From: Candidatus Undinarchaeota archaeon
GTDB taxonomy: Archaea; SpSt-1190; JASMDC01
DNA: 64,000 bases
Direction: 5' to 3'
NCBI GenBank assembly: GCA_964519305.1
Contig: CAZFHY010000001.1
Coordinates: forward strand, 442,132 to 506,131
Below, piece by piece: positions 1 through 64,000 of this stretch. The number at the start of each line of letters is the position of its first letter. Within the stretch, counting starts at the first letter, position 1. A program made the position numbers and the translations under genes. The notes beneath the pieces are model-generated. The model was not told where the DNA came from and did no database searches. It saw nothing but the letters and a program-made list of their open reading frames with translations.

Positions 1-1
1 T

Positions 2-880
2 CCAGAAGAGACCTCGCCATCCCCGTCCGCGACCACTGTTCCAACCGTGTCCCCCGAAATAACACCCACAATAATTTCCTCTCCGACACCCGTACCAACA
101 CCCACTCCTGCCACGACACCTACACCCATCCCCCCCGGTACACTGGTGCCTCAGCTGGAGGCAGAGGTTAGGAGACATTCTGTATTCGTCGAGGAACGTG
201 ACCGGCTCAATGCCATCGGCTATCGCATAGAGGGTGGTCTCACAGTTGAGACCACTACGTTGGAGGAGCTCTACACAGTGGAGGCCGTGTTCACCCGGGG
301 AGATGATCCCGTGATCCGTATCCTTGGCTCCTATTCCGCTAATGACAAATCGCTCCAGCTCAAGGTGAAGGGGAACGCAACGGCACCTACGACGGTCCCC
401 ACGGCCACGTCCGCTCCCTTGCCAACCCCGGACGCAGGGACGGTCGTGGATCGGGGCGATGCTGAGGAGGCCTTGTCCAAGGTGGAGCGTCTCATGGGAA
501 GGGCCGAGGCAAAAGGGCTAGATACTGCCGAGATCGACTCCCTTGTTACCGCGGCGCGCGCGGACATGGACGACGGTGCCTACGCCGATGCCCTGCGAAG
601 GCTCTCCACCGTCGAGGCCGATCTGGCCGAGAAGCTATCCGAGGGGGACAAGGGTGGTTCGCGCAATCGGATGGAGATGTTCATGCAGTTCCTTGAGGTG
701 GCCTTCGGTGCTGCTGCCTTCATCATCGCGATGCGCGAGGCGCGTCGTCGCGAGTGGGTCCCGGGGGCAAGGGGCACGACATATGCCGGAGCGGCAGTGC
801 AGCCCCAGGTAGGGGCCTACGCCAATTATGGGTCTTATTACGGCACGTACACACAGTATCCCGGGTACGGCCCCAGGTAG
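2..880 (+). CDS. Hypothetical surface/membrane protein, 5'-partial (Pro/Thr-rich linkers, C-terminal TM, Tyr/Gly-rich tail)
   Basis: Frame is open from base 2 (PEETSPSPSATTVPTVSPEI), so the start lies upstream of the window; hydrophobic segment MFMQFLEVAFGAAAFIIAM. Confidence 0.75.
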   Translation, partial: PEETSPSPSATTVPTVSPEITPTIISSPTPVPTPTPATTPTPIPPGTLVPQLEAEVRRHSVFVEERDRLNAIGYRIEGGLTVETTTLEELYTVEAVFTRGDDPVIRILGSYSANDKSLQLKVKGNATAPTTVPTATSAPLPTPDAGTVVDRGDAEEALSKVERLMGRAEAKGLDTAEIDSLVTAARADMDDGAYADALRRLSTVEADLAEKLSEGDKGGSRNRMEMFMQFLEVAFGAAAFIIAMREARRREWVPGARGTTYAGAAVQPQVGAYANYGSYYGTYTQYPGYGPR

Positions 881-903
881 GGACGCGGCCCGTCAGGATA
901 ACA

Positions 904-911
904 TTTTTAAA
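904..911 (+). promoter_or_regulatory. Archaeal TATA box for tRNA-Ile
   Basis: TTTTTAAA about 24 nt upstream of the tRNA 5' end. Confidence 0.6.
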
Positions 912-934
912 GGTGCACACCCCGTTTTGGGAAC

Positions 935-1041
935 GGGCCCGTGGCTCAGCTAGGTTAGAGCGTCCGATCGTACGGGGTGTTCCCCCGGGCGAGGCGAGGC
1001 TGATAACCGGGAGGTCCGGGGTTCAAATCCCCGCGGGCCCA
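935..1041 (+). tRNA. tRNA-Ile(GAU) with 32-nt intron at non-canonical position 30/31 (intron 967-998)
   Basis: Acceptor stem GGGCCCG/CGGGCCC, D arm GCTC/GAGC, T arm CGGGG-TTCAAAT-CCCCG. Removing 967-998 gives anticodon arm TCCGG-CT-GAT-AA-CCGGG. BHB central helix CGTC/GGCG with two 3-nt bulges. Confidence 0.93.
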
Positions 1042-1070
1042 CTACCTCCCCATTGTACGGTGTCCTGACC

Positions 1071-1730
1071 ATGTATGTTATCGTCGTCGGAGGAGAGGGA
1101 ATCGGTGAGCACCTCGCAAAGCTCCTCGTTCGTGACGGGGTCAACGTGGTCATCCTCGAAAGGGACAAGGCCGTTTGCGACAAGCTCGCCAAGACCACTG
1201 ATGCCCTCGTCGTCAACGGTGATGGCGACGACGCTGACATCCTTCGAGAGGCCGGTGTCGACCGGGCCGATGTCCTTGTGTCCGTGACCCGCGACGATTC
1301 GCTTAACCTGATGTCATCCATGCTCGCTAAGGACCGTGGTGTCAAGAGCATCGTTTCCGTGGTGAACGATCCAAAGCACATCAACATCTTCGAGAAGGCC
1401 GGAGTGTCGACGGCCATCAGCCCCGACATCGCTACTGCACGTTATCTCGCCGATGTGGTCAAGCGGCCCGATATCTCCACGCTCTACTTCCTGGGCGGAG
1501 GCAGGGCTGAGATGTTCGAAGTGGTCGTCCCCCCAGAGTCGAAGATCGCTGGTATGAAGCTCAAGGAGATAGAGTTCCCCGAGGAGAGCCTAATAGTAGC
1601 TATCTACCGTGACGAGGAGCTCATCATCCCTAAGGCGGACACTCTTCTCAAGATCGGCGATAAGGTGACGGTGTTCGCATCCCTTGAGGTCCAGAAGCAG
1701 GTGAAGGCCAAGCTTACGGGGACCGAGTGA
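1071..1730 (+). CDS. trkA: Trk potassium uptake NAD-binding subunit (TrkA-N + TrkA-C)
   Basis: Rossmann start MYVIVVGGEGIG, NGDG...LREAGV, C-terminal IVAIYRD..LIIPKADT; directly upstream of trkH. Confidence 0.92.
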   Translation: MYVIVVGGEGIGEHLAKLLVRDGVNVVILERDKAVCDKLAKTTDALVVNGDGDDADILREAGVDRADVLVSVTRDDSLNLMSSMLAKDRGVKSIVSVVNDPKHINIFEKAGVSTAISPDIATARYLADVVKRPDISTLYFLGGGRAEMFEVVVPPESKIAGMKLKEIEFPEESLIVAIYRDEELIIPKADTLLKIGDKVTVFASLEVQKQVKAKLTGTE

Positions 1731-1731
1731 G

Positions 1732-3216
1732 ATGTTCTTTGGTTCTCGCATCTCCAATATCCTCGGTTATCTCGGGGTCGTCTTTCATATCACGGCCCTC
1801 ATGACGGCCTCGCCCGTGATCATCTGCCTCCTCTTCGGTGAGAATGATTACCTCCAGTCTTTCCTCGTCCCTGCTGTGTCCGTTTTCGTGCTGGGCACCA
1901 TCCTTCGCGACCGGTTCTCACCCGAGAACATCTCCCGTGGTGAGGCGATGGTGGCCTCAGCACTTGCATGGATCATCATCCCCGCTGTAGGGATTTTCCC
2001 CTTTATCCAGTTCTTCCAGTTCGAGACGCCGGAGCTCCATCCGGGAGCAGAGGCATACGTGGACGCCTATTTCGAGAGCGTCTCGGGATACACGGCAACG
2101 GGTCTGACGATGATCCCTGACGTGGAGAGCGCGCCCCGGGCCATCCAGTTCTGGCGTTCGGCCACCGAGTGGTTCGGCGGTGTGGGGGTGATCGTACTGT
2201 TCCTCGCTGTGCTGCTGACACCGGGCTCTGCCGCGGCCCAGCTCTACACCGCTGAAGGTCGGACCGACAGGATCGTCCCCTCCATCACAGAGACCGCTCG
2301 CATCATCTGGTGGATCTACCTGTTCTATACGGCCGCGGGGGCCATCGGCCTCATGGTCGCCGGGATGCCCGCGTGGGACGCCGTGAACCATTCCATGACC
2401 GGTATCGCCACGGGTGGGTTCTCGGTGAAGAACGCCTCCTTCGGGTACTATGACAACCTGAATGCCGAGCTTGTGTGCATCCCCCTCATGCTCGCAGGCG
2501 CCGTCTCCTTCGTGGTCCATAAGAAGCTGTTCGAGCGTAACTTCAGGTTCCTGTTCGGAAACGTAGAGGTGAGGGCACTGCTGGCGGTGACCCTCCTCAG
2601 TACACTTGCCATTGCCGGGCACCATTTCCTCGTGCTCTACGCCAATGATTCACCAGAGCTGAACGCGGAGGTCACCCTTCGTGGCCGCCAGGCCCTGTTC
2701 CAGACGGCATCTGCGGTCTCCGGTACGGGCTTCGGTACCGCGGACCTGTCCAGCTGGACGGACTTCGCGAAATGGATCCTGACCATCCTCATGGTCATAG
2801 GGGGCGGGTACGGCTCGACCTCATCTGCCATCAAGCTCATCCGTTTCGTAATCATCTTCAAGGCGGTCATCTGGATAGTCCGCAAGCTCTTCCTACCTTC
2901 CAGAGCTATACTGCCATTCAGGGTCGGGGACAAGGTGTTCGAGGAGGAGGAGATCATGTCCGCCTCGCTCTACGCATTCCTTTACCTCGTGTTCCTCTTC
3001 GGTGGCGCCCTTGCCTTCATGAGCCTGGGCTATAACGGTACGGACTCCTTCTTCGAGGTCGCATCGGCACAGGGGAACGTGGGGCTGTCGGTGGGCGTGA
3101 GTGGCCCACAGCTCGAGCCCATCGGTAAGATAGTGCTCATCTTCGAGATGCTCGTCGGTCGGCTTGAGATCCTCCCTTTCATAGCCCTGGCCGGCTTCAT
3201 GTTCGGAAAGCGATGA
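1732..3216 (+). CDS. trkH: Trk potassium uptake membrane subunit
   Basis: Pore-loop motifs FESVSGYTATG, IATGGF, SGTGF, SAQGNVG and GRLE; multiple TM helices. Confidence 0.95.
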   Translation: MFFGSRISNILGYLGVVFHITALMTASPVIICLLFGENDYLQSFLVPAVSVFVLGTILRDRFSPENISRGEAMVASALAWIIIPAVGIFPFIQFFQFETPELHPGAEAYVDAYFESVSGYTATGLTMIPDVESAPRAIQFWRSATEWFGGVGVIVLFLAVLLTPGSAAAQLYTAEGRTDRIVPSITETARIIWWIYLFYTAAGAIGLMVAGMPAWDAVNHSMTGIATGGFSVKNASFGYYDNLNAELVCIPLMLAGAVSFVVHKKLFERNFRFLFGNVEVRALLAVTLLSTLAIAGHHFLVLYANDSPELNAEVTLRGRQALFQTASAVSGTGFGTADLSSWTDFAKWILTILMVIGGGYGSTSSAIKLIRFVIIFKAVIWIVRKLFLPSRAILPFRVGDKVFEEEEIMSASLYAFLYLVFLFGGALAFMSLGYNGTDSFFEVASAQGNVGLSVGVSGPQLEPIGKIVLIFEMLVGRLEILPFIALAGFMFGKR

Positions 3217-3343
3217 TAGCCCGTTCGAGCAAGAACGGCCCCCCGACCTTAGGCGCGCGAACGGTAGGTTTTTTTACTGTGATGGTATCATCACCAATCG
3301 TTAAGGTGAGCCCGTGGGGCTGGCCGAGGCGTAGGTTGAAGCT

Positions 3344-3817
3344 ATGACGCCCGCTGACCAGCAACAACAGCCCTATCTGTCCCCGTCGCCCTACGGTCAA
3401 CAGTCCTACTCACAATACTACAGTCAGGTCTACGGCTACAATACCTATGACCAGCAAGGCTACGCGACACAGCAGCAGCAGCAACAACAACAACAGCCTG
3501 TGGCTGCGCCCCCGGAGGAGGAAAAGGAAGAAGAGGGAGGGCACTTCTGGCTCATTGCCCTGCTCGCTGTCTTCTTCATCCTCGTGCTCACGGGCGTCAT
3601 CATCTACGCTGCCAAGTACATGCCCGAGGACACTACCAAGTACCGGACATGCGATGAGAACAGCCGCTGCGTCCCGCGGTGCTGTGACGGCGAATGGACC
3701 TGTATGAACTTCGACAGCCTTGAGGGGAACGTGTGCGTCGATCAGACACCGTGTCTGAAGAAGAGCTCTACGATATCAGCTTGCATCTGCCAGGATAATG
3801 GTTGCACGTTCAGCTAG
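3344..3817 (+). CDS. Hypothetical single-pass membrane protein with Q/Y-rich N-terminus and Cys-rich C-terminus
   Basis: QQSYSQYYSQVYGY and poly-Q, TM FWLIALLAVFFILVLTGVIIYAA, C-terminal Cys-rich domain. Confidence 0.75.
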   Translation: MTPADQQQQPYLSPSPYGQQSYSQYYSQVYGYNTYDQQGYATQQQQQQQQQPVAAPPEEEKEEEGGHFWLIALLAVFFILVLTGVIIYAAKYMPEDTTKYRTCDENSRCVPRCCDGEWTCMNFDSLEGNVCVDQTPCLKKSSTISACICQDNGCTFS

Positions 3818-3828
3818 GAACGAGAGCC

Positions 3829-4365
3829 CTATTCGTCCTTCTTGTCGTCACCGGACGGTGTGCAGATGTCCACTGTGCGCCCCGACTCTGTCTCCAGCAT
3901 CCTCTTGAATGCCACGAGAAGATTGGGGAGCGCCTGGGGACTCTTTAGGAAACGCTGGAGTTCAATGAATCCCAAGAGGATGAAGGCGCCCTTGAACAGG
4001 GTGAAGTAGGTCGTCCCTACGCTCACGAGCTGGCGTACCAGCTCGGGCAGGACAATCCCTACAGCGCCTAAAAGGCCGAGCGTGCTGAACACGGACGCGA
4101 TAGCGAGGTAGCAGAGTCCGCAGCCCACGAGGAGCGCAACGCGAGCGAACTCGGTGTTCTCCAGGTACTGGTACATGCGCCAAACAACATATACGGCGAT
4201 GAGCTCACCAAGCGTACCCATAACTGCAGCAAGGAGCTCGAACTGGCCGGATAGAGAGGATAGTGTAGTCAACGGTCGGGCCTGGAGGATGAACAGTGCG
4301 AAGATGACAAAGACTATGAGCGATAGAGCGAAGGTGCGCTGGATGGTATGCTGGTCCATTTGCAT
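3829..4365 (-). CDS. Hypothetical multi-pass membrane protein
   Basis: Four to five hydrophobic helices; 7 nt downstream of the roadblock gene. Confidence 0.7.
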   Translation of the reverse strand: MQMDQHTIQRTFALSLIVFVIFALFILQARPLTTLSSLSGQFELLAAVMGTLGELIAVYVVWRMYQYLENTEFARVALLVGCGLCYLAIASVFSTLGLLGAVGIVLPELVRQLVSVGTTYFTLFKGAFILLGFIELQRFLKSPQALPNLLVAFKRMLETESGRTVDICTPSGDDKKDE

Positions 4366-4372
4366 TGTGTAC

Positions 4373-4741
4373 TCACTCCAGGATCATCTTGATCTTATCG
4401 GCCGCTTTTCCCAACTCGATGAGGATGAGACCTAGCCCCGCCTCGGGAGAGGTCATGACCACAAGGAGCGCTTTAGGGCCGGTGCCGATAGCGATGAGCT
4501 TCGTCTCCTCCGACTCGACGATTATACGGTCAGGAAGGCCACGCCCCAGTTCGGCGGCAGCGGTCTCAGCTGCACCAAGCATAGTGGCGGACATGGCCGC
4601 GAAGGTCTCCGCGTTGATACCTGTTGCTATGTCGGAGGCCATGAGAAGTCCGTCCCGGGAGACGATGGCGGACGCCTCGATGTCACCCACGGACCGGAGG
4701 CCGTCGAGCACCTTCTCCAGCATCTCCTTGACCGTGGCCAT
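4373..4741 (-). CDS. Roadblock/LC7 (MglB-like) domain protein
   Basis: IEASAIVSRDGLLMAS, FAAMSATMLGAAETAA.ELG, LGLILIEL. Confidence 0.92.
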   Translation of the reverse strand: MATVKEMLEKVLDGLRSVGDIEASAIVSRDGLLMASDIATGINAETFAAMSATMLGAAETAAAELGRGLPDRIIVESEETKLIAIGTGPKALLVVMTSPEAGLGLILIELGKAADKIKMILE

Positions 4742-4777
4742 CGTTAGTGGCGGTCATCGTGGATAATATATAAAACT

Positions 4778-5563
4778 TCACCCGCGGTGCCCGGCAGGCC
4801 TGTCAGGTACCACGAGCACAGGGAGGTCCACTGCCCTGAAACGCTCGGCGATGGCCTCGAGCTCTTCCTGTGAGAGCGCATGGACGTACCCCTTCGCAGG
4901 CCGTCGGACGCATGTATTGACATCCACGCGGTCGGGCCTTATCCTTTTCGCTGCCGCCACAAGGGCATCGATGGACGCGTCGTCGACGTTCGATGGGCCT
5001 TCGTCCGAGCGTACGAACATGATCTCCAGCCAAACAGTAGCTGAAGAGCAGGCCACATCCGCGATACCAGCGATTATATCCTCGGCACGGAACCCTGCTG
5101 CTGGTCGGTTGACACGTGCGATGCCCTCATCGGTCGCGGCGTCCAGCGACGGGACCACCAGATCGAACCGCGAGGCCGTGCTCCGGGCGGCAGGTGAGAC
5201 GAGCAGAGTGGCATTGGTGATGAGGGCGAGCGGCACGTCGGTCAGGTCGCGTAATCGCGTGACGACCTCGCCAAGATAGGGCGAGAGCATCGGCTCCCCA
5301 CGGCCCGACATGGTTATGTAGTCCAGTCCGGGATTATCGTCCAATACCCGCTGCACCGCTGTCACGATCTCATCGGTCGTGGGAAAGCGACCGGGGGCCT
5401 CATCGGCTGATGACACGAGATGCTGCGTCCCCCCCAGCTGACAGTACACGCAATCGAATGTACAGGTGTGAGGCGGTAGGATGTCCACACCGAGGGAGGA
5501 GCCCAGGCGCCGGGAGCGCACAGGCCCGTACACACGGGCACCGTAGAGTTCCTCCACCGCCAT
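4778..5563 (-). CDS. Radical SAM Fe-S protein (YGPVxSRRLG-type)
   Basis: VYGPVRSRRLGSSLGVD, CTFDCVYC (CxxxCxxC), SGRGEP, VPSLDA; ATG at 5563. Confidence 0.9.
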   Translation of the reverse strand: MAVEELYGARVYGPVRSRRLGSSLGVDILPPHTCTFDCVYCQLGGTQHLVSSADEAPGRFPTTDEIVTAVQRVLDDNPGLDYITMSGRGEPMLSPYLGEVVTRLRDLTDVPLALITNATLLVSPAARSTASRFDLVVPSLDAATDEGIARVNRPAAGFRAEDIIAGIADVACSSATVWLEIMFVRSDEGPSNVDDASIDALVAAAKRIRPDRVDVNTCVRRPAKGYVHALSQEELEAIAERFRAVDLPVLVVPDRPAGHRG

Positions 5564-5571
5564 GGTCGCAC

Positions 5572-7104
5572 CTACCCGAACATCAGCATATCGGGCTTGA
5601 AGAGCATGATGAGGCCGAGGACGAGCATGATCGAACCGCCCGCGAGCTTCATCCAACGGCCTTCCCGCTCCGTAATCTTACGGTTGCGTTCCATGAATAC
5701 GAGGAACACCGCCAGCACACACGCATCGGGGATTATATAGACGATGTTGTAGAGCACGAGGTAGAGGTAGTAGCTCATACCGGTGAAGCCCTGCTGGGTC
5801 AGGATCTGTGTGTAGATGACCGGGAATCCGGCGGTGCAGGGAAGCTCGATGAGGCTGGCGGACAAGGCCATGAACACGGTCCCACTGAGAAGGGCCCAGC
5901 CTTCGGCCCTGGTGAGGTTCCGCATCTGTCGAAGGAGGAAGGGCTTGAACCGCTGGGGGATGACCAGCGAGATACCCTTGCCGAACCAGAAGAAGTCCTT
6001 GATGTTGATAAGCCCCGCTACAACTGCGATAACGCCGATGGAATAGCGTATCCAGTCGATATACCCGATATAGAGGAAAGTGTTCAGCCAAGCGGCCATG
6101 AACATGAAGTACACCGTGAACACGGTCACTAGATAGACCAGGCCCACCATGATGATCCGCCTGCGCGACCGGGCATAGAAGAGCATGGACAGGAGGAAGG
6201 AGAGAACCCACATGGTGCACGGGTTCACGCCGTCGACCAAGGCGATCGCTACGGTGAGGGCGGGGAGGAAGGCATTAATGGGATTTATGCACCCCAAGAA
6301 TGGGAGACATACTTGAACATCTGGTGGCGTCGTGACATCGTCACCGGGACCCGGCACACCAGGTGTGAACGGTACGACGTTACCCGCCGAGCACATGCAG
6401 TCCCTTTTCGGGCAATCCTCTAGTAGCGAGGGGAGGTGGTCGCGTATGAGACCCTCCCCCATGAGGTAGTAACCTGAGATGAACGCCAGGGGAAAACCCA
6501 CTTCCTTGATACCGTGGCGCTGGCGATAATCCTTGTAGATGGCGTTCTCGATCGGATTGTTGACCTCGTATGTCGTGATGTTGATGTTGTATCGCGTCTC
6601 CAGTTCATCCAGGAAGGGCAGAAGTCGTTCACAGGGACTGCAGGTCATGTTCAGGAAGACGACCAGACAGACGTCGACATCGCTCAGGTCCGGATAGCCA
6701 CTTGGTGTTGTTTCGGTTGTGATCCCTGCTTTCACGAGCGGGTCCACGCATCCCTTCTCCAGGCACTCCTTGACGTAACCCTCGATCCGTTTTCCCGAAG
6801 TGGCTGTCGAGCCGTACCCGACCATATAGTGCTCTCCGATGAAGGTGCCCGGCACTCCCCGGGCCTCCCCGTCGTAGCCGGCCGCCACCTTCTGGTAGAG
6901 TTCCGCGTTCTTCGGATCGCTCCACGTCTCATATCGGTAGACCTCTAGCGAGGGATAGGTCTCCTCAAGATAGTCCAGGAAAGGCTCTTCGTCCCGACAA
7001 TGGGGACATCCCTCACCGTAGAAGAAGTGGATACTGACGGTGTCGTTCGCAGCCTTTGCACATGATATACTCAGGAGAAGAGCGAAGAGGGCGACCATGG
7101 TCAT
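5572..7104 (-). CDS. Exported double-thioredoxin protein fused to a CcdA/DsbD-like TM domain
   Basis: Signal peptide, FYGEGCPHC and NMTCSPC redox motifs, TM motifs DGVNPC and ELPCTAG. Confidence 0.85.
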   Translation of the reverse strand: MTMVALFALLLSISCAKAANDTVSIHFFYGEGCPHCRDEEPFLDYLEETYPSLEVYRYETWSDPKNAELYQKVAAGYDGEARGVPGTFIGEHYMVGYGSTATSGKRIEGYVKECLEKGCVDPLVKAGITTETTPSGYPDLSDVDVCLVVFLNMTCSPCERLLPFLDELETRYNINITTYEVNNPIENAIYKDYRQRHGIKEVGFPLAFISGYYLMGEGLIRDHLPSLLEDCPKRDCMCSAGNVVPFTPGVPGPGDDVTTPPDVQVCLPFLGCINPINAFLPALTVAIALVDGVNPCTMWVLSFLLSMLFYARSRRRIIMVGLVYLVTVFTVYFMFMAAWLNTFLYIGYIDWIRYSIGVIAVVAGLINIKDFFWFGKGISLVIPQRFKPFLLRQMRNLTRAEGWALLSGTVFMALSASLIELPCTAGFPVIYTQILTQQGFTGMSYYLYLVLYNIVYIIPDACVLAVFLVFMERNRKITEREGRWMKLAGGSIMLVLGLIMLFKPDMLMFG

Positions 7105-7279
7105 GGCGCGCCTCGAACGGGTGATGTCCCTACTTGAGGGGGCGCGGGTACCCATGTCCCCAAAGCAGGAGGGATGTATATAAAAGGATTAAGGACGGGG
7201 GCGACGTGACGCTGCAAGTAAGGGGGGTACATCCACGAGCCTCATCGATGACCTGATAGGGGCTGCTGAGGAGCGTCCC

Positions 7280-7936
7280 GTGGAGGAAGTGACAATCGGC
7301 CCCCGGTTGGTTGTCGCACGCTCAGGGGACAGGTCTGGCCTGGCGCATTTCTTTCCCGGAACAGCTGAACGACATATCCCCGCATCACGTCTGACGGATC
7401 CATTGATCGTATCCCGACTCCGCTCGTCCGACCTCTTCGAGGCCGCTATCGGAGCTGCTGCCCTCAACGCTTGCCTCGTCCCCGTGCAGTGTCGCACACT
7501 GAACGTGTTCGACCTGATCGAGGAGCGTGCTTTGGACGCCCGCAGGATTGCCCTCGTCGGGGGCTTCGGTCCGCTCGTCAAGAGGCTGGATGCCCACGGA
7601 ATCAAACCTCTCGTGTTCGAGATAGAGCCCACGGACGGACAGCTCCCGGTGACCGCTGAGAAGGATATGCTACCCCGGTGCGACCTCGTCGTGGTGAGCG
7701 GTACATCCGTTGTGAACCACACCCTCCAAGACGTTCTCTCGTGGTCGGGGGGCTATACGTTCGTGGTCGGGCCTACGACACCAATGTCCCCTGTTCTGTT
7801 CGAACACGGTGCTGACGCGATCGCTGGTATCCGTATCCATGACCTTGGTGGCGCACGGGATATGCTCGAGCAGGGTGGCGGACGTCGGGACCTCAGGTCA
7901 TACGCGGACGATGTGTACATAGGACCATCACGATAA
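7280..7936 (+). CDS. DUF364 (Rossmann-like) family protein; true start may be ~7235
   Basis: AAIGAAALNA, IALVGGF, DLVVVSGTSVVNHTL, VVGPTTPMSPVLFEHG. Confidence 0.8.
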   Translation: MEEVTIGPRLVVARSGDRSGLAHFFPGTAERHIPASRLTDPLIVSRLRSSDLFEAAIGAAALNACLVPVQCRTLNVFDLIEERALDARRIALVGGFGPLVKRLDAHGIKPLVFEIEPTDGQLPVTAEKDMLPRCDLVVVSGTSVVNHTLQDVLSWSGGYTFVVGPTTPMSPVLFEHGADAIAGIRIHDLGGARDMLEQGGGRRDLRSYADDVYIGPSR

Positions 7937-7965
7937 CTTGAGGAGTGGATGTCATCCCGCTCTAA

Positions 7966-8271
7966 TCAGAGAGCACTGAGCTCCTCGTCAAGTATGAGCT
8001 TCGCCTCTTCCTCGTCCCCATCTGCCGCCTCCACCGCCTCTTGCCACAGAGATGCCCCTTCCCGCTGATCCGTGCTAGTTGTCGCCTCTTCGCGCTCATT
8101 CTCCGTCCTGGGGGAGCACGGCGGACTCTCGAGCCGCTCTACGAGACGTCGACATGCATCGCGTACGAACTCGGTCCGGTCAGCCCATCGACCCGTCCGC
8201 AAGATCGTACGGTCCATGTCGTCCACAAGACCTCGGGGGATACGGAGATGGAGGATACGAGTCGATGTCAT
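7966..8271 (-). CDS. CopG/MetJ-type ribbon-helix-helix protein
   Basis: LHLRIPRGLVDDMD...GRWADRTEFVRDACRRLV pattern. Confidence 0.75.
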   Translation of the reverse strand: MTSTRILHLRIPRGLVDDMDRTILRTGRWADRTEFVRDACRRLVERLESPPCSPRTENEREEATTSTDQREGASLWQEAVEAADGDEEEAKLILDEELSAL

Positions 8272-8322
8272 GTAGCGATTGTATACTTAATCGTTATTTA
8301 TTCGTTACCTTTATAGTCGAAC

Positions 8323-8820
8323 TCAGATCTCGAAACCTTCATCGAAACCGCCCTTGCGGAAGAACTCATGCATCCTACGTTGACGGGTCACTTCGTCCTT
8401 CTCCTTTTGAAATCGCTGCACACCGGCGACCAGTGACGCGAGCGCATGCTTCGCAGCATCGACAACTGTCCAAGCGAGCGCTACTGTGAGGACCAGCGCA
8501 AGAAGCGCCAGTAAAAAAGGGTCCTGGCCGAGCAAGGGTGCGTACAGGAGGGATACCGCTATGTAGGAAAGGACATTCGCAAAAAGGAACAGTCCCAGTA
8601 GGGTGAGCATAATGCCAGAACCACCACTACTCTCCGAAGGCCCTTTGGGTCGGTCCTCACCGGGCTTCGGACCGGACGAGCTCTTCTTACCACGTCGCGT
8701 TCCCGTGCGGTAGCTCCCGTCCTCCTCGACAAACACACGCGGTCCCGGCTCTTCCTCGATATCCCGCCCGATAGGTACGAAGGGCGGCATCTCCTTCTCC
8801 TCCTTGGGCTTACGCGGCAT
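8323..8820 (-). CDS. Hypothetical membrane protein (2 TM)
   Basis: Charged N-terminus followed by two hydrophobic helices; start overlaps the UPF0182 stop region. Confidence 0.65.
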   Translation of the reverse strand: MPRKPKEEKEMPPFVPIGRDIEEEPGPRVFVEEDGSYRTGTRRGKKSSSGPKPGEDRPKGPSESSGGSGIMLTLLGLFLFANVLSYIAVSLLYAPLLGQDPFLLALLALVLTVALAWTVVDAAKHALASLVAGVQRFQKEKDEVTRQRRMHEFFRKGGFDEGFEI

Positions 8821-11800
8821 CTGGCCCACCTCCCGTGCGCTGTCGTGCGAACAGTTCCGCCAACCGGGCTTCAGCCTCCGTCATCCGGGCCTCGACCGAA
8901 ATAGCGCACGCCAGATCATTGGCACGCAGGCATTCCACCTTCTCGTCAACCAAGGACTTCAGTGTGCTCAAGGCCTCGACCACCTCGTCATCCGTTGTAC
9001 CGGGGTGCGATGGCGGGGGTATCGTGACGTCCGGTGAAGGTTCTGTTGTAGGGGGCACAACCGTCGTCGACATCAGGTCGCGCAGAGCGCTGCTGAGGTC
9101 GTCGCCGAACCCGACGCGGTACTCGTCCCGTGTAGCGTTCGCCTGGTAGGAGCCTAGCATAGCGACCACCTTCTCGAGACGTGTGATACCCTTACCGGTC
9201 TCCAGATAGATTGGCCGGATATAGATCCAGTGCCGGCCGATGCGATAGAGGAGCATGTTACCTGGCTTGAGCGTTTCGCTCTCCTTAAGCCGTGCCCATT
9301 CCTGATACCGGGCATCACCTTTGTAGTTCCGCTCGATAGCTTGGTATGAGTAGAAGAGCCACCCGCCCTCGTCCCCGCCGGATTTGGGGAAGCGATAGAG
9401 GACGATATCACCGAAATGCGCAAGGTCATCCCTGAGGAAGGAGTTGCGCACTACGTACAATCCAACGAGACCTGTCTCGGTCTGCGTCTGGGCCTCTCCC
9501 TTGTCGAGCAATGCTGGCAGGATCCCCACGAACTCCGTGGCACCATCGTCCATCTGGAAGGGGGTGTAGTACATCGTCTGCTGCGAAGGGTCTGACTTGA
9601 AGAAGTCCAGCCCCTTGTAGTAGTCCTCGGGCATAGGGTGGAAGTCGAAGTGTTTGTGGGCGCGCCAGGTGAAGTACTGCTTGGGATACCGGAGCTGGCG
9701 CCGGACCTCGTCGGGGAGCTCCCGGCTGAGGTCGGGATACACGGAGCGGAGTAGTTGGGAGAGCTGGTCGTCGAAAGGTGCGTAGAGCTCGATCTCTCCG
9801 GTGTAGATATTGCCTAGTGCTATCACTGCGTACCGCGCGTATGCCTCTACAGGATCGCGGGAGCCCACACCACCAGTGACCTCCATTCGAGTAAGGGGGA
9901 TAAGGGCCGGATCGAGCGCGATGAACCCGTGCATGAGGAACCAGGTACTCCCCCGATAGGTGATCGGATAGGGATCGTTACCCTTGATGTCGAAGGGCTC
10001 GGTCGTGGCCAGCATGGGCAGCATATTGCGCAAGCGCAGGTCCAGCCGGCGTAAGAGCAGGAGCTTGAAACTGGATATATCACCCCTGTCGATGGCCTCA
10101 GCCCAGCGCCAGTAGAATGTCTCGTCCGATGGCACTCGCCACCGGCGCAAGGCGTTCGGGAACAGTCCGATATAATGTGCGTCATAGAAGAAAATGTCAG
10201 GGACGGGGACATCAAGGCCCTTACCCTCGTACGTGACCCCGCCGACCTCGGTCACCCCCTCCTCGGTCAGATAGCTCTCCAGAAGAGAGAAGTCCTCGTG
10301 GACCCCGTAGTACATCTGGTCCTCGGGATACGCGTTCTCAATACCATGACCTGTGTGGGCGTCCAGAGTCATGAAGCCCTGATCGGAGTGGGTGTAGAAC
10401 TGGTGGTTGTTGTAGAAGTCACCGTCCGTCACCTTGTCCCGTCGAAGAGGGAGCTCTACGGCCCAGAATGGTGCCATCCGACCATCCTCTTCTCGCACCA
10501 GGAAATCCTCGTTCCCGATATCCAAGTACGGTACCTCGCCCATGTTGCGATCGGTCCGCACACGGGCACGCTCACGGTCCCATAGGCGGACAGTGGAGAG
10601 CATGTCCGCGTTGGTGGTGAGGAAGTCTTCCTTGAACCTGAAGTTCTGACGGAGCGCCGCACCTCCGAGGTCGCTTACTTGGACGCTATCAACAGGGATG
10701 TCCGCAAGGTACCGATTGATGCTCAGGCCCGCCCGGATGAGGGTGTCATAATAGAGCTCTGGATGGCTCTGCACCTGGTTGTTCATGGGCGAGAGCACGA
10801 GACGATCTAGCACCGGTGCCAGCACGATGAACGCTACGAGCAGCCCTGCTATGAGCGCAATCGTCACCGACACCAACATCGCGGCCCGGGCGCCGTCCTT
10901 GTTCCCAGAGACACGGGCCATGACGTTAACGATGGTTCTGGCCAGGTCGAACCTGAGCACGACATAGGCCATCAGCATCCCGCCGAGCACGACCACCCAC
11001 CTGGCCATGAGGGTTATGATGGCAAGTAGGTTCGTCGGTGCAGTGGTCACACCGATGTCGCCCACAAGTGTCCGCAGACCAAGGTCCACGGAGGAAAGGA
11101 CCAACCAGGCGATTATGATGGTGAACAGCGCACGCGCCGTCGAGGAGAACACAGAGGTGTCGGTCCGTCGGGGGAGCACAAGCCAGATGAACGCGAAGTA
11201 GAGCAGAGTAGAGATTATCTGGGCTACGAGCGGAGTAAGGAGCGGGCCCACTAAGGTAAAGAAGAGGGCATTGTCAGTTACCAGTTCAGCGTACCGGGCA
11301 TGGTCGAACTGCTGCGCCTCCAGGCCGATGAGCCCCATGAGAGAGACGTACTCGGCAGGAAGGTGTTCCTTCGTGAGGATGGGGGCCAGGTGGAGCACGG
11401 CGATTTCGCGGAGGTCGGCGGGATCCGGGATAAGCTCGAAACCGTTCGTTTGTGCTTCGATTACGAATCCGGTCAGGTAGTATCGTTGTGCCTCGGGAAG
11501 GTCCAGCATGCCATGGAGGTCACCTGTGGCCGCCACAACGGACCGTGCACCGCCCATAATACCGAAGACCAGCATGAGGATGGCCAGCGAGTAGAACACT
11601 ATGACAGGCACGTGGTACATGGACAGGTCGATGACATCCCTCACTACAGGATCATCGAACGGCGCGCGGTCCGGTGTTCGCTTCTGGATCATCAGACGGG
11701 CCAGTGCCCAAGGGAGCACAAGGAAGAGTGGAACATACCTGAATGACAGGATGTGGAGATGATGGAGCAGCCCGTCCTTCTGCGCGAAGCGCTCTAGACG

Positions 11801-12178
11801 CATGCTCACCAGCGCCCACAGCACTAGCAGTCCCAGGCCGACCGGGAAGGAGAACCGCCAAGTACCCCATAGGAGGAGCATAAGACCGGGATCGAAGTGG
11901 AAGAAAGCAAGCCACGACACAAGTGCCCAGAGGGCCATGCCATTGACCGCCAAGGTGACCTGGCGCATGAAAGTACCGCCTCCGACAGGTACGTCCGTAC
12001 CGAGCACACGTATGGACTCGATACTGCCGTCCAGGATCGTGCCCTTCCATGCCAGATGGAGCATCTGTTGCTTGAAGGGCAGGTAGTGATTGAGATAGAA
12101 GCTGGTCAGGAGGAAAAGGCTCACGCCGAGGACGAGCAGGATGGCCTTCCCGCGGGGGCGGTTCCAAGTTTTCGCCAT
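8810..12178 (-). CDS. UPF0182 family membrane protein (divergent)
   Basis: Many N-terminal TMs; motifs VRLWD, FYTH, YYG, DPYP, LRYP, GNML, YIRPIY. Confidence 0.8.
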   Translation of the reverse strand: MAKTWNRPRGKAILLVLGVSLFLLTSFYLNHYLPFKQQMLHLAWKGTILDGSIESIRVLGTDVPVGGGTFMRQVTLAVNGMALWALVSWLAFFHFDPGLMLLLWGTWRFSFPVGLGLLVLWALVSMRLERFAQKDGLLHHLHILSFRYVPLFLVLPWALARLMIQKRTPDRAPFDDPVVRDVIDLSMYHVPVIVFYSLAILMLVFGIMGGARSVVAATGDLHGMLDLPEAQRYYLTGFVIEAQTNGFELIPDPADLREIAVLHLAPILTKEHLPAEYVSLMGLIGLEAQQFDHARYAELVTDNALFFTLVGPLLTPLVAQIISTLLYFAFIWLVLPRRTDTSVFSSTARALFTIIIAWLVLSSVDLGLRTLVGDIGVTTAPTNLLAIITLMARWVVVLGGMLMAYVVLRFDLARTIVNVMARVSGNKDGARAAMLVSVTIALIAGLLVAFIVLAPVLDRLVLSPMNNQVQSHPELYYDTLIRAGLSINRYLADIPVDSVQVSDLGGAALRQNFRFKEDFLTTNADMLSTVRLWDRERARVRTDRNMGEVPYLDIGNEDFLVREEDGRMAPFWAVELPLRRDKVTDGDFYNNHQFYTHSDQGFMTLDAHTGHGIENAYPEDQMYYGVHEDFSLLESYLTEEGVTEVGGVTYEGKGLDVPVPDIFFYDAHYIGLFPNALRRWRVPSDETFYWRWAEAIDRGDISSFKLLLLRRLDLRLRNMLPMLATTEPFDIKGNDPYPITYRGSTWFLMHGFIALDPALIPLTRMEVTGGVGSRDPVEAYARYAVIALGNIYTGEIELYAPFDDQLSQLLRSVYPDLSRELPDEVRRQLRYPKQYFTWRAHKHFDFHPMPEDYYKGLDFFKSDPSQQTMYYTPFQMDDGATEFVGILPALLDKGEAQTQTETGLVGLYVVRNSFLRDDLAHFGDIVLYRFPKSGGDEGGWLFYSYQAIERNYKGDARYQEWARLKESETLKPGNMLLYRIGRHWIYIRPIYLETGKGITRLEKVVAMLGSYQANATRDEYRVGFGDDLSSALRDLMSTTVVPPTTEPSPDVTIPPPSHPGTTDDEVVEALSTLKSLVDEKVECLRANDLACAISVEARMTEAEARLAELFARQRTGGGPDAA

Positions 12179-12182
12179 AGGT

Positions 12183-12641
12183 TCAGCCGCGCTTCCGTAC
12201 CTTGACAACGTCCCCGAGGGTGAGCGGGGCGTCATGGCTCTTGAGGGGCCCTACGTCCTCCTCTTCGAGCACGGCCACTAGCGTGATTTCCAGTTTCCGT
12301 TCGAGGCGGCGGGCCAGGGTGATCGGGGGTACCATGCGTCCTGCCTCGATGCGGGTAATCACAGACTCCTTCTCGTTGAGACGATCAGCGAGCTCCTTTT
12401 GTGTGATACCCATCCGTTCACGGGCCTGGTGCACCCGTAAGGCACATTCGGGGACGACCTCCTCCTCAGGCTTGCGTTTTGTGGGGATTCTCCTCACAGT
12501 ACGCTCTACAGGCCGCGGCTCGTAGGCAGGTCCTAGTCGGGCCCCCATGGAGGCGCAGTCCCTGCACACGGTGACGGTAGCACCCTCAAGGCGAATACGC
12601 TCGCCCCGGTGCATCTGACGTCCGCAAATCTCGCACTCCAC
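12183..12641 (-). CDS. mbf1: Archaeal multiprotein bridging factor 1 (Zn ribbon + HTH)
   Basis: CEICG...VCRDC; ARERMGITQKELA..LNEKESVI.RIE.G; TLGDVV. Confidence 0.93.
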   Translation of the reverse strand: MECEICGRQMHRGERIRLEGATVTVCRDCASMGARLGPAYEPRPVERTVRRIPTKRKPEEEVVPECALRVHQARERMGITQKELADRLNEKESVITRIEAGRMVPPITLARRLERKLEITLVAVLEEEDVGPLKSHDAPLTLGDVVKVRKRG

Positions 12642-12704
12642 GGTCGATGGGGAGCCGGGTAGACATTAAAATGTTTGTGCCGGCCACGTTCTGGAACGCA
12701 CAAC

Positions 12705-13049
12705 ATGGCCCACATAGACGAGGTCGCCCATCGACACATCGTTGTGGACGGCCAGGCATTCAAGGAGGATATCGTGCTCACCCAGTGGGGCTGGGTGGAG
12801 TCCAGGACAGAGAAGGGGAAGGTCACCCTTCGCGAGCTTGAGCTCCTCCTACTCCATCACCATGCCAAGGTATTTGTGTTCGGACGTGGGCTGATCGGTA
12901 TCCATAACCTATCACCCGAGGACGAGAAGGCGATCGAGCGCATGGGCGTGAAGATGCACTCGCTCCCCACCCCTGAGGCTGCAGAACTGTTCAATCGGCT
13001 AGCCGACGAAGAGGATGGAGTGATAGGGCTGTTCCGCGTGCTCGTGTGA
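12705..13049 (+). CDS. Mth938-like (DUF498) domain protein
   Basis: IVVDGQAFKEDIVL, FVFGRG, LPTPEAAELFNRL. Confidence 0.75.
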   Translation: MAHIDEVAHRHIVVDGQAFKEDIVLTQWGWVESRTEKGKVTLRELELLLLHHHAKVFVFGRGLIGIHNLSPEDEKAIERMGVKMHSLPTPEAAELFNRLADEEDGVIGLFRVLV

Positions 13050-13054
13050 CGGGC

Positions 13055-13897
13055 CTAGACGGTCTCGACTGTCTTCTCTGAGAATACCTTGCGTGCCCTC
13101 TCGAGATCTTCCTTGGTGTCGATACCGATCCATTGGCCGGCCAGGTTGTACCCGGCGAGCTTCCCTTCCTTTGCCAGGTGAGGGAGCACGTCTCGCTCCA
13201 AGGAGCGTTGAGTGGCATCGAGGTTCGAGAATATCTCGCGCTCGAAGATGTAGATACCGCCGTTGATGATGAAGGAACGGTAATCGGTGGGCTTCTCTGT
13301 GTAGTCCACGACCTTGCTACCCTTCAGTTCGACGACACCGTAGGCCGCGGGGTCCGGGACGGTTGTCAGACCAACGGTCCCCAAGGCCTTTGTCTGCTCG
13401 TGGAACTCCACCATATCGGTGAGATCGAACTTGAAGAAATTGTCCCCATAGATAAGGATGAACCGACTATCGATAAACTTCTCAGCCCGGATGAGGGCGC
13501 CGGCCGTTCCGAGAGGCTCCGGATCCCGGATGTATGTGATCTCTACACCGAACTGGCTTCCGTCACCGAAGTAGTCCATGACCTTGTCGGCCTTGTATGA
13601 AACGGAAATGATCATCTGGGTGAATCCGAGCACTCGGAGATTGCGCACCACATGCTCCAAGATAGGCTTCCCCCCGACATCCAGCATGCACTTGGGCGTG
13701 TCCTTTGTCAGGGGCAGGAGGTCCTTGCCCTGGCTCCCTGCGAGGATGAGCACCTTGATCTTCTCCTCACGGAAATAGTTGACAAGGATGCTCTCGAGCG
13801 CGTGCGACCGGTTCCGGATAACGGTACCGTCGATAATATTATCTACGCGGTTGATGAGGTCCTCTCTCAAGGATATGGAGATAATCCGTCGGCGCAT
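13055..13897 (-). CDS. Sugar-phosphate nucleotidyltransferase with N-terminal RHH domain
   Basis: ISISLREDLINRVD...RNRSHALESIL (RHH); ILAG...PLTKDTPKCMLDVGGKPILEH, PLGTAGA, YGD, EKP, INGGIY. Confidence 0.88.
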   Translation of the reverse strand: MRRRIISISLREDLINRVDNIIDGTVIRNRSHALESILVNYFREEKIKVLILAGSQGKDLLPLTKDTPKCMLDVGGKPILEHVVRNLRVLGFTQMIISVSYKADKVMDYFGDGSQFGVEITYIRDPEPLGTAGALIRAEKFIDSRFILIYGDNFFKFDLTDMVEFHEQTKALGTVGLTTVPDPAAYGVVELKGSKVVDYTEKPTDYRSFIINGGIYIFEREIFSNLDATQRSLERDVLPHLAKEGKLAGYNLAGQWIGIDTKEDLERARKVFSEKTVETV

Positions 13898-13953
13898 GTT
13901 TCTCACCAGGGGGTGTGGGCGGTTGACCGCCCGACTTATTCTTAGGGCAGGTT

Positions 13954-14037
13954 ATCCTTAATAAATGCTTCGTAATGTTAAGCCATTTTCGTGTTTTTTC
14001 TTACATTTACGCCCCCTCCCAAGGATTTATTAAGGAT
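13954..14037. repeat. Perfect 13-bp inverted repeat (ATCCTTAATAAAT / ATTTATTAAGGAT) in a divergent promoter region
   Basis: 13954-13966 and 14025-14037 are exact reverse complements. Confidence 0.7.
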
Positions 14038-14347
14038 TAATACAATTTATTCTGAAAAAGACCCGTTTTCCGAGATTTTTTCGCGTCAATGACATAGTAT
14101 ATCCGTTACAATGTCGACGTACTGGGTATCGGACCACGGGATAAACACAGACCCTCAAAACCGGCGTAAAGCCCCCCGTTCAGTTCATATCCCCTGAGAA
14201 ACGCGCCATTCTCATCTAAACAGCCCCATTGGCGCCAGTTAATGTAACACAAAGACATGCTCAGGAATCAAGCGTCCCATGGCTGTTCCGAGAATCCTAT
14301 TTATACATGGGACAGCAGGTATCGTTAGGAGGTCCACTCCGTCATAG

Positions 14348-17300
14348 ATGGGCCTACCTAAGGTGATCATCGTGAAATCCAGATATGTTATCTTGGCCGT
14401 TATGGCAGTGGTGTTAATGAGTGCCGTCCCCGTGAGCTCGGAAGAGGGCGGAGAGCTCGTGTGGTGCATCCACGAGTACGAACCCGACGACGAGTTCGCG
14501 AAGTGTAGCAACATCGAGGATGCGGCCACCCTTATGCCGGGAGAGTGCGGGATGCTCAGCATCATGAAGGGAGACTACTTGGAGGACAACGACGATTACA
14601 GCTGGAAGGCATGCTCCTACCTCTTCAATCTGGGGGAACAGGCCTATGTGGGTCAGGTGTGCGTCGCAAAAGGCTGGATGGCCAACAGCCCGACCCGCGA
14701 GGAGCTCAATCTACCGCCCTGCGAGGAAAATCCCCCAGTCGAGGGCTCACCCTTGATCCAAGAAGGGATGATCCCCGGTCTCAAGAAACCGAAGTTCGAG
14801 TCCGAGGCCGAAGTGGACGAGCTCAACGTCTCGCTCCTCGACTGCCCCGAGCAAGGGGGGGTTGACGCGGCCAACTACGAGAACATGGCCGAGTACGTCG
14901 ACGCGACAATCCTCTACTATGAGAACTTCCTCAAGTTCTTCAAGGAGCTCAACAACGATTTCCAAATCGTATATTCCGCTGTCAAGAAGCAATGCTCAAT
15001 ATGCGAGAGCAGCGTCGAGTCGTTCAACGAGAAATACGCCGTCTGTGGTATGCCCGAGCAGAAGATGGAGGACCTTCCCGCCCCCACTATCTGCTGGAAC
15101 GTGGCCAAGCCATTCTGTGAGCGGGGCTCCGTCTGCAACGAGGGGAGCGGAGGCCAAGCAGGGATGGTGAAGATGTGCAAGATGTGCGAGGCCATCCCGT
15201 GCAACTACGGAAAGGAGTGCGAGAAGGGTGTACCCGGACCCGACGGAGAGTGCTGGTCCAATGAGAACTTCTGCGGGACCGATGACACTATCGGCTCACC
15301 AGGCGACGACTTCGGAGCAGCTGGATGCAACCCGAAGCCCGATCCCTCCACAGTGGACATGGGCGGGTGCTGCATGGAGGCCATGGTCATCTGTCAGGCC
15401 AAGTACGGTGCCTACCTCGAGGCCTGGGGCGAGTGGAACGAGGAGCAGGAGGAGAACCCCACCCCTGATGAGGAACCTCAGGAACCTTTGTGCACGGACA
15501 TCTACCAGTACAAGGACGAAGCGTGCTTCCAGGATAGCCCCTCCCACATAATCGCGGAAGCGTGGCGGACCCTTGTGACCGAGAAGTCCAAGCGGGCCGT
15601 TGTCGCCCCCATTGGTGTGCGGGAGTGCGAGAAGAAGCTCGCCGACCTACGCGACATCTGCGAGATGGACAAGGACCAGATCGCCTGTGATGTCGAGAAG
15701 GACATGAAGAAGACCCTCAAGTACCTCAAGAACCTCCTCACCCAGATGCCCAAGGCCATCGGTGAGCTCAAGAAGGTGAAGTCCAAGTTCCAGACATCCA
15801 TCAATCAGGGTGCGTCCTACGTCGAGATCAAGAAGAACATGGACACGCTGGTCGCCATCATGGAGAACATCGACAAGCTCGAGAAGAGCGGCGACGAGGA
15901 GGAACTGGACACCGATAAGTTCCAGAAGCTGCTCACCAAGCTGGTCAAGTTCTTCCAGACGAGCGAGTTCTACACCGACCTCACCAAGAAGCACTCCTGG
16001 AACGCGGTGGCCTGCAAGCTCGATGCCGCAGGGTGCGATCTCGCATTCCCGGGAGGAACACCTAAGGAGATGAAGCACAAAGGCGATGGCTGCGACAAAT
16101 GGGGCGCGTTCTGTAGCAAGTGGAACGTGATCCCCGGTGGTGGCGGTCAGTCAGGTGACGAACAGAGCTTTGCTATGACGTCCATGATGATGAGCGGTAG
16201 CGGCGAGGGAGCTCCCATCCTAGGGTGCGGCGGGTACCGCGGTGGATGCCACCACGTCCCCCAGATGTTCCACTGGAAGGACCAGAACATGGACGAGTGG
16301 GGCGAGGTCCATATGGAAGCGCTCCAGGAGTTCCGTGAGCTCGACCTCCGGGACATGTTCGTCGATTCGGGAGAGTGCTTCCGTCACAAGATCCCTACTG
16401 TATCGCTGTGCGAGGACATCTGCAAGTCGTGCCATGGCACGTCCATTGCACACTGTCATGCCCAGCTGGGTCTGTGCGTTTGCCGGCTGGGTACCGAGTG
16501 GAAGACCACCGCGTACGAATGTCAGGAGCCCATCCACAACGACACGGACAAAGCGCAGTTCCAGGCATGCTGCGAGGCAATGTACGCCGATGTGAGCGCG
16601 CCCACGGCTGGTACGGGGATACCTCACGTCGTATACAGGCCCGGCGGCGGTACCGCTAATCGCCAGTGCGTGGTGGGGATGGACAAGAACTGCCTCTTCG
16701 ACAAGGAACTCTGCCCTACACCGGACCACGTCCTCAACGCAGGCCCCCTCTACGACTACTGTCAGACCAGCACATCAGAGACTGGCCTGTGCTGCAAGTT
16801 CGGGTTCGAGGAAAAACCTATCACCTACTCCTGCGCTGAGAGCGCGTCCTGTCGCAAAGGGTGTCAGGAGAAGTTCAGGGGGAACCCGCTACGTGTCGAC
16901 GAGTGCACTGCCCGGTGCATGGCGGCCGAGGTATCATGCGAGCAGCAGTGCCTGACACAATCCCTGGACATCCGTGAGGAGCGGAGGTGTATCTACGAGT
17001 GCTGGAAGCAGGAGCAGGAGGAGATGCCCGAGTACACGTTCGATTGCATCCGCAACTGTCGGCCTGACCAGAAGGACGAAAAAGTACAGGAGGTATGCCA
17101 GCGCATCTGCAAGGCGCTCGCACCGGAGCTCGATGTGCAACTATCAGCGCTACGCGGGGAGAGCGATGTCCAGGCATTCTATGCAGGTGAGGACATCCGG
17201 TTCAAGGCAGCTGTTGACAACAAGGGCTTCCTACCGTTCCGCGGACGGGCCGAGGTGAAGCTCAGGCTCTTCGATTCGTGCGACTGCCCGCCCTGCCCCG

Positions 17301-18526
17301 AGGGGGCAGTGTGCGAGTGTGCGTGCGATGACCAGTTCAGCGCCATCCTGGCAACGATCCCTGTTCCCTTGGTGGAACCAGGGGAGTCCTCGGTCCTACT
17401 CTCGGATCCCAAGGCAGTGGACGCGGGGCTCGCGGGCAAGACAGTCCAGCCCGTGATGGAGCTCTATGATGAGGACAACCGGTTGATACGCTCCGCACAA
17501 GGACCCATCTCGAAGGTCCTCGAGATGGGGAAAGTGGCCATACAGGACGCTTGGTTCGTCGTGGACGGCGAGCGTGACACGAAGGCCTATGCCGGCTCGA
17601 GGATCAAGGGAGCTATCAACGTAAAAGCCATCCTCTTCCCCATTACTGTATACGTATCCATGGTGGACGCGGACGGGAACGAGATCGAGGGCTCACGTAG
17701 CTCTATCGAGATCGAGGACGTGCTCGACGGTAGCCAGCTCGAGACGCTGGAGATCGAGACTCCCGCCCGGTACGTCGGGTTCGTGCTGCGTCTCCGTGTC
17801 GAGGCCATGGACGAGGACAATACGACCCTCCTCGCCGAGACCCTCACCGAACAGGGGCTCGCTTCCGACGCCTGTGCAGGCGACGTGATGACCGCATGGT
17901 GTCAGAAGGAGACCGTGGACTTCCGCATGGACTACCCCGACGCTTACCTCGAGATCCGCCGGCCTGAGCTGAAGCTCAATGAGGCGGTGTTCGAGACCAA
18001 GGACGGACTGTCATCGGCGGTCATGTACGAGGCGACCGAGGTGCGTGCCTCCATCAAGCTGTCGGACATCGCCACCATACCCTTCGAAGGGATGGTGACC
18101 ATCTCCGCTCTGGACTCTTGGTCCGTGGAGGTCGAGGGAAGCTCTCGACAGGTTGACATAACCCTCGCTGGCAAGCAGGATACTACGGCATGGTCGGAGT
18201 ACTTCACCGCAGAGCCCGGGAACACCTACGTGATCATGGTCCGGGCCACGGACCACCAGGGCCGGGAGTGGGCCATCGTTCCCACGTCTTCAGGCCTGGT
18301 GAATCCTGAGCTCTTCCCCCTTGCCCGGCTGGAGGCGAAGGAGAAGACTCTGGTACAGGGCGAGGCGACGTACATCTACTCGTCCATCAGCTACTCGGAC
18401 TGCAACATCCAGGTCGCGTGCGAGGAATGCCTGCCTACGTGCACCCTCTGGCTCCACCGTAAGTCGTGCACGATCAAATCTGATCCTGGCACCTGTGCCT
18501 GCGAGTGTATCAGCTCGGCCACATAG
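14348..18526 (+). CDS. Giant secreted Cys-rich protein A (1392 aa), unknown function
   Basis: Signal peptide, alternating Cys-rich and long helical segments, C-terminal beta-rich domains; collinear paralog of the next gene. Confidence 0.88.
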   Translation: MGLPKVIIVKSRYVILAVMAVVLMSAVPVSSEEGGELVWCIHEYEPDDEFAKCSNIEDAATLMPGECGMLSIMKGDYLEDNDDYSWKACSYLFNLGEQAYVGQVCVAKGWMANSPTREELNLPPCEENPPVEGSPLIQEGMIPGLKKPKFESEAEVDELNVSLLDCPEQGGVDAANYENMAEYVDATILYYENFLKFFKELNNDFQIVYSAVKKQCSICESSVESFNEKYAVCGMPEQKMEDLPAPTICWNVAKPFCERGSVCNEGSGGQAGMVKMCKMCEAIPCNYGKECEKGVPGPDGECWSNENFCGTDDTIGSPGDDFGAAGCNPKPDPSTVDMGGCCMEAMVICQAKYGAYLEAWGEWNEEQEENPTPDEEPQEPLCTDIYQYKDEACFQDSPSHIIAEAWRTLVTEKSKRAVVAPIGVRECEKKLADLRDICEMDKDQIACDVEKDMKKTLKYLKNLLTQMPKAIGELKKVKSKFQTSINQGASYVEIKKNMDTLVAIMENIDKLEKSGDEEELDTDKFQKLLTKLVKFFQTSEFYTDLTKKHSWNAVACKLDAAGCDLAFPGGTPKEMKHKGDGCDKWGAFCSKWNVIPGGGGQSGDEQSFAMTSMMMSGSGEGAPILGCGGYRGGCHHVPQMFHWKDQNMDEWGEVHMEALQEFRELDLRDMFVDSGECFRHKIPTVSLCEDICKSCHGTSIAHCHAQLGLCVCRLGTEWKTTAYECQEPIHNDTDKAQFQACCEAMYADVSAPTAGTGIPHVVYRPGGGTANRQCVVGMDKNCLFDKELCPTPDHVLNAGPLYDYCQTSTSETGLCCKFGFEEKPITYSCAESASCRKGCQEKFRGNPLRVDECTARCMAAEVSCEQQCLTQSLDIREERRCIYECWKQEQEEMPEYTFDCIRNCRPDQKDEKVQEVCQRICKALAPELDVQLSALRGESDVQAFYAGEDIRFKAAVDNKGFLPFRGRAEVKLRLFDSCDCPPCPEGAVCECACDDQFSAILATIPVPLVEPGESSVLLSDPKAVDAGLAGKTVQPVMELYDEDNRLIRSAQGPISKVLEMGKVAIQDAWFVVDGERDTKAYAGSRIKGAINVKAILFPITVYVSMVDADGNEIEGSRSSIEIEDVLDGSQLETLEIETPARYVGFVLRLRVEAMDEDNTTLLAETLTEQGLASDACAGDVMTAWCQKETVDFRMDYPDAYLEIRRPELKLNEAVFETKDGLSSAVMYEATEVRASIKLSDIATIPFEGMVTISALDSWSVEVEGSSRQVDITLAGKQDTTAWSEYFTAEPGNTYVIMVRATDHQGREWAIVPTSSGLVNPELFPLARLEAKEKTLVQGEATYIYSSISYSDCNIQVACEECLPTCTLWLHRKSCTIKSDPGTCACECISSAT

Positions 18527-18632
18527 GCCGTAGCATCGGAAGGTAATGCATGACAGGGCGGACATACCGGTGGCGCTGACCAGGAAACTTGGGAAGGGAG
18601 GGGGGCCTGGCCACCCCCCGGCACGTGCTACA

Positions 18633-21600
18633 ATGCTCACCACCACGCTCGTCCTCCTGGCTCTCCTGTCAATGAATCTCGCCCTGGCACCCTCTGCTTG
18701 CTCCCCGAAGCTGGAGCCGGGCATGGAGACCTGGTGCATCATGGAGACCGAGGGTGCGTCCGACGATTGTGAGTTGGAGGAAAGCTCTCCAGGAATGTTC
18801 TTCCAGTGCCGGGGCTCGGTGGGCCTCTACGACGGAGACAACGCTTGCTGGGAATCGGGCGAGGATTGTCTACCGGGCGAGGACTGTGAATGCGAGGACG
18901 AGTTCTCCGATGACGAGGCCGCTTGTGACTCCATCGCCATCTCAGGCCACAGCGTGGGCCACTGCGGTCCCCTGAGCATCGGTGGGGGCGACGGCGGCGG
19001 TGCGGACGAACAGTGCCGCCAGTCCTTCAAGATGAAGATCTGCACCTGGCAGTGCGCTTTCGGGGGCGACGGGTACGTGGGCGCGGTGTGCGTTGACAAG
19101 GGATATGGCGAGGCCAACGGCGGACCACGCCCCGACCTCAACCTCCGTCCCTGCGAGGAGAACCCCCTCACGGAGGGTGAACCGTACATCTGCAACACCA
19201 TGATCCCGGGACTCGGGAAGCCGGAGTATACCGGATACGAGCCCGATGAGCTCAACGTGAGCCTGCTCGACTGTCCCGAGGACGTGAGCAAGATCGCTGC
19301 TAACTACGAGAGCATGGCCGACTTCGTCGAGACCTCTATCGTCTATTACGAGAACTTCAAGAAGTTCTACACATCGCTGGAGAAGGACCTGCGCAACATC
19401 TACAACGCTGCGAAGAAGCAGTGCACTCTGTGCGAGAGCTCCATCGAGGAGTTCAACGACAAGTACGGTGGATGCGCGCTCGAGGTGGAGATCGGTGACC
19501 TCCCCTCGCCCAGCTCATGCTTCCAAACGTCCAAGTTCGCCTGCATGGACAAGGAGAAGTGCGTCGAGGGCAACAACGGGATGTCCATGTGTCAGTCGCT
19601 GTGCGATCCCTACCCGTGTAACTACGGGGACAACTGTGACACTCACGGTGTGCCCCGAAAGCCCGTGGGCGAGAAGCACGAGTGCTGGCACAACGACTAC
19701 TTCTGCGGTGACAACAAGGCCATCGGGCACAAGGACGACCATGGCGGCTTCAAGGGGTGCGACACTGGACGCGATACCGTCAATCCAAAGGGACAGATAT
19801 GCTGCTGCGTGCGGCCGTGCATCAACGAGGAGTTCGATCCCTACGGTTACATGAACGCGGGCTGCTACAGGCCTAACCACATCATCGCCGAGGCCTGGCG
19901 CTCACTGGAGACCAAGAAGGCCAAGAACAGCCGGCCGTCACCGCGCAAGATACGTAACTGTGCACACGAACTTGCCGACCTCCACGACGTGTGCGAGCTG
20001 GATGAGGTGAACGGGACACGCCTCAAGGACTACAATCCCGGGGACTACGCCTGGCCTCCGCCCCCAACCGAAGGGCACCACTGCGTCCACTCGCCCATCG
20101 ACTTCGCGGCGTTCCGCCCGCCGGCGTCCCAGGCAGAGGAGGACGAGAAGAGCTACAGAACGCCCTGCGAGGTGGAGTACCAGCTGGAGCGCATCCTCGA
20201 CTACCTTGGGCATATGCTCAAGGAGCTGCCCAAGATGATCGGCCAACTAGAGGCCGTCAGGGCCAAGTACCAGCTAAACGTTGAGCAGGGTGCGACCTAC
20301 ACCCATGTCCAGGATCACTTGGAAGAGCTGGCCGCCATCGCCCTGAGGATCGACAAGTTCGAGGCGGAGGATGGAAAGCCCGACCGTATCCGCAGTTCTG
20401 ACGAGTTCCAGGAGGAGACCACCGACATGCTCCTCTTCCTCCAGAACGACAAGCTCTTGGCCGACCTCACCACGTTCCGTCATAATTTCCCTTCCGAGGT
20501 CAGTAAGTTCTGCTCCGACGTGGAGATCCAGGACATCCACTTCCCGCCGGGCACGAACCCGCACCTGAAGTACAAGTCGGAAGAGGAGCCACCGAACGCC
20601 GATCCGCACCGCCAGTGGGCGATATTCTGTCGTAACTACAACGTCAAGGAGTGCGGGAAACGGCCCGAGGACAAAGAGCCCGGCGGCATGCCCCCGCTCC
20701 CCCAGCCAAAGCCGCCCGTCCCCGGGTGCGGAGGTTACCGTGGAGGGTGCGCTCCTCACGAACCGGCCATCGCCAACATCAAGGACATCAACATGGACGA
20801 GTGGGCCGAGGAGCATCTGGATACACTCGAGATCATCCGGGAGACCGATGTAGAGGACGTGTTCGTGGACACCCTTAGCTGCCTCGTCCATAAGATACCA
20901 AAGGTCTCGCTGTGCGAGGACGTGTGCAAGAAGTGCTATGGCACGACCATGGCGCACTGTCATGCCCAGCTCGAACTGTGCGTGTGCCGGCTGGGCACCG
21001 AGTGGAGGACGACCGCGTACGAGTGCGCTGATCCCACTCTCAATGACACCGACCGGGCGAGCATCCATGCCTGCTGCGAGGGGATGTTCGCAGACGTGTA
21101 CGAGCCCGGACCACGGTCACCTATCCCTTGGTCGGCCACGCGTGCCCTGTGCGGTGAGGGTGTGGAGGGCGACTGTCCGTTCAATCCCGAGCTGTGCGAG
21201 TCACCATCGCATGCCCTGAGCGGTGGACCGCTCTTCGACCGCTGTCAGACCGCGCGCTCCCCCATTGGGCTGTGCTGCCGGTACGGATTCGATGAACGAC
21301 CTGTAACGCTGAGGTGCATGGGCAGCTCCTCGTGCCGGACCGCATGCCATCGCCTGTTCGGTAGCAACCGCGAACGCACGGACGCGTGCACGCGTCGGTG
21401 CATGGGTGCCAAGGTGGCGTGCGAGCGGACCTGTGTCACTCAGTTCCCTGAGACCAAAGAGGCACGTGCCTGTGTCGATGACTGCTGGGAAGGAGAGGGG
21501 GAACGGGATTGGCCTGACACGACGTTCGAGTGCATCCTCAGTTGTCCGCGCGACGAGCGGGACACGGGGATTTGGGACATCTGTGCGCGCATGTGCAAGG

Positions 21601-23012
21601 CACTGACACCCGAGCTGACGGTGAGTTTAGCTACACTCCGTGGCCAGAGCGAGGTCCAGGCGCTCTATGGAGGTGAGAACGTGCGTTTCCGGGCGGATGT
21701 GGCCAACTCCGGATTCCTTCCATTCTACGGTCGGTCCGAGGTCAAGCTCCGGCTCTTCGATGCCTGCGACTGCCCATTCTGCCCGGAGGACGCCGTGTGC
21801 GAGTGCTCCTGCGAGGACCTGTTCTCCGCCATCATGGCCACAATCCCAGTCTCCTCCGTGGATCCTAACACCGATGTCACGCTACTCTCGAACCTGAAAG
21901 AGATGGACGAGGATCTGGTCGGTAAGACGGTGCAGCCGGTGCTCGAGGTGTACGACGAGCAGGGGAGGGCCATTGCCACGGCCATGGGTTCCATCTCGAA
22001 GGTGCTACCCATGGGCACTGTGGCCGTCCAGGACGCTTGGTTCACAGTGGACGGTGAACGAGCTACCAAGGCACATGCCGGTACCCGTGTCAAGGGGACC
22101 GTTACTGTGAAGTCCGCCCTCTTCCCACTTACAGTGTCCGTCTCCATGGTGGACTCAGAAGGACAAGAGGTCCCTGGATCACTGGCGTCGATCATGGTGA
22201 TGGACGTGCTCGAGGGCAGCCTGCTAGAGACGCGGGAGGTGGATACACCCGCAGAGTACGTCGGATTCGTGCTCCGACTCCGGGTGGAGGCCATGGACGA
22301 GAACAACGTGACGGTGTTCGATCAGGTCCTCCCTGAACAGGGCCTGCCCTCCGAATCCTGTTCCGGTGAGGTCATGACCTTCTGGTGTCTTGAGGACGCG
22401 CTCGAGTTCCGTATGGACTACCCCCAAGCGTATCTCGAGGTCACGCGGCCTGTGCTCAAGGTCTCCGAGGCAGGGTTCGAGACCGACGGGGGGCTCACTT
22501 CGGCGGTGTTCTATGAGACCACCCGTGTCCATGCCACCGTGGACCTGTCCGATATCGCGACAGTGCCCTTCGAGGGGATGGTGTCCGTCGCAGTAATCGA
22601 TGCCTGGTCACTGGCGGTCGAAGGGAGCAATGCCGACACACAGGTCGCTATCTGGGGTGAGGGATCAACGACCGTCATGTCCGGCCCCTTCATGGCCGAA
22701 CCGGGCAACTCCTATATGATCGTGGTGAGAGCCAGGGACGTTCACGGCCGTGAATGGGCCGTCGAACCGACGTCCCACGGTATCGTGAACGCGGACCTCT
22801 TCCCTCTCGCGCGACTCGAGGTACGGGAGCCGACTGTCGTACAGGGCGAGAGCGTGTTCATCGACCACGGCATCGACTACTCCGGCTGTATGCTCCGTGT
22901 GTCGTGCAACGACTGCCTGCCGACATGCACATTGTGGCTCGATCGGAAGAAGTGCCTCATCCGCACCGATCCCGGCTCCTGCGCCTGCGAGTGCACCGTT
23001 ACGGTCGGATAG
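18633..23012 (+). CDS. Giant secreted Cys-rich protein B, paralog of A
   Basis: Signal peptide MLTTTLVLLALLSMNLALA; shared blocks ELNVSLLDCPE, HIIAEAWR, GCGGYRGGC, AHCHAQL.LCVCRLGTEW.TTAYEC, CLPTCTLWL. Confidence 0.88.
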   Translation: MLTTTLVLLALLSMNLALAPSACSPKLEPGMETWCIMETEGASDDCELEESSPGMFFQCRGSVGLYDGDNACWESGEDCLPGEDCECEDEFSDDEAACDSIAISGHSVGHCGPLSIGGGDGGGADEQCRQSFKMKICTWQCAFGGDGYVGAVCVDKGYGEANGGPRPDLNLRPCEENPLTEGEPYICNTMIPGLGKPEYTGYEPDELNVSLLDCPEDVSKIAANYESMADFVETSIVYYENFKKFYTSLEKDLRNIYNAAKKQCTLCESSIEEFNDKYGGCALEVEIGDLPSPSSCFQTSKFACMDKEKCVEGNNGMSMCQSLCDPYPCNYGDNCDTHGVPRKPVGEKHECWHNDYFCGDNKAIGHKDDHGGFKGCDTGRDTVNPKGQICCCVRPCINEEFDPYGYMNAGCYRPNHIIAEAWRSLETKKAKNSRPSPRKIRNCAHELADLHDVCELDEVNGTRLKDYNPGDYAWPPPPTEGHHCVHSPIDFAAFRPPASQAEEDEKSYRTPCEVEYQLERILDYLGHMLKELPKMIGQLEAVRAKYQLNVEQGATYTHVQDHLEELAAIALRIDKFEAEDGKPDRIRSSDEFQEETTDMLLFLQNDKLLADLTTFRHNFPSEVSKFCSDVEIQDIHFPPGTNPHLKYKSEEEPPNADPHRQWAIFCRNYNVKECGKRPEDKEPGGMPPLPQPKPPVPGCGGYRGGCAPHEPAIANIKDINMDEWAEEHLDTLEIIRETDVEDVFVDTLSCLVHKIPKVSLCEDVCKKCYGTTMAHCHAQLELCVCRLGTEWRTTAYECADPTLNDTDRASIHACCEGMFADVYEPGPRSPIPWSATRALCGEGVEGDCPFNPELCESPSHALSGGPLFDRCQTARSPIGLCCRYGFDERPVTLRCMGSSSCRTACHRLFGSNRERTDACTRRCMGAKVACERTCVTQFPETKEARACVDDCWEGEGERDWPDTTFECILSCPRDERDTGIWDICARMCKALTPELTVSLATLRGQSEVQALYGGENVRFRADVANSGFLPFYGRSEVKLRLFDACDCPFCPEDAVCECSCEDLFSAIMATIPVSSVDPNTDVTLLSNLKEMDEDLVGKTVQPVLEVYDEQGRAIATAMGSISKVLPMGTVAVQDAWFTVDGERATKAHAGTRVKGTVTVKSALFPLTVSVSMVDSEGQEVPGSLASIMVMDVLEGSLLETREVDTPAEYVGFVLRLRVEAMDENNVTVFDQVLPEQGLPSESCSGEVMTFWCLEDALEFRMDYPQAYLEVTRPVLKVSEAGFETDGGLTSAVFYETTRVHATVDLSDIATVPFEGMVSVAVIDAWSLAVEGSNADTQVAIWGEGSTTVMSGPFMAEPGNSYMIVVRARDVHGREWAVEPTSHGIVNADLFPLARLEVREPTVVQGESVFIDHGIDYSGCMLRVSCNDCLPTCTLWLDRKKCLIRTDPGSCACECTVTVG

Positions 23013-23081
23013 GACCGGCTGGACGCGAGCACAATCCATTTAAAAGTGGCAGGTACTAGCTCTAGAGCAAGAGTGATTATC

Positions 23082-23750
23082 ATGGGATTCCTCGACGGGA
23101 TACCGTTCTTCGGAAGAGAGAAGGAGGACCAGGTGCTGACGCTGATCCGTAAGCACATGACCGTGGCCAACAAGGCCGTGGTGGCGCTGGAAGAGTTCTT
23201 CGACGCTATAGGTGAATGCGACAAAGAGACGGCCAAGGCCAAGCTCGCCGAGATACGGAAACACGAGAACGACGCGGACACATTCGTCCACAGCATACAG
23301 GAGCTCCTGTACTCAGGCGCGTTCCTGCCCGTGTCCCGCAGCCGCATCATCGACCTCGTGGAGCGGGTGGACGACGTCGTGGACGAGGCCAAGGACGCCG
23401 CCCAGATCGCCATGCTCCTTCTGGACCGCAAGTGCGATCCCAGTATAGCCTCTATGCTCAAGCGCATGACGGAGCTTGGGAAGGACGCTACCGAGCTGCT
23501 GCTCTTCGCCTATGACGCGCTCCAGGACAGGCGCCCAGAGGACACCAAGCGCGTGATCAAGCAGATCGCGTCCAGGGAGGTGGAGGCCGACCAGCTCAAG
23601 GGGGAGCTGTACGAGAAGCTCTATGAGATCAACGATCCCATCCTACTCTTCTTGGTAGCAGGCATCGCCGACGCCACCGCCGGCCTCACCGACGCCACTG
23701 AGAACGCATGCGACGTGCTGGCGATCATGCTCATCGTCGGAACCGCCTAG
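23082..23750 (+). CDS. DUF47 PhoU-like phosphate transporter accessory protein
   Basis: HENDAD, LYSGAFLPVSR, VDDVVD, EVEAD; upstream of PiT. Confidence 0.9.
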   Translation: MGFLDGIPFFGREKEDQVLTLIRKHMTVANKAVVALEEFFDAIGECDKETAKAKLAEIRKHENDADTFVHSIQELLYSGAFLPVSRSRIIDLVERVDDVVDEAKDAAQIAMLLLDRKCDPSIASMLKRMTELGKDATELLLFAYDALQDRRPEDTKRVIKQIASREVEADQLKGELYEKLYEINDPILLFLVAGIADATAGLTDATENACDVLAIMLIVGTA

Positions 23751-23769
23751 ACCACCTCTAAGAGCGACC

Positions 23770-24939
23770 ATGGACCCCCTCTCCCTGTGCATCATCCTGG
23801 CCGGCCTGTTCGTTGGCTGGAACATCGGCGCCAATGATGCATCGAACGCCATCGGCACCACCGTGGGCGGGGGCATCTTGACCTTCCGCCAGGCCGTCAT
23901 TATCGTCATCGTGTTCGCCATGCTGGGGTCGCTGCTGGAGGGGTACAAGGTCATGAAGACCGTCGGGAAGGGCATCGTGCCCCCTATCGCGTGCAAGGCC
24001 GACGACCAGTGCCTAAAAGTTGAGTACTACTGCGACCTCAAGGACGATACCACTGAAGGCATATGTCGGAGCAAGATCAACGGCCAGAAAATCATCTACC
24101 TGGAGAAGGACCGTCGAGCGGTCCTGGCGGCACTGATGGCTGCCGGTACATTTGTCATCTTCATCACCGCGCTGAAGCTCCCCACCTCCACAAGCCAGGC
24201 CATCGTCGGAGCCGTCGCGGGTGCCGGTATCGGCCTGAAGATGTTCGGAGGGATGACTACATCGATCAACTATCAGGTGCTCCTGAAGGTGTTCGCGAGC
24301 TGGGTGCTCACGCCCGTGGGTTCTCTCGTCATCGCCTACATCCTCTACTATCTCTTCGCCAACACCATCGCTAAGGTGGGCAACCAGGCGACGTCGGCCG
24401 AGCTCATCAAGTTACTAACCCTGCTAGCGGCCATCTTCGTCTCGTACAACATCGGTGCTAACGACGTGGCCAACGCTGTAGGCCCCATTGTCGGTGCAAA
24501 TATCCTGAGCGATGTCAATGTGGACTGGGAGTGGAGCTCACCCCAAGCAGGAGAGGTATCCCTCAAGCTGCATTTCCTACCGACACTGGTGGGTGCGTTC
24601 CTAGGGGGAATCACTATTGGGTTCGGGGCCGTGATGTTCGGGCGCGGTGTGGTCGAGACCATGGGCGGCGGCATCACCACCCTGGGTCCGCTGACGGCAC
24701 TGGCGGCGCAGTTCGCGTCAGCAATCACCGTCTACATATTCACCCAGCAGGGCATCCCCGTGTCCACCACCCAGGCCATCGTTGGCGGTGTCATCGGTGT
24801 GGGCCTCACCAAGGGCGTTTCCACGGTCAACATGCGAACCATCCGCAACATCATGCTCGGGTGGCTGGCAACCCCAACGTCCGCAGCGCTTCTCTCCTGT
24901 GGGTACTACTACCTCCTACGGTTCGTGTTCACCGGGTAG
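23770..24939 (+). CDS. pit: PiT family inorganic phosphate transporter with a Cys-rich loop insertion
   Basis: GANDASN and GANDVAN signatures, PTSTSQA, IPVSTTQ. Confidence 0.95.
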   Translation: MDPLSLCIILAGLFVGWNIGANDASNAIGTTVGGGILTFRQAVIIVIVFAMLGSLLEGYKVMKTVGKGIVPPIACKADDQCLKVEYYCDLKDDTTEGICRSKINGQKIIYLEKDRRAVLAALMAAGTFVIFITALKLPTSTSQAIVGAVAGAGIGLKMFGGMTTSINYQVLLKVFASWVLTPVGSLVIAYILYYLFANTIAKVGNQATSAELIKLLTLLAAIFVSYNIGANDVANAVGPIVGANILSDVNVDWEWSSPQAGEVSLKLHFLPTLVGAFLGGITIGFGAVMFGRGVVETMGGGITTLGPLTALAAQFASAITVYIFTQQGIPVSTTQAIVGGVIGVGLTKGVSTVNMRTIRNIMLGWLATPTSAALLSCGYYYLLRFVFTG

Positions 24940-25023
24940 CGCGCGGCCTCCCCAAGGATAGGCTTTTAATTATACGTCCAGCCCGGCTACTTCAAGGGAA
25001 CTGATTCCCGTAAGGTGACAATC

Positions 25024-25716
25024 ATGGCGTTCAAGATGATCTACGATGCGCTGATGCGCGGCAGTGCGCTGGAGGACGCGTTCAATGAGATGGACAAGAT
25101 GAACGAGCAGAGCAAGTCCATGTTCCGAGACTCGTTCAACTGCCTCCTTGAGGACAAGTGCAACATCGCCGAACGCATCTGTGGCGAGGACAAGCTCATC
25201 AACCGTCTGGAGGTCGAGGTGCGTATCAAGGTGCTCACCTATCTGGCTTTCAACACCTCCCCCGACCTCGCCGGTGCACTCTACCTCAACGCCATCGTCA
25301 TCGACTATGAACGCATCGGTGACTACTGCAAGAACATAGCCCAGCTCAAGCTACTCTATCCGACGATCCTGGACGACGATCAGTACCGCAAGGACGTCAT
25401 CGCCATATTCGGTCGCATCATCAAGATGTTCGACCTCACGCGCGAGGCGGTGCAGGAGGACGATAAGGAAAAGGCCAAGACGGTGATGGGAATGCACGAG
25501 GAGGGCACGAAGCGCAAGCACGCCGACCTCGCCCGCAAGCTCACCGAGGACAAGGACATCGATCCGAACAAGGCTATCGTTTACGCCCTTCTAACCAACA
25601 ACCTCCGCCGGATCTCGGCGCACCTGCGTAACGTGGCTTCTGGTGTCGTGCAGCCCGTGTCACAGATCGGTTTCAATCCGGAGAAAGACAACCTCGGTAC
25701 AGAAGACGAGGAGTAA
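25024..25716 (+). CDS. phoU: PhoU domain phosphate regulator
   Basis: EDKLINRLEVEVR, DYERIGDYCKNI, LRRISAHLRNVA. Confidence 0.88.
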   Translation: MAFKMIYDALMRGSALEDAFNEMDKMNEQSKSMFRDSFNCLLEDKCNIAERICGEDKLINRLEVEVRIKVLTYLAFNTSPDLAGALYLNAIVIDYERIGDYCKNIAQLKLLYPTILDDDQYRKDVIAIFGRIIKMFDLTREAVQEDDKEKAKTVMGMHEEGTKRKHADLARKLTEDKDIDPNKAIVYALLTNNLRRISAHLRNVASGVVQPVSQIGFNPEKDNLGTEDEE

Positions 25717-25748
25717 GAAAATGAGCCCGATCCCAAAACGGTGAGACC

Positions 25749-26858
25749 ATGAAAGAAGAGCATCCCCAGGTGATAAAGGACATCTTCCAAGTCATCACTC
25801 TGCTGCTCGCCATGTACCTCTTCATCCTGAGCATCAAGATGATGGGGACGTCGTTCAAGAACATCAACATCGGTCTCGTCGATGACCTGCTCATCACGGC
25901 CCAGAACCCCTTCATGGCGTTGTTCATCGGCATCTTCGCGACCTCGCTTATCCAGAGCTCGTCAACCATCACATCCATGCTCGTGGGGCTAGTGTCCAGC
26001 GGTGCAATGACGGTGAGCACGGCCGTCCCCATCGTCATGGGGGCCAACATCGGTACTTCCGTCACCAACACGATCGTCTCCTTCGCCCACGTAACGCGGA
26101 AAGAGGAGTTCAAGAAGGCCTTTGCCGGAGCGACCGTGCACGACTTCTTCAACTTCATGGCCGTAGGATTGTTGTTCCCCCTGGAGCTGGCCACCGGATT
26201 CTCGGAACATGCAGCCCATGCTGTGGCCGTCCGGATGGTGGACTCACGGGCCGCTGCCCTGGCGAATCCCATCAGTGCGATCACAAAGCCCGTGATCAAG
26301 CACATCCACGAGTACCTCTCCTACGAGTGGATGCTGCTCCTCTCGCTGGTTGTCCTGTTCATCGCCCTCAAGCTCATCGTGTCTATGATCAAGGAGCTCA
26401 TCCTCAACCGGTTCACCTCGTTCATCAACGAGTTCCTGTTCAAGAACGATGCGACGAGCTTCTCTTTAGGGCTAGTGCTTACAGGCGTCGTCCAGAGCAG
26501 TTCGGTGACGACCTCGCTGGTGGTGCCGCTAATCGGCGCTGGCGTGGTCACGATCTATCAGGTCTTCCCCTACATGCTGGGGGCCAACATCGGCACCTGC
26601 TTTACTGCGGTGATATCATCACTGGTCGCAGAAGAACACAAGCTGGCCGCCATGACGATCGCGTTCGAGCATTTGTTCTTCAACAGTGCCGGCGTGCTCC
26701 TGCTCTACCCCATCAAGCGGATCAGGCACATCCCCATCACCATCTCCACCAGGCTGGCCGAGGTCGCCACCCGGTCCAAGAAGGTAGCGATCCTCTACGT
26801 TCTGGGCATGTTCTACGGACTGCCCATACTGCTGATACTGCTATCGAAGCTGTTCTGA
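25749..26858 (+). CDS. Na/Pi cotransporter (NptA/NaPi-II family)
   Basis: Duplicated QSSS and GANIGT motifs, HDFFN. Confidence 0.93.
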   Translation: MKEEHPQVIKDIFQVITLLLAMYLFILSIKMMGTSFKNINIGLVDDLLITAQNPFMALFIGIFATSLIQSSSTITSMLVGLVSSGAMTVSTAVPIVMGANIGTSVTNTIVSFAHVTRKEEFKKAFAGATVHDFFNFMAVGLLFPLELATGFSEHAAHAVAVRMVDSRAAALANPISAITKPVIKHIHEYLSYEWMLLLSLVVLFIALKLIVSMIKELILNRFTSFINEFLFKNDATSFSLGLVLTGVVQSSSVTTSLVVPLIGAGVVTIYQVFPYMLGANIGTCFTAVISSLVAEEHKLAAMTIAFEHLFFNSAGVLLLYPIKRIRHIPITISTRLAEVATRSKKVAILYVLGMFYGLPILLILLSKLF

Positions 26859-26870
26859 ATACGGTAGTGC

Positions 26871-27863
26871 TCAGAGCGTTATGGCCCGTGATGACGCGGG
26901 CTCCATGGAGCCGATGCCCGCGTCCTGGGCCTTCACGATATGACCCACCCCTGTGGGATCCACATCGAGCTCGCGAGAGCCTGCTGCATCCACGGCCACA
27001 ACGTCATAGCCCGCGATGACAAGGTCGCGCTGCTCCATGATACCGTTCATGGGACCCCCGGTCACCATGGCCTCTGTGCCGTCCACGAACACGACGTCCG
27101 GCGGGACGACCCGCATGAGGTCCGCGATGCTAGACTGGATGTCCATGTGGAACGACTTCATCTCGGCCCGGTGTATGGTGCCCATCATGTTCTTCATACC
27201 AAGGGTGATGATGGACTGGCCATGGAGCTTGAGCTTGGGGACGGAAACCAGGAGGTCGGCGTCCATTATCTCCTTGGCGACGTTCACCGAGCTGAGCCGT
27301 AAGCTGTTCGGGACGTCCACCGAAATGCGCTCAGAGTCCTCAAGCGCCTTGAAGGGGACACCAACGTCGCCACATACTGTCAGGAGCCCGGTGTGATCCG
27401 CGGCCTGTCGGGTGGAACCCCCGGAAGAGGAATCAGCGACCAGTACCTCGGCACCTCGGTCGATGAACTCCTTGGCGAGCGCTCCTACGAACTCAGGGAC
27501 ATTACAGGCCTTCTTGGAGGCCTGGAGCAGGTTGACCTTGAGTACTACCTTCGTGCCCTTGGTGACACGGGAATCTAGGCCGATGTTCTCGAAAGCGGTC
27601 CGTACCCTTTCGGCCAACGAACCTCCGCGGACGGAGCAGAGCTGGACAAGGTCCTTCGGGGAAGCGGCCGGAGCGGCAGAGGGTGTTGATGGAGCGGAAG
27701 GCGGAGGAGTGATCCGCGTACGTGGTGTGCCGGGGGTGGACGGGATGACCAGACTCTTGACCGGGAGGAAGCGGTACGCGGCAAACACTGCCACTCCGAG
27801 GCCCAATCCCCATCTTATGAACCTGCGTCTCCCGATATGCCCTCCAAGGGATTGTTCCTCCAT
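26871..27863 (-). CDS. Tat-exported DUF362 domain protein
   Basis: GRRRFIRW twin-arginine signal; KVVLKVNL, SVPKLKLH, ITLGMKNMMG, DVVAVDA. Confidence 0.85.
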   Translation of the reverse strand: MEEQSLGGHIGRRRFIRWGLGLGVAVFAAYRFLPVKSLVIPSTPGTPRTRITPPPSAPSTPSAAPAASPKDLVQLCSVRGGSLAERVRTAFENIGLDSRVTKGTKVVLKVNLLQASKKACNVPEFVGALAKEFIDRGAEVLVADSSSGGSTRQAADHTGLLTVCGDVGVPFKALEDSERISVDVPNSLRLSSVNVAKEIMDADLLVSVPKLKLHGQSIITLGMKNMMGTIHRAEMKSFHMDIQSSIADLMRVVPPDVVFVDGTEAMVTGGPMNGIMEQRDLVIAGYDVVAVDAAGSRELDVDPTGVGHIVKAQDAGIGSMEPASSRAITL

Positions 27864-27925
27864 AGTAACGCCGTTAATCGTAATACGGTATCTTAAGGAT
27901 TTCTCTTTTGCCTGGGCGAGCAAGG

Positions 27926-28498
27926 TCAACCATCGATGCGGTCGAGCTCGAGCACAAGGTCCGCAGCAGGGAGCAGATCCTCGCTCCCGGGATGCTTACC
28001 ATCTATGGTGAACACGAACCGCGTTGTCGATCCCCTGGCGTCCGAGACTATTTCCCGCAGAAAATCGACCGTGCGCGCAACACCGTAATGCGTTGTCATA
28101 TGTGTGATCGCATCCCCGGCAAAGATGAGGGGCTCGTCCTGTGAGAAGCCCTGATGCGCGTAGTGGATGAAGGCGATCCGGTCCTTGATATGAGAGGGAT
28201 CTCGCTCGAAGGAGGGGGCGGTCCAATCCCTCCCGAGTTCGAGCACGTATACCGACGACGGGCGCAAGCCGTACCTCGCGCATCGCTCAAGGACCTCCTC
28301 ACGGTCCTTATCACAGGATAGGTAGAATACGCGGTAACCGCAGGTGGCCAAGAGAGCGAGGAGTCTGTGATACAGCTCGGTGCGGGCATCCGGCTCCCGT
28401 CCACGGACCAGAGTGAGCATGGACGTGGCGACCTGCCGGACGGCCGATGCCGAGGGGGTGGTATCTGGCTGGAGGATGGTCCTCCAATCCTGCGTCAC
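27926..28498 (-). CDS. KaiC/RecA-like ATPase-fold protein with degenerate Walker A (start uncertain; ORF open to 28603)
   Basis: LTLVRGREPDARTELY (no GKT), VFYLSCDK, IFAGDAITHM, ADLVLEL. Confidence 0.6.
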   Translation of the reverse strand: MTQDWRTILQPDTTPSASAVRQVATSMLTLVRGREPDARTELYHRLLALLATCGYRVFYLSCDKDREEVLERCARYGLRPSSVYVLELGRDWTAPSFERDPSHIKDRIAFIHYAHQGFSQDEPLIFAGDAITHMTTHYGVARTVDFLREIVSDARGSTTRFVFTIDGKHPGSEDLLPAADLVLELDRIDG

Positions 28499-28624
28499 TG
28501 TAATGAGACGCTCGCGTTTCTTTACCGTTCTCGCTCCCAATCTGAATGACACCGTTCCCCAGTTATAAGGACATGGAACGGTAAATGGAACAACATGGGA
28601 CAATCCATCATAGTTGTATCGGGC

Positions 28625-30172
28625 TCAACGCTCGAACAACCGTCGTCCCCGAGGCGCTAGCTCGAGCACCTTGGACCTTCCCTTCTGATGGGCGAGCACA
28701 TACTCCCCTGCAAGGAGCTGCTTGACCTTACGCCTCACCGTGGGTCTGCTCATCCCGAACTCGTGGCCGACCTCCGAGAGGGGGGGCTTGACACCCATGA
28801 GGTTCTGCCTGTGGATGAACCGCAGTATTCCCATGAGGTCCTCGGGCAGCCTCACTCCCTGTTGTGTCTCTATCCTCCCCGTCTCGTTCTCCAGTAGATT
28901 GCGCTGGTCGGACGTCACCGCTGCCGGGTCCAGCGCAAGGACCACCACGTGGCCTTGGACATACGCGACCTCGCGGAGGTGCTGGACGAAGGAGAGGGTC
29001 GCCTTGAAACCGTTCTTGAACAGAAGATAGTCGAGCCTTTCGATCAGCACGGCAGTCCGTCGCGATAGCCCCTTGATACGGGCCGCGACCATCCCGAACT
29101 CGGGAGGGAGGGCGTCCGAACCCTCCTGCTCCGCGAGCCATTCGAGATCGTACTCACCCTCGGTATCCTGCCGGAACTCCTCTCCGGGCGTACGGGTGAT
29201 GGCGAGCGCACGGTAACCGGCGCGGATCAGGTCCCTGAACGCCTCGAGGGCGAGCCCTGGACCGTGCTCCTCCACGAGATAAAGAGTACCTTCCTTGAGA
29301 CGGAACCGCATCAGACGTCGGCGCATCTCCTCCTCGGCAAGCTTGCGCTCGGTTATGTCCCGTGCGATCATGAACTCCACGAACTCGCCGCTCTCGTCCT
29401 TGACCAGGCTTGTACCTATCTCGATGGTCCTACGAGAGTCGTCGCTGGTAACCACATCCACGTCGTACGGTGAGATGTCCACTCCCCGCAGTCGCTGGGT
29501 GCGGTTCTCTGTGAGTATGGGGACATGCTCTGGGACCACATAGTTAATGAGCGCCTGGCCTAGAAGCTCCTCTTTCCCGTGACCTAGAAGCCTTTCAGCT
29601 GCCCGGTTCACCCTGACGAGCTTCCCCTCGCGGTCCAGTACGCAGATGATGTCCGAGGCATTCTCTATAAGGCATTCGCTGAACTCCTTCTCGAGGAACA
29701 GTTCCATAGTACGCTGCATCACTTTACGGTCTAGAGTCCGGTTCAGCTCCTCCAACTCCTCGCGAAGTATCTTGTGGTGTATGTGAGCGCGGATGCGAGC
29801 GAACAGCTCCTCCTTCCTGAAGGGCTTCTCTATGTAGTCGTCCGCACCAAGCCCAAGGGCATTGACCTTGTCTTTTGTCTCCGTGTTGACGCTGAGGATG
29901 ACCACAGGTAGTGTCGCGGTCCGCTCGTCAGCCCGGACGGTCCTGAGGACATCGCCACCGGACAGACCTGGCATGCGCAGGTCCAGGAGCACGAGGTCGA
30001 CCTCACCATGCTTGTCTAGCGTAGCAAGAGCGTCCTCCCCGGAGTTGGCAGGGAGCACCGTGTACCCGCGCTTGGTGAGTAGCAGGGTAATGTAATCCAC
30101 TGTGTCAGGCTCGTCGTCCACCACAAGGACGGTCCGTCCATCACCCTCGCTTTTTGTACTATCCTTGGCCAT
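28625..30172 (-). CDS. Response regulator REC-PAS-DUF835-like-winged HTH
   Basis: VLVVDDE, LLDLRMPG, GADDYIEKPF; PAS ENASD...VNRA...ARDITERK; ITRTP, VLIERLDYL; MSRPTVRRKVKQL...GRSKVLEL. Confidence 0.88.
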   Translation of the reverse strand: MAKDSTKSEGDGRTVLVVDDEPDTVDYITLLLTKRGYTVLPANSGEDALATLDKHGEVDLVLLDLRMPGLSGGDVLRTVRADERTATLPVVILSVNTETKDKVNALGLGADDYIEKPFRKEELFARIRAHIHHKILREELEELNRTLDRKVMQRTMELFLEKEFSECLIENASDIICVLDREGKLVRVNRAAERLLGHGKEELLGQALINYVVPEHVPILTENRTQRLRGVDISPYDVDVVTSDDSRRTIEIGTSLVKDESGEFVEFMIARDITERKLAEEEMRRRLMRFRLKEGTLYLVEEHGPGLALEAFRDLIRAGYRALAITRTPGEEFRQDTEGEYDLEWLAEQEGSDALPPEFGMVAARIKGLSRRTAVLIERLDYLLFKNGFKATLSFVQHLREVAYVQGHVVVLALDPAAVTSDQRNLLENETGRIETQQGVRLPEDLMGILRFIHRQNLMGVKPPLSEVGHEFGMSRPTVRRKVKQLLAGEYVLAHQKGRSKVLELAPRGRRLFER

Positions 30173-30189
30173 GATCAAATCCCCCTGTC

Positions 30190-32889
30190 TCATAGGTTCG
30201 AACGTACCTTTTTCAGCAGCTCCTTCCGCTTGAACGTCTTCGAGATGAAACCGTCGGCTCCGGCGTTCTCAGCATGCTCCCAGACATCCTTCCGGTCCGC
30301 CGAGGATAGAATGATGACGGGGATGTTCTTGGTCGCATCGCTCTCCTTCAGCACACGACATACTTCGTACCCGTCGAGCCCGGGCATGAGGATGTCCAGG
30401 AGAATCAGGTCAGGGCGGTGCCTGCTCGCTGCGGACACTCCCTCCTTACCACTGGTCGCCTTGACCACCTCGAAGTCCTTGCGAAGGACCAGTCCGATCT
30501 GGTCGCAATAATCCTCATCATCATCGATAACGAGCACCAGAGGCTTGCCCTTCCTATTACGTCTACCGCTCCCGGTCGCCGCTACCGTTGGGGAACTGAC
30601 GGACCCGGATGGGAGGTAGACGTGGAACGTGCTCCCAGCACCCTCCTCGCTCTCCACCCTGACGTTCCCGCCATGCTCCTCCACGACACCCTTCACGATC
30701 GGGAGCCCGAGACCGGTACCACCCGTCCTGAAATCGGTGCTCCTTGACCTATGATGCCCGGAAGCATGCTGGCCGCGGTAGAACCGCTCCCAGATATGCG
30801 GGAGGTCCTCTGAGGGGATGCCGATACCATCGTCCTCCACTTTCAGATGGACCCCGCCCGTATCGCCGCGTTCGGTACGGACGATGATCTTACCCTTATC
30901 CGGCGTGTACTTGATAGCGTTGCTCAGGAGGTTCGTTATGATCTGCGCCAGCCGGTCTGGATCCCCATCGACCTCAGGGATCCCGTCCTCCAGCTCGAGC
31001 GTCATCTTGTGGCCATGTCGGTCCGCCAGGGGCCGTATCTCCTCGAGGGTGTCCCGGACAAGACGGTTGAGGTTGACGGACACCATGTCCAGATGCAGGG
31101 CACCTGCCTCGATGCGTGAAATGTCCAGCAGGTCATTTATGATGGTGAGCAGGCGTTCCGTGTTACGCGACGCCACTGCGAGCATGCTCTCCTGCTCTTC
31201 GGTGACGGATCCGCCCTCGCCCTCCCTGACCAGTTCGATGTAACCACGGATAGAGATAATGGGCGTCCGCAGCTCGTGGGAGGCTACGGACACGAACTGC
31301 GACTTGAGCCGGTCCAGTTCCTTGAGCTCTAGGTTGGCCGTGCGCAGGTTGTCCAACGTCTTGCGCAGCTCCCCGGACATCCGGTTGAAAGCTCTTCCGA
31401 GCTGGCCTATCTCGTCGTCCCGCTGCACATCCAGCTCAATGTCGAGATCGCCGTCAGAGATGCGCTCGGCACCGTCGGTGAGCTTCATGAGGGGCTCGGT
31501 GAGGGTTATCGACATCCCGGCGCCTACAGTGGCCACGATCAGGGCCGAGGCGATGGCTACGAACACAAGGAGCACGGTCGTGACCCGGGCACGCTGGTCG
31601 ATCGTTTCGATGGTGAGCTCGACCGTCTCACGGATCCGCTCGCTCTGTGTCCGTGTGGCATTGTCGATCATCCACCGGGTCCGTTCCGCTGCCGCATGGA
31701 ACGATGCGCTGTCCGAGATCATGGTAAGGGTGCCGAACCCCTGGGGAGCCGTGTAGGGCCCAGAGAAGTACGGGATGGTGGCGTAGGTGGTCACAAGGTC
31801 CTCTCCTATCCACATGAACGTGAAGGATACAAGTCCACCATCGGCCGTCTCAGGTCGCCACTGTGGGCATGAGGGGAGGTGGGTGCCCAGGATCTCACAG
31901 TTCGTCGGATAGCTCAGGAGACCTTCGATTGTTGTATCGATATATTCTCGGCTCCCGATTCTCCCCTTTATATATCCCCAGATGCGGTCGTGACGGGGAT
32001 TGGCTATGTTATGCCACTGGTCATCCCACATGAGGACATAGCTGCCAGCACCCGGGTCAGGGACGTCGATGAAGCGCTTGGTTGTGGGCACTACGTGCTC
32101 GACGAACTCCATGAGGTGCGTATGGTTTAGGGCAAGGGTCACGTACCCTATTTTCTCATCGTTCTCGAACACCGGGGTCACCCACCGGATGATGCCGTCG
32201 AACCGGTCCCCGTTCGGACGCTCGACCCCCCTGTACGCACGAGTCGAGTTAACATGTTTCCCTACAAGGTGAGACACATAGATCTCACCTTCATCAAGCT
32301 CTTTTACATGCTCGAAGTAGTCCTCGACACCAAGATATGTGTTCAAGGGATTCATCACATCGCGCAGGGTCGACTGCTTACCGTCCTTATGCACATGTAT
32401 CACTTCGCGGCCGGTGAGGTCCACGAAGGTCATCTCGGAGTATAGAGGCACATTCTGTCGCTGATGGCCTAGATGAACTAGATGTCGCTTCGATTGCAGG
32501 AACGCATGATAGACCTCTGGTCTCCGATCCAGGAACCGGGCGACCAGGATGTCGCCATCCCGCTCGTATAGGAAGTTAGCGATGCTACGCGCGAGCTCTA
32601 CAGCGCGCATCTCGAGGGCCTCGATGGCCTTCGCGTCAAGTGCCTCGACACTGTCGTTCACCGCCGCGCGACCCAGCTCCCTGGCAGCGGCCAGATCCCG
32701 CTCTCCCATGTTGGTGGAGCCCTCCACCGCGTTCATAGCGATGCCCCGGGCGTTCCATACGGCAATGTAGCCGACCACGATCAGAGGGATCACTGAGAGC
32801 ACTAGGAAGAGGAGGAATAGTTTGGAGGAGATAGGCAGGTCGTTCAGCCGATCGAATGCTCCCACGCACTTCGATATGAACACAAACAT
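30190..32889 (-). CDS. Hybrid sensor histidine kinase (extracellular Cache-like, HAMP, HisKA, HATPase, REC)
   Basis: Two TMs, DEIGQLGRAFNRM, SHELRTP, NLLSNAIKYT, DDGIGI, GTGLGL, LLDILMPG. Confidence 0.95.
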   Translation of the reverse strand: MFVFISKCVGAFDRLNDLPISSKLFLLFLVLSVIPLIVVGYIAVWNARGIAMNAVEGSTNMGERDLAAARELGRAAVNDSVEALDAKAIEALEMRAVELARSIANFLYERDGDILVARFLDRRPEVYHAFLQSKRHLVHLGHQRQNVPLYSEMTFVDLTGREVIHVHKDGKQSTLRDVMNPLNTYLGVEDYFEHVKELDEGEIYVSHLVGKHVNSTRAYRGVERPNGDRFDGIIRWVTPVFENDEKIGYVTLALNHTHLMEFVEHVVPTTKRFIDVPDPGAGSYVLMWDDQWHNIANPRHDRIWGYIKGRIGSREYIDTTIEGLLSYPTNCEILGTHLPSCPQWRPETADGGLVSFTFMWIGEDLVTTYATIPYFSGPYTAPQGFGTLTMISDSASFHAAAERTRWMIDNATRTQSERIRETVELTIETIDQRARVTTVLLVFVAIASALIVATVGAGMSITLTEPLMKLTDGAERISDGDLDIELDVQRDDEIGQLGRAFNRMSGELRKTLDNLRTANLELKELDRLKSQFVSVASHELRTPIISIRGYIELVREGEGGSVTEEQESMLAVASRNTERLLTIINDLLDISRIEAGALHLDMVSVNLNRLVRDTLEEIRPLADRHGHKMTLELEDGIPEVDGDPDRLAQIITNLLSNAIKYTPDKGKIIVRTERGDTGGVHLKVEDDGIGIPSEDLPHIWERFYRGQHASGHHRSRSTDFRTGGTGLGLPIVKGVVEEHGGNVRVESEEGAGSTFHVYLPSGSVSSPTVAATGSGRRNRKGKPLVLVIDDDEDYCDQIGLVLRKDFEVVKATSGKEGVSAASRHRPDLILLDILMPGLDGYEVCRVLKESDATKNIPVIILSSADRKDVWEHAENAGADGFISKTFKRKELLKKVRSNL

Positions 32890-33005
32890 TTATCTGTCTG
32901 TCCAAAGGACGGTCGCCCTTCACGAGCGTGTGAATGTTCCACGTCGTACCATGTTCTGTTCCATTTCTATTAATATCCGGAAGCACAGACTTCTCAATAA
33001 GCGAG

Positions 33006-33203
33006 ACCACGGGCCACCACCCGTCCAACCGGCAAAAAGGAGCCAGGACGGGCGATAATCACAAGGGATGTACCGATCCAGTATCGACGACATTTGGCCA
33101 CGTGAGAGAAGAGGGTCACAAATTCGGCCCGGGGAGTTACCAACGCCACCTTGGACGCCCCGGGCCATCCCTTATCACCCCTCCTCTCAGGCCACCCCGT
33201 GGT
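33006..33203 (-). ncRNA. Candidate structured RNA or MITE-like element (multi-stem, ~200 nt)
   Basis: Closing 8-bp IR ACCACGGG/CCCGTGGT; long hairpin 33095-33194 with GGCCCGGGG/CCCCGGGCC and TGAGAG/CTCTCA; second hairpin CCCGTCC/GGACGGG; G-U pairs favour the minus strand. Confidence 0.4.
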
Positions 33204-33331
33204 AACTGAAGGGAGTACTTACATTGCACCGGGAAAAGGAAAAACAACAAGTGGGGATGATACCTCCATGACGCCCCCCTCCATCTATCTGACGACCGCC
33301 CACTTCGCGGGACCATCCCATCGGTCGCGGC

Positions 33332-34522
33332 CTAGAGGACCGTCAGGCCCACCAGTGCCGCGGCCAGGAAGGCCAGCGTCACCGGACCTGCCACGGCTCT
33401 GGCGAATCCTCGCATATCCGTCCTGAAGTACTCAAGGGACACCACCAGGCACGGGTGGACGGGCGATACCATATAACCGAGGAAGACTGCCAGGTACATC
33501 ACGGCGAAGGGTATCGGCCGCATTGTCGTCGCGCCCACCATGGCCAGATGTATGGGGATTAGGATCGAGGCGGGGAGCTGGATGCGTCCTGTTGCCACAC
33601 CCAGTAAGAAACCCACTGGTACCAGGAGCGCCCATTGGGACGGTGCCACACCAGCTATGAACGACGGTGCCGGCGATGCAGTGAACATCTCCAGGAACAG
33701 GAACATCCCAAGGACTATGGCGCCGAAGCTCCAGGGACGCATCTTTCGGGCGACGTTCCTGAGGTCACGACCCTTGGGACCCGTGAGCGCATAGGCCAGG
33801 ACCAGGGCCACGATGACGCCCGCCAGCGCCCCGAGTGTCGGGAACGGGAGCAGCCCTGCCCTCTGCAAGAGCAGATCGACGGCCGGTGCCGAGAACAGGA
33901 CGACCATTGGCACGATACCTGTCCAGGGATCGCCCTCCCCCGGGCCATCGTTCGGCACCTGGCGAAGCAGGAGGACATAGCCGAGCAGGCCACAGAACAC
34001 GAACCCCGGCACTTGCCACGGGATGACCTCGTACACACCGAGACCGGCCATCTCGGCCGAAGCGATGAGCGACGGGCTAAGAGGATAGATCAGGAACATT
34101 AGGTGCCGATACCATACGTTGATGGCCACCTTCAGCTCACCGGGGACGTCCGCCCCGCGTCGTTCCACCAGCGGTGCCGAGAGCAATGCACCCCCGGGCA
34201 TGGGGAGCATCCCTACCATGGCCGGCGCGACCGCAAGGAATGGACGGCGGCCCATCCGAAGGCTCGCCACGAGCCGGTCCATGAGCCCGCCCTCCTCCAT
34301 CACACCACCGATGAGGGGGATGACCGCTACCGCAAGAGCGAGGGCTAGCACGGACGGATCTCCAAGGGTGGCCCCCGCGATCCATACGACCGTGGCGGCC
34401 GGAAGGGTCAGGAGCCCCAAGGTAAGCGCCCCTGCGGTGAGGGCTCCGGGGAGGCTCCACCGTGCCACGGCGAAGAGCACGCCGAATGACAGCGCCAAGC
34501 TCATGAGCACAGGGAGGGGCAT
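33332..34522 (-). CDS. DUF401 family membrane protein
   Basis: PAMVGMLPMPGGALLSAP, NVWYRH, SPVHPCL; highly hydrophobic. Confidence 0.85.
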   Translation of the reverse strand: MPLPVLMSLALSFGVLFAVARWSLPGALTAGALTLGLLTLPAATVVWIAGATLGDPSVLALALAVAVIPLIGGVMEEGGLMDRLVASLRMGRRPFLAVAPAMVGMLPMPGGALLSAPLVERRGADVPGELKVAINVWYRHLMFLIYPLSPSLIASAEMAGLGVYEVIPWQVPGFVFCGLLGYVLLLRQVPNDGPGEGDPWTGIVPMVVLFSAPAVDLLLQRAGLLPFPTLGALAGVIVALVLAYALTGPKGRDLRNVARKMRPWSFGAIVLGMFLFLEMFTASPAPSFIAGVAPSQWALLVPVGFLLGVATGRIQLPASILIPIHLAMVGATTMRPIPFAVMYLAVFLGYMVSPVHPCLVVSLEYFRTDMRGFARAVAGPVTLAFLAAALVGLTVL

Positions 34523-34579
34523 AGACGGCAGGAATGTGTGAGGGCGTTATAAGGATTGGGTTGGGGTGCGTGAACTACC

Positions 34580-35137
34580 TTACGCCACTGAGCGCATGGT
34601 GGCCACATGCGTCTGAGCACGGCCGCCCACCTCGTGGTACCAGTCGCTGTTCTCCATTTCGTTCGCCGCCTGCTCCCAGTTGCCTGTCGTGAGGGCTAGG
34701 TTGAGCTTCACGAACAAGGAGAACCGGTTGGGGCCGAGGTTGAACATCATGTCCACCACAACGTGCTTGACGTCGCGAGGCATGTTGTCCCAGGTCGCAG
34801 GGAAGGCCTGCTGACTTTGCGCAATAGCACGCTCAAGATCGCCCTCGAACAGCTTGTTGCACTTTTCCTTGGACACCGTCTGCCCCACCTTCAGGCCGTC
34901 GAGGGGGGTTACAAGATGGCCCCAGCACACGGTCGGGTTACCGTACTTGTCCGGGTACACGGTCTCTTCGTACCCCTCGTAGCCCTTGGTCATGGCGTCG
35001 AGCTGTTGCATATCGATCCCTTTTGTGTCCTTCGTTTCCTCAGTGTCATCCCGGGGGATCATGGCCTGCGAGTCACCGAAGCAGCCACTGACCATGACAA
35101 GGGCGAGAAGGAGTGCTAGATGAAGGACGCGTACCAT
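34580..35137 (-). CDS. Lipoprotein T4-type (GH24) lysozyme/muramidase
   Basis: E-x8-D-x5-T catalytic spacing (EGYEETVYPDKYGNPT, then VCWGH), VDMMFNLG, NWEQAANEM.NSDWY..VGGRA; lipobox LVMVSGC. Confidence 0.9.
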   Translation of the reverse strand: MVRVLHLALLLALVMVSGCFGDSQAMIPRDDTEETKDTKGIDMQQLDAMTKGYEGYEETVYPDKYGNPTVCWGHLVTPLDGLKVGQTVSKEKCNKLFEGDLERAIAQSQQAFPATWDNMPRDVKHVVVDMMFNLGPNRFSLFVKLNLALTTGNWEQAANEMENSDWYHEVGGRAQTHVATMRSVA

Positions 35138-35160
35138 CGAATGCTCACTAAGTTTCAAGG

Positions 35161-35175
35161 GATAAAAACCTTTCG
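35161..35175 (-). promoter_or_regulatory. BRE-TATA promoter of the lysozyme gene (probably leaderless)
   Basis: Minus strand CGAAAGG-TTTTTAT about 25 nt upstream of ATG 35137. Confidence 0.6.
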
Positions 35176-35183
35176 AGCTCGTC

Positions 35184-37544
35184 CTACACCGCGTCAACTG
35201 ACACGACGTACGTGTCGTCATCGCGCGCAACTGCAGCACCCACACCGTTCACGGTCGCTCCCGTCACTTCGCTCTCTGAGTGGATGATGAACCTGTAGGT
35301 CTTCACCTCGGTGGCGTAGCCCTCTTGTATCCGGTCCACGGTTATCTCTGCAGTACCGGCGTCGTTGCGGTAGGCGAACTCGGTGAGGTTGTACTCGCCC
35401 TGCTTGAATCCGAAGGAGTGCCCGTCGTCCTCGTAGAACCGACCCTCGGCGCGGTCGTCAGCGTACACGTGGAGCTCCAGCTCCTCTGTAGGTTTCTCAT
35501 CAGTGTACTGCATGGCCGGCCCCATGGGCACGATCGAACCCTGCTTCACATACAGGGGCATGGTGTCCACGGGCGCGTCCTTGACAACGGTCTGGCGGCC
35601 ATCGTGGACCTCGTCGGTCCAGTAGTCGACCCATCTGCCCTCGGGGAGGTAGACATCGCGCTCCCGCGCCCCCTCCTTGGTCACCGGGGCCACCAGGAGG
35701 GCGTCCCCGTACATGAATTCGTTCGAGAGGTTGCGTACGTTCGGGTCGTTCTGGTGGTCGAGCACAAGCGGCCGCATCACGGGGATACCGGTCTCGGACG
35801 CCTGGCGGAAGGCGTCGTAGGTGTAGGGCATGAGCTGGTAGCGGAGGGTTAGATAGTCACGAGCTATGTCCTCGGTCTCCTGGCCGAAGGTCCATGGCTC
35901 CTGCTCACGGGTGTGACGGGAGGAGTGGGTACGGCAGAAGGGTGAGAAAGCACCGAACTGGACCCAGCGGGCATATAGCTCGGGAGTACAGTCAGCGCCG
36001 AACCCACCGATGTCGGTACCGGTGAACGCAATCCCGGACAGACCCATGTTCTCCATCATTGGCATGCCCATGTCCAGGTGCTCCCACTTGCTCCGGTTGT
36101 CGCCGGTCCACACGGCCGCGTATCGCTGGATACCGGAGAAGCCCGAGCGTGTGAGCACGAAAGGACGCTCGTCAGGATTGGCGCGCAGCAGGCCCTCGTA
36201 CGTGGCCATGTCCTCGTACATACCGTACACGTTATGTGCTTCGTTATGCTTGACGTCGCCCAGGTCGCCGTGATGCTCCATGTCGTCGGGCATGGTCTTG
36301 TAGGTGTCGATGATAGCGGGCTCGTTCATATCGTTCCAGATACCGGCGATACCGGCATCGGTGAGACGGCCGTACAGGTCTCCCCACCACTGTCTGACCT
36401 CCTCCCGGGTGAAGTCCGGGAAGGCGGCGGATTTGGGCCATACCGGAGCGTGGAACACGTCGCCGTTCTCGTCGGTGATAAAGTAGCCCTCCTTCATCCC
36501 TTCAGAGTACACGTCATAGTTATCCCCGTCGTCCACCCCAGGATCGATGATGGTGACTGTGCGAATCCCTTGGTCCTTCAGCTCCTTGATCATGGTCTCC
36601 GGATCAGGGAACCGCTGCGGGTCCCACGTGAACACGCGGTACTGGTCCATGTAGTCGATATCGAGCCAGATCGCGTCAAGTGGGATGTCCCGCTGACGGA
36701 ATCCGTCGGCGATCTCGCGAACCGTGGCCTCGGGGAAGTAGCTCCACTTGCACTGGTGGTTGCCCAATGACCATCTCGGAGGTAGCGGCATCCTGCCAGT
36801 GACCTCGGTGAAGCGCTCCACCACATGGCGCATTGCAGGTCCCTTGAGGAAATAGTAGTTGAGCTGGCCGCCGTCGGCCGTGACGCTCGCCTTATCAGCC
36901 CCGTTCTCTGCCATGGAGAACGTGGTGCGGAAGGTGTTGTCAAGGAACAGTCCGTAGGCAGTCTCGTCGTGCAGCCCTATGTAGAACGGGTGCGCCTGGT
37001 ACATCTCGTCGGTACCGCCAGCGTGGTCGCCATTAGCATCCCAGGTCCATTGCGTTAGGTGCTCGCCTCGCTTGTCCAGCGGCCCCGTCTTCTCGCCAAG
37101 CCCGTAGAACGACTCGTCCCCGGCGACCTCGCGCTCCATGCTTATCCGCCCCTCGTCATCCCAGGTCATCCCCTGACCGGCGTCGCGTGTGATGACGGTG
37201 TCGTCGGTATCGGCGAAGGTCACCCTGCCTGATGTCTTATCCACATAGACATGGAGCTCATCGGAGGTGAGGAGGTATGCATCAGACCGGTCCTCGACGG
37301 TCACGTCGGACCCCCCAAGGTCGCGTGTAAGGATAGCTGGGGAGTCTTTCCGTGCGGCGCCGTCCGTGTCCAGTCGGACGTTCACCACGTCATCGGCAAG
37401 GAACTCGATCCGGACATCGGCCTCCGATCCGTGGAACACGTAGGAGTCGCCGTCGATGTCGTATCCTCCGACGGTGCCCACTCCGTGGACGGTCGGACCG
37501 CTAGCATCCTCGCTCTGACTAGTCATCGTGGCATCCCCTGCCAT
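35184..37544 (-). CDS. Glycoside hydrolase family 31 alpha-glucosidase
   Basis: YGLGEK, WLDIDYM, WNDMNEP (nucleophile), WTGDN (acid/base), DIGGF; no signal peptide; alternative start 37526. Confidence 0.96.
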   Translation of the reverse strand: MAGDATMTSQSEDASGPTVHGVGTVGGYDIDGDSYVFHGSEADVRIEFLADDVVNVRLDTDGAARKDSPAILTRDLGGSDVTVEDRSDAYLLTSDELHVYVDKTSGRVTFADTDDTVITRDAGQGMTWDDEGRISMEREVAGDESFYGLGEKTGPLDKRGEHLTQWTWDANGDHAGGTDEMYQAHPFYIGLHDETAYGLFLDNTFRTTFSMAENGADKASVTADGGQLNYYFLKGPAMRHVVERFTEVTGRMPLPPRWSLGNHQCKWSYFPEATVREIADGFRQRDIPLDAIWLDIDYMDQYRVFTWDPQRFPDPETMIKELKDQGIRTVTIIDPGVDDGDNYDVYSEGMKEGYFITDENGDVFHAPVWPKSAAFPDFTREEVRQWWGDLYGRLTDAGIAGIWNDMNEPAIIDTYKTMPDDMEHHGDLGDVKHNEAHNVYGMYEDMATYEGLLRANPDERPFVLTRSGFSGIQRYAAVWTGDNRSKWEHLDMGMPMMENMGLSGIAFTGTDIGGFGADCTPELYARWVQFGAFSPFCRTHSSRHTREQEPWTFGQETEDIARDYLTLRYQLMPYTYDAFRQASETGIPVMRPLVLDHQNDPNVRNLSNEFMYGDALLVAPVTKEGARERDVYLPEGRWVDYWTDEVHDGRQTVVKDAPVDTMPLYVKQGSIVPMGPAMQYTDEKPTEELELHVYADDRAEGRFYEDDGHSFGFKQGEYNLTEFAYRNDAGTAEITVDRIQEGYATEVKTYRFIIHSESEVTGATVNGVGAAVARDDDTYVVSVDAV

Positions 37545-37678
37545 TCGTGTCCCCTGATGACATACTACGCGCAAGAGGCTGCCTATAAAGGTTATGGTGA
37601 CGGTGAGCGGAGGACTGCCCAATGGATAGGTACTTATACCGGCCCGCAGGCCCCGCGGACACAGGTGTAGGTATCCCC

Positions 37679-38509
37679 ATGTACGACTCCATCGTGGACG
37701 GAGAAAGAGCGCGGGTAGACCTGGAGGAGCTGTGCTCCTACCGGACGAATCCTCAGCGCGCCGACCACGTCCGTGAGCGGTTCGGGGCACTGGGGCTTGA
37801 GACGGTCACCGAGGATCTTGAAGGTCACCGCGGGGTGTACGACCGCAACGTCATCGCTACCTACGAGGGTGATCCCGGCTCGGATCGGTACGTGATGGTT
37901 TGCGCTCACCACGATAAGGTGTACGGCTCTCCAGGGGCCAACGACAACGCATCGGGCACCGTGGCCCTCATGGAACTGGCCGACGCGTTCGTGCAGCACA
38001 ACGATAAGATCAATGTCGTATTCGCTTCCTTTGCTGCCGAGGAGTTCATGCTCGAAGGATCCTCACTGTACGTTGCAGGTCTGTCCGACGAGGAACGGGC
38101 ACGGTACGTGGGTGCCATCAACCTCGACTGCATCGGGGCTGGGGACGAACTTGTGGTCACAAGCAGGACCATGGGCCGACAACACGATGCTGAGCTCAAC
38201 ACCACTATCCTGGAGACCGCTGACGAGCTGGGTATCCCCTGCGTGGAGAAGGACTTCAAGAAAGGTCTCTCGGACCACCTCAGCCTGATGGACGGGGGTA
38301 TCCCGGCGACCTACATCGCGCGCATGGACCGGCCGGGATGGGGCAACCTCCTCCAGCGATGGCTCGACGGCCACACCCTTCCCAACGACATCCATACGAA
38401 GGGCGACCGGCCCGAAGGTATCAACGATGGTGAGATGTCCGAGGCCATCGACGTGACATACCATTCCCTGAAGGACATCTACAGCAAGGCCGTGGATCAG
38501 GTCACGTGA
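37679..38509 (+). CDS. M28 family metallopeptidase
   Basis: CAHHD, GANDNASG, FAAEE, INLD, SDH, IHTKGD. Confidence 0.92.
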   Translation: MYDSIVDGERARVDLEELCSYRTNPQRADHVRERFGALGLETVTEDLEGHRGVYDRNVIATYEGDPGSDRYVMVCAHHDKVYGSPGANDNASGTVALMELADAFVQHNDKINVVFASFAAEEFMLEGSSLYVAGLSDEERARYVGAINLDCIGAGDELVVTSRTMGRQHDAELNTTILETADELGIPCVEKDFKKGLSDHLSLMDGGIPATYIARMDRPGWGNLLQRWLDGHTLPNDIHTKGDRPEGINDGEMSEAIDVTYHSLKDIYSKAVDQVT

Positions 38510-38518
38510 TATGCCGCT

Positions 38519-40459
38519 TCAGGACTCGGCCTCGAATCCTTCTGGTGCGAGCCGCTGCAACCTTGCACGTGCCTCGATGACGAACCGCTCCACCTCGTCC
38601 TGTGCGAGATGGTCGTTGGCGAACTCGAAAGCGCCCGGGACCACCCACGGCAGGTGCCAGTAGAGCTCACGGAACAGCCCCCCGTTCCAGATGGAGAAGG
38701 CAGGATCCTTCACCGGGAGCAGCTTGTGGTCCCCCCGCTGTACCGCGTCCCAGAGTGGGCTTCCCGGGAAGGCGATGAGGGAGAACAGGTTGGGCTTCAC
38801 GTACGGAGCATGGGTGGTGACCATCTCTTCGAGGAACGACACCGTGGCCTGCATGTCAGCGCGGTCCTCGTGCGGTAAGGCCACGATGCCACCGATGCTC
38901 ATCCCGATACCCTTCGACGCAGCATGGGCGATGAGCCGACGGGCCCGCTCAACGTACTTGACAGGATCACCGGTCTTTCCCATGAACTTCAGACTGGCCG
39001 GGACCACGCTCTCCAGACCCAGATAGATGCTCTCAAGACCGACTTCGCTCATCCTGTCGATGAGATCGGTGGTCAGGGTGTCCACGCGGGACGAGCACGT
39101 CCACACCAGTTCCGGCCTTTTCTCGCCAAGGAGCTCGCAGAACCGTCCGACCCAGCGGGAATCTGCGGTGAAAAGATTATCAGAGAACTCTATCCGTGTC
39201 ACACCCCACCGTTCGTGTAGGTCAATAAGCTCCCGGACAACGTACTCAGGCGAGTTCTGTCGCATGGCCGGGTACATCTTCTCGTTGGAGCAGTAGGTAC
39301 ATGAGAACGGACAGCCACGGCTGGTGCTCACAGTCACAGCACGACCTGGCCGTGCTCCCACGAACCGCTCGTAGGAGGGGAACGGTAACGAGTCAAGGTC
39401 CTTGATGGGTGCTGCCGGTGGCGTGTGGATGACCTCGGACCCGCTGCGGTAGGACAACCCTTGCACGTCGTCGAAGGGCTGCCCCTTTACTAGTCGATCT
39501 ACGAGAGCAGGGAAGGTCGCCTCGCCCTCGCCACGCACGAGCACATCGGCCTCCGGTAGGATAGAGAGGAGCTCGGTGGGATTCTCAGTGGCAGGATAAC
39601 CGCCCATCACAACGGGAACGTCGGGATGGCGCGGTCTGAAGGCCCGGACCAGTTCAAGGGCGAACGGGAGATTGGAGGTCCAGGCACCAACACCGAGGAT
39701 GTCGGGCCGGGTCCGCTCGATCACCGAAAGGATGTGGGACAAGTGCCGCCGGGCTTCTGCGAGTGGTACGGTGATGACGTTGTCGAGGTCCAGCACGATG
39801 TTGGCATCAACGCAGGATACCTCTATGGACTGATCTGCACGCTCGAGCGCTGCGGCCAGGTAAGCGAGATTGAGCGAGGGTCGCGGCGGAGTGCCGTCCA
39901 CGGTGGGGGGCCATACGAGGGTGATCCGCTTGCCTGTGGCCTGTCGGACCGGCCCGATCGAGCGGGGGATTGAGCGGCAGCCCCAGTGACAGGTCCCACG
40001 CGCCCAATGACGACAGGCGCGACACTCGTCAGGCACAGGTGCAATATCGCGATAGAGACGGGCATAATCGGCCACCGCTGCTTCGCTCGGGAAAGAGGCG
40101 CGCGGAGGGCCACACCACCGATCGGTGACGCGGCACAGTACCACACACCCTTCATCCAACGTCCAGGCGTCCTCGCACTCATCACAGGACGTGGGCACGT
40201 CCATCCCCCACGCAGGATCCCCCGCGCCGAGAAGGCAAGGAGGTAAAGGGGTGCGCACCCTGACCGATATCCCTCCCTCGCGTAGCATCGTGAGAGCGTC
40301 CCGTAACCGCCGCCCCATGGATGGAGTGCGGTCCTCCGGAGGGAGCTCGAGGGAGAGTTGTACGGGGTCACTTGCACCCGTCAGGTCCGCTATAGCATCC
40401 ACTAGCTCAGCGATGGTTCCCCGGAACACACGACCGTTCTCAGATGGTGCGTCGCTCAT
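38519..40459 (-). CDS. B12-binding radical SAM protein with N-terminal SPASM-like Cys-rich domain
   Basis: LAYLAA, VMGG, VRGEGE, SRGCPFSCTYC, DNLFT, GLES, PGSPL; N-terminal PLPPC, SCDEC, ECRACRHWARGTCHWGC. Confidence 0.9.
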   Translation of the reverse strand: MSDAPSENGRVFRGTIAELVDAIADLTGASDPVQLSLELPPEDRTPSMGRRLRDALTMLREGGISVRVRTPLPPCLLGAGDPAWGMDVPTSCDECEDAWTLDEGCVVLCRVTDRWCGPPRASFPSEAAVADYARLYRDIAPVPDECRACRHWARGTCHWGCRSIPRSIGPVRQATGKRITLVWPPTVDGTPPRPSLNLAYLAAALERADQSIEVSCVDANIVLDLDNVITVPLAEARRHLSHILSVIERTRPDILGVGAWTSNLPFALELVRAFRPRHPDVPVVMGGYPATENPTELLSILPEADVLVRGEGEATFPALVDRLVKGQPFDDVQGLSYRSGSEVIHTPPAAPIKDLDSLPFPSYERFVGARPGRAVTVSTSRGCPFSCTYCSNEKMYPAMRQNSPEYVVRELIDLHERWGVTRIEFSDNLFTADSRWVGRFCELLGEKRPELVWTCSSRVDTLTTDLIDRMSEVGLESIYLGLESVVPASLKFMGKTGDPVKYVERARRLIAHAASKGIGMSIGGIVALPHEDRADMQATVSFLEEMVTTHAPYVKPNLFSLIAFPGSPLWDAVQRGDHKLLPVKDPAFSIWNGGLFRELYWHLPWVVPGAFEFANDHLAQDEVERFVIEARARLQRLAPEGFEAES

Positions 40460-40469
40460 CGGTCCCCCC

Positions 40470-42002
40470 TCATTCAAAGGTGACCAGCAGCGGCCGCCCA
40501 GCACCCGGTACGGTTATCCGTGTTATCTCCCGCTCACCTGCGCGGAGCACAACTGCATCATCGGTCCGCTCTACCGTATCGACCTTCGCAAGGTCCGGGT
40601 GGATGGCGTCACCGAAGGGTATAAGGTTCTCGACCTCCACGCGGCCACCCCGACGACGTCCCCATAGGGAAAGGCGACAGGCCGGTGATGCGTACACAAC
40701 ATGGCACCGCAGTGCGTGTTCCACAGCGGTCGCCAGAAGGGGCTCTCTCCGACGGAGGGCGGTCATCAGGTCCCGCGCCATACGGAGGCTCGGAGCACAC
40801 GTATACGTATGCGGCTGGTGGGACACAAGTCCCGTAATGTATGTGGATAGTGTATTGAGCTCAAAGGGATATGCGTCCGCGGGCTTCTCGTCGTAGGCGG
40901 CCATGGCAAGGTCCGGATGACGCCCTGCAGCGACGTGCCGGGCATAGAACCGGCGACAGCACTCCGGGTAGCCGAGCGCCTCGCCCAGGGCATTATCGTC
41001 ACCTACAGCATCTGCGTCCCGTACTGCCCGGGCTGCGGCCTTCTCCGGTGCCAGATAGTAGAAGACCAGTCCTGTCCGGGGATCGGACGAGCGTTCGCGT
41101 AGACCCGCCTCGTTGGGGCCGAACCTATGACGGAAGGTCGCCTGCTCCAAAGCCAATCCTCGGTGACGACAGAAGTCGGCCAATTCCTTGGAGCGGTCCA
41201 GGTCGAGGGATACACGGGCCGCAGGCTTGAGCCCTTCCTCCATTGCTATGACCTCCAGTGCGAGCCCGATAGGCCAGTCGTTTAGCCCACTGTCGGTCAG
41301 CGGGTAGGGTGCTTTTCCGCAGGTCACAGTGAAGGGGAAGCCCTCGAGCCGCACGGGGATATCGTGATGAGCGATTATATCGACGGCCATGTCCACGGGC
41401 GGGTATGACTTGTGCGGATGGACCTTATGGGACGTCCCGCGGACAAGTCCATTGTCACCCCACATTGGATTGCGGACGACGACCCGCGCCACACCACGCA
41501 GTGATTTGGCGATGAACCGAGCTGTCTCCGTAAGGTGTGAAAGTGCACGTCGTGTCGCCACGGCCTCGACCTCGATCCAGAGACCGAGGGCGACGAGCGT
41601 GCGTATCCCAGCAACACAGGCATCGAAGCTCCCGGGTATAGTGGTCTCGGCATCATGGACCATCGGCCGGGGACCGAATAGGCGCACGGTGAACCGGTCT
41701 ATCCCTGCTTCCGATAAGGAGGTCGCGTACGTACGGTCCGCGCATCGTGCCGCATCGGTCACTAGGTGGACGATCGCATCAGGGCGTTCCTTTCGGACGG
41801 CACGTACAAGGTCCGTGAGGTCATCCCTGTTCGTCGGTTCCTCGCCGACCAGCACCAGCTCCTCGTCCAAAGGAACGCCATCGATAGCGGCCAGTATATC
41901 ACTGATCGAAGGATCCTCCGGATAAGCAGGGAGTGCCGGGCGCAAGGCCCGGCACGCCGCGCACTCGCTGCTACCAGCCCCTCCTATCCAGAGGAACGCC
42001 AC
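40470..42002 (-). CDS. Degenerate radical SAM barrel fused to a DUF483-like domain
   Basis: GSSECAAC (first Cys missing), VGEEPT, HDA.T..PGSF; C-terminal LGEALGYPECCRRFY and SHQPH..C. Confidence 0.7.
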   Translation of the reverse strand: MAFLWIGGAGSSECAACRALRPALPAYPEDPSISDILAAIDGVPLDEELVLVGEEPTNRDDLTDLVRAVRKERPDAIVHLVTDAARCADRTYATSLSEAGIDRFTVRLFGPRPMVHDAETTIPGSFDACVAGIRTLVALGLWIEVEAVATRRALSHLTETARFIAKSLRGVARVVVRNPMWGDNGLVRGTSHKVHPHKSYPPVDMAVDIIAHHDIPVRLEGFPFTVTCGKAPYPLTDSGLNDWPIGLALEVIAMEEGLKPAARVSLDLDRSKELADFCRHRGLALEQATFRHRFGPNEAGLRERSSDPRTGLVFYYLAPEKAAARAVRDADAVGDDNALGEALGYPECCRRFYARHVAAGRHPDLAMAAYDEKPADAYPFELNTLSTYITGLVSHQPHTYTCAPSLRMARDLMTALRRREPLLATAVEHALRCHVVYASPACRLSLWGRRRGGRVEVENLIPFGDAIHPDLAKVDTVERTDDAVVLRAGEREITRITVPGAGRPLLVTFE

Positions 42003-42017
42003 GTGGCCAGTTCCCGC

Positions 42018-43499
42018 CTACTTCTTCAGCCCGAGGGCGTAGAAGCCACCGACGACCACGAGGATGGCGATGACAGCGACGACTGCTGTGTTGGGGGCCG
42101 GCTGGGTCGTGGGTGCCGAGGACTCGGCGCACACATCGCCCGAACAGGTCCATCCAACGGGACAACCACAGTCCTTGCAGCAGTTCTCCTGGCTCTCGCC
42201 CTGCTGGCATACGTTGTCGCCGCAGGTGGCCGGGGGAGGCTGGACCGGTTTATCGGTCGTGATAGGCTCAGTACCGCCTGTTCCGGGACCGGGCGTCCCG
42301 GTGGGTATGGGGAGACCATCATCGGTTGTCGGTGTGGGAAGATCGGTGGTCCCTGTACCTTCAGCAGCACCGGTGCCCTCGTCGGCCCCAGTCCCCTCGG
42401 GAGGGACCTCAGAAGGTGTTTCGGGGGGCGGAGGGGGTGTGACCAGAGTTGTGGTCTCCACCTGGAAGCCCTGGACCCATTCTGGGCCAGCGTTCCCGGA
42501 TTGTCGACCTTCACCCTCGCCTGCGAAGTCCCAGGCCCAGCAGTGGATCTCGTAGCGTCCTTCGTTCCAGCCATTGAGGGCCATCGCCTTTCCGATGGTC
42601 ATTTTCACTTTCGCACCATCTGGAGGTGTGGCGGCCTGTCGCTCACAGATATTTGGCTCGAACACACCGGGGGCACACATTGAGTCGTTCTGAGCATTAG
42701 CAGAATCCATCCCGATGAACCTGCAGTTCATCTGCCAGGCCGAACCGGACTCGATCACGATGAGGTTCGCGGTCACGTCCTCGAGTTGGTTCATGTTCCA
42801 GCTAGGATTCGGAGTGAACACCCCGCCCTCGAGCGAGAGCATGGGTGCTTGGACGTCAAGATTCACCGTTTCGCCACCGGCACCAACGACGGCGGTACCG
42901 ACAGTGACCTGCTTGTGCTTGCATGCTGCGCACTCCGCGCTCCAGTCGGGGCAAGTCGTCTTGTTGACGCACACAGTGAGGTATGGTTGACCCTGAGGGA
43001 AGTAGTTGAGAGGTTGCTCGAACGTCGCAGAGTCGGTCCCAACAGGGATCGGAACCGTCTGGTGAGGATCACTTCGTAGGTTCACCTGGCCGAACCCGGA
43101 GATGAACAGGTGGGCCTGTGTATCAGCGTCCGCGGCGATACCGGTGACCATCACCTTGATCATGGGTGCATCGACCGTCCCGTGCTCGTCCACGAATCCG
43201 GCCTCACTGGACATGCAGATGGCCGGGTCCACGCTCCCTCCGGGTGTGGTCTCCGCGGGCCTCCACTTGCACGTGGCGTCCGCAGTGCACGCCCCTTCGC
43301 TCGTATGTTTGTCGCAGGGGTCCTCCACGAACGTCGTCTCCGATATCTTCATCGCCGGGATGGGGTCCGGATCGTTCGTAACGATTCCGCTAATTGCGAT
43401 CCCTTCGATGTTGCCATCGGCCGTAGGCGCCCGAGGGGCACCCATAGTCAATCCTGCAATCAGGAATAGTGTAATTACAGCTACCAGTCGTCTGTCCAT
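42018..43499 (-). CDS. Secreted, C-terminally anchored Cys/Pro/Thr-rich surface protein
   Basis: Signal peptide, P/T linker, CGDNVC...CCKDCGCP module, C-terminal TM followed by KK. Confidence 0.85.
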   Translation of the reverse strand: MDRRLVAVITLFLIAGLTMGAPRAPTADGNIEGIAISGIVTNDPDPIPAMKISETTFVEDPCDKHTSEGACTADATCKWRPAETTPGGSVDPAICMSSEAGFVDEHGTVDAPMIKVMVTGIAADADTQAHLFISGFGQVNLRSDPHQTVPIPVGTDSATFEQPLNYFPQGQPYLTVCVNKTTCPDWSAECAACKHKQVTVGTAVVGAGGETVNLDVQAPMLSLEGGVFTPNPSWNMNQLEDVTANLIVIESGSAWQMNCRFIGMDSANAQNDSMCAPGVFEPNICERQAATPPDGAKVKMTIGKAMALNGWNEGRYEIHCWAWDFAGEGEGRQSGNAGPEWVQGFQVETTTLVTPPPPPETPSEVPPEGTGADEGTGAAEGTGTTDLPTPTTDDGLPIPTGTPGPGTGGTEPITTDKPVQPPPATCGDNVCQQGESQENCCKDCGCPVGWTCSGDVCAESSAPTTQPAPNTAVVAVIAILVVVGGFYALGLKK

Positions 43500-43593
43500 G
43501 GCGCCTTTCGTTCAAGCGATATAATAAAAAGCTTACCCCGCGGCACCTGTCCGACCACCGGTTTTATAACCGTTGAGAGCCGTTCCCGTCCCT

Positions 43594-44406
43594 ATGGGAG
43601 ACGCCCTCTCCTCGGTAGTCCTTGGCGTGCTCCAGGGCGTGCTGGAGTGGCTGCCTGTGAGCAGCCAGGCATATCTCACCGTTCTCTCTTCGTTCATCAT
43701 GGGGCTTGCTCCCGGAGAGGCGGTCGACCTTGCCATCGCGCTCCATCTCGGCACGACTCTTGCCGCGATCGTCGCCTTCCGGGCACGGCTCATCACAATA
43801 GCCCACGGATTCAGCGTTTGGGTCCGACGTGTCCGTACAGAGCCGTTCGGTACCGAGGAGGATGCTGTCACGTCCACCCTTGTAGTGGCCACTCTGGTCA
43901 CTGGTATCGTGGGTTTCCCCGTGTACCTTGCGGTCAAGAGCACGGCGTCCGCATTGCCCGGTTCAGCGCTCCTCCTCCTCATGGGAGCGGCTCTCGTTGT
44001 CACTGGAATGCTCCACGAGGACAGTGGGGTGGATGGTGATCGCGAGCTCACGTCTCTCGGGTGGGGTGATGCGGTGCTCCTAGGTGCATGTCAGGGACTG
44101 GCGGCCGTCCCCGGTATCAGCAGGTCAGGGATAACTGTGGCGTTCCTCCTTCTGCGCGGGCTTCCCTCATCTAAGGCGCTGGAGCTCTCCTTCCTTGCAG
44201 GCATCCCTGCTGTACTGGGAGCTGAGGTGTTCCTCAGCGCCCAGGGAATGACCATCGATCCCGTGGCACTGATAACAGCTTTCGTCACCGGACTCGTGAG
44301 CCTCGGTCTGCTCATGCGAGTGGCCCGGAATATAGCGTTCGCCCGGTTCTGTGTGATAGTGGGCGCGCTCACCGTGCTCGGGGCGGCCGGTGCGCTCGTC
44401 CTGTAG
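43594..44406 (+). CDS. uppP: Undecaprenyl-diphosphate phosphatase (BacA family)
   Basis: QGVLEWLPVSS, HLGT, QGLAAVPGISRSGIT, SFL..IPA. Confidence 0.9.
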   Translation: MGDALSSVVLGVLQGVLEWLPVSSQAYLTVLSSFIMGLAPGEAVDLAIALHLGTTLAAIVAFRARLITIAHGFSVWVRRVRTEPFGTEEDAVTSTLVVATLVTGIVGFPVYLAVKSTASALPGSALLLLMGAALVVTGMLHEDSGVDGDRELTSLGWGDAVLLGACQGLAAVPGISRSGITVAFLLLRGLPSSKALELSFLAGIPAVLGAEVFLSAQGMTIDPVALITAFVTGLVSLGLLMRVARNIAFARFCVIVGALTVLGAAGALVL

Positions 44407-44411
44407 ACGGC

Positions 44412-44900
44412 TCAGGCCGGGAGGAAGCCCAGCTCCTTGACCAGTTCCCTACGCGCCTGCACTTCCTCATCGGTCTCCTTCTTCGTTGCGTGGAGCCCGT
44501 CCACGACACCCACTACAGCTCGGCCGAGGCCGGTCTTGGCCACGAGGAGCTCGAGCGGATTGGATGTAGCCACATAGATGTTGACCACACAAGGGATGGC
44601 CTTGATCGTGTTGAGGAGGTTGATGGGGTAGGCGCCGTCGAGATAGATGACGAACACATGGCCCGCAGCTATGTCGAGGGCGGTCTGGGATGCAAGGTCC
44701 TTGAGAACGTCATCGTTACCGTTCATTCGGGTGAGCTGTGGCTTGCTCTCGTTCATTGCTACGCCGAACTTCACGTTCGGCACGGTCGAGATGATGGCCG
44801 TGTAGATATCATCGATCGTCTTTACGGAGAAGTTCCCCTGACCGATGATCATTTCGTTCGTGTTCGGGTTCTTGATCTCTATGACGTCGATCTCCACCAT
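44412..44900 (-). CDS. Adenosine-specific kinase-like family (DUF355) protein
   Basis: IIGQGNF, KFGVAMNES, AGHVFVI, AYPINLLN, ATSNP, GRAVVGVVDG. Confidence 0.85.
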   Translation of the reverse strand: MVEIDVIEIKNPNTNEMIIGQGNFSVKTIDDIYTAIISTVPNVKFGVAMNESKPQLTRMNGNDDVLKDLASQTALDIAAGHVFVIYLDGAYPINLLNTIKAIPCVVNIYVATSNPLELLVAKTGLGRAVVGVVDGLHATKKETDEEVQARRELVKELGFLPA

Positions 44901-46731
44901 GGCTTTCACCGAACCATAGCATGAACCCAAGTAATAAGAACGTGATGTTCACGGCCGCTATGAGCTTTAGCGATCGTGATGGGGTACCCTCGGGCTCTTG
45001 TACAGGAGCTTGTATGGATGGGGGGCCTTGTGCGATCTGCAGGGCTAACTCTTCGGACGCAACGGCCCGACGAGCAAAAAGTATAGCATCCAGGGCGTTA
45101 CCCGTTCCGTTCCCCACTTCCTCGAGAGAGAGAAGAGCGTATTCCTGGTTGATGAAACCCGAGAGATGTGTGGGCTTGAAGCTCGTGTTCACCTCTGTTC
45201 GCGCCCTCGCTTCGAGGTCGTTGAGATCGGTAGAAAGCGCCTCCGTCGTCGCATAAGATGAGGCGGCATCGAAGCAGGAAGCGACGGTCCACCCCTTCTG
45301 TTCCTCAAGCCGGGAGGCAAGATAGAAGCGGTCAGCTCCCACTAGGTCCGGGACGCCGAAATTCTGGGCGGTTATTATCCCGGTACGTGCGCTCTCCATG
45401 AGGTCCGCACAATGGGACTCCAGATCTCGGGGCTTGCCGACGGGTTCGATGGTCTTTGCATGCTCATGGAACACCGTTGCGCCGTGCACCCATTCCTCAG
45501 CGGCCATGACATAGAAAGCGAACAGTTCATCGGTCGGAACCTCGATGCTCTCCCCCATGCCCGTTACGATAAGGGAAAGGAAGTACTCGGCCCACATTAA
45601 CCGCTGTTGCGCGAATACGATGAGTTCCATACGCAGTGGAGGAAGGGGAGCGGCACCAACGTACTGTTCGAGCATCGCAGCATCGCGACGGATCGTTCTT
45701 ACGCGGTCCAGAACGATCTGCCGACGCTCGGTATCGGTCCTGTTGTCGAGCTCCTCCCGGAAGTGGAGGACCTTGATGTCGATGACCGCTCTGAAAGCTT
45801 CCGAGGCCGCAGGATATCGGTAGCCCCGGGCCAGTAGATCGTCCGCCCTGTCGATGCGTTCTTGAATAGGCTGTGTCCCATTGAGGTCACGCACCTCATA
45901 GAACGCCTCCTTGGCCCGCTTCAGTTCTGCCATGGCCACGGCCTCAAGCACGGTCGTGATATCGCCCTGACCGAAAGACCGCGGGGACACCTCGCCCTCC
46001 AGTGCTATGTCCACGGCCTCTCGCAGTGTACCGGCCTCTTTTAGCTCGACACCATAATGGTCACGGATGAACGGTGCCAGTGCCATGGACGAAAGACCCC
46101 GTGACAGGACCGTAGCGCGATGATCAACGAAGGTGGGCGCAGGTGCACTCCCCGTGGGCAAGGGAGCGCCATGCTCGATGAAACCGATCACGAGCGGGAG
46201 GGGAGCAATGAGCGTACCCTGACCCCGCGGGACCACCATGGTACGACTCGAGTGGGCCAGGGCCTGGGCCTTTCGTAGCAGCCCCCCCACAGGCTGTACG
46301 TCACCGTCCACTTCAATAGACCCTGTGAGCACGACATCGTCCCTTGGAGTGCGGCCCCGTATAATGGCCGCGAGCCCTACCGCGGCAGGCAGACCTGCAG
46401 ATGGGCCCGTTACTGAGCGGGCTGACGTATCGAAGGTGAATATGATATCACGGTCCGCAAAGGACACCCCTTCAAGCACTTCGGCAGCGGAGATGGCGGC
46501 CTCAAGGGAGCGCTGAGTGTTGAGCTCAAGCGGAGGGACTATCTCTGAGAGGGCACGACCCGAGCCGGGGCGCACCTCAATGATGAGGTCAGTGATGATG
46601 CCCTCGCCACCCTCTGTGACCGCCACCAGAGGGAGCATGACCGACGAAGGGATGACATGTGCAAGAAGGAAGAGGGATACTACAAAGATCGTTGTCCCTA
46701 CAATCCGCTGATGGACCCCGTCGCCGTCCAC
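44809..46731 (-). CDS. Exported S16 (Lon-like) Ser-Lys protease without an AAA domain
   Basis: TGPSAG, LTGSI, PVGGLLRKAQA; N-terminal signal and C-terminal TM; overlaps the downstream gene by 92 nt. Confidence 0.85.
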   Translation of the reverse strand: MDGDGVHQRIVGTTIFVVSLFLLAHVIPSSVMLPLVAVTEGGEGIITDLIIEVRPGSGRALSEIVPPLELNTQRSLEAAISAAEVLEGVSFADRDIIFTFDTSARSVTGPSAGLPAAVGLAAIIRGRTPRDDVVLTGSIEVDGDVQPVGGLLRKAQALAHSSRTMVVPRGQGTLIAPLPLVIGFIEHGAPLPTGSAPAPTFVDHRATVLSRGLSSMALAPFIRDHYGVELKEAGTLREAVDIALEGEVSPRSFGQGDITTVLEAVAMAELKRAKEAFYEVRDLNGTQPIQERIDRADDLLARGYRYPAASEAFRAVIDIKVLHFREELDNRTDTERRQIVLDRVRTIRRDAAMLEQYVGAAPLPPLRMELIVFAQQRLMWAEYFLSLIVTGMGESIEVPTDELFAFYVMAAEEWVHGATVFHEHAKTIEPVGKPRDLESHCADLMESARTGIITAQNFGVPDLVGADRFYLASRLEEQKGWTVASCFDAASSYATTEALSTDLNDLEARARTEVNTSFKPTHLSGFINQEYALLSLEEVGNGTGNALDAILFARRAVASEELALQIAQGPPSIQAPVQEPEGTPSRSLKLIAAVNITFLLLGFMLWFGESHGGDRRHRDQEPEHERNDHRSGELLRKDDR

Positions 46732-46735
46732 GAGC

Positions 46736-47980
46736 TCACTCCTTGGCCACGTTACCGCGTCCCAGGCGTTCGTGTGCTGTTACTAGATGGCCGGCGGCCA
46801 GTGCGCCCAGAAGGGAGAGTTCCCCGGCAAGGGATGCTGCTGCGAATATCTCAGCTAGTTTCTTGGCGTTGGCACCCGGGTCATTCGTGTTCGGACCTGA
46901 GCAGCCAATGATGTTCATCGCTTCGAGCTGGGTGGGTAGTCCGGTCCCGCCACCGATGGTAGCGACCTCGAGCGATGGAAGGGTGATGCTGGCATAGAGG
47001 TCCCCGTCATCCGTAACCTCTGCCGTGACCATCGACATGGACGACTCCACTACCTGGGCAGGATCCTGTCCCGTTGCTATGAAGAGGGCCGCGATGATGT
47101 TCGCCACATGCGCATTGAAGCCGTAGGCAGCGGCTTGAGCGCCACCTATGTACAGCTTCCGGTAGGCAACATCCGATAGGGCCTCAGGTGTGCATTTGAA
47201 CACCTTCTGGACTATCTCCCTAGGAAAGATCACATCGGCCTGGACGGTCTTGCCCCTTCCCTCGATCCAGTTCATTGCCGAAGGCTTCTTATCGACGCAC
47301 AGGTTCCCCGAGGTCGCGACGAGCACGGCGAAAGGATTATGCTCGCTGATGAAGTCACAGGCAGCACGACTTCCTTTCGAGATCATGTTCATGCCCATGG
47401 CATCGGCAGGATCGGCAAGGAACCTGATGAAAACGTTCCGCCCTACGATCCAGATCCTGAGATCCCGCAGCCATACGAAGGGCTCGTCACCCTTGAAGGC
47501 CGCCGCCACCTCTTCGAAATGCTCCTCGACCCATAGTTTGAGTTTGACGGCATGGTGGGTGTCCGGTACCTGCATCACAGGGGCGCGCGTCATTAGGGAA
47601 CGGAGCACACGTACCGTAGCGCCACCGGACTTGGAGATGGCCGAGCAGCCACGCGCCACCGATGCTAGCAGCGCGCCCTCGGTCGTTGCCATGGGAAGGT
47701 AGAACTCACCGTTGGCGTATTCACCATTGACCTTGATCGGGCCAGCTATACCGGTGGGAATCTGTGTCCATCCGACAGGATTCTCAACGTTCCTTGCCCG
47801 TGTTATGCTCATCTCGATCGCGCTGGAACCCATGTTCTTGAGGGATACTCCCGTGGCCTGTTCGATGGCGATGCGGCGGATCTCGGTGGCACGGTCGATG
47901 TCGCCGTCCACAAGGCCTTCGACCTGGTGGAGTCTGACCTCGCCCGCTGCGACCTTCTTGATGAGCTCAGAATCGTCCAT
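46736..47980 (-). CDS. hmgA: HMG-CoA reductase (class I, NADPH)
   Basis: ENPVG, PMATTEGALLAS, DAMGMNM, SGNLCVDKK, TGQD, GELSL. Confidence 0.97.
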   Translation of the reverse strand: MDDSELIKKVAAGEVRLHQVEGLVDGDIDRATEIRRIAIEQATGVSLKNMGSSAIEMSITRARNVENPVGWTQIPTGIAGPIKVNGEYANGEFYLPMATTEGALLASVARGCSAISKSGGATVRVLRSLMTRAPVMQVPDTHHAVKLKLWVEEHFEEVAAAFKGDEPFVWLRDLRIWIVGRNVFIRFLADPADAMGMNMISKGSRAACDFISEHNPFAVLVATSGNLCVDKKPSAMNWIEGRGKTVQADVIFPREIVQKVFKCTPEALSDVAYRKLYIGGAQAAAYGFNAHVANIIAALFIATGQDPAQVVESSMSMVTAEVTDDGDLYASITLPSLEVATIGGGTGLPTQLEAMNIIGCSGPNTNDPGANAKKLAEIFAAASLAGELSLLGALAAGHLVTAHERLGRGNVAKE

Positions 47981-48056
47981 GGCGGTTCGTGCAGAGCGGG
48001 TGTCGTGAGATATTTAAAGGTTCCCGGGGCGCCGCCTGCAGCGGTGGGGATCAGTT

Positions 48057-48671
48057 ATGGAAGGTGACGACACGGTCCGCATCCTTTGCTGTTCGGACCT
48101 TCATGGACGTGCAGACATCGCCCAAAAGGCCGCTGCCGATGAGCACGTCGATCTCGTCTTCGTGCTCGGTGACGCCGAGGGATACTGGGATTCCGATGTC
48201 CCTGTATACGCTGTCCTCGGGAATCATGAGGACTGGCAACAGGTCGACGAAATCCTTACCGGTCGACGGACGTTCCGTAATCTTACCCTCATCCCATCGG
48301 GAACGGTCACACGGATTCCCGAGCTCGATATCACGGCCGGTGCTCTAGGTGGGGTGTGGGCCGAGCGACCGCGCAAGCGTGGCCATTTCAGACAGGCCGA
48401 AGTAGAACGTCTGAAGGAGGCTGGTCACGTCGACGTGCTGCTCACCCACGAGTCGCCCCGCCCACTCTGGCATGGGTGTTCGACCATCACGCACCTGGTG
48501 GCCTCCCTCTCTCCCTCGCTCTCCCTTTCCGGCCACGTCCACAGCCCCCAGATAATGCGGTACGAGGCCACCGATACATGGTTGGTGAACACGCCGCCCA
48601 TCGCCGAGGGGCACGCCGTGGTGACATGGCTAGACGGTCAAGTGAGAAAGGTCGAACTGAAAGTCAGATAG
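48057..48671 (+). CDS. Metallophosphoesterase (calcineurin-like)
   Basis: SDLH, GD, GNHE, LTHESP, SGHVH. Confidence 0.9.
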   Translation: MEGDDTVRILCCSDLHGRADIAQKAAADEHVDLVFVLGDAEGYWDSDVPVYAVLGNHEDWQQVDEILTGRRTFRNLTLIPSGTVTRIPELDITAGALGGVWAERPRKRGHFRQAEVERLKEAGHVDVLLTHESPRPLWHGCSTITHLVASLSPSLSLSGHVHSPQIMRYEATDTWLVNTPPIAEGHAVVTWLDGQVRKVELKVR

Positions 48672-48674
48672 AGT

Positions 48675-48814
48675 GCGCGTCAAAAGCTACCAACCGTTCG
48701 TCATACCCCGCACATCTCAGAGAGACAGTTTGCTGTCATCGCCCTTTCGGGCTAGGCTAGCGAAATACTCTTCATCGGGCAAGGTCTGTGGGTGTTACAC
48801 CTCATCATCCGCGC
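48675..48814 (-). ncRNA. Box C/D-like sRNA, unusually long, with up to four guide segments
   Basis: Terminal stem GCGCG/CGCGC, box C ATGATGA (48808-48802), terminal D TTGA, internal CAGA/GATGA, GATGA/CTGA and TATGA boxes; BRE-TATA AAAAGG-TTTTTTAA about 24 nt upstream. Confidence 0.72.
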
Positions 48815-48911
48815 GGAAAGGACGGTAGACCGGCCTGTTAAAAAACCTTTTGGCGCGGGCGGGTGAACCTTTTTAAAGGAGAGCACCTACCCCGACCGCC
48901 GGTGCAATCCT

Positions 48912-50327
48912 ATGGGACTTGAGATGCTGATGTCAGGACCGCTCATGATCGCAGTTGCCGCTGTGCTCGCAATCGTGCTCGGTGTTGTGGTGGTTTCGCT
49001 CGTGCGTGGTATGCTGAACATGATGCTCGCATCGCTGCTGATTATCACAGTGTTACTTACTGCCGAGATGTTCTTCGCCTTCTACCTCTCTACAGAGGGG
49101 AGCATGAAGGATAGTCTTGATGTATTGATACAGGACGATGACCTCGCAAAGATCGTGGACATCATCGTCGTTGCCATCGACGAGGAACATGATGAGTTCA
49201 AGCTCGACGGTCCGACGAAAACGGCCCTAGTGGAGGGGATCACCGAGTCTGATAAAGATAAGGTGAACATTGCAGTGGGCGCCATCCTCTTCGACAAGAT
49301 GGAGAAGGAGCTCGCTGACAAGGATCTGCACAAGAAGCTGGGTGTCGACAAACTCGAGCTGTCGGGCGATCAGAAGCAGCTTCTGGCAAAGAAGATGATC
49401 GAGGAGAACGACACCGAAGAGATCAAGAAGGAGCTCGTTGCACAGATCCAGCTGGCCGCGATCCGTGAGGCCGCGCTCACAGAACCCGGTGCGAAGCAGG
49501 GCATGGACGAGAAGGTGGAGAACCTCTACGGTAATGCTCTGGGAGACGCACTCGTCGGCACCATCCAGACCGCGGGGAAGGCCCTTGGCGCGGATACGAT
49601 CCTGCCCATCACCGATCCCCAGGTCATCAAGTTCAAGGAGCTCCAGGCGAGCGTGAAGGGGAGCGCTGACTTCTCGAAGAAGTACAAGGAGATGAACATC
49701 GGCCTCTCTGGCTCGCTCTCCGAGCCCAAGGCGATGTTCCAGGAGCGGGGCCCTGAGGCCATCTTCGCTATCGCCCTCCCATTGATCTCAAGCCCTTTCG
49801 CCATGGTGTTCCCCCTGGTGAACGATGAGCTGAGCCCGGCCGAGCTCAACGGGAAGCTCAAGACGGGTTTGATCATCTTCGTGGTGCTCGACCTCATCCT
49901 CGGAGGAGGGCTGTTCCTCATCAACGGAGTGCTCAGTCTGAGCATCTCTACGGGATTCAAGGACGCCTTCAAGTACTTCGGTATCGCACTGATGATCGCA
50001 GGTGTGCTGCTATTCGGGTTAATGAAAATGGGTACGAAGGTCACCTCGATCCTCGACGATGACGGGCCCATCATGAGCCGGATGGAGGGCGAGACGCTCG
50101 AGAGCCGCATCGGCCTTGGAGTGTCCAGGATCTACATCAGCAACATCCGCGACCAGGTAAAGGTCAGTCTGGAGAAGCGCACAATGGGTGGTATCGGACT
50201 GGTGCTTATCGGCGCCTGTTCCTATGCTAACTCGATATTGGGCATCTTCCTAACTGGCAAGGGTAAGAAGAAGGAGACGAAGCCGGAACCACAACCGGAG
50301 CCCGAACCGGCCAAGGAAGAAGAATAG
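48912..50327 (+). CDS. Hypothetical membrane protein (2 N-terminal TM, large helical domain, ~3 C-terminal TM)
   Basis: 471-aa ORF with genome-typical codons; TATA TTTTTAAA near 48870. Confidence 0.8.
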   Translation: MGLEMLMSGPLMIAVAAVLAIVLGVVVVSLVRGMLNMMLASLLIITVLLTAEMFFAFYLSTEGSMKDSLDVLIQDDDLAKIVDIIVVAIDEEHDEFKLDGPTKTALVEGITESDKDKVNIAVGAILFDKMEKELADKDLHKKLGVDKLELSGDQKQLLAKKMIEENDTEEIKKELVAQIQLAAIREAALTEPGAKQGMDEKVENLYGNALGDALVGTIQTAGKALGADTILPITDPQVIKFKELQASVKGSADFSKKYKEMNIGLSGSLSEPKAMFQERGPEAIFAIALPLISSPFAMVFPLVNDELSPAELNGKLKTGLIIFVVLDLILGGGLFLINGVLSLSISTGFKDAFKYFGIALMIAGVLLFGLMKMGTKVTSILDDDGPIMSRMEGETLESRIGLGVSRIYISNIRDQVKVSLEKRTMGGIGLVLIGACSYANSILGIFLTGKGKKKETKPEPQPEPEPAKEEE

Positions 50328-50335
50328 GGGTAATC

Positions 50336-50366
50336 GTGACGGGCCGTTCCATGAGCGGCCCGTCAT
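50336..50366. terminator. 14-bp hairpin directly after the stop codon, between convergent genes
   Basis: GTGACGGGCCGTTC-CAT-GAGCGGCCCGTCAT; no U-tract. Confidence 0.4.
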
Positions 50367-50655
50367 ACCCAGAATTATGAATGAACCCCGATTAGGCCCA
50401 AACATCATCGTTTAACACATTATTTCCCACAGGGAAAGGTAGGGAAGATATTCCGCTCGTATCGGTAAGAATGGAATGATTTACTAGGACCATGATAACC
50501 GCTCTCAAAACAATCTCCCCAATCCTAATATACCGGTAGAGATTGGATAATTATACGGAAAAACAAGCCACTCCCAGCCTCTGCAATAGTTTGCTCGATG
50601 AGCGTGTCGCACGAGCCCGGGAAAGGGCAGGGGTGAGGGCGGGCCTTTAGAACGA

Positions 50656-51168
50656 TCAGGTGGTGGTCTTGGTCTCCACGGTCAGATCCGTGAGGTTGAG
50701 GTTCACCAGATCAAGGACAAGGTCCTCCCTGTACTCGACCCCTTGGGCGGAGCTCACATGAATGACATGCTTGCCCGGCTCGAGCTCCAGACACCACCCC
50801 GTCTTGTCGCACAGCGGGATGGACTTTGTGACACCACGTTCCAGGACCTGCCCCGTATCGATACGTTTTACGCTCTCCAGGTCCCCCCCCACATCGATGG
50901 TGAGGTCGGTGAGATCGTTCTCGCTGAGGTTCTTGAGATAAATGGAGAGCTTGTTGTCGTGACCCGGGCCGATCCATACTATGTCCAAGTCCCGCTCCCG
51001 GACGATGTCCTCCTGCTTATTGCTCCACTCTCGCGCGATTAGCTGTCCCAGGTAATTATAGGCGTTGTACAGCACTCCGAACACCATGATGGAGATGAAC
51101 GTCATGAGGAGCGCCCCCATGACCGGCGCTTGAGCGCGTGTGCCGTATATCATCCGCCGCCGCATCAT
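50656..51168 (-). CDS. Archaeal type IV pilin-like protein (class III signal peptide)
   Basis: Basic N-terminus, RA/QAPVMGALLMTFISIMVFGVLY, beta-rich domain with IYLKN. Confidence 0.65.
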   Translation of the reverse strand: MMRRRMIYGTRAQAPVMGALLMTFISIMVFGVLYNAYNYLGQLIAREWSNKQEDIVRERDLDIVWIGPGHDNKLSIYLKNLSENDLTDLTIDVGGDLESVKRIDTGQVLERGVTKSIPLCDKTGWCLELEPGKHVIHVSSAQGVEYREDLVLDLVNLNLTDLTVETKTTT

Positions 51169-51226
51169 CCTTGTTAGTTCCTAGGCACTGTCGGATTATA
51201 AGCTTTCTGGGGACACAGAGATCGAA

Positions 51227-53122
51227 CTAGCCCTTCAGAGCTGTCTGGAGCCGTTGACGGATCGCTTGAGCGACTAGCTTGCCATCGACCTTCCCTCGGA
51301 CCTCCTTCATGGCAAGGCCCATGAGCGGGGCGAACGCGCGCTCCCCCTTGGCCTCAATAATACCTGCCTTCTCGCTGAAGATACGGTCGACGATCGTATC
51401 AAGCTCGCCTCCGGAGACGCTCTCCACTTCGATGGGCTCGCCCTTTGCCAAGCAGACAAGAGCCTGCGGTATCGCCTCCTTCGCGAGCTTCCCTTCGGCG
51501 AGCAAATTAAAGAGCTCCATGAAGCCCTCCTCATCGATCTCGTCCGTATCAATCCCCTCCTTACGCCGGACCTCGACCACGATGGTCGTGAGGATCGACG
51601 CGGCCACGGTGGGATTGATATCAAAACGCTCCACGGCCCTGTCGAAGAGGAACATGTGCCGCGAGCGGATGAGCTGCCCGGCGAGGTCGTCAGAAAGCCC
51701 CATCCCCAGATAGCGCTTCTTTCGCTGGATCGGAGTCTCAGGAAGGTCGTCCTCCGCTTCCTGTTGCATCCGTTCTGTAACCGAAATGGGTGGTAGATCC
51801 GTCTCAGGGTACATCCGCTTTGCCCCGGGTAGGGGACGAGCATAGGACGTAGTGGCATCATCGTGGTTGGGGGCCCGGGTCTCCTCGGGGATGCCCACCA
51901 GAAGGTAACGGGCACGCTCCACGACCGCGTCCACCGCCTTGCGGGCAATCCGATCGGGTCCTGCTGCAATGAGCACTAGGTCGCCATCGCTTGCAGATAG
52001 CGAGGTACGAAGTGCGGTGAACTCCTTGACGAGATCGTACTTCTTTAGATCCTCGTCGGAATGGATTATTCCGCCAACACCTGCTGCAACAGCGTAATCG
52101 GCCAGCTCCCGGCCGAGTGTGCGTCCTGTGCACACCTCCTTCTTCAACCTACCATCGAATCCGGGTAGTCGGGTCGCCACGACACGTCCACCGTCCTTGA
52201 TGAGCTTTGCCAGGAACTTGGTCTTCACGTTCGCGAACGTTTCGGTGACGTCCAGAACGTCGCCGGGTATCTTGTCTAGCCCGGCGGCCTTCAGTTCATC
52301 CTTGATCTTGAGCAGGGATTCCTGTCGCGTGGTCTCGTTCTCCACGAGCTTGGAGAGGGAACGCAGGTCCTGCCATCCTTTCACCTCGATACGCGCCCCT
52401 CCGAAGATGGATATGTTCACGTCCTGCCGGATGGTCCCGATGCCGCGTTTCATGGCACCGGTGGCCCGGAGCATGAGCCCTATCGTCTCTGCGACCTCCC
52501 GTGCGTGTTCGGGATCAACTATGTCAGGGCACGTACCCAGTTCCACGAGTGGGATGGAGAGACGCGATAGGCTGAAGTGCCTCGTTCGACCCTTGGACCG
52601 CTTGTTATCGATCTTGGCCGCCTCCTCCTCGATAAAGAGGGACTCGATACCGACGGGTGTCTTGGAGGTCTCGAGCACGGATCCCTCGGTCTGGACACCT
52701 ATCTGACATGTGCGCTGGAATCCCGATGTGTTGCTCCCATCGACGACGCTCTTTCGCATGACGAAAAGCTCGTCAGGGACCTTTAGACCGAACATGCGAG
52801 CTACGACCAGCCCGACATGGAGCGCACGTGGATTCATCTGATGCGGCGGTTCCTCGTCAAGCTCAACTAGACAGGCCTCCCCCTCGTAAAGATGGTAGTG
52901 GAACTCCCTGTCGCGGAACATCTCGTACTGTGCAGCGGGGTCCACCTCGCCGAGCTCACCGGCGACGGCGCGCAGCTTGCGTACCACTGCACGGGTCTCA
53001 GCTCCCTCTGTGAGAGCGCTCGAGCACGGGCAGAAGAGCTTGCCCGTCTCTAGTTCCTGGTGGAACTCCAGCCCGCACTTGAATCCGAGTTTCTTGTACC
53101 TGTCATGCGTTTTCTCGGCCAT
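51227..53122 (-). CDS. gatE: Glu-tRNA(Gln) amidotransferase subunit E
   Basis: CGLEFHQEL, DGSNTSGFQRT, GIGTIRQDVNISI, RPLPGAKRMYPETD. Confidence 0.97.
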   Translation of the reverse strand: MAEKTHDRYKKLGFKCGLEFHQELETGKLFCPCSSALTEGAETRAVVRKLRAVAGELGEVDPAAQYEMFRDREFHYHLYEGEACLVELDEEPPHQMNPRALHVGLVVARMFGLKVPDELFVMRKSVVDGSNTSGFQRTCQIGVQTEGSVLETSKTPVGIESLFIEEEAAKIDNKRSKGRTRHFSLSRLSIPLVELGTCPDIVDPEHAREVAETIGLMLRATGAMKRGIGTIRQDVNISIFGGARIEVKGWQDLRSLSKLVENETTRQESLLKIKDELKAAGLDKIPGDVLDVTETFANVKTKFLAKLIKDGGRVVATRLPGFDGRLKKEVCTGRTLGRELADYAVAAGVGGIIHSDEDLKKYDLVKEFTALRTSLSASDGDLVLIAAGPDRIARKAVDAVVERARYLLVGIPEETRAPNHDDATTSYARPLPGAKRMYPETDLPPISVTERMQQEAEDDLPETPIQRKKRYLGMGLSDDLAGQLIRSRHMFLFDRAVERFDINPTVAASILTTIVVEVRRKEGIDTDEIDEEGFMELFNLLAEGKLAKEAIPQALVCLAKGEPIEVESVSGGELDTIVDRIFSEKAGIIEAKGERAFAPLMGLAMKEVRGKVDGKLVAQAIRQRLQTALKG

Positions 53123-53134
53123 CATGTCCACCTC

Positions 53135-54484
53135 CTAATACCTGAACGACGCCGGGTCCGATCCCGGCGACACCTCCCCAGCGATGTTCTCGAGCATCAT
53201 CTTTTTCGCCTCAGCGACATCGGACGTGTGCCCGAGCACCCACGCCAGCTTGATGTAAGCGGTCTCAGGTAACATGTCCTCGAGGAATATCACTCCCCGC
53301 TCGAGCATAAGACGGCCGTTCTCGTATACATAGGGATCGAGGCGTCCGTACATGCATTGGGGAGCAAAGCATACGATCATGCCCTCATCGCGGGCACGCT
53401 CGAGGGCCGGGAGCCAGGACTTCTCCTTGTCCAGTGTCTGTGTGGGGACATGGCCCAGACCGGTCGCTTCCACGACAACTCCCCTGAAGCCCTTGTCGAT
53501 GTAATGGTGTAGGATCCCAGGATCCTGATTCGGACATACCTTGAGCAGGGCTACTTTTTCCTCCATGGCGGTGTCCGCCGTGACAGTCACAGCATCATCG
53601 CGCTTGACGTACGCCTTATCGAGCACCTCGATACGGCCGTCGGGCCAGGTCTTGGCGATCGGCGGGGCGTTGACCGGTCTGAAGGCATCCCGTCGGGATG
53701 TATGGAGCTTGCGCACCTTGGTCCCCCGTGTCACCAGGCAGTACGAGTCGTCGCTCTCGCCATGCATGACCAGGGTGACGCCCGCTATGTCCGACGTAGC
53801 AGCGATCCGTGATCCGCAGATGAGGTTGATTGGGCCATCGAAGGAGCCGCGGTCAGCTGAGCGCTGAGCGCCCACTAGGCAAACGGGTTTCCTAAGGTCC
53901 TTGAGCATGAAGGAGAGCGCTGCTGCGGTGTAGTGGAGGGTATCGGTACCATGCGTGAGCACGGCACCGAGTGCGCCATCGTTGAGTTCGCTCGCAACGG
54001 CCTCGGCCAGCTGCTGGTACTCGCCGAAGGTCATGTCCTCGCTGGCGATGGTGAAGGGTGAGAGCACGTTCCTGAACGTTACCACATCGGCGAGCTCGGG
54101 CACAGAATAGAACACCTCCTCCGGCTTCATGAGCATGTGCACAGCGCCTGTGCGATAGGAAACACGGGAGGCGATCGTACCTCCTGTAGCGATTAGAGAG
54201 ATGGCAGGGAGGTCGTCCCGGGTCGGGAAGTCGCGGGTCGGGAACTGCTCCAGTTCCTGTCGATGGTCCATACGCTCGATGGTCGTGTTTGTTTCGGGCT
54301 TCAGCCCGATATTGTAGCCGTTATCGAGCTTCAGGGTGAGAGTATTCGTGTCACCGAGCTCGATGCGTGGAAGAAGGAGGCCCTCCACCACGACCGGTCC
54401 ACTGGTGATCCGGACACGGTCCCCGGGACGGACGGAGGCCGCGTCGAGCAGCCCCTTGGTCGTCTTGGAATAGGACATGGTCAC
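53135..54484 (-). CDS. gatD: Glu-tRNA(Gln) amidotransferase subunit D
   Basis: KLDNGYNIG, TGGTIASR, HGTDT, GAQRSADRGS, KLHTSRRDAF. Confidence 0.97.
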   Translation of the reverse strand: MTMSYSKTTKGLLDAASVRPGDRVRITSGPVVVEGLLLPRIELGDTNTLTLKLDNGYNIGLKPETNTTIERMDHRQELEQFPTRDFPTRDDLPAISLIATGGTIASRVSYRTGAVHMLMKPEEVFYSVPELADVVTFRNVLSPFTIASEDMTFGEYQQLAEAVASELNDGALGAVLTHGTDTLHYTAAALSFMLKDLRKPVCLVGAQRSADRGSFDGPINLICGSRIAATSDIAGVTLVMHGESDDSYCLVTRGTKVRKLHTSRRDAFRPVNAPPIAKTWPDGRIEVLDKAYVKRDDAVTVTADTAMEEKVALLKVCPNQDPGILHHYIDKGFRGVVVEATGLGHVPTQTLDKEKSWLPALERARDEGMIVCFAPQCMYGRLDPYVYENGRLMLERGVIFLEDMLPETAYIKLAWVLGHTSDVAEAKKMMLENIAGEVSPGSDPASFRY

Positions 54485-54557
54485 GAAGGGCGGGACCAGA
54501 AATATAAAACTAGTGGGGACGGGGACCGCGGGGCCCGATTGTTCGTATCCTATAACA

Positions 54558-54574
54558 ATACCTTAATAAGGTAT
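54558..54574. promoter_or_regulatory. Palindrome ATACCTTA-A-TAAGGTAT, candidate operator
   Basis: 8-bp arms with a 1-nt spacer, about 25 nt upstream of a TATA-like CTATAAA for the Cys-rich gene. Confidence 0.45.
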
Positions 54575-54638
54575 CCACGCCTTCGCCTGATAAAGAGCTA
54601 TAAATCGTACGCTCTCAACGGTTTTGGAGGCCATTTTC

Positions 54639-57600
54639 ATGAAGGCGAAGGCATATACGACCCTTTCAATCATTCTAGCGCTGTTCATCGCGCTCGGTAC
54701 AGCCGCGGGATGCGACTATTCGGCTGGTGAGAACTGCCAGACCAAACCAAACATCTGTCCCTGCGATCTTCCCGAGTTCCCAAACTGCGATCCTTCGCAC
54801 GCCGACGCCGATGAGCGTGGATGCTGGGGCGAAGGCGGTAGCGGTGGCGCTACCGACTGTGGCCAGCACGTCACACAGGCAGCCTGCGACGTCACAGGTA
54901 TGTGCAAGTGGTGCGAGGGCGACTCGGCACCGAACAGCTGTTTCCCCATGGAATACACTTGCCAAGGGAGCACCGGCGGTTACTGTGGCGACAGCAATTG
55001 TGCAGGCACCGAGGGCGAGGACTGCAACACCTGTTCACAGGACTGTGGCTGCCCTTCTGGTGACATCTGCAAGAGCGACGGGCACTGTTCGCCGGACACA
55101 GCTACCTCTGGCTACTGCGGCGACTACTCATGCAATCCTGGCGAGGATTACACTACCTGCTGCAAGGACTGCAAGTGCCCTGACGGCACGCTCTGCGATA
55201 CCAACTCGAACACATGCGTCACCGACACCAGCAGCAGTAGTAATGACGACAGTGGCTACGTCTGCTGCCAGCCCTCGGAAAGTGGGGCTGATGCATGCCG
55301 CGTGGATCTCGGGGGCGCCTGCCCGAACGGATTCTCGCACCTCGATAACGAATGGGTGGATCCGTACAACCCCGCCAACTGCATCTACCCGGGACCGGGC
55401 GCGACGAACCCGCCCTTCTGTCCGGCGGACGGCAGCGGGACGAGCTCTGGGGACTACATCCCCCCCCGGCCCCCGTCCTACGACACCTGCGGCAACTGCC
55501 ACTGGGAGTGCATGTTCGAGGACAATAAGCCCGATTACGAGTGCGACAACCAGTGCGGGTCCGTGTGCGACACGGGGACCACATACCAGCCCGACCCGTC
55601 CTCAGAGCCTTCCGACCAGTGTCAGAACTGCCTCGACAAGTGCATGTACGAGATGCACCGCTCGAGCACGGAGTGCAAGGGGTTCTGCGAGTACGACTGC
55701 GGTGGTGCTGACGAGCCCACACCCACACCTTATACTTCAACGACCGATACCGGAGACCAGTGCGACAACTGCATGGACAAGTGCCGGTACGAGATGGGCC
55801 GTTCGACCTCTGAGTGCGAGGGCTTCTGCGAGTACGACTGCGGCGGAGGGGACACGGGTACAGATGACTTCGACACGTCCACTCCTTGTGGACAGTGCGA
55901 GTACCAGTGCGAGGTAGTGGAAAGGAAACCGGTCTACGAGTGCGATAAGATATGTGCACCCAAGTGCTCGGATTCGCCTCTCTTTGATAACGAATGCGAC
56001 AAGTGCTTCTACCAGTGCGTAGAGGTAGAGGGGAACTCGGAGTACAGATGCAAGGACAGGTGTCGGCCGGCCTGTGAGGGCGGCACGGAGCAGCCATCGG
56101 GCAACGAGTGCGATAATTGCTTGTACAAGTGCGTAGAGGTGGAGGGGAACCTGGAGTACAGGTGCAAGGACAGGTGCCAGCCGGTCTGTGGGAGCATTCC
56201 GGAACAGCATGATGATTGCGGTATCTGCACCCACGAGTGCGAGGTCGTCGAACGTAGGCCCACCTACGAGTGCAAGTCGCTCTGTCGTGACGTCTGCGAT
56301 GTGCCATTGGACACGGGTGATGCCCCCGACGTTAGAATCATCCCGACGACGGTCCGCCTGTACGAGCCCATGAACATTTGCAGAGGGAAGCTGAGCCTCG
56401 ACGACGTCGACATGACCCGTTCCGAGGCTTTCTTCACAGCCGTGCGACCTGATGGTGCCAAGGAAGGATTCAACATCAAGTTCGACGAGTTGAGATACTA
56501 CCCGTTCTTCATTCACTTCGGTACATTTGCCGTCCATGCGGACGAGAGCTCGAGCCTTGAGCGCGATGCCGCCAACATCAACATCCACAAGACCCCCGAG
56601 TGCGGGCCTTTCCCACCGCCGGACGACATCGGGGGTTCTGATGACGGCGGATGGCAGCCTTCGGGGGACGATATCCCCCCCAAGCCCCCGATCTACGACC
56701 GCTGCGGGACGTGCAAATGGAAGTGTGAGTTCGAGCAGAACCGTCCCGAGTACGAGTGCCGGGACGAGTGCGGCATTGTGTGCGGGGAGACCGAGGATCC
56801 CTGGGGAACGGACGAGTCCGATGAGTTCGACCTGTCAGAACCACCGTCCTACGCCTTCCGGGACCGACCTATGGAAGGCGGCTTTGTCGGTCGCCCCCTC
56901 CTGCTCAAGCTCAACGAGCCCGTCGAGGTGTGCGGGATGCAGTTCGAGGCGCTCGCCATCAATCCGGAGGAGCGCGTTCTGATGATAAAGGCAGTGTGGC
57001 CCGATGGTAAGGCCGAGGAGGTCGGTGTCGATATAGACCAGGTGCTCGCGGGGACCATGCACGGCCTCGTCAAGCACTTCGACACGGTGTCGCTCCACGT
57101 CCCCGAGCCTGATAACGAGGAGGACAAACCGCCAATCGCCCGGAACTGGGCCGTGCTCGCCGCGATGATACGGACGGACTGTGCGCCGTTCTCCCTCTCG
57201 GACCTCATGCGAGGACCTGGCGAGGATCCGACCGAAGGGCCAGGTGACGGGGATGCCATCGTCGCTGACATCGAGATACTGGACGACGGTCGGTTCATCA
57301 CCAAGCTCGAGCGAGGTCAATGGACTCTCGTGTGCAGCCGAAGGGTGCGGTACCTGGACCTCAAGGACGGCGGCAAGGTGGCCGTCGTCGAGGCGGACAC
57401 AGGGATCCGGATGCGCGAGCTACTCTTCAGAGCGGACACGTTCCACGATGAGGACGGCCGCGAGGTCACGGATGAACAACGCGTTGGCCTCAACATGGTA
57501 AAAGCGCTCAAGGACGGATTCCATGACGGCAACGTCCTCGCCATCCTCGTGAAGCCAGATCTCAGGTGTTCGGAGGAGCTCAAACAGCAGACGGGCGAGC

Positions 57601-59777
57601 AGCCCGTTCCCGGTGAGGGTCTAGAGCTCCCCAGCAGAATGATCTGCTGCGAACCAGAGGATGGTGCCGGTTCGGCCTGCATGGTCCCGATGCAAGGCAA
57701 GTGCCCCCGGGGCTTCAAAGCACTGGAGAACGAATGGATCGATCCGGACAGTAAGAACAATTGCATTTCTGATAGAGGCGTACGGCGCCCATTCTGTCGT
57801 GTCGGCCCTACCGATGAAGAAGGTCCGCAATGCGGTGACGGTGAGTGTCAGGAGAACGAGTCACAGGAGACCTGCTGCAAGGACTGTGGGTGCCCAGAGA
57901 ACATGAGCTGCAGGGACGACAGGTGTGTCGCGAGGGCTCCGGACAACACCCGTCAGTGTGCCACGTTCTGCGGCCGGGTGACCGAACCCGAGGTCTGCTC
58001 ATTCGCCTGCATGTCATGCCCGGACTGCACGGACAAGGCCCCACCATGGCCCTGTCTTACTGACTGTGTCAAGGCCGAAACGGGCATCGGTATGTCCGAC
58101 CTGTGCGACAAGCGGTGCTCAAGGTCTAAGGACCCGGATACCTGCAACGCAGTGTGCGGTTCATGTCACAAGTGCTTGTTCATGAAGGACGCCAACAGGT
58201 GTCTTACAAACTGCGCTAAGGACAAGCTTAAAGTGTTCGCCAAGCGGTGTGACGGCATCTGCGATTCCTTCGGCGAGAAGGACGTCTGCAATCCCATCTG
58301 CCGCGATTGTCGCAAGTGCGTAGTCGATCCCGATGACACTTGTGCCGAGGAGTGTGTCAGCGAGCGCCGGGGAACTATGAAGGATGCCTGTGAAGAGGCC
58401 TGCGTCGACGAGGGTCCTGAGTGCGTGGATAAATGCCTCAAGTGCAGGAAGTGTGTCCCTCAGCTCGGTAAGGACGGCCTCCCGGACTGCCTGCGTTCTT
58501 GTCTGGACTCCCAGGGCATGAAAAGGAAGATGCTCGACATGCTCAAGAAGGTCCAGGCAGAGGACGATGACATGGCCCGGAAGCTCCTGGTCGCCAGTGC
58601 CCTGGACGACAAGAAGAAAGAGCGCTTCCACAAGGCCATCGCCGACTCGCGCCACTCCATCAACGACCAGCGAGTCGATGATGCGAAGAAAGCCCTCGAG
58701 GACTTGGAGAAACAGCTGGCCGAGCTCAAGGAGCTCGAGATGAAGGTCAGGGTCCTTGAGAAGAAGGTGACGACGGTCAGGAAGAAGGTCGAGCGCAAGG
58801 ACCTAGCAAAACACGTTTCCATGTTCGTCAAGAACAGGGCCGTCGATGAGGGTGATAACGTCACCGACGATACTGCCGATGACATAGCCAACGACACCGT
58901 TGAGGTAACCGAGGAAGAGATCAACATCACCCTAGAGGCTGAGGTGCTCGAGGTCGAAGAGGGCGAAACCAAGGAGAACGTCAGCGTGTTCACCATCTCG
59001 GTCAAGAACCTCAAGGACAAGAACCTCACTGACGTCACCATTATCCAGTCCATCCCCAAGGAGATCGCGGAGAGCGCATCCGAGCTCGTGTTCGCCGGTG
59101 CTGTGACCATCATCGAGGACGATCCAATCGTTGGATGGGACCTCTCAATGCTCGAAGAGGAGGAAGAACATAAGCTCAGCTTCTCCACGAAGAAGAAGGT
59201 GGACCTTGATGCTATTGCCGACACCGAGACCGCTGCCGTCAAGGTAGCTGTCGAAGAGGTCGAGGTCAACACAATCGAGCAGGAGATGGCATCCGAGGAA
59301 GGAGTGACCGATACTGAGGAGACCAAGCAGGCAATGGTGGAGCGCATCGAGGCCAGCTCCGACCAGCCTACTGGTGCGGTCGCACCTGTCGAGGGAGCGC
59401 CTGACGACAAGCCCGCTGATGAAGCGGCCACCAAGTCCGAGCTTCCCTTCGGGCTGTCGGGCAAGGACCTGCGCGGACTGCTCCTTGTCCTCATGGCGGT
59501 CGTCGTGCTCGTTGCCATGGTGAAGACCGGTATGACCACGGGCGGTACGTCCTCAGTTAGCACGGTCGAGCAGGATCGCCTTGAGGAGGCCTTCGGTCAT
59601 GGTGAGGTCATCTCTGTCGAGGAGGACGGTGACGAGGTCGTCACAAAAGTGGAATCCCCGGTGAAGGTCGAGAAGAAGAAGGGCAAGGAGAAAACCGACA
59701 CCGAGGAGACCGAGGGGGAAACGGAAGAAGACGAAGAAGAGAGTGATGAAGAAGAGGACAAGGGGAAGGCAGAATAA
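54639..59777 (+). CDS. Giant modular Cys-repeat surface protein (~1710 aa) with C-terminal TM and acidic tail
   Basis: Signal peptide, several classes of Cys repeats, coiled coil, beta domain, TM LLLVLMAVVVLVAMV. Confidence 0.9.
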   Translation: MKAKAYTTLSIILALFIALGTAAGCDYSAGENCQTKPNICPCDLPEFPNCDPSHADADERGCWGEGGSGGATDCGQHVTQAACDVTGMCKWCEGDSAPNSCFPMEYTCQGSTGGYCGDSNCAGTEGEDCNTCSQDCGCPSGDICKSDGHCSPDTATSGYCGDYSCNPGEDYTTCCKDCKCPDGTLCDTNSNTCVTDTSSSSNDDSGYVCCQPSESGADACRVDLGGACPNGFSHLDNEWVDPYNPANCIYPGPGATNPPFCPADGSGTSSGDYIPPRPPSYDTCGNCHWECMFEDNKPDYECDNQCGSVCDTGTTYQPDPSSEPSDQCQNCLDKCMYEMHRSSTECKGFCEYDCGGADEPTPTPYTSTTDTGDQCDNCMDKCRYEMGRSTSECEGFCEYDCGGGDTGTDDFDTSTPCGQCEYQCEVVERKPVYECDKICAPKCSDSPLFDNECDKCFYQCVEVEGNSEYRCKDRCRPACEGGTEQPSGNECDNCLYKCVEVEGNLEYRCKDRCQPVCGSIPEQHDDCGICTHECEVVERRPTYECKSLCRDVCDVPLDTGDAPDVRIIPTTVRLYEPMNICRGKLSLDDVDMTRSEAFFTAVRPDGAKEGFNIKFDELRYYPFFIHFGTFAVHADESSSLERDAANINIHKTPECGPFPPPDDIGGSDDGGWQPSGDDIPPKPPIYDRCGTCKWKCEFEQNRPEYECRDECGIVCGETEDPWGTDESDEFDLSEPPSYAFRDRPMEGGFVGRPLLLKLNEPVEVCGMQFEALAINPEERVLMIKAVWPDGKAEEVGVDIDQVLAGTMHGLVKHFDTVSLHVPEPDNEEDKPPIARNWAVLAAMIRTDCAPFSLSDLMRGPGEDPTEGPGDGDAIVADIEILDDGRFITKLERGQWTLVCSRRVRYLDLKDGGKVAVVEADTGIRMRELLFRADTFHDEDGREVTDEQRVGLNMVKALKDGFHDGNVLAILVKPDLRCSEELKQQTGEQPVPGEGLELPSRMICCEPEDGAGSACMVPMQGKCPRGFKALENEWIDPDSKNNCISDRGVRRPFCRVGPTDEEGPQCGDGECQENESQETCCKDCGCPENMSCRDDRCVARAPDNTRQCATFCGRVTEPEVCSFACMSCPDCTDKAPPWPCLTDCVKAETGIGMSDLCDKRCSRSKDPDTCNAVCGSCHKCLFMKDANRCLTNCAKDKLKVFAKRCDGICDSFGEKDVCNPICRDCRKCVVDPDDTCAEECVSERRGTMKDACEEACVDEGPECVDKCLKCRKCVPQLGKDGLPDCLRSCLDSQGMKRKMLDMLKKVQAEDDDMARKLLVASALDDKKKERFHKAIADSRHSINDQRVDDAKKALEDLEKQLAELKELEMKVRVLEKKVTTVRKKVERKDLAKHVSMFVKNRAVDEGDNVTDDTADDIANDTVEVTEEEINITLEAEVLEVEEGETKENVSVFTISVKNLKDKNLTDVTIIQSIPKEIAESASELVFAGAVTIIEDDPIVGWDLSMLEEEEEHKLSFSTKKKVDLDAIADTETAAVKVAVEEVEVNTIEQEMASEEGVTDTEETKQAMVERIEASSDQPTGAVAPVEGAPDDKPADEAATKSELPFGLSGKDLRGLLLVLMAVVVLVAMVKTGMTTGGTSSVSTVEQDRLEEAFGHGEVISVEEDGDEVVTKVESPVKVEKKKGKEKTDTEETEGETEEDEEESDEEEDKGKAE
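55488..56299 (+). repeat. Seven tandem intragenic C-x2-C-x3-C-x10-C-x3-C-x3-C repeats (eighth copy near 56703-56783)
   Basis: Seen in protein and DNA, e.g. ttctgcgagtacgactgcgg twice and tgcgtagaggt.gaggggaac twice. Confidence 0.85.
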
Positions 59778-59939
59778 CCTCCCCTTGTGCCCTCTCCGAG
59801 GAACCCCCGCTGTTAAAGGATAGACTTATAAGCCGGATACCGCGACCAGCCCTGACATAATGTGTCACGGCGTCGCTTTCCGAAATGTATATAAGCGTCC
59901 AGAGACATATATTACTACTCTACGGGGGTAACAAAAGAA

Positions 59940-61934
59940 ATGGAAATGCAAGCGTCCGGTGATGTGGCCGGCGGTGGATTGACCGGCCAGGGTGTCGAGG
60001 GAGGTCCCCATTTCTTCTACACCGACGTCAACGGTACCCGCGTAGAGAACTATCAGACCGATTTGGACGCCATCGTAGGCAACCTGGGCGGCGATTTCAA
60101 GTATGGGGTGTCACCCCAGGGCTATGTCGCGACCTTGCTCGATGGAGATGCTTCCTGCCATTCGCTTGAGTACGGCGGCAGGCAGGTGCACAATACCGTA
60201 AACGGCATCCTGGAGCTACGTCCGGTCAAGGGCGGCGATGAGCTCTCGGCCACGGAGCTGGAGTACGCCCAAGAGGGTGATACATACCTCCCCATCGTGA
60301 AAGCGACCTACGGCGACGTCGCCACTGGTGAATTCTTCTCAACAACCGACGGTATAGGTGTAGCGCGCTACCATGGTAAGGACGTCGACACTGTCAAGGA
60401 TCCTCGTGTATTCATCCGCAACGAGTCCAGCCCCAACGTCTATCTGAAGCAGACCGACGCTCAGGCGCGAACGGGGACCGTCGACATCGACGGTGACTCC
60501 CAGTCGTACTTCGTCGAGATCAACCACATGAAGGGCGATACCTGGGGCGAGAACCGCGCGATCATCACGCTCACCTATGACAAGGACGGGGAGCACAACG
60601 TCCTCTTCGCCATGAGCCCGTACAAGGACGCGGACTCCATGGCCTCCCGCATGATCGAGAAGGTCGGTAAGATCGACCAAGAGATGGAGAAGGCCAAGGG
60701 TCAGTATTCCAAGATCATGAAGGAAAAGGGTATCGATGTGTTCGGTACGTTCATCGACCATCTGGAGAATGTCGTAGACACCTACGGGGGCATCCCCCAG
60801 CGTATCCGTATCGACGGCAAGCCCGCCTCCACATGGGGCGAGCAGGTCGACCAGTTCGCGATCCCGCTATCGACCATCCGCGAGGTCGGCGAGGGTATCG
60901 GCCGCGCCGCGCCCGCCCGCCGCACCGAGGAGCACGACCGCCTGTACAATGTGGGCGAGCTCCTGGAGGTCATGCACTTCTTCCCAAAGCACGCCACGTT
61001 CTCGGCGAGTCTGCCCTTCGACGCCACCGCGGTCCCCCTGCAGTCCACTGACGGGAAGATCCGCTACACCGCTTCCGGTGGCTACGGCGGCATGGAGTGG
61101 CCCGGCCGGGACGGCGCCCACATCGCAGGTGACCTGGCCCGGGACGGCTGGCACCGGTTCTCCTCAAAGCAGGACCTGTACAAGGAGTCCTGGCCGCTTG
61201 TCGAGAAGCTCGTCGGCAAGCTCGAGGAGAAGATGGGCCCCAATAACGAGGTCCCTTGGTCCTTCTGCCCCTGGGAACACTTCGCAGGTAAGCTCTCATA
61301 TGTAGGTATCGAGGTGAGCCAGGGACTGAGGAACGCTGCCCACATCGCCGAGGAGCTCGGGTACACCGACAAGGCCCGCGACTGGGAGAACAAGGCCGAC
61401 ATTCTCAAGCAGAAGACAATCGACCAGTTCTGGAACAACGACCAGGGCTACTTCATTCGCGAGGAGCACGACGGACACCTGGACGCATCGCCCAACATGT
61501 CCGCCATCCTCAACGGATTCCTGGACCTCTCTAAGGACAACGAGCGCAACATGGCCGAGCGCATCCTGGCGGCCGTGGACCCGCGCTCCGCGGAGTTCGG
61601 CGGCATCCTCCGCATGGAGGACGAGTACTACATCGGTCGCAACCCGTGGTTCGTGTGCACCGGTCAGTACGTCCAGGCGACCGAGAAGCTGGCCAAGGCC
61701 GAGGACGCAGCCGGTGACAGGGGCGCTGCCCAAGTCTACCGCGATGTTGCTGACGGATTCATCTCCTGGATGGAGGAGCACCAGAACGACTCGGGCACCT
61801 ACCCCGAGCAGAAGATGTTCCACCAGCCACCACGGACCGACGACGGCTCCAATATCCCACCCCTTGAAGGCTGGACACTGCTCCCCTGGTCCGAGGTAGA
61901 GGTCCGCAAGGCCCTTATCGCCCGGGACGAGTAA
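59940..61934 (+). CDS. GH15-like (glucoamylase-type) six-hairpin glycosidase
   Basis: GGY..EWPGRDG, PWEH, LDAS, GGILR.EDEYY.G.NPWFVCT, YPEQ, LPWS. Confidence 0.78.
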   Translation: MEMQASGDVAGGGLTGQGVEGGPHFFYTDVNGTRVENYQTDLDAIVGNLGGDFKYGVSPQGYVATLLDGDASCHSLEYGGRQVHNTVNGILELRPVKGGDELSATELEYAQEGDTYLPIVKATYGDVATGEFFSTTDGIGVARYHGKDVDTVKDPRVFIRNESSPNVYLKQTDAQARTGTVDIDGDSQSYFVEINHMKGDTWGENRAIITLTYDKDGEHNVLFAMSPYKDADSMASRMIEKVGKIDQEMEKAKGQYSKIMKEKGIDVFGTFIDHLENVVDTYGGIPQRIRIDGKPASTWGEQVDQFAIPLSTIREVGEGIGRAAPARRTEEHDRLYNVGELLEVMHFFPKHATFSASLPFDATAVPLQSTDGKIRYTASGGYGGMEWPGRDGAHIAGDLARDGWHRFSSKQDLYKESWPLVEKLVGKLEEKMGPNNEVPWSFCPWEHFAGKLSYVGIEVSQGLRNAAHIAEELGYTDKARDWENKADILKQKTIDQFWNNDQGYFIREEHDGHLDASPNMSAILNGFLDLSKDNERNMAERILAAVDPRSAEFGGILRMEDEYYIGRNPWFVCTGQYVQATEKLAKAEDAAGDRGAAQVYRDVADGFISWMEEHQNDSGTYPEQKMFHQPPRTDDGSNIPPLEGWTLLPWSEVEVRKALIARDE

Positions 61935-62025
61935 CTCCACAGGCCTTCTGTGAACGACCGTCCAGTCCTTGGAGCGTTATTCTCTATATAGGGGCGCCTC
62001 TGAGTTGAAGTGGACCGATAGGCGT

Positions 62026-62637
62026 CTATCCGTGCCGCGGGTCCCTATGACGCCGATGGGACACGATGCGGGCCATCTTCTCGTTCTCGACCCTGAGCTG
62101 GTCCCGCTCTGCAGAGAGCTTGGCGACCTTGTCCACTGTCTGGGACATGGTGAGATCGGCCTCATGTACCTTCTTACAGGCCGAAGATAGTCCGCTGACC
62201 TCGCGCCGCATTGCGGCCATGTCCTTAGCGAGCCCCTCCATTTCCCCACCCAGGCGCTGTGTGCGTTCAACGCCCTGAGCAAGGCGACCGACCTGATCCT
62301 CGACTGACTGGACCACACGCTCTTCGATGGCCCCGGCGACGGCCTCGCAGAGACCTTCCCGCACCACGCCGAGTTCGGCCAGCTCTCGTCGCAATCGACG
62401 CATCCCATCCTCCACGTCCTTGGAGAGAGCTGCAGTGCGCTCAAGCTGAGCGGCCTCCTGCTCAAGGCCTTTGGAGAGCCTCGTGTCCAGTTCATCGACG
62501 CGTTGCTCCATGGCCTCAACGCGGTCGACCATACCACTAAGCTTCTGGTCGATGGATTGGACTGCCTTCAGCACCTTGGAAGCAGCCTCATCGCTATGAC
62601 GCATTGCTTCAAGCGAACCCTTGAGCGTACCGTACAT
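62026..62637 (-). CDS. Hypothetical coiled-coil protein
   Basis: Heptad-rich 203-aa ORF with an SD-like GGGGGGTGG upstream. Confidence 0.7.
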   Translation of the reverse strand: MYGTLKGSLEAMRHSDEAASKVLKAVQSIDQKLSGMVDRVEAMEQRVDELDTRLSKGLEQEAAQLERTAALSKDVEDGMRRLRRELAELGVVREGLCEAVAGAIEERVVQSVEDQVGRLAQGVERTQRLGGEMEGLAKDMAAMRREVSGLSSACKKVHEADLTMSQTVDKVAKLSAERDQLRVENEKMARIVSHRRHRDPRHG

Positions 62638-62651
62638 GACAGGCCACCCCC

Positions 62652-63056
62652 CTATGAAGAGGTCTTCTCCCGGCGGAGCTTGGGTGTCGCCTTCTCACGC
62701 CTGGACTCCAGCGCGGCCTCGATGTTCACGATCTCCCCACGAACGGTCCCAACAAATTGGGCGAGGTTCTGGAGGAAAGAACGCTGACGCTCGGTCTTGA
62801 GCTCGTCCCATCGCGTATCCTTAAGGCGGTCGAGCACATTCAGGGCAGCATCGATCACTGGATCGAAAGCGACCGACCGGCCCAGCAGCTCAGATCCCAG
62901 GTTCTCGAGCGTTTGGCTTCCTTGACGGACGACCTCCAGGTTCCGTCGAAGCTCGTACTGGTCGGCATCATCGATGCCCGAAGGAATCCTCTTGGCGGTG
63001 GCGTCGAAAGCGGCGATGGCCTTGGAAAGGACATCCAGAGCGTCTTTCCGTCCCAT
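62652..63056 (-). CDS. Hypothetical helical protein
   Basis: 134-aa ORF with a TATA-like TTTTTAT about 25 nt upstream. Confidence 0.65.
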   Translation of the reverse strand: MGRKDALDVLSKAIAAFDATAKRIPSGIDDADQYELRRNLEVVRQGSQTLENLGSELLGRSVAFDPVIDAALNVLDRLKDTRWDELKTERQRSFLQNLAQFVGTVRGEIVNIEAALESRREKATPKLRREKTSS

Positions 63057-63223
63057 GGTCAGTCATAAGCGACGAGGAGATAAAAACGTTTTGGCCGCGC
63101 GACGTGCGAAATAGTTATCATCATCGTGAACGGTGTACAGCACCCCAATGATGCCTGTTTCTTCCGCACCTCTTGGAAAGCCATAAAAAGCCTATGCATT
63201 TGACAGTCTACAGGTGTGAGACC

Positions 63224-63364
63224 GTGAAATTCTGCCTCTGCAAGGTCTGCTTCATGAGCCAGAGGTACTGTCTGTGCGATATCTGCCACAACTACCTCAC
63301 GAAGAAGTGCAACAACCGCATGCGCCGCATGAAATGCAAGGTCAAGCGGTTCTTGTTAAAGTGA
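63224..63364 (+). CDS. Small basic Cys-rich protein (46 aa, 8 Cys)
   Basis: GTG start after AGGTGTGA; GC3-rich codons; CLCKVC and CLCDICH. Confidence 0.55.
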   Translation: MKFCLCKVCFMSQRYCLCDICHNYLTKKCNNRMRRMKCKVKRFLLK

Positions 63365-63534
63365 CACCAGGTCAAGGTACGTCACGGTATCCGACCCTGG
63401 CGGGAGGTCGCAGCCAAATATACACTTATCGCTGCGAGAACGTGCCTACAGGGCCCAAGCTCTCCGAAACTTTTAAAAATTGACATCTCGTCGAGGATAC
63501 TTACCCGACGCACTGCTTCGGCAGGAGGGTCCCT

Positions 63535-64000
63535 ATGGAAAAAACACATTACGTTGAGGCGATTAAAAAGGCCCGCGAGGGCAAGACGCGCCGTTTCCCA
63601 CAATCTTTCGACCTTGCTGTTTCTCTTCGGCATATTGACCTGAAGAAACCCCAGAACAAGATCGATACGGAGCTCACGCTCCCGCATGGTCGCGGCAAGG
63701 ACATCTCTGTCGCCATGATCGCTGATGGCGAACTGGCCAAGAAGGCCTCGAAGTTCGTCCAGCACATCATCTCTCCCGACGAACTTGGCAAACTCGGTAA
63801 GAACCGCAAGAACGCCAAGAAGATTGCCGGACAGTACGATTTCTTCGTGGTCCAGGTCAATCTTATGCAGAACTTCGCAAAGAGCCTTGGTCCCGTGCTA
63901 GGTCCCCGGGGAAAGATGCCCAAACCGAGCCAGATCATACCGCCACAGGGGGATCCCGAGGCGGTCGTCAAGGGTCTTAAGAACAAGATCAGGCTCTCCA
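63535..64000 (+). CDS. rpl1: 50S ribosomal protein L1 (uL1), 3'-partial
   Basis: Translated by hand: MEKTHYVEAIKKAREGKTRRFPQSFDLAVSLRHIDLKKP...LPHGRGK...LGPVLGPRGKMPKP; TATA TTTTAAA at 63471. Confidence 0.95.
   Translation, partial: MEKTHYVEAIKKAREGKTRRFPQSFDLAVSLRHIDLKKPQNKIDTELTLPHGRGKDISVAMIADGELAKKASKFVQHIISPDELGKLGKNRKNAKKIAGQYDFFVVQVNLMQNFAKSLGPVLGPRGKMPKPSQIIPPQGDPEAVVKGLKNKIRLS

Follow-up and report, generated by a model that had tools for sequence, protein, structure and literature searches.

A 64,000-nucleotide stretch of chromosome from an uncultured marine archaeon (hereafter the window) carries a gene for a small lysozyme of the GH24 or T4 type, P0001, which we read, with a probability of about 0.65, as a horizontally acquired and domesticated muramidase that would be tethered to the cell surface and act on bacterial peptidoglycan. 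The open reading frame runs on the minus strand from an ATG at 35137 to a stop codon at 34580-34582 and encodes a product of 185 amino acids. The features on which our reading draws, in window coordinates, are as follows.

34580..35137, minus strand: GH24 / T4-type lysozyme gene (P0001), 185 codons plus stop
35084..35137, minus strand: signal peptide, residues 1-18, with one Arg in the n-region and a Leu/Ala-rich h-region
35081..35092, minus strand: lipobox V16-S17-G18-C19, C19 being the predicted lipid-modified first mature residue
35006..35080, minus strand: acidic tether, residues 20-44, probably disordered
34583..35005, minus strand: catalytic T4L-like domain, residues 45-185
34976-34978, 34949-34951 and 34931-34933, minus strand: catalytic codons E54, D63 and T69
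34580..34609, minus strand: last nine codons plus stop, the part that survives as an in-frame remnant in the same-genus genome G001
35161-35168, minus strand: TATA box TTTTTATC, centred 27.5 nt 5' of the lysozyme ATG
35169-35175, minus strand: purine-rich BRE-like stretch CGAAAGG abutting the TATA box (BRE judged by eye)
35184..37541, minus strand: upstream neighbour, a GH31 alpha-glucosidase with no signal peptide
33332..34522, minus strand: downstream neighbour, a DUF401/TIGR00529 polytopic membrane protein, in a block conserved in G001
34547-34552, minus strand: TATA box of the DUF401 gene, TTATAA, centred 27.5 nt before its ATG

The family assignment, which a first-pass annotation of this DNA had offered for checking by HMM search, was confirmed well above threshold by Pfam PF00959 (Phage_lysozyme; 57.3 bits over residues 51-173, the cut-off being 22.3; E 2.5e-15) and agrees with the PHROG family phrog_7 'endolysin' (E 1.6e-20). 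In a whole-genome profile scan, this gene was the single PF00959 match (57.8 bits), and at E <= 0.01 P0001 matched no further Pfam family, leaving it without a cell-wall-binding domain. The catalytic spacing E-x8-D-x5-T that had been noted earlier is intact, with E54, D63 and T69 falling on E11, D20 and T26 of T4 lysozyme (T4L); these T4L residue numbers were read off a phmmer alignment that places E54 on E11, is ungapped across the catalytic stretch and extends to residue 183. R173 and W166, which align with T4L R145 and W138, are invariant among 30 aligned homologues, and E54 and T69 are nearly so (at least 90%). An AlphaFold2 model (pLDDT 88.9 on average, and 95 or more in each 10-residue block from residue 41 on) predicts a two-lobed alpha/beta T4 lysozyme fold, including the T4L-like C-terminal helices that had been proposed. 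Its best Foldseek match is T4 lysozyme 217l (prob 1.00, TM 0.74 on the target, 155 columns), and the best 50 matches are all T4L entries or T4L fusions, with TM 0.71-0.76 on stand-alone T4L targets. The catalytic domain is acidic, its pI of 4.94 being lower than that of 88% of 201 homologue domains (median 6.83), and the median pI of the host proteome is 5.40. A halophilic host was considered and rejected, as a proteome median of 5.4 is only moderately acidic.

Where translation begins determines how the protein is read, because the public gene calls (NCBI, JGI) begin at M15 and give a product of 171 aa that has lost the signal and would be cytoplasmic, which counts against our preferred reading. 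Promoter geometry favours M1. Across 2027 ORFs of the genome, A/T-only 6-mers peak 5' of start codons, at -32..-25, where the 4-nt bins hold 493 and 674 of them and background bins about 100-150. The lysozyme TATA box, centred at -27.5, agrees with this peak and with the position, some 26-27 nt ahead of the start, expected of a leaderless archaeal mRNA, so that the earlier claim of a separate archaeal promoter stands. This spacing, being the genome-wide norm, supports the long start M1 over the public M15 start and implies a leaderless mRNA.

Read from M1, the N-terminus (MVRVLHLALLLALVMVSGC) consists of R3, then LHLALLLALVM, then V-S-G-C19, as seen in the translation, and with no twin arginine it would be a Sec-type signal. 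The signal had been described as ending in a lipobox SGC, and by motif pattern V16-S17-G18-C19 does match the strict form [LVI][ASTVI][GAS]C as defined in PMC12462473. Similar signals are present on other ORFs of the host genome: among 2808 approximate ORFs, the lipobox pattern was found within the first 150 codons of 62, against 16 in an internal control region, and the strict form in 27 against 7, an N-terminal enrichment from which the host appears to employ lipobox signals. In the AlphaFold2 model, a helix at residues 7-15 of the signal is drawn at low pLDDT and the blocks spanning residues 11-40 score 51-68; residues 20-48 have a pI of 4.05, with eight D+E against three K+R.

The gene sits in an archaeal chromosome, as had been claimed, with GatD/GatE, HMG-CoA reductase and an intron-bearing tRNA all in the window. 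GatD/GatE lie 16-20 kb from the lysozyme, the gene itself is 476 kb into a 605-kb contig, and the tRNA was detected by Rfam (1, of 107 nt) and not by ARAGORN (0). The genome is 3.6 Mb in size and 99.8% complete with a bin contamination estimate of 4.3%; its archaeal SSU rRNA lies on contig C14, whose tetranucleotide profile correlates at 0.98 with that of contig C1. The gaps flanking the lysozyme gene are 46 nt, from the GH31 stop codon to the lysozyme ATG, and 57 nt, too little room for a small gene. We scanned 39 ORFs of the window against Pfam, covering some 34 kb on the left side of the gene and 29 kb on its right, and among them found no holin, capsid, terminase or integrase family and none of the neighbours of a phage lysis cassette (holin, spanin, structural, integrase), in line with the earlier observation that no phage genes stand nearby. 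A provirus was rejected, since none of the ORFs scanned was phage-like. The lysozyme gene also uses codons as its host does, with a CAI-like index of 0.733 at the 66th percentile of 2036 host ORFs and a GC3 of 0.785 at the 72nd percentile of host ORFs. Host-like codon usage, a leaderless-type promoter, a lipoprotein signal and a shared position across lineages together argue for domestication, and the description of the gene as domesticated is upheld by its kept position in a second lineage and its remnant in a third, to which we now turn.

Continuity of the contig, earlier flagged as needing read-level confirmation, is supported by two studies whose per-run contigs, of 27.6 kb and 53.4 kb, cross both junctions with 0 differences; these may include the source sample. 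An 828-bp contig from a third study aligns to 34464-35177, differing at 85 letters and by 4 gaps; it reaches from the DUF401 start through the complete lysozyme gene, and at its loose end it is similar to the 3' end of the G001 GH31 gene. This places the gene between the same neighbours, GH31 and DUF401, in a second lineage of about 88% identity. Two further sets, X9 and X10, contribute only short contigs to portions of the 2-kb stretch, and holes there carry no meaning. In the same-genus G001, the GH31 and DUF401 genes are adjacent and the lysozyme is gone but for about nine last codons, still in frame; identity of the neighbours between G000 and G001 is 93% for GH31 and 90% for DUF401. The remnant makes the gene older than the split of these species, and comparison of the loci shows a gene inherited and then lost within the genus.

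Close relatives of P0001 are few. A word-index search found only P0002, at 91% protein identity over 185 aa and with no difference in the first 27 residues, while single-protein scans gave no relative in genome contigs and one, at 32%, in metagenome contigs. Beyond P0002, the closest matches are short GH24 proteins of phage type, at 34-43% identity, too distant for a donor to be named. On the proposed placement among phage and bacterial GH24 proteins, a quick tree (112 rows, 150 columns, built without representatives P0061-P0151, 27 of 80 loci from the alignment search and near-duplicate cluster members) pairs P0001 with P0002 and sets the pair in a polytomy, with no starred set beyond the pair, so that no donor emerges. 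A PF00959 family query found the gene in 0 of 16 further genomes from the phylum and 0 of 40 relatives; the same query missed GH24 genes in Woesearchaeota that were recovered by hmmscan and an alignment query, which makes these zeros weak for diverged copies and adequate for close ones. The archaeal phyla sampled were mostly small ones, outside Halobacteriota, Thermoplasmatota and Thermoproteota. One Nitrosopumilus-labelled GH24 locus, L013, was rejected as archaeal because its contig is phage-like, matching primase/helicase, terminase and endolysin families.

These observations suggest a route by which a T4-like GH24 gene would have been acquired horizontally and become a resident chromosomal gene of the archaeon. 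Transcribed from its own archaeal TATA promoter into a leaderless mRNA and translated from M1, the lysozyme would be exported via the Sec pathway; Cys19 would then be lipid-modified and the signal cleaved, leaving a mature enzyme of 166 residues held at the outer face of the cytoplasmic membrane by an acidic tether of about 25 residues. There its Glu-Asp-Thr site would hydrolyse the MurNAc-GlcNAc bond of bacterial peptidoglycan. The statement that archaea lack this substrate holds for the present host, whose 99.8% complete genome has no match to Mur_ligase_M or SEDS and so no murein or pseudomurein machinery. As the host makes neither polymer, the substrate must be bacterial, either contacting cells or wall fragments reaching the surface. 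Two further points count against this reading: the protein has no wall-binding domain and its tether is short, so that bacteria may lie beyond its reach through an S-layer; and the sister species deleted the gene, which makes the lysozyme dispensable.

The same chemistry could serve another purpose, with the tethered enzyme trimming soluble peptidoglycan fragments for uptake as nutrients instead of acting as a weapon, an alternative that we hold to be possible and on balance unlikely. A short tether without a wall-binding domain suits soluble substrates, the lysozyme gene lies between a sugar hydrolase and a polytopic membrane protein, and a 3.6-Mb genome suggests a free-living heterotroph. 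However, with no signal peptide on the GH31 protein and a separate promoter for each gene, the genes may be neighbours by chance. In the host genome no MurQ etherase exceeds its cut-off (best 29 bits against 302) and neither Amidase_2 nor Amidase_3 is found; a complete pathway for muropeptide catabolism is thus not apparent, and the case for scavenging is weakened. We give antagonism, or the local breaching of walls, a slight preference over it. That the enzyme might cleave something other than murein, whether a host envelope polysaccharide or chitin-like material, as an autolysin or glycan remodeller, seems very improbable to us. Members of the lysozyme superfamily do differ in substrate, and an autolysin too would need tethering at the host's own membrane; yet the three T4L catalytic residues and the equivalents of R145 and W138 are all retained, the genome shows no ligase of the Mur type for either murein or pseudomurein, and the sister species manages without the gene.

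Two other explanations were weighed. The gene might be what is left of an endolysin from a phage or mobile element, decaying, without a function today and with a reading frame that simply happens still to be open, as its closest relatives among short phage-type GH24 proteins, its clean loss in the sister species and the lack of a further PF00959 match in the genome would allow. We regard this as improbable, given that the 39 window ORFs scanned include no phage or mobile genes, that composition is fully ameliorated, that a host-type lipoprotein signal and promoter have been gained, and that at least two lineages, which differ by about 12% in DNA, carry an intact copy that has preserved its catalytic residues, the proteins being 91% identical. 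An assembly chimera, or bacterial or phage contamination of the bin, is scarcely credible. The bin has a contamination estimate of 4.3%, and the case of L013 shows that such errors occur, but here the gene is deep within a contig bearing archaea-specific genes, both per-run contigs span it without a difference, synteny recurs in a diverged relative with a remnant in G001, and codon usage is host-like. Our preferred reading remains that of an acquired and resident muramidase directed at bacteria.

P0001 shares with phage T4 lysozyme (the gene e product; GH24, PF00959) its fold and its Glu-x8-Asp-x5-Thr arrangement, but is just 22-25% identical to it, has an acidic catalytic domain (pI 4.9), and differs in having a signal peptide, lipobox and tether and in lying in an archaeal chromosome with no phage genes nearby. 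Among archaeal enzymes, a GH25 lysozyme is available for comparison, reportedly from Aciduliprofundum boonei. The GH25 enzyme was reportedly acquired from bacteria and is antibacterial by experiment (Metcalf et al. 2014, eLife, PMC4241558). Both archaeal genomes thus house a muramidase, in our case a putative one, that derives from bacteria or phages and is read as antibacterial, although ours is GH24, a different family and fold. A survey of archaeal genomes (Strock et al. 2025, PLoS Biol, PMC12352652) describes secreted modular peptidoglycan hydrolases in 175 of 3,706 genomes, patchy among close relatives through gain and loss, and takes them as a sign of conflict with bacteria. P0001 likewise is a peptidoglycan hydrolase, by family and with predicted secretion, in an archaeon without peptidoglycan, and is patchy with gain and loss. 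To be counted there, a hydrolase had to combine a catalytic domain with one or more cell-wall-binding Pfam domains, which places the single-domain, putatively lipid-anchored P0001 outside the definition; the words GH24, lysozyme and PF00959 are absent from the main text of the survey.

Membrane-anchored GH24 genes do occur in other archaeal contexts, namely in Woesearchaeota-labelled (DPANN) genomes (L015, L020, L108, L110 and L111). Glu-x8-Asp is kept in L015 and L020, whose genes adjoin tRNA synthetase genes, an archaeal housekeeping setting. In contrast to P0001, the Woesearchaeota proteins have a transmembrane-helix anchor, no lipobox and an insertion between Asp and Thr, and L015 and L020 fall in another part of the tree than P0001/P0002, which suggests a separate acquisition.

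Archaeal peptidoglycan hydrolases directed against bacteria have already been published, as PMC4241558 and PMC12352652 attest, and the present gene is a further example and not a new principle. Evidence for archaea fighting or feeding on bacteria is still thin, and the gene indicates that a minimal T4-type lysozyme can receive an archaeal promoter and lipoprotein signal and persist for long. As the survey's stated definition counted only proteins with a wall-binding domain (PMC12352652), archaeal enzymes of this sort are probably undercounted. P0001 also offers a small, readily expressed test case for whether DPANN-affiliated archaea interact with bacteria and for how archaeal lipoproteins are displayed, and if the enzyme were active and tolerant of salt or acid it would be a modest addition to candidate antibacterial enzymes.

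Lastly, the host has a second gene that appears directed at cell walls and that speaks for our main reading: a 2114-aa ORF on contig C19 begins with a lipobox signal and combines SLT domains with Peptidase_M23 (35.9 bits), and its conservation in G001 is 90%. DPANN archaea are described in PMC10936187 as having large 'murein-like lytic transglycosylase' proteins, and the host resembles them in possessing this surface-type protein with peptidoglycan-cleaving domains, whereas those giants carry SLT/GH23-type domains and differ from a small, stand-alone, putative GH24 lipoprotein such as P0001. We speculate, as a rather unlikely extension of our reading, that the lysozyme and the M23/SLT protein could form a contact-dependent kit for breaching bacterial walls, that this large-genome DPANN relative might attach to or prey on bacteria and not archaea, and that single-domain lipid-anchored hydrolases might be a class of archaeal weapon against bacteria that surveys of domain architecture systematically miss.

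The gene that the first-pass annotation had described as a T4-type lysozyme encodes a 185-residue protein (P0001) that scores 57.3 bits against Pfam PF00959 (Phage_lysozyme, GH24; gathering score 22.3), which confirms the family, and that matches the PHROG family phrog_7 'endolysin' with an E value of 1.6e-20. Among 564 distinct PDB sequences matched by phmmer, variants of phage T4 lysozyme (T4L) made up nearly all of the best 60. The phmmer alignment with T4L placed E54 on E11 within an ungapped catalytic stretch, which sets D63 on D20 and T69 on T26, such that the E-x8-D-x5-T motif reported from sequence inspection holds. Across an alignment of P0001 and 29 homologues, Y61, G73, D100, G135, F142, S164, W166 and R173 are invariant, and E54 and T69 are conserved to at least 90%. 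An AlphaFold2 model, built from a 30-sequence homologue alignment, reached a mean pLDDT of 88.9, with at least 95 for all 10-residue blocks from residue 41 on; in residues 1-40 it shows coil after a low-confidence helix (7-15). Foldseek of this model against the PDB returned T4 lysozyme entries at the top (probability 1.00, TM 0.74 on the target), with 155 aligned columns and 22-25% identity. The claimed T4L-like C-terminal helices are supported by these matches, by the confident model and by the T4L alignment, which extends to residue 183 of 185.

The lysozyme gene and its immediate surroundings (window positions)
35184-37541, minus strand: cytoplasmic GH31 alpha-glucosidase, upstream of the lysozyme, gap 46 nt
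35161-35168, minus strand: lysozyme TATA box TTTTTATC, centred 27.5 nt upstream of the ATG
ATG 35137 to stop 34580-34582, minus strand: lysozyme ORF, 185 residues
34547-34552, minus strand: TATA box of the downstream DUF401 gene, TTATAA, 27.5 nt ahead of its ATG
33332-34522, minus strand: DUF401 membrane protein, downstream of the lysozyme, gap 57 nt

Translation from the long start codon (M1) gives the N-terminus MVRVLHLALLLALVMVSGC, with one basic residue, a hydrophobic core of 11 and, as had been proposed, a lipobox at the end of the signal, here the strict V-S-G-C19 under the motif quoted for archaeal lipoproteins in PMC12462473. A twin arginine is absent from the signal, which fits Sec; the same source gives Sec as the main route in non-halobacterial archaea and lipoproteins as prevalent in DPANN (PMC12462473). 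Members of the P0001 cluster differ in their annotated start, with NCBI/JGI calls beginning at M15 (171 aa, MVSGC...) and Logan/ENA calls at M1. Several observations favour M1 as the likely start, namely the TATA spacing, its agreement with the geometry seen genome-wide, and the first 27 residues, which are identical in the closest relative of P0001 (P0002) and are followed by a variable linker. In the source genome (G000), A/T-only hexamers form a sharp peak at -32..-25 from the start codon (2027 long ORFs; 493 and 674 counts per 4-nt bin, with background bins at ~100-150), which indicates that mRNAs are mostly leaderless, and which bears out the TATA portion of the archaeal promoter assigned earlier. 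The A/T profile upstream of start codons displays no Shine-Dalgarno-like feature. A lipoprotein pattern occurred in codons 1-150 of 62 of the 2808 approximate ORFs and in codons 150-300 of 16 (strict lipobox: 27 vs 7 ORFs), and several of these signals are close in look to that of P0001; the host thus uses lipobox-type signals.

We found no phage, integrase or transposase family in the 39 window ORFs (Pfam scan), in line with the reported absence of phage context, and two neighbouring ORFs that lacked a Pfam match lacked a PHROG match as well. Farther neighbours include a hybrid histidine kinase, a PAS + DUF835 response regulator, an M28 peptidase, B12-radical-SAM proteins, phosphate transporters and BacA, among others. 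At window 38519-42002, on the minus strand, two adjoining radical-SAM genes, of which the first encodes a B12-binding domain, precede a 493-aa ORF that matched neither Pfam nor PHROG. The composition of the lysozyme gene is host-like, with GC of 0.59 (34th percentile of host ORFs), GC3 of 0.785 (72nd percentile) and a CAI-like index of 0.733 (66th percentile of 2036 host ORFs).

A chimeric assembly would be a further explanation for such a gene in an archaeon, and the replicon was evaluated accordingly. The window lies at 442132-506131 of contig C1 (605 kb) of a 3.63-Mb genome in 42 contigs (99.8% complete, contamination 4.3%), and it carries archaeal markers: GatD and GatE (with GatD_N and GAD domains), HMG-CoA reductase, adenosine-specific kinase, DUF835 and a TIGR00529 (AF0261-type) membrane protein. 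The closest named relative, at 94% GatE identity, is labelled as a Candidatus Undinarchaeales archaeon, followed by archaea at 41-52% identity, most with DPANN-type labels. A full-length archaeal SSU rRNA (1508 bits) lies on contig C14, whose tetranucleotide profile correlates at 0.98 with that of C1. Contigs assembled per run in two studies (27.6 kb and 53.4 kb; either may come from the source sample) span 33900-35900 with 0 differences, supporting continuity at the lysozyme. Rfam calls one tRNA in the window, where ARAGORN reported none, and its span implies that it probably carries an intron:

935-1041, plus strand: tRNA, 107 nt, 49 bits (Rfam)

G000, with GC of ~60%, is unusually large for its phylogenetic neighbourhood; its GTDB phylum holds 17 species genomes, of which 15, all outside its genus, measure 0.6-1.2 Mb. 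Work on marine DPANN genomes notes the existence of a DPANN-affiliated lineage whose genomes measure 4 Mb (PMC10936187).

G000 has no PF00959 match other than the lysozyme gene. An exhaustive phmmer search with P0001 over 1.84 billion representatives yielded 5088 matches at E <= 1e-3, with P0002 (91% identity, same length) alone beyond 1e-30, a best score of 107 bits after it, and the five next among the matches listed 34-43% identical. In a genome of the same genus (G001), GH31 and DUF401 lie side by side (88% and 86% DNA identity to G000), and the lysozyme gene is missing between them. Hand translation of the aligned DNA revealed that G001 keeps the last ~30 nt of the ORF in frame (HVPTMRSMT* vs HVATMRSVA*), part of the conserved C-terminal helix aligned with T4L, which means that G001 lost the gene by a ~0.57 kb deletion and that the gene is older than the split of the two species. 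An 828-bp contig from a third study covers 34464-35177, from the DUF401 start through the entire lysozyme gene, at ~88% identity (85 other letters, 4 gaps), and at its loose end it is similar to the 3' end of GH31 in G001. It represents a second lineage with the gene at the same place, and may be the source of P0002. Protein identity between G000 and G001 (GH31 93%, DUF401 90%) is in the same range as that of P0001 and P0002, which is consistent with constraint.

Turning to origin, a small GH24 alignment recovered 80 named genome loci, 77 bacterial and 3 with archaeal labels. One of the three, labelled as a Candidatus Nitrosopumilus MAG, was rejected as an archaeal GH24; its contig end holds a GH24 endolysin together with another endolysin-like gene, a primase/helicase, a DNA methyltransferase and part of a terminase gene, and it is a phage-like contig in an archaeal bin, probably mis-binned or a virus. 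The others, judged by gene content, are genuine archaeal loci, with GH24 adjoining a class I (W/Y-type) tRNA synthetase gene and, in one, an archaea-specific ThrRS editing domain nearby:

L015:694-1476, Woesearchaeota-labelled: TM-anchored GH24
L020:5599-6309, Woesearchaeota-labelled: TM-anchored GH24

Both proteins have N-terminal transmembrane helices and keep Glu-x8-Asp. With L108, L110 and L111 added, TM-anchored GH24 proteins (236-465 aa) occur in small archaeal genomes labelled as, or related to, Woesearchaeota; all were missed by the PF00959 profile search of genomes. The alignment query matched 5/401, 1/133, 0/5, 0/2 and 0/40 genomes of the five other archaeal phyla sampled, the sole match among the 133 being on a 2.9-kb contig; GH24 in archaea is rare, yet not unique to this lineage. 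A quick maximum-likelihood tree of 112 rows and 150 columns sets P0001 and P0002 apart on a long stem of their own (0.69, SH-aLRT 100), within a poorly split group of mostly unnamed, short GH24 proteins of phage type, and places L015 and L020 elsewhere (support 82). The likely donor is a marine bacterium or phage, and the Woesearchaeota appear to have acquired their GH24 separately.

The principle of archaeal hydrolases acting against bacterial walls is already published. Transfer of a GH25 lysozyme to an archaeon has been reported (PMC4241558), as have modular peptidoglycan hydrolases in 175 of 3,706 archaeal genomes, two of them shown to kill a bacterium, with a patchy, gain-and-loss distribution (PMC12352652) that the loss in G001 fits. 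As described there, that survey demanded a wall-binding domain, whereas P0001, being single-domain, would not be captured by it; the main text of that paper contains none of the terms 'GH24', 'lysozyme' and 'PF00959'. Among the listed titles on GH24 and archaea, none had a cellular archaeal GH24 as its subject. New here are the family (T4-type), the anchor (a lipobox) and the lineage.

A profile search of G000 gave no match for Mur_ligase_M or SEDS. The host thus shows no evident synthesis of murein or pseudomurein, and bacterial peptidoglycan would be the only plausible substrate of the intact T4-type site. The proposed surface muramidase aimed at bacteria is supported as far as computation reaches. 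The mature enzyme is predicted to be tethered on the outside of the membrane, anchored through Cys19 by an acidic linker of ~25 residues. The catalytic domain is itself acidic: its pI, 4.94, is below that of 88% of 201 homologue domains and agrees with the median of the host proteome, 5.40. Candidate roles are antagonism, local wall breaching at a contact site, and scavenging; MurQ had no match above cut-off in G000 and Amidase_2 and Amidase_3 none, which would count against full scavenging. Counting for a wall-directed repertoire is a giant ORF on contig C19:

C19:1070-7414, plus strand: 2114-aa ORF with lipobox-type signal (...QAGC)

This ORF contains a Peptidase_M23 domain (residues 401-505, 35.9 bits) and the only SLT lytic-transglycosylase match in G000 (residues 1681-1784; 21.1 bits by hmmscan, 27.2 in the genome scan). 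The protein is 90% conserved in G001, where numerous paralogues (open frames, 1000-2850 aa) match it too; these make up a large family of giant surface proteins. The window has three giant ORFs, each with no Pfam match at E <= 0.001:

14348-18526, plus strand: 1392 aa
18546-23012, plus strand: 1488 aa
54624-59777, plus strand: 1717 aa, lipobox-pattern signal at its start

On G001 contig C27, which also bears the GH31/DUF401 locus, open frames of 1391 and 1569 aa match the C19 protein, and the 1392- and 1488-aa window ORFs may therefore be of the same family.
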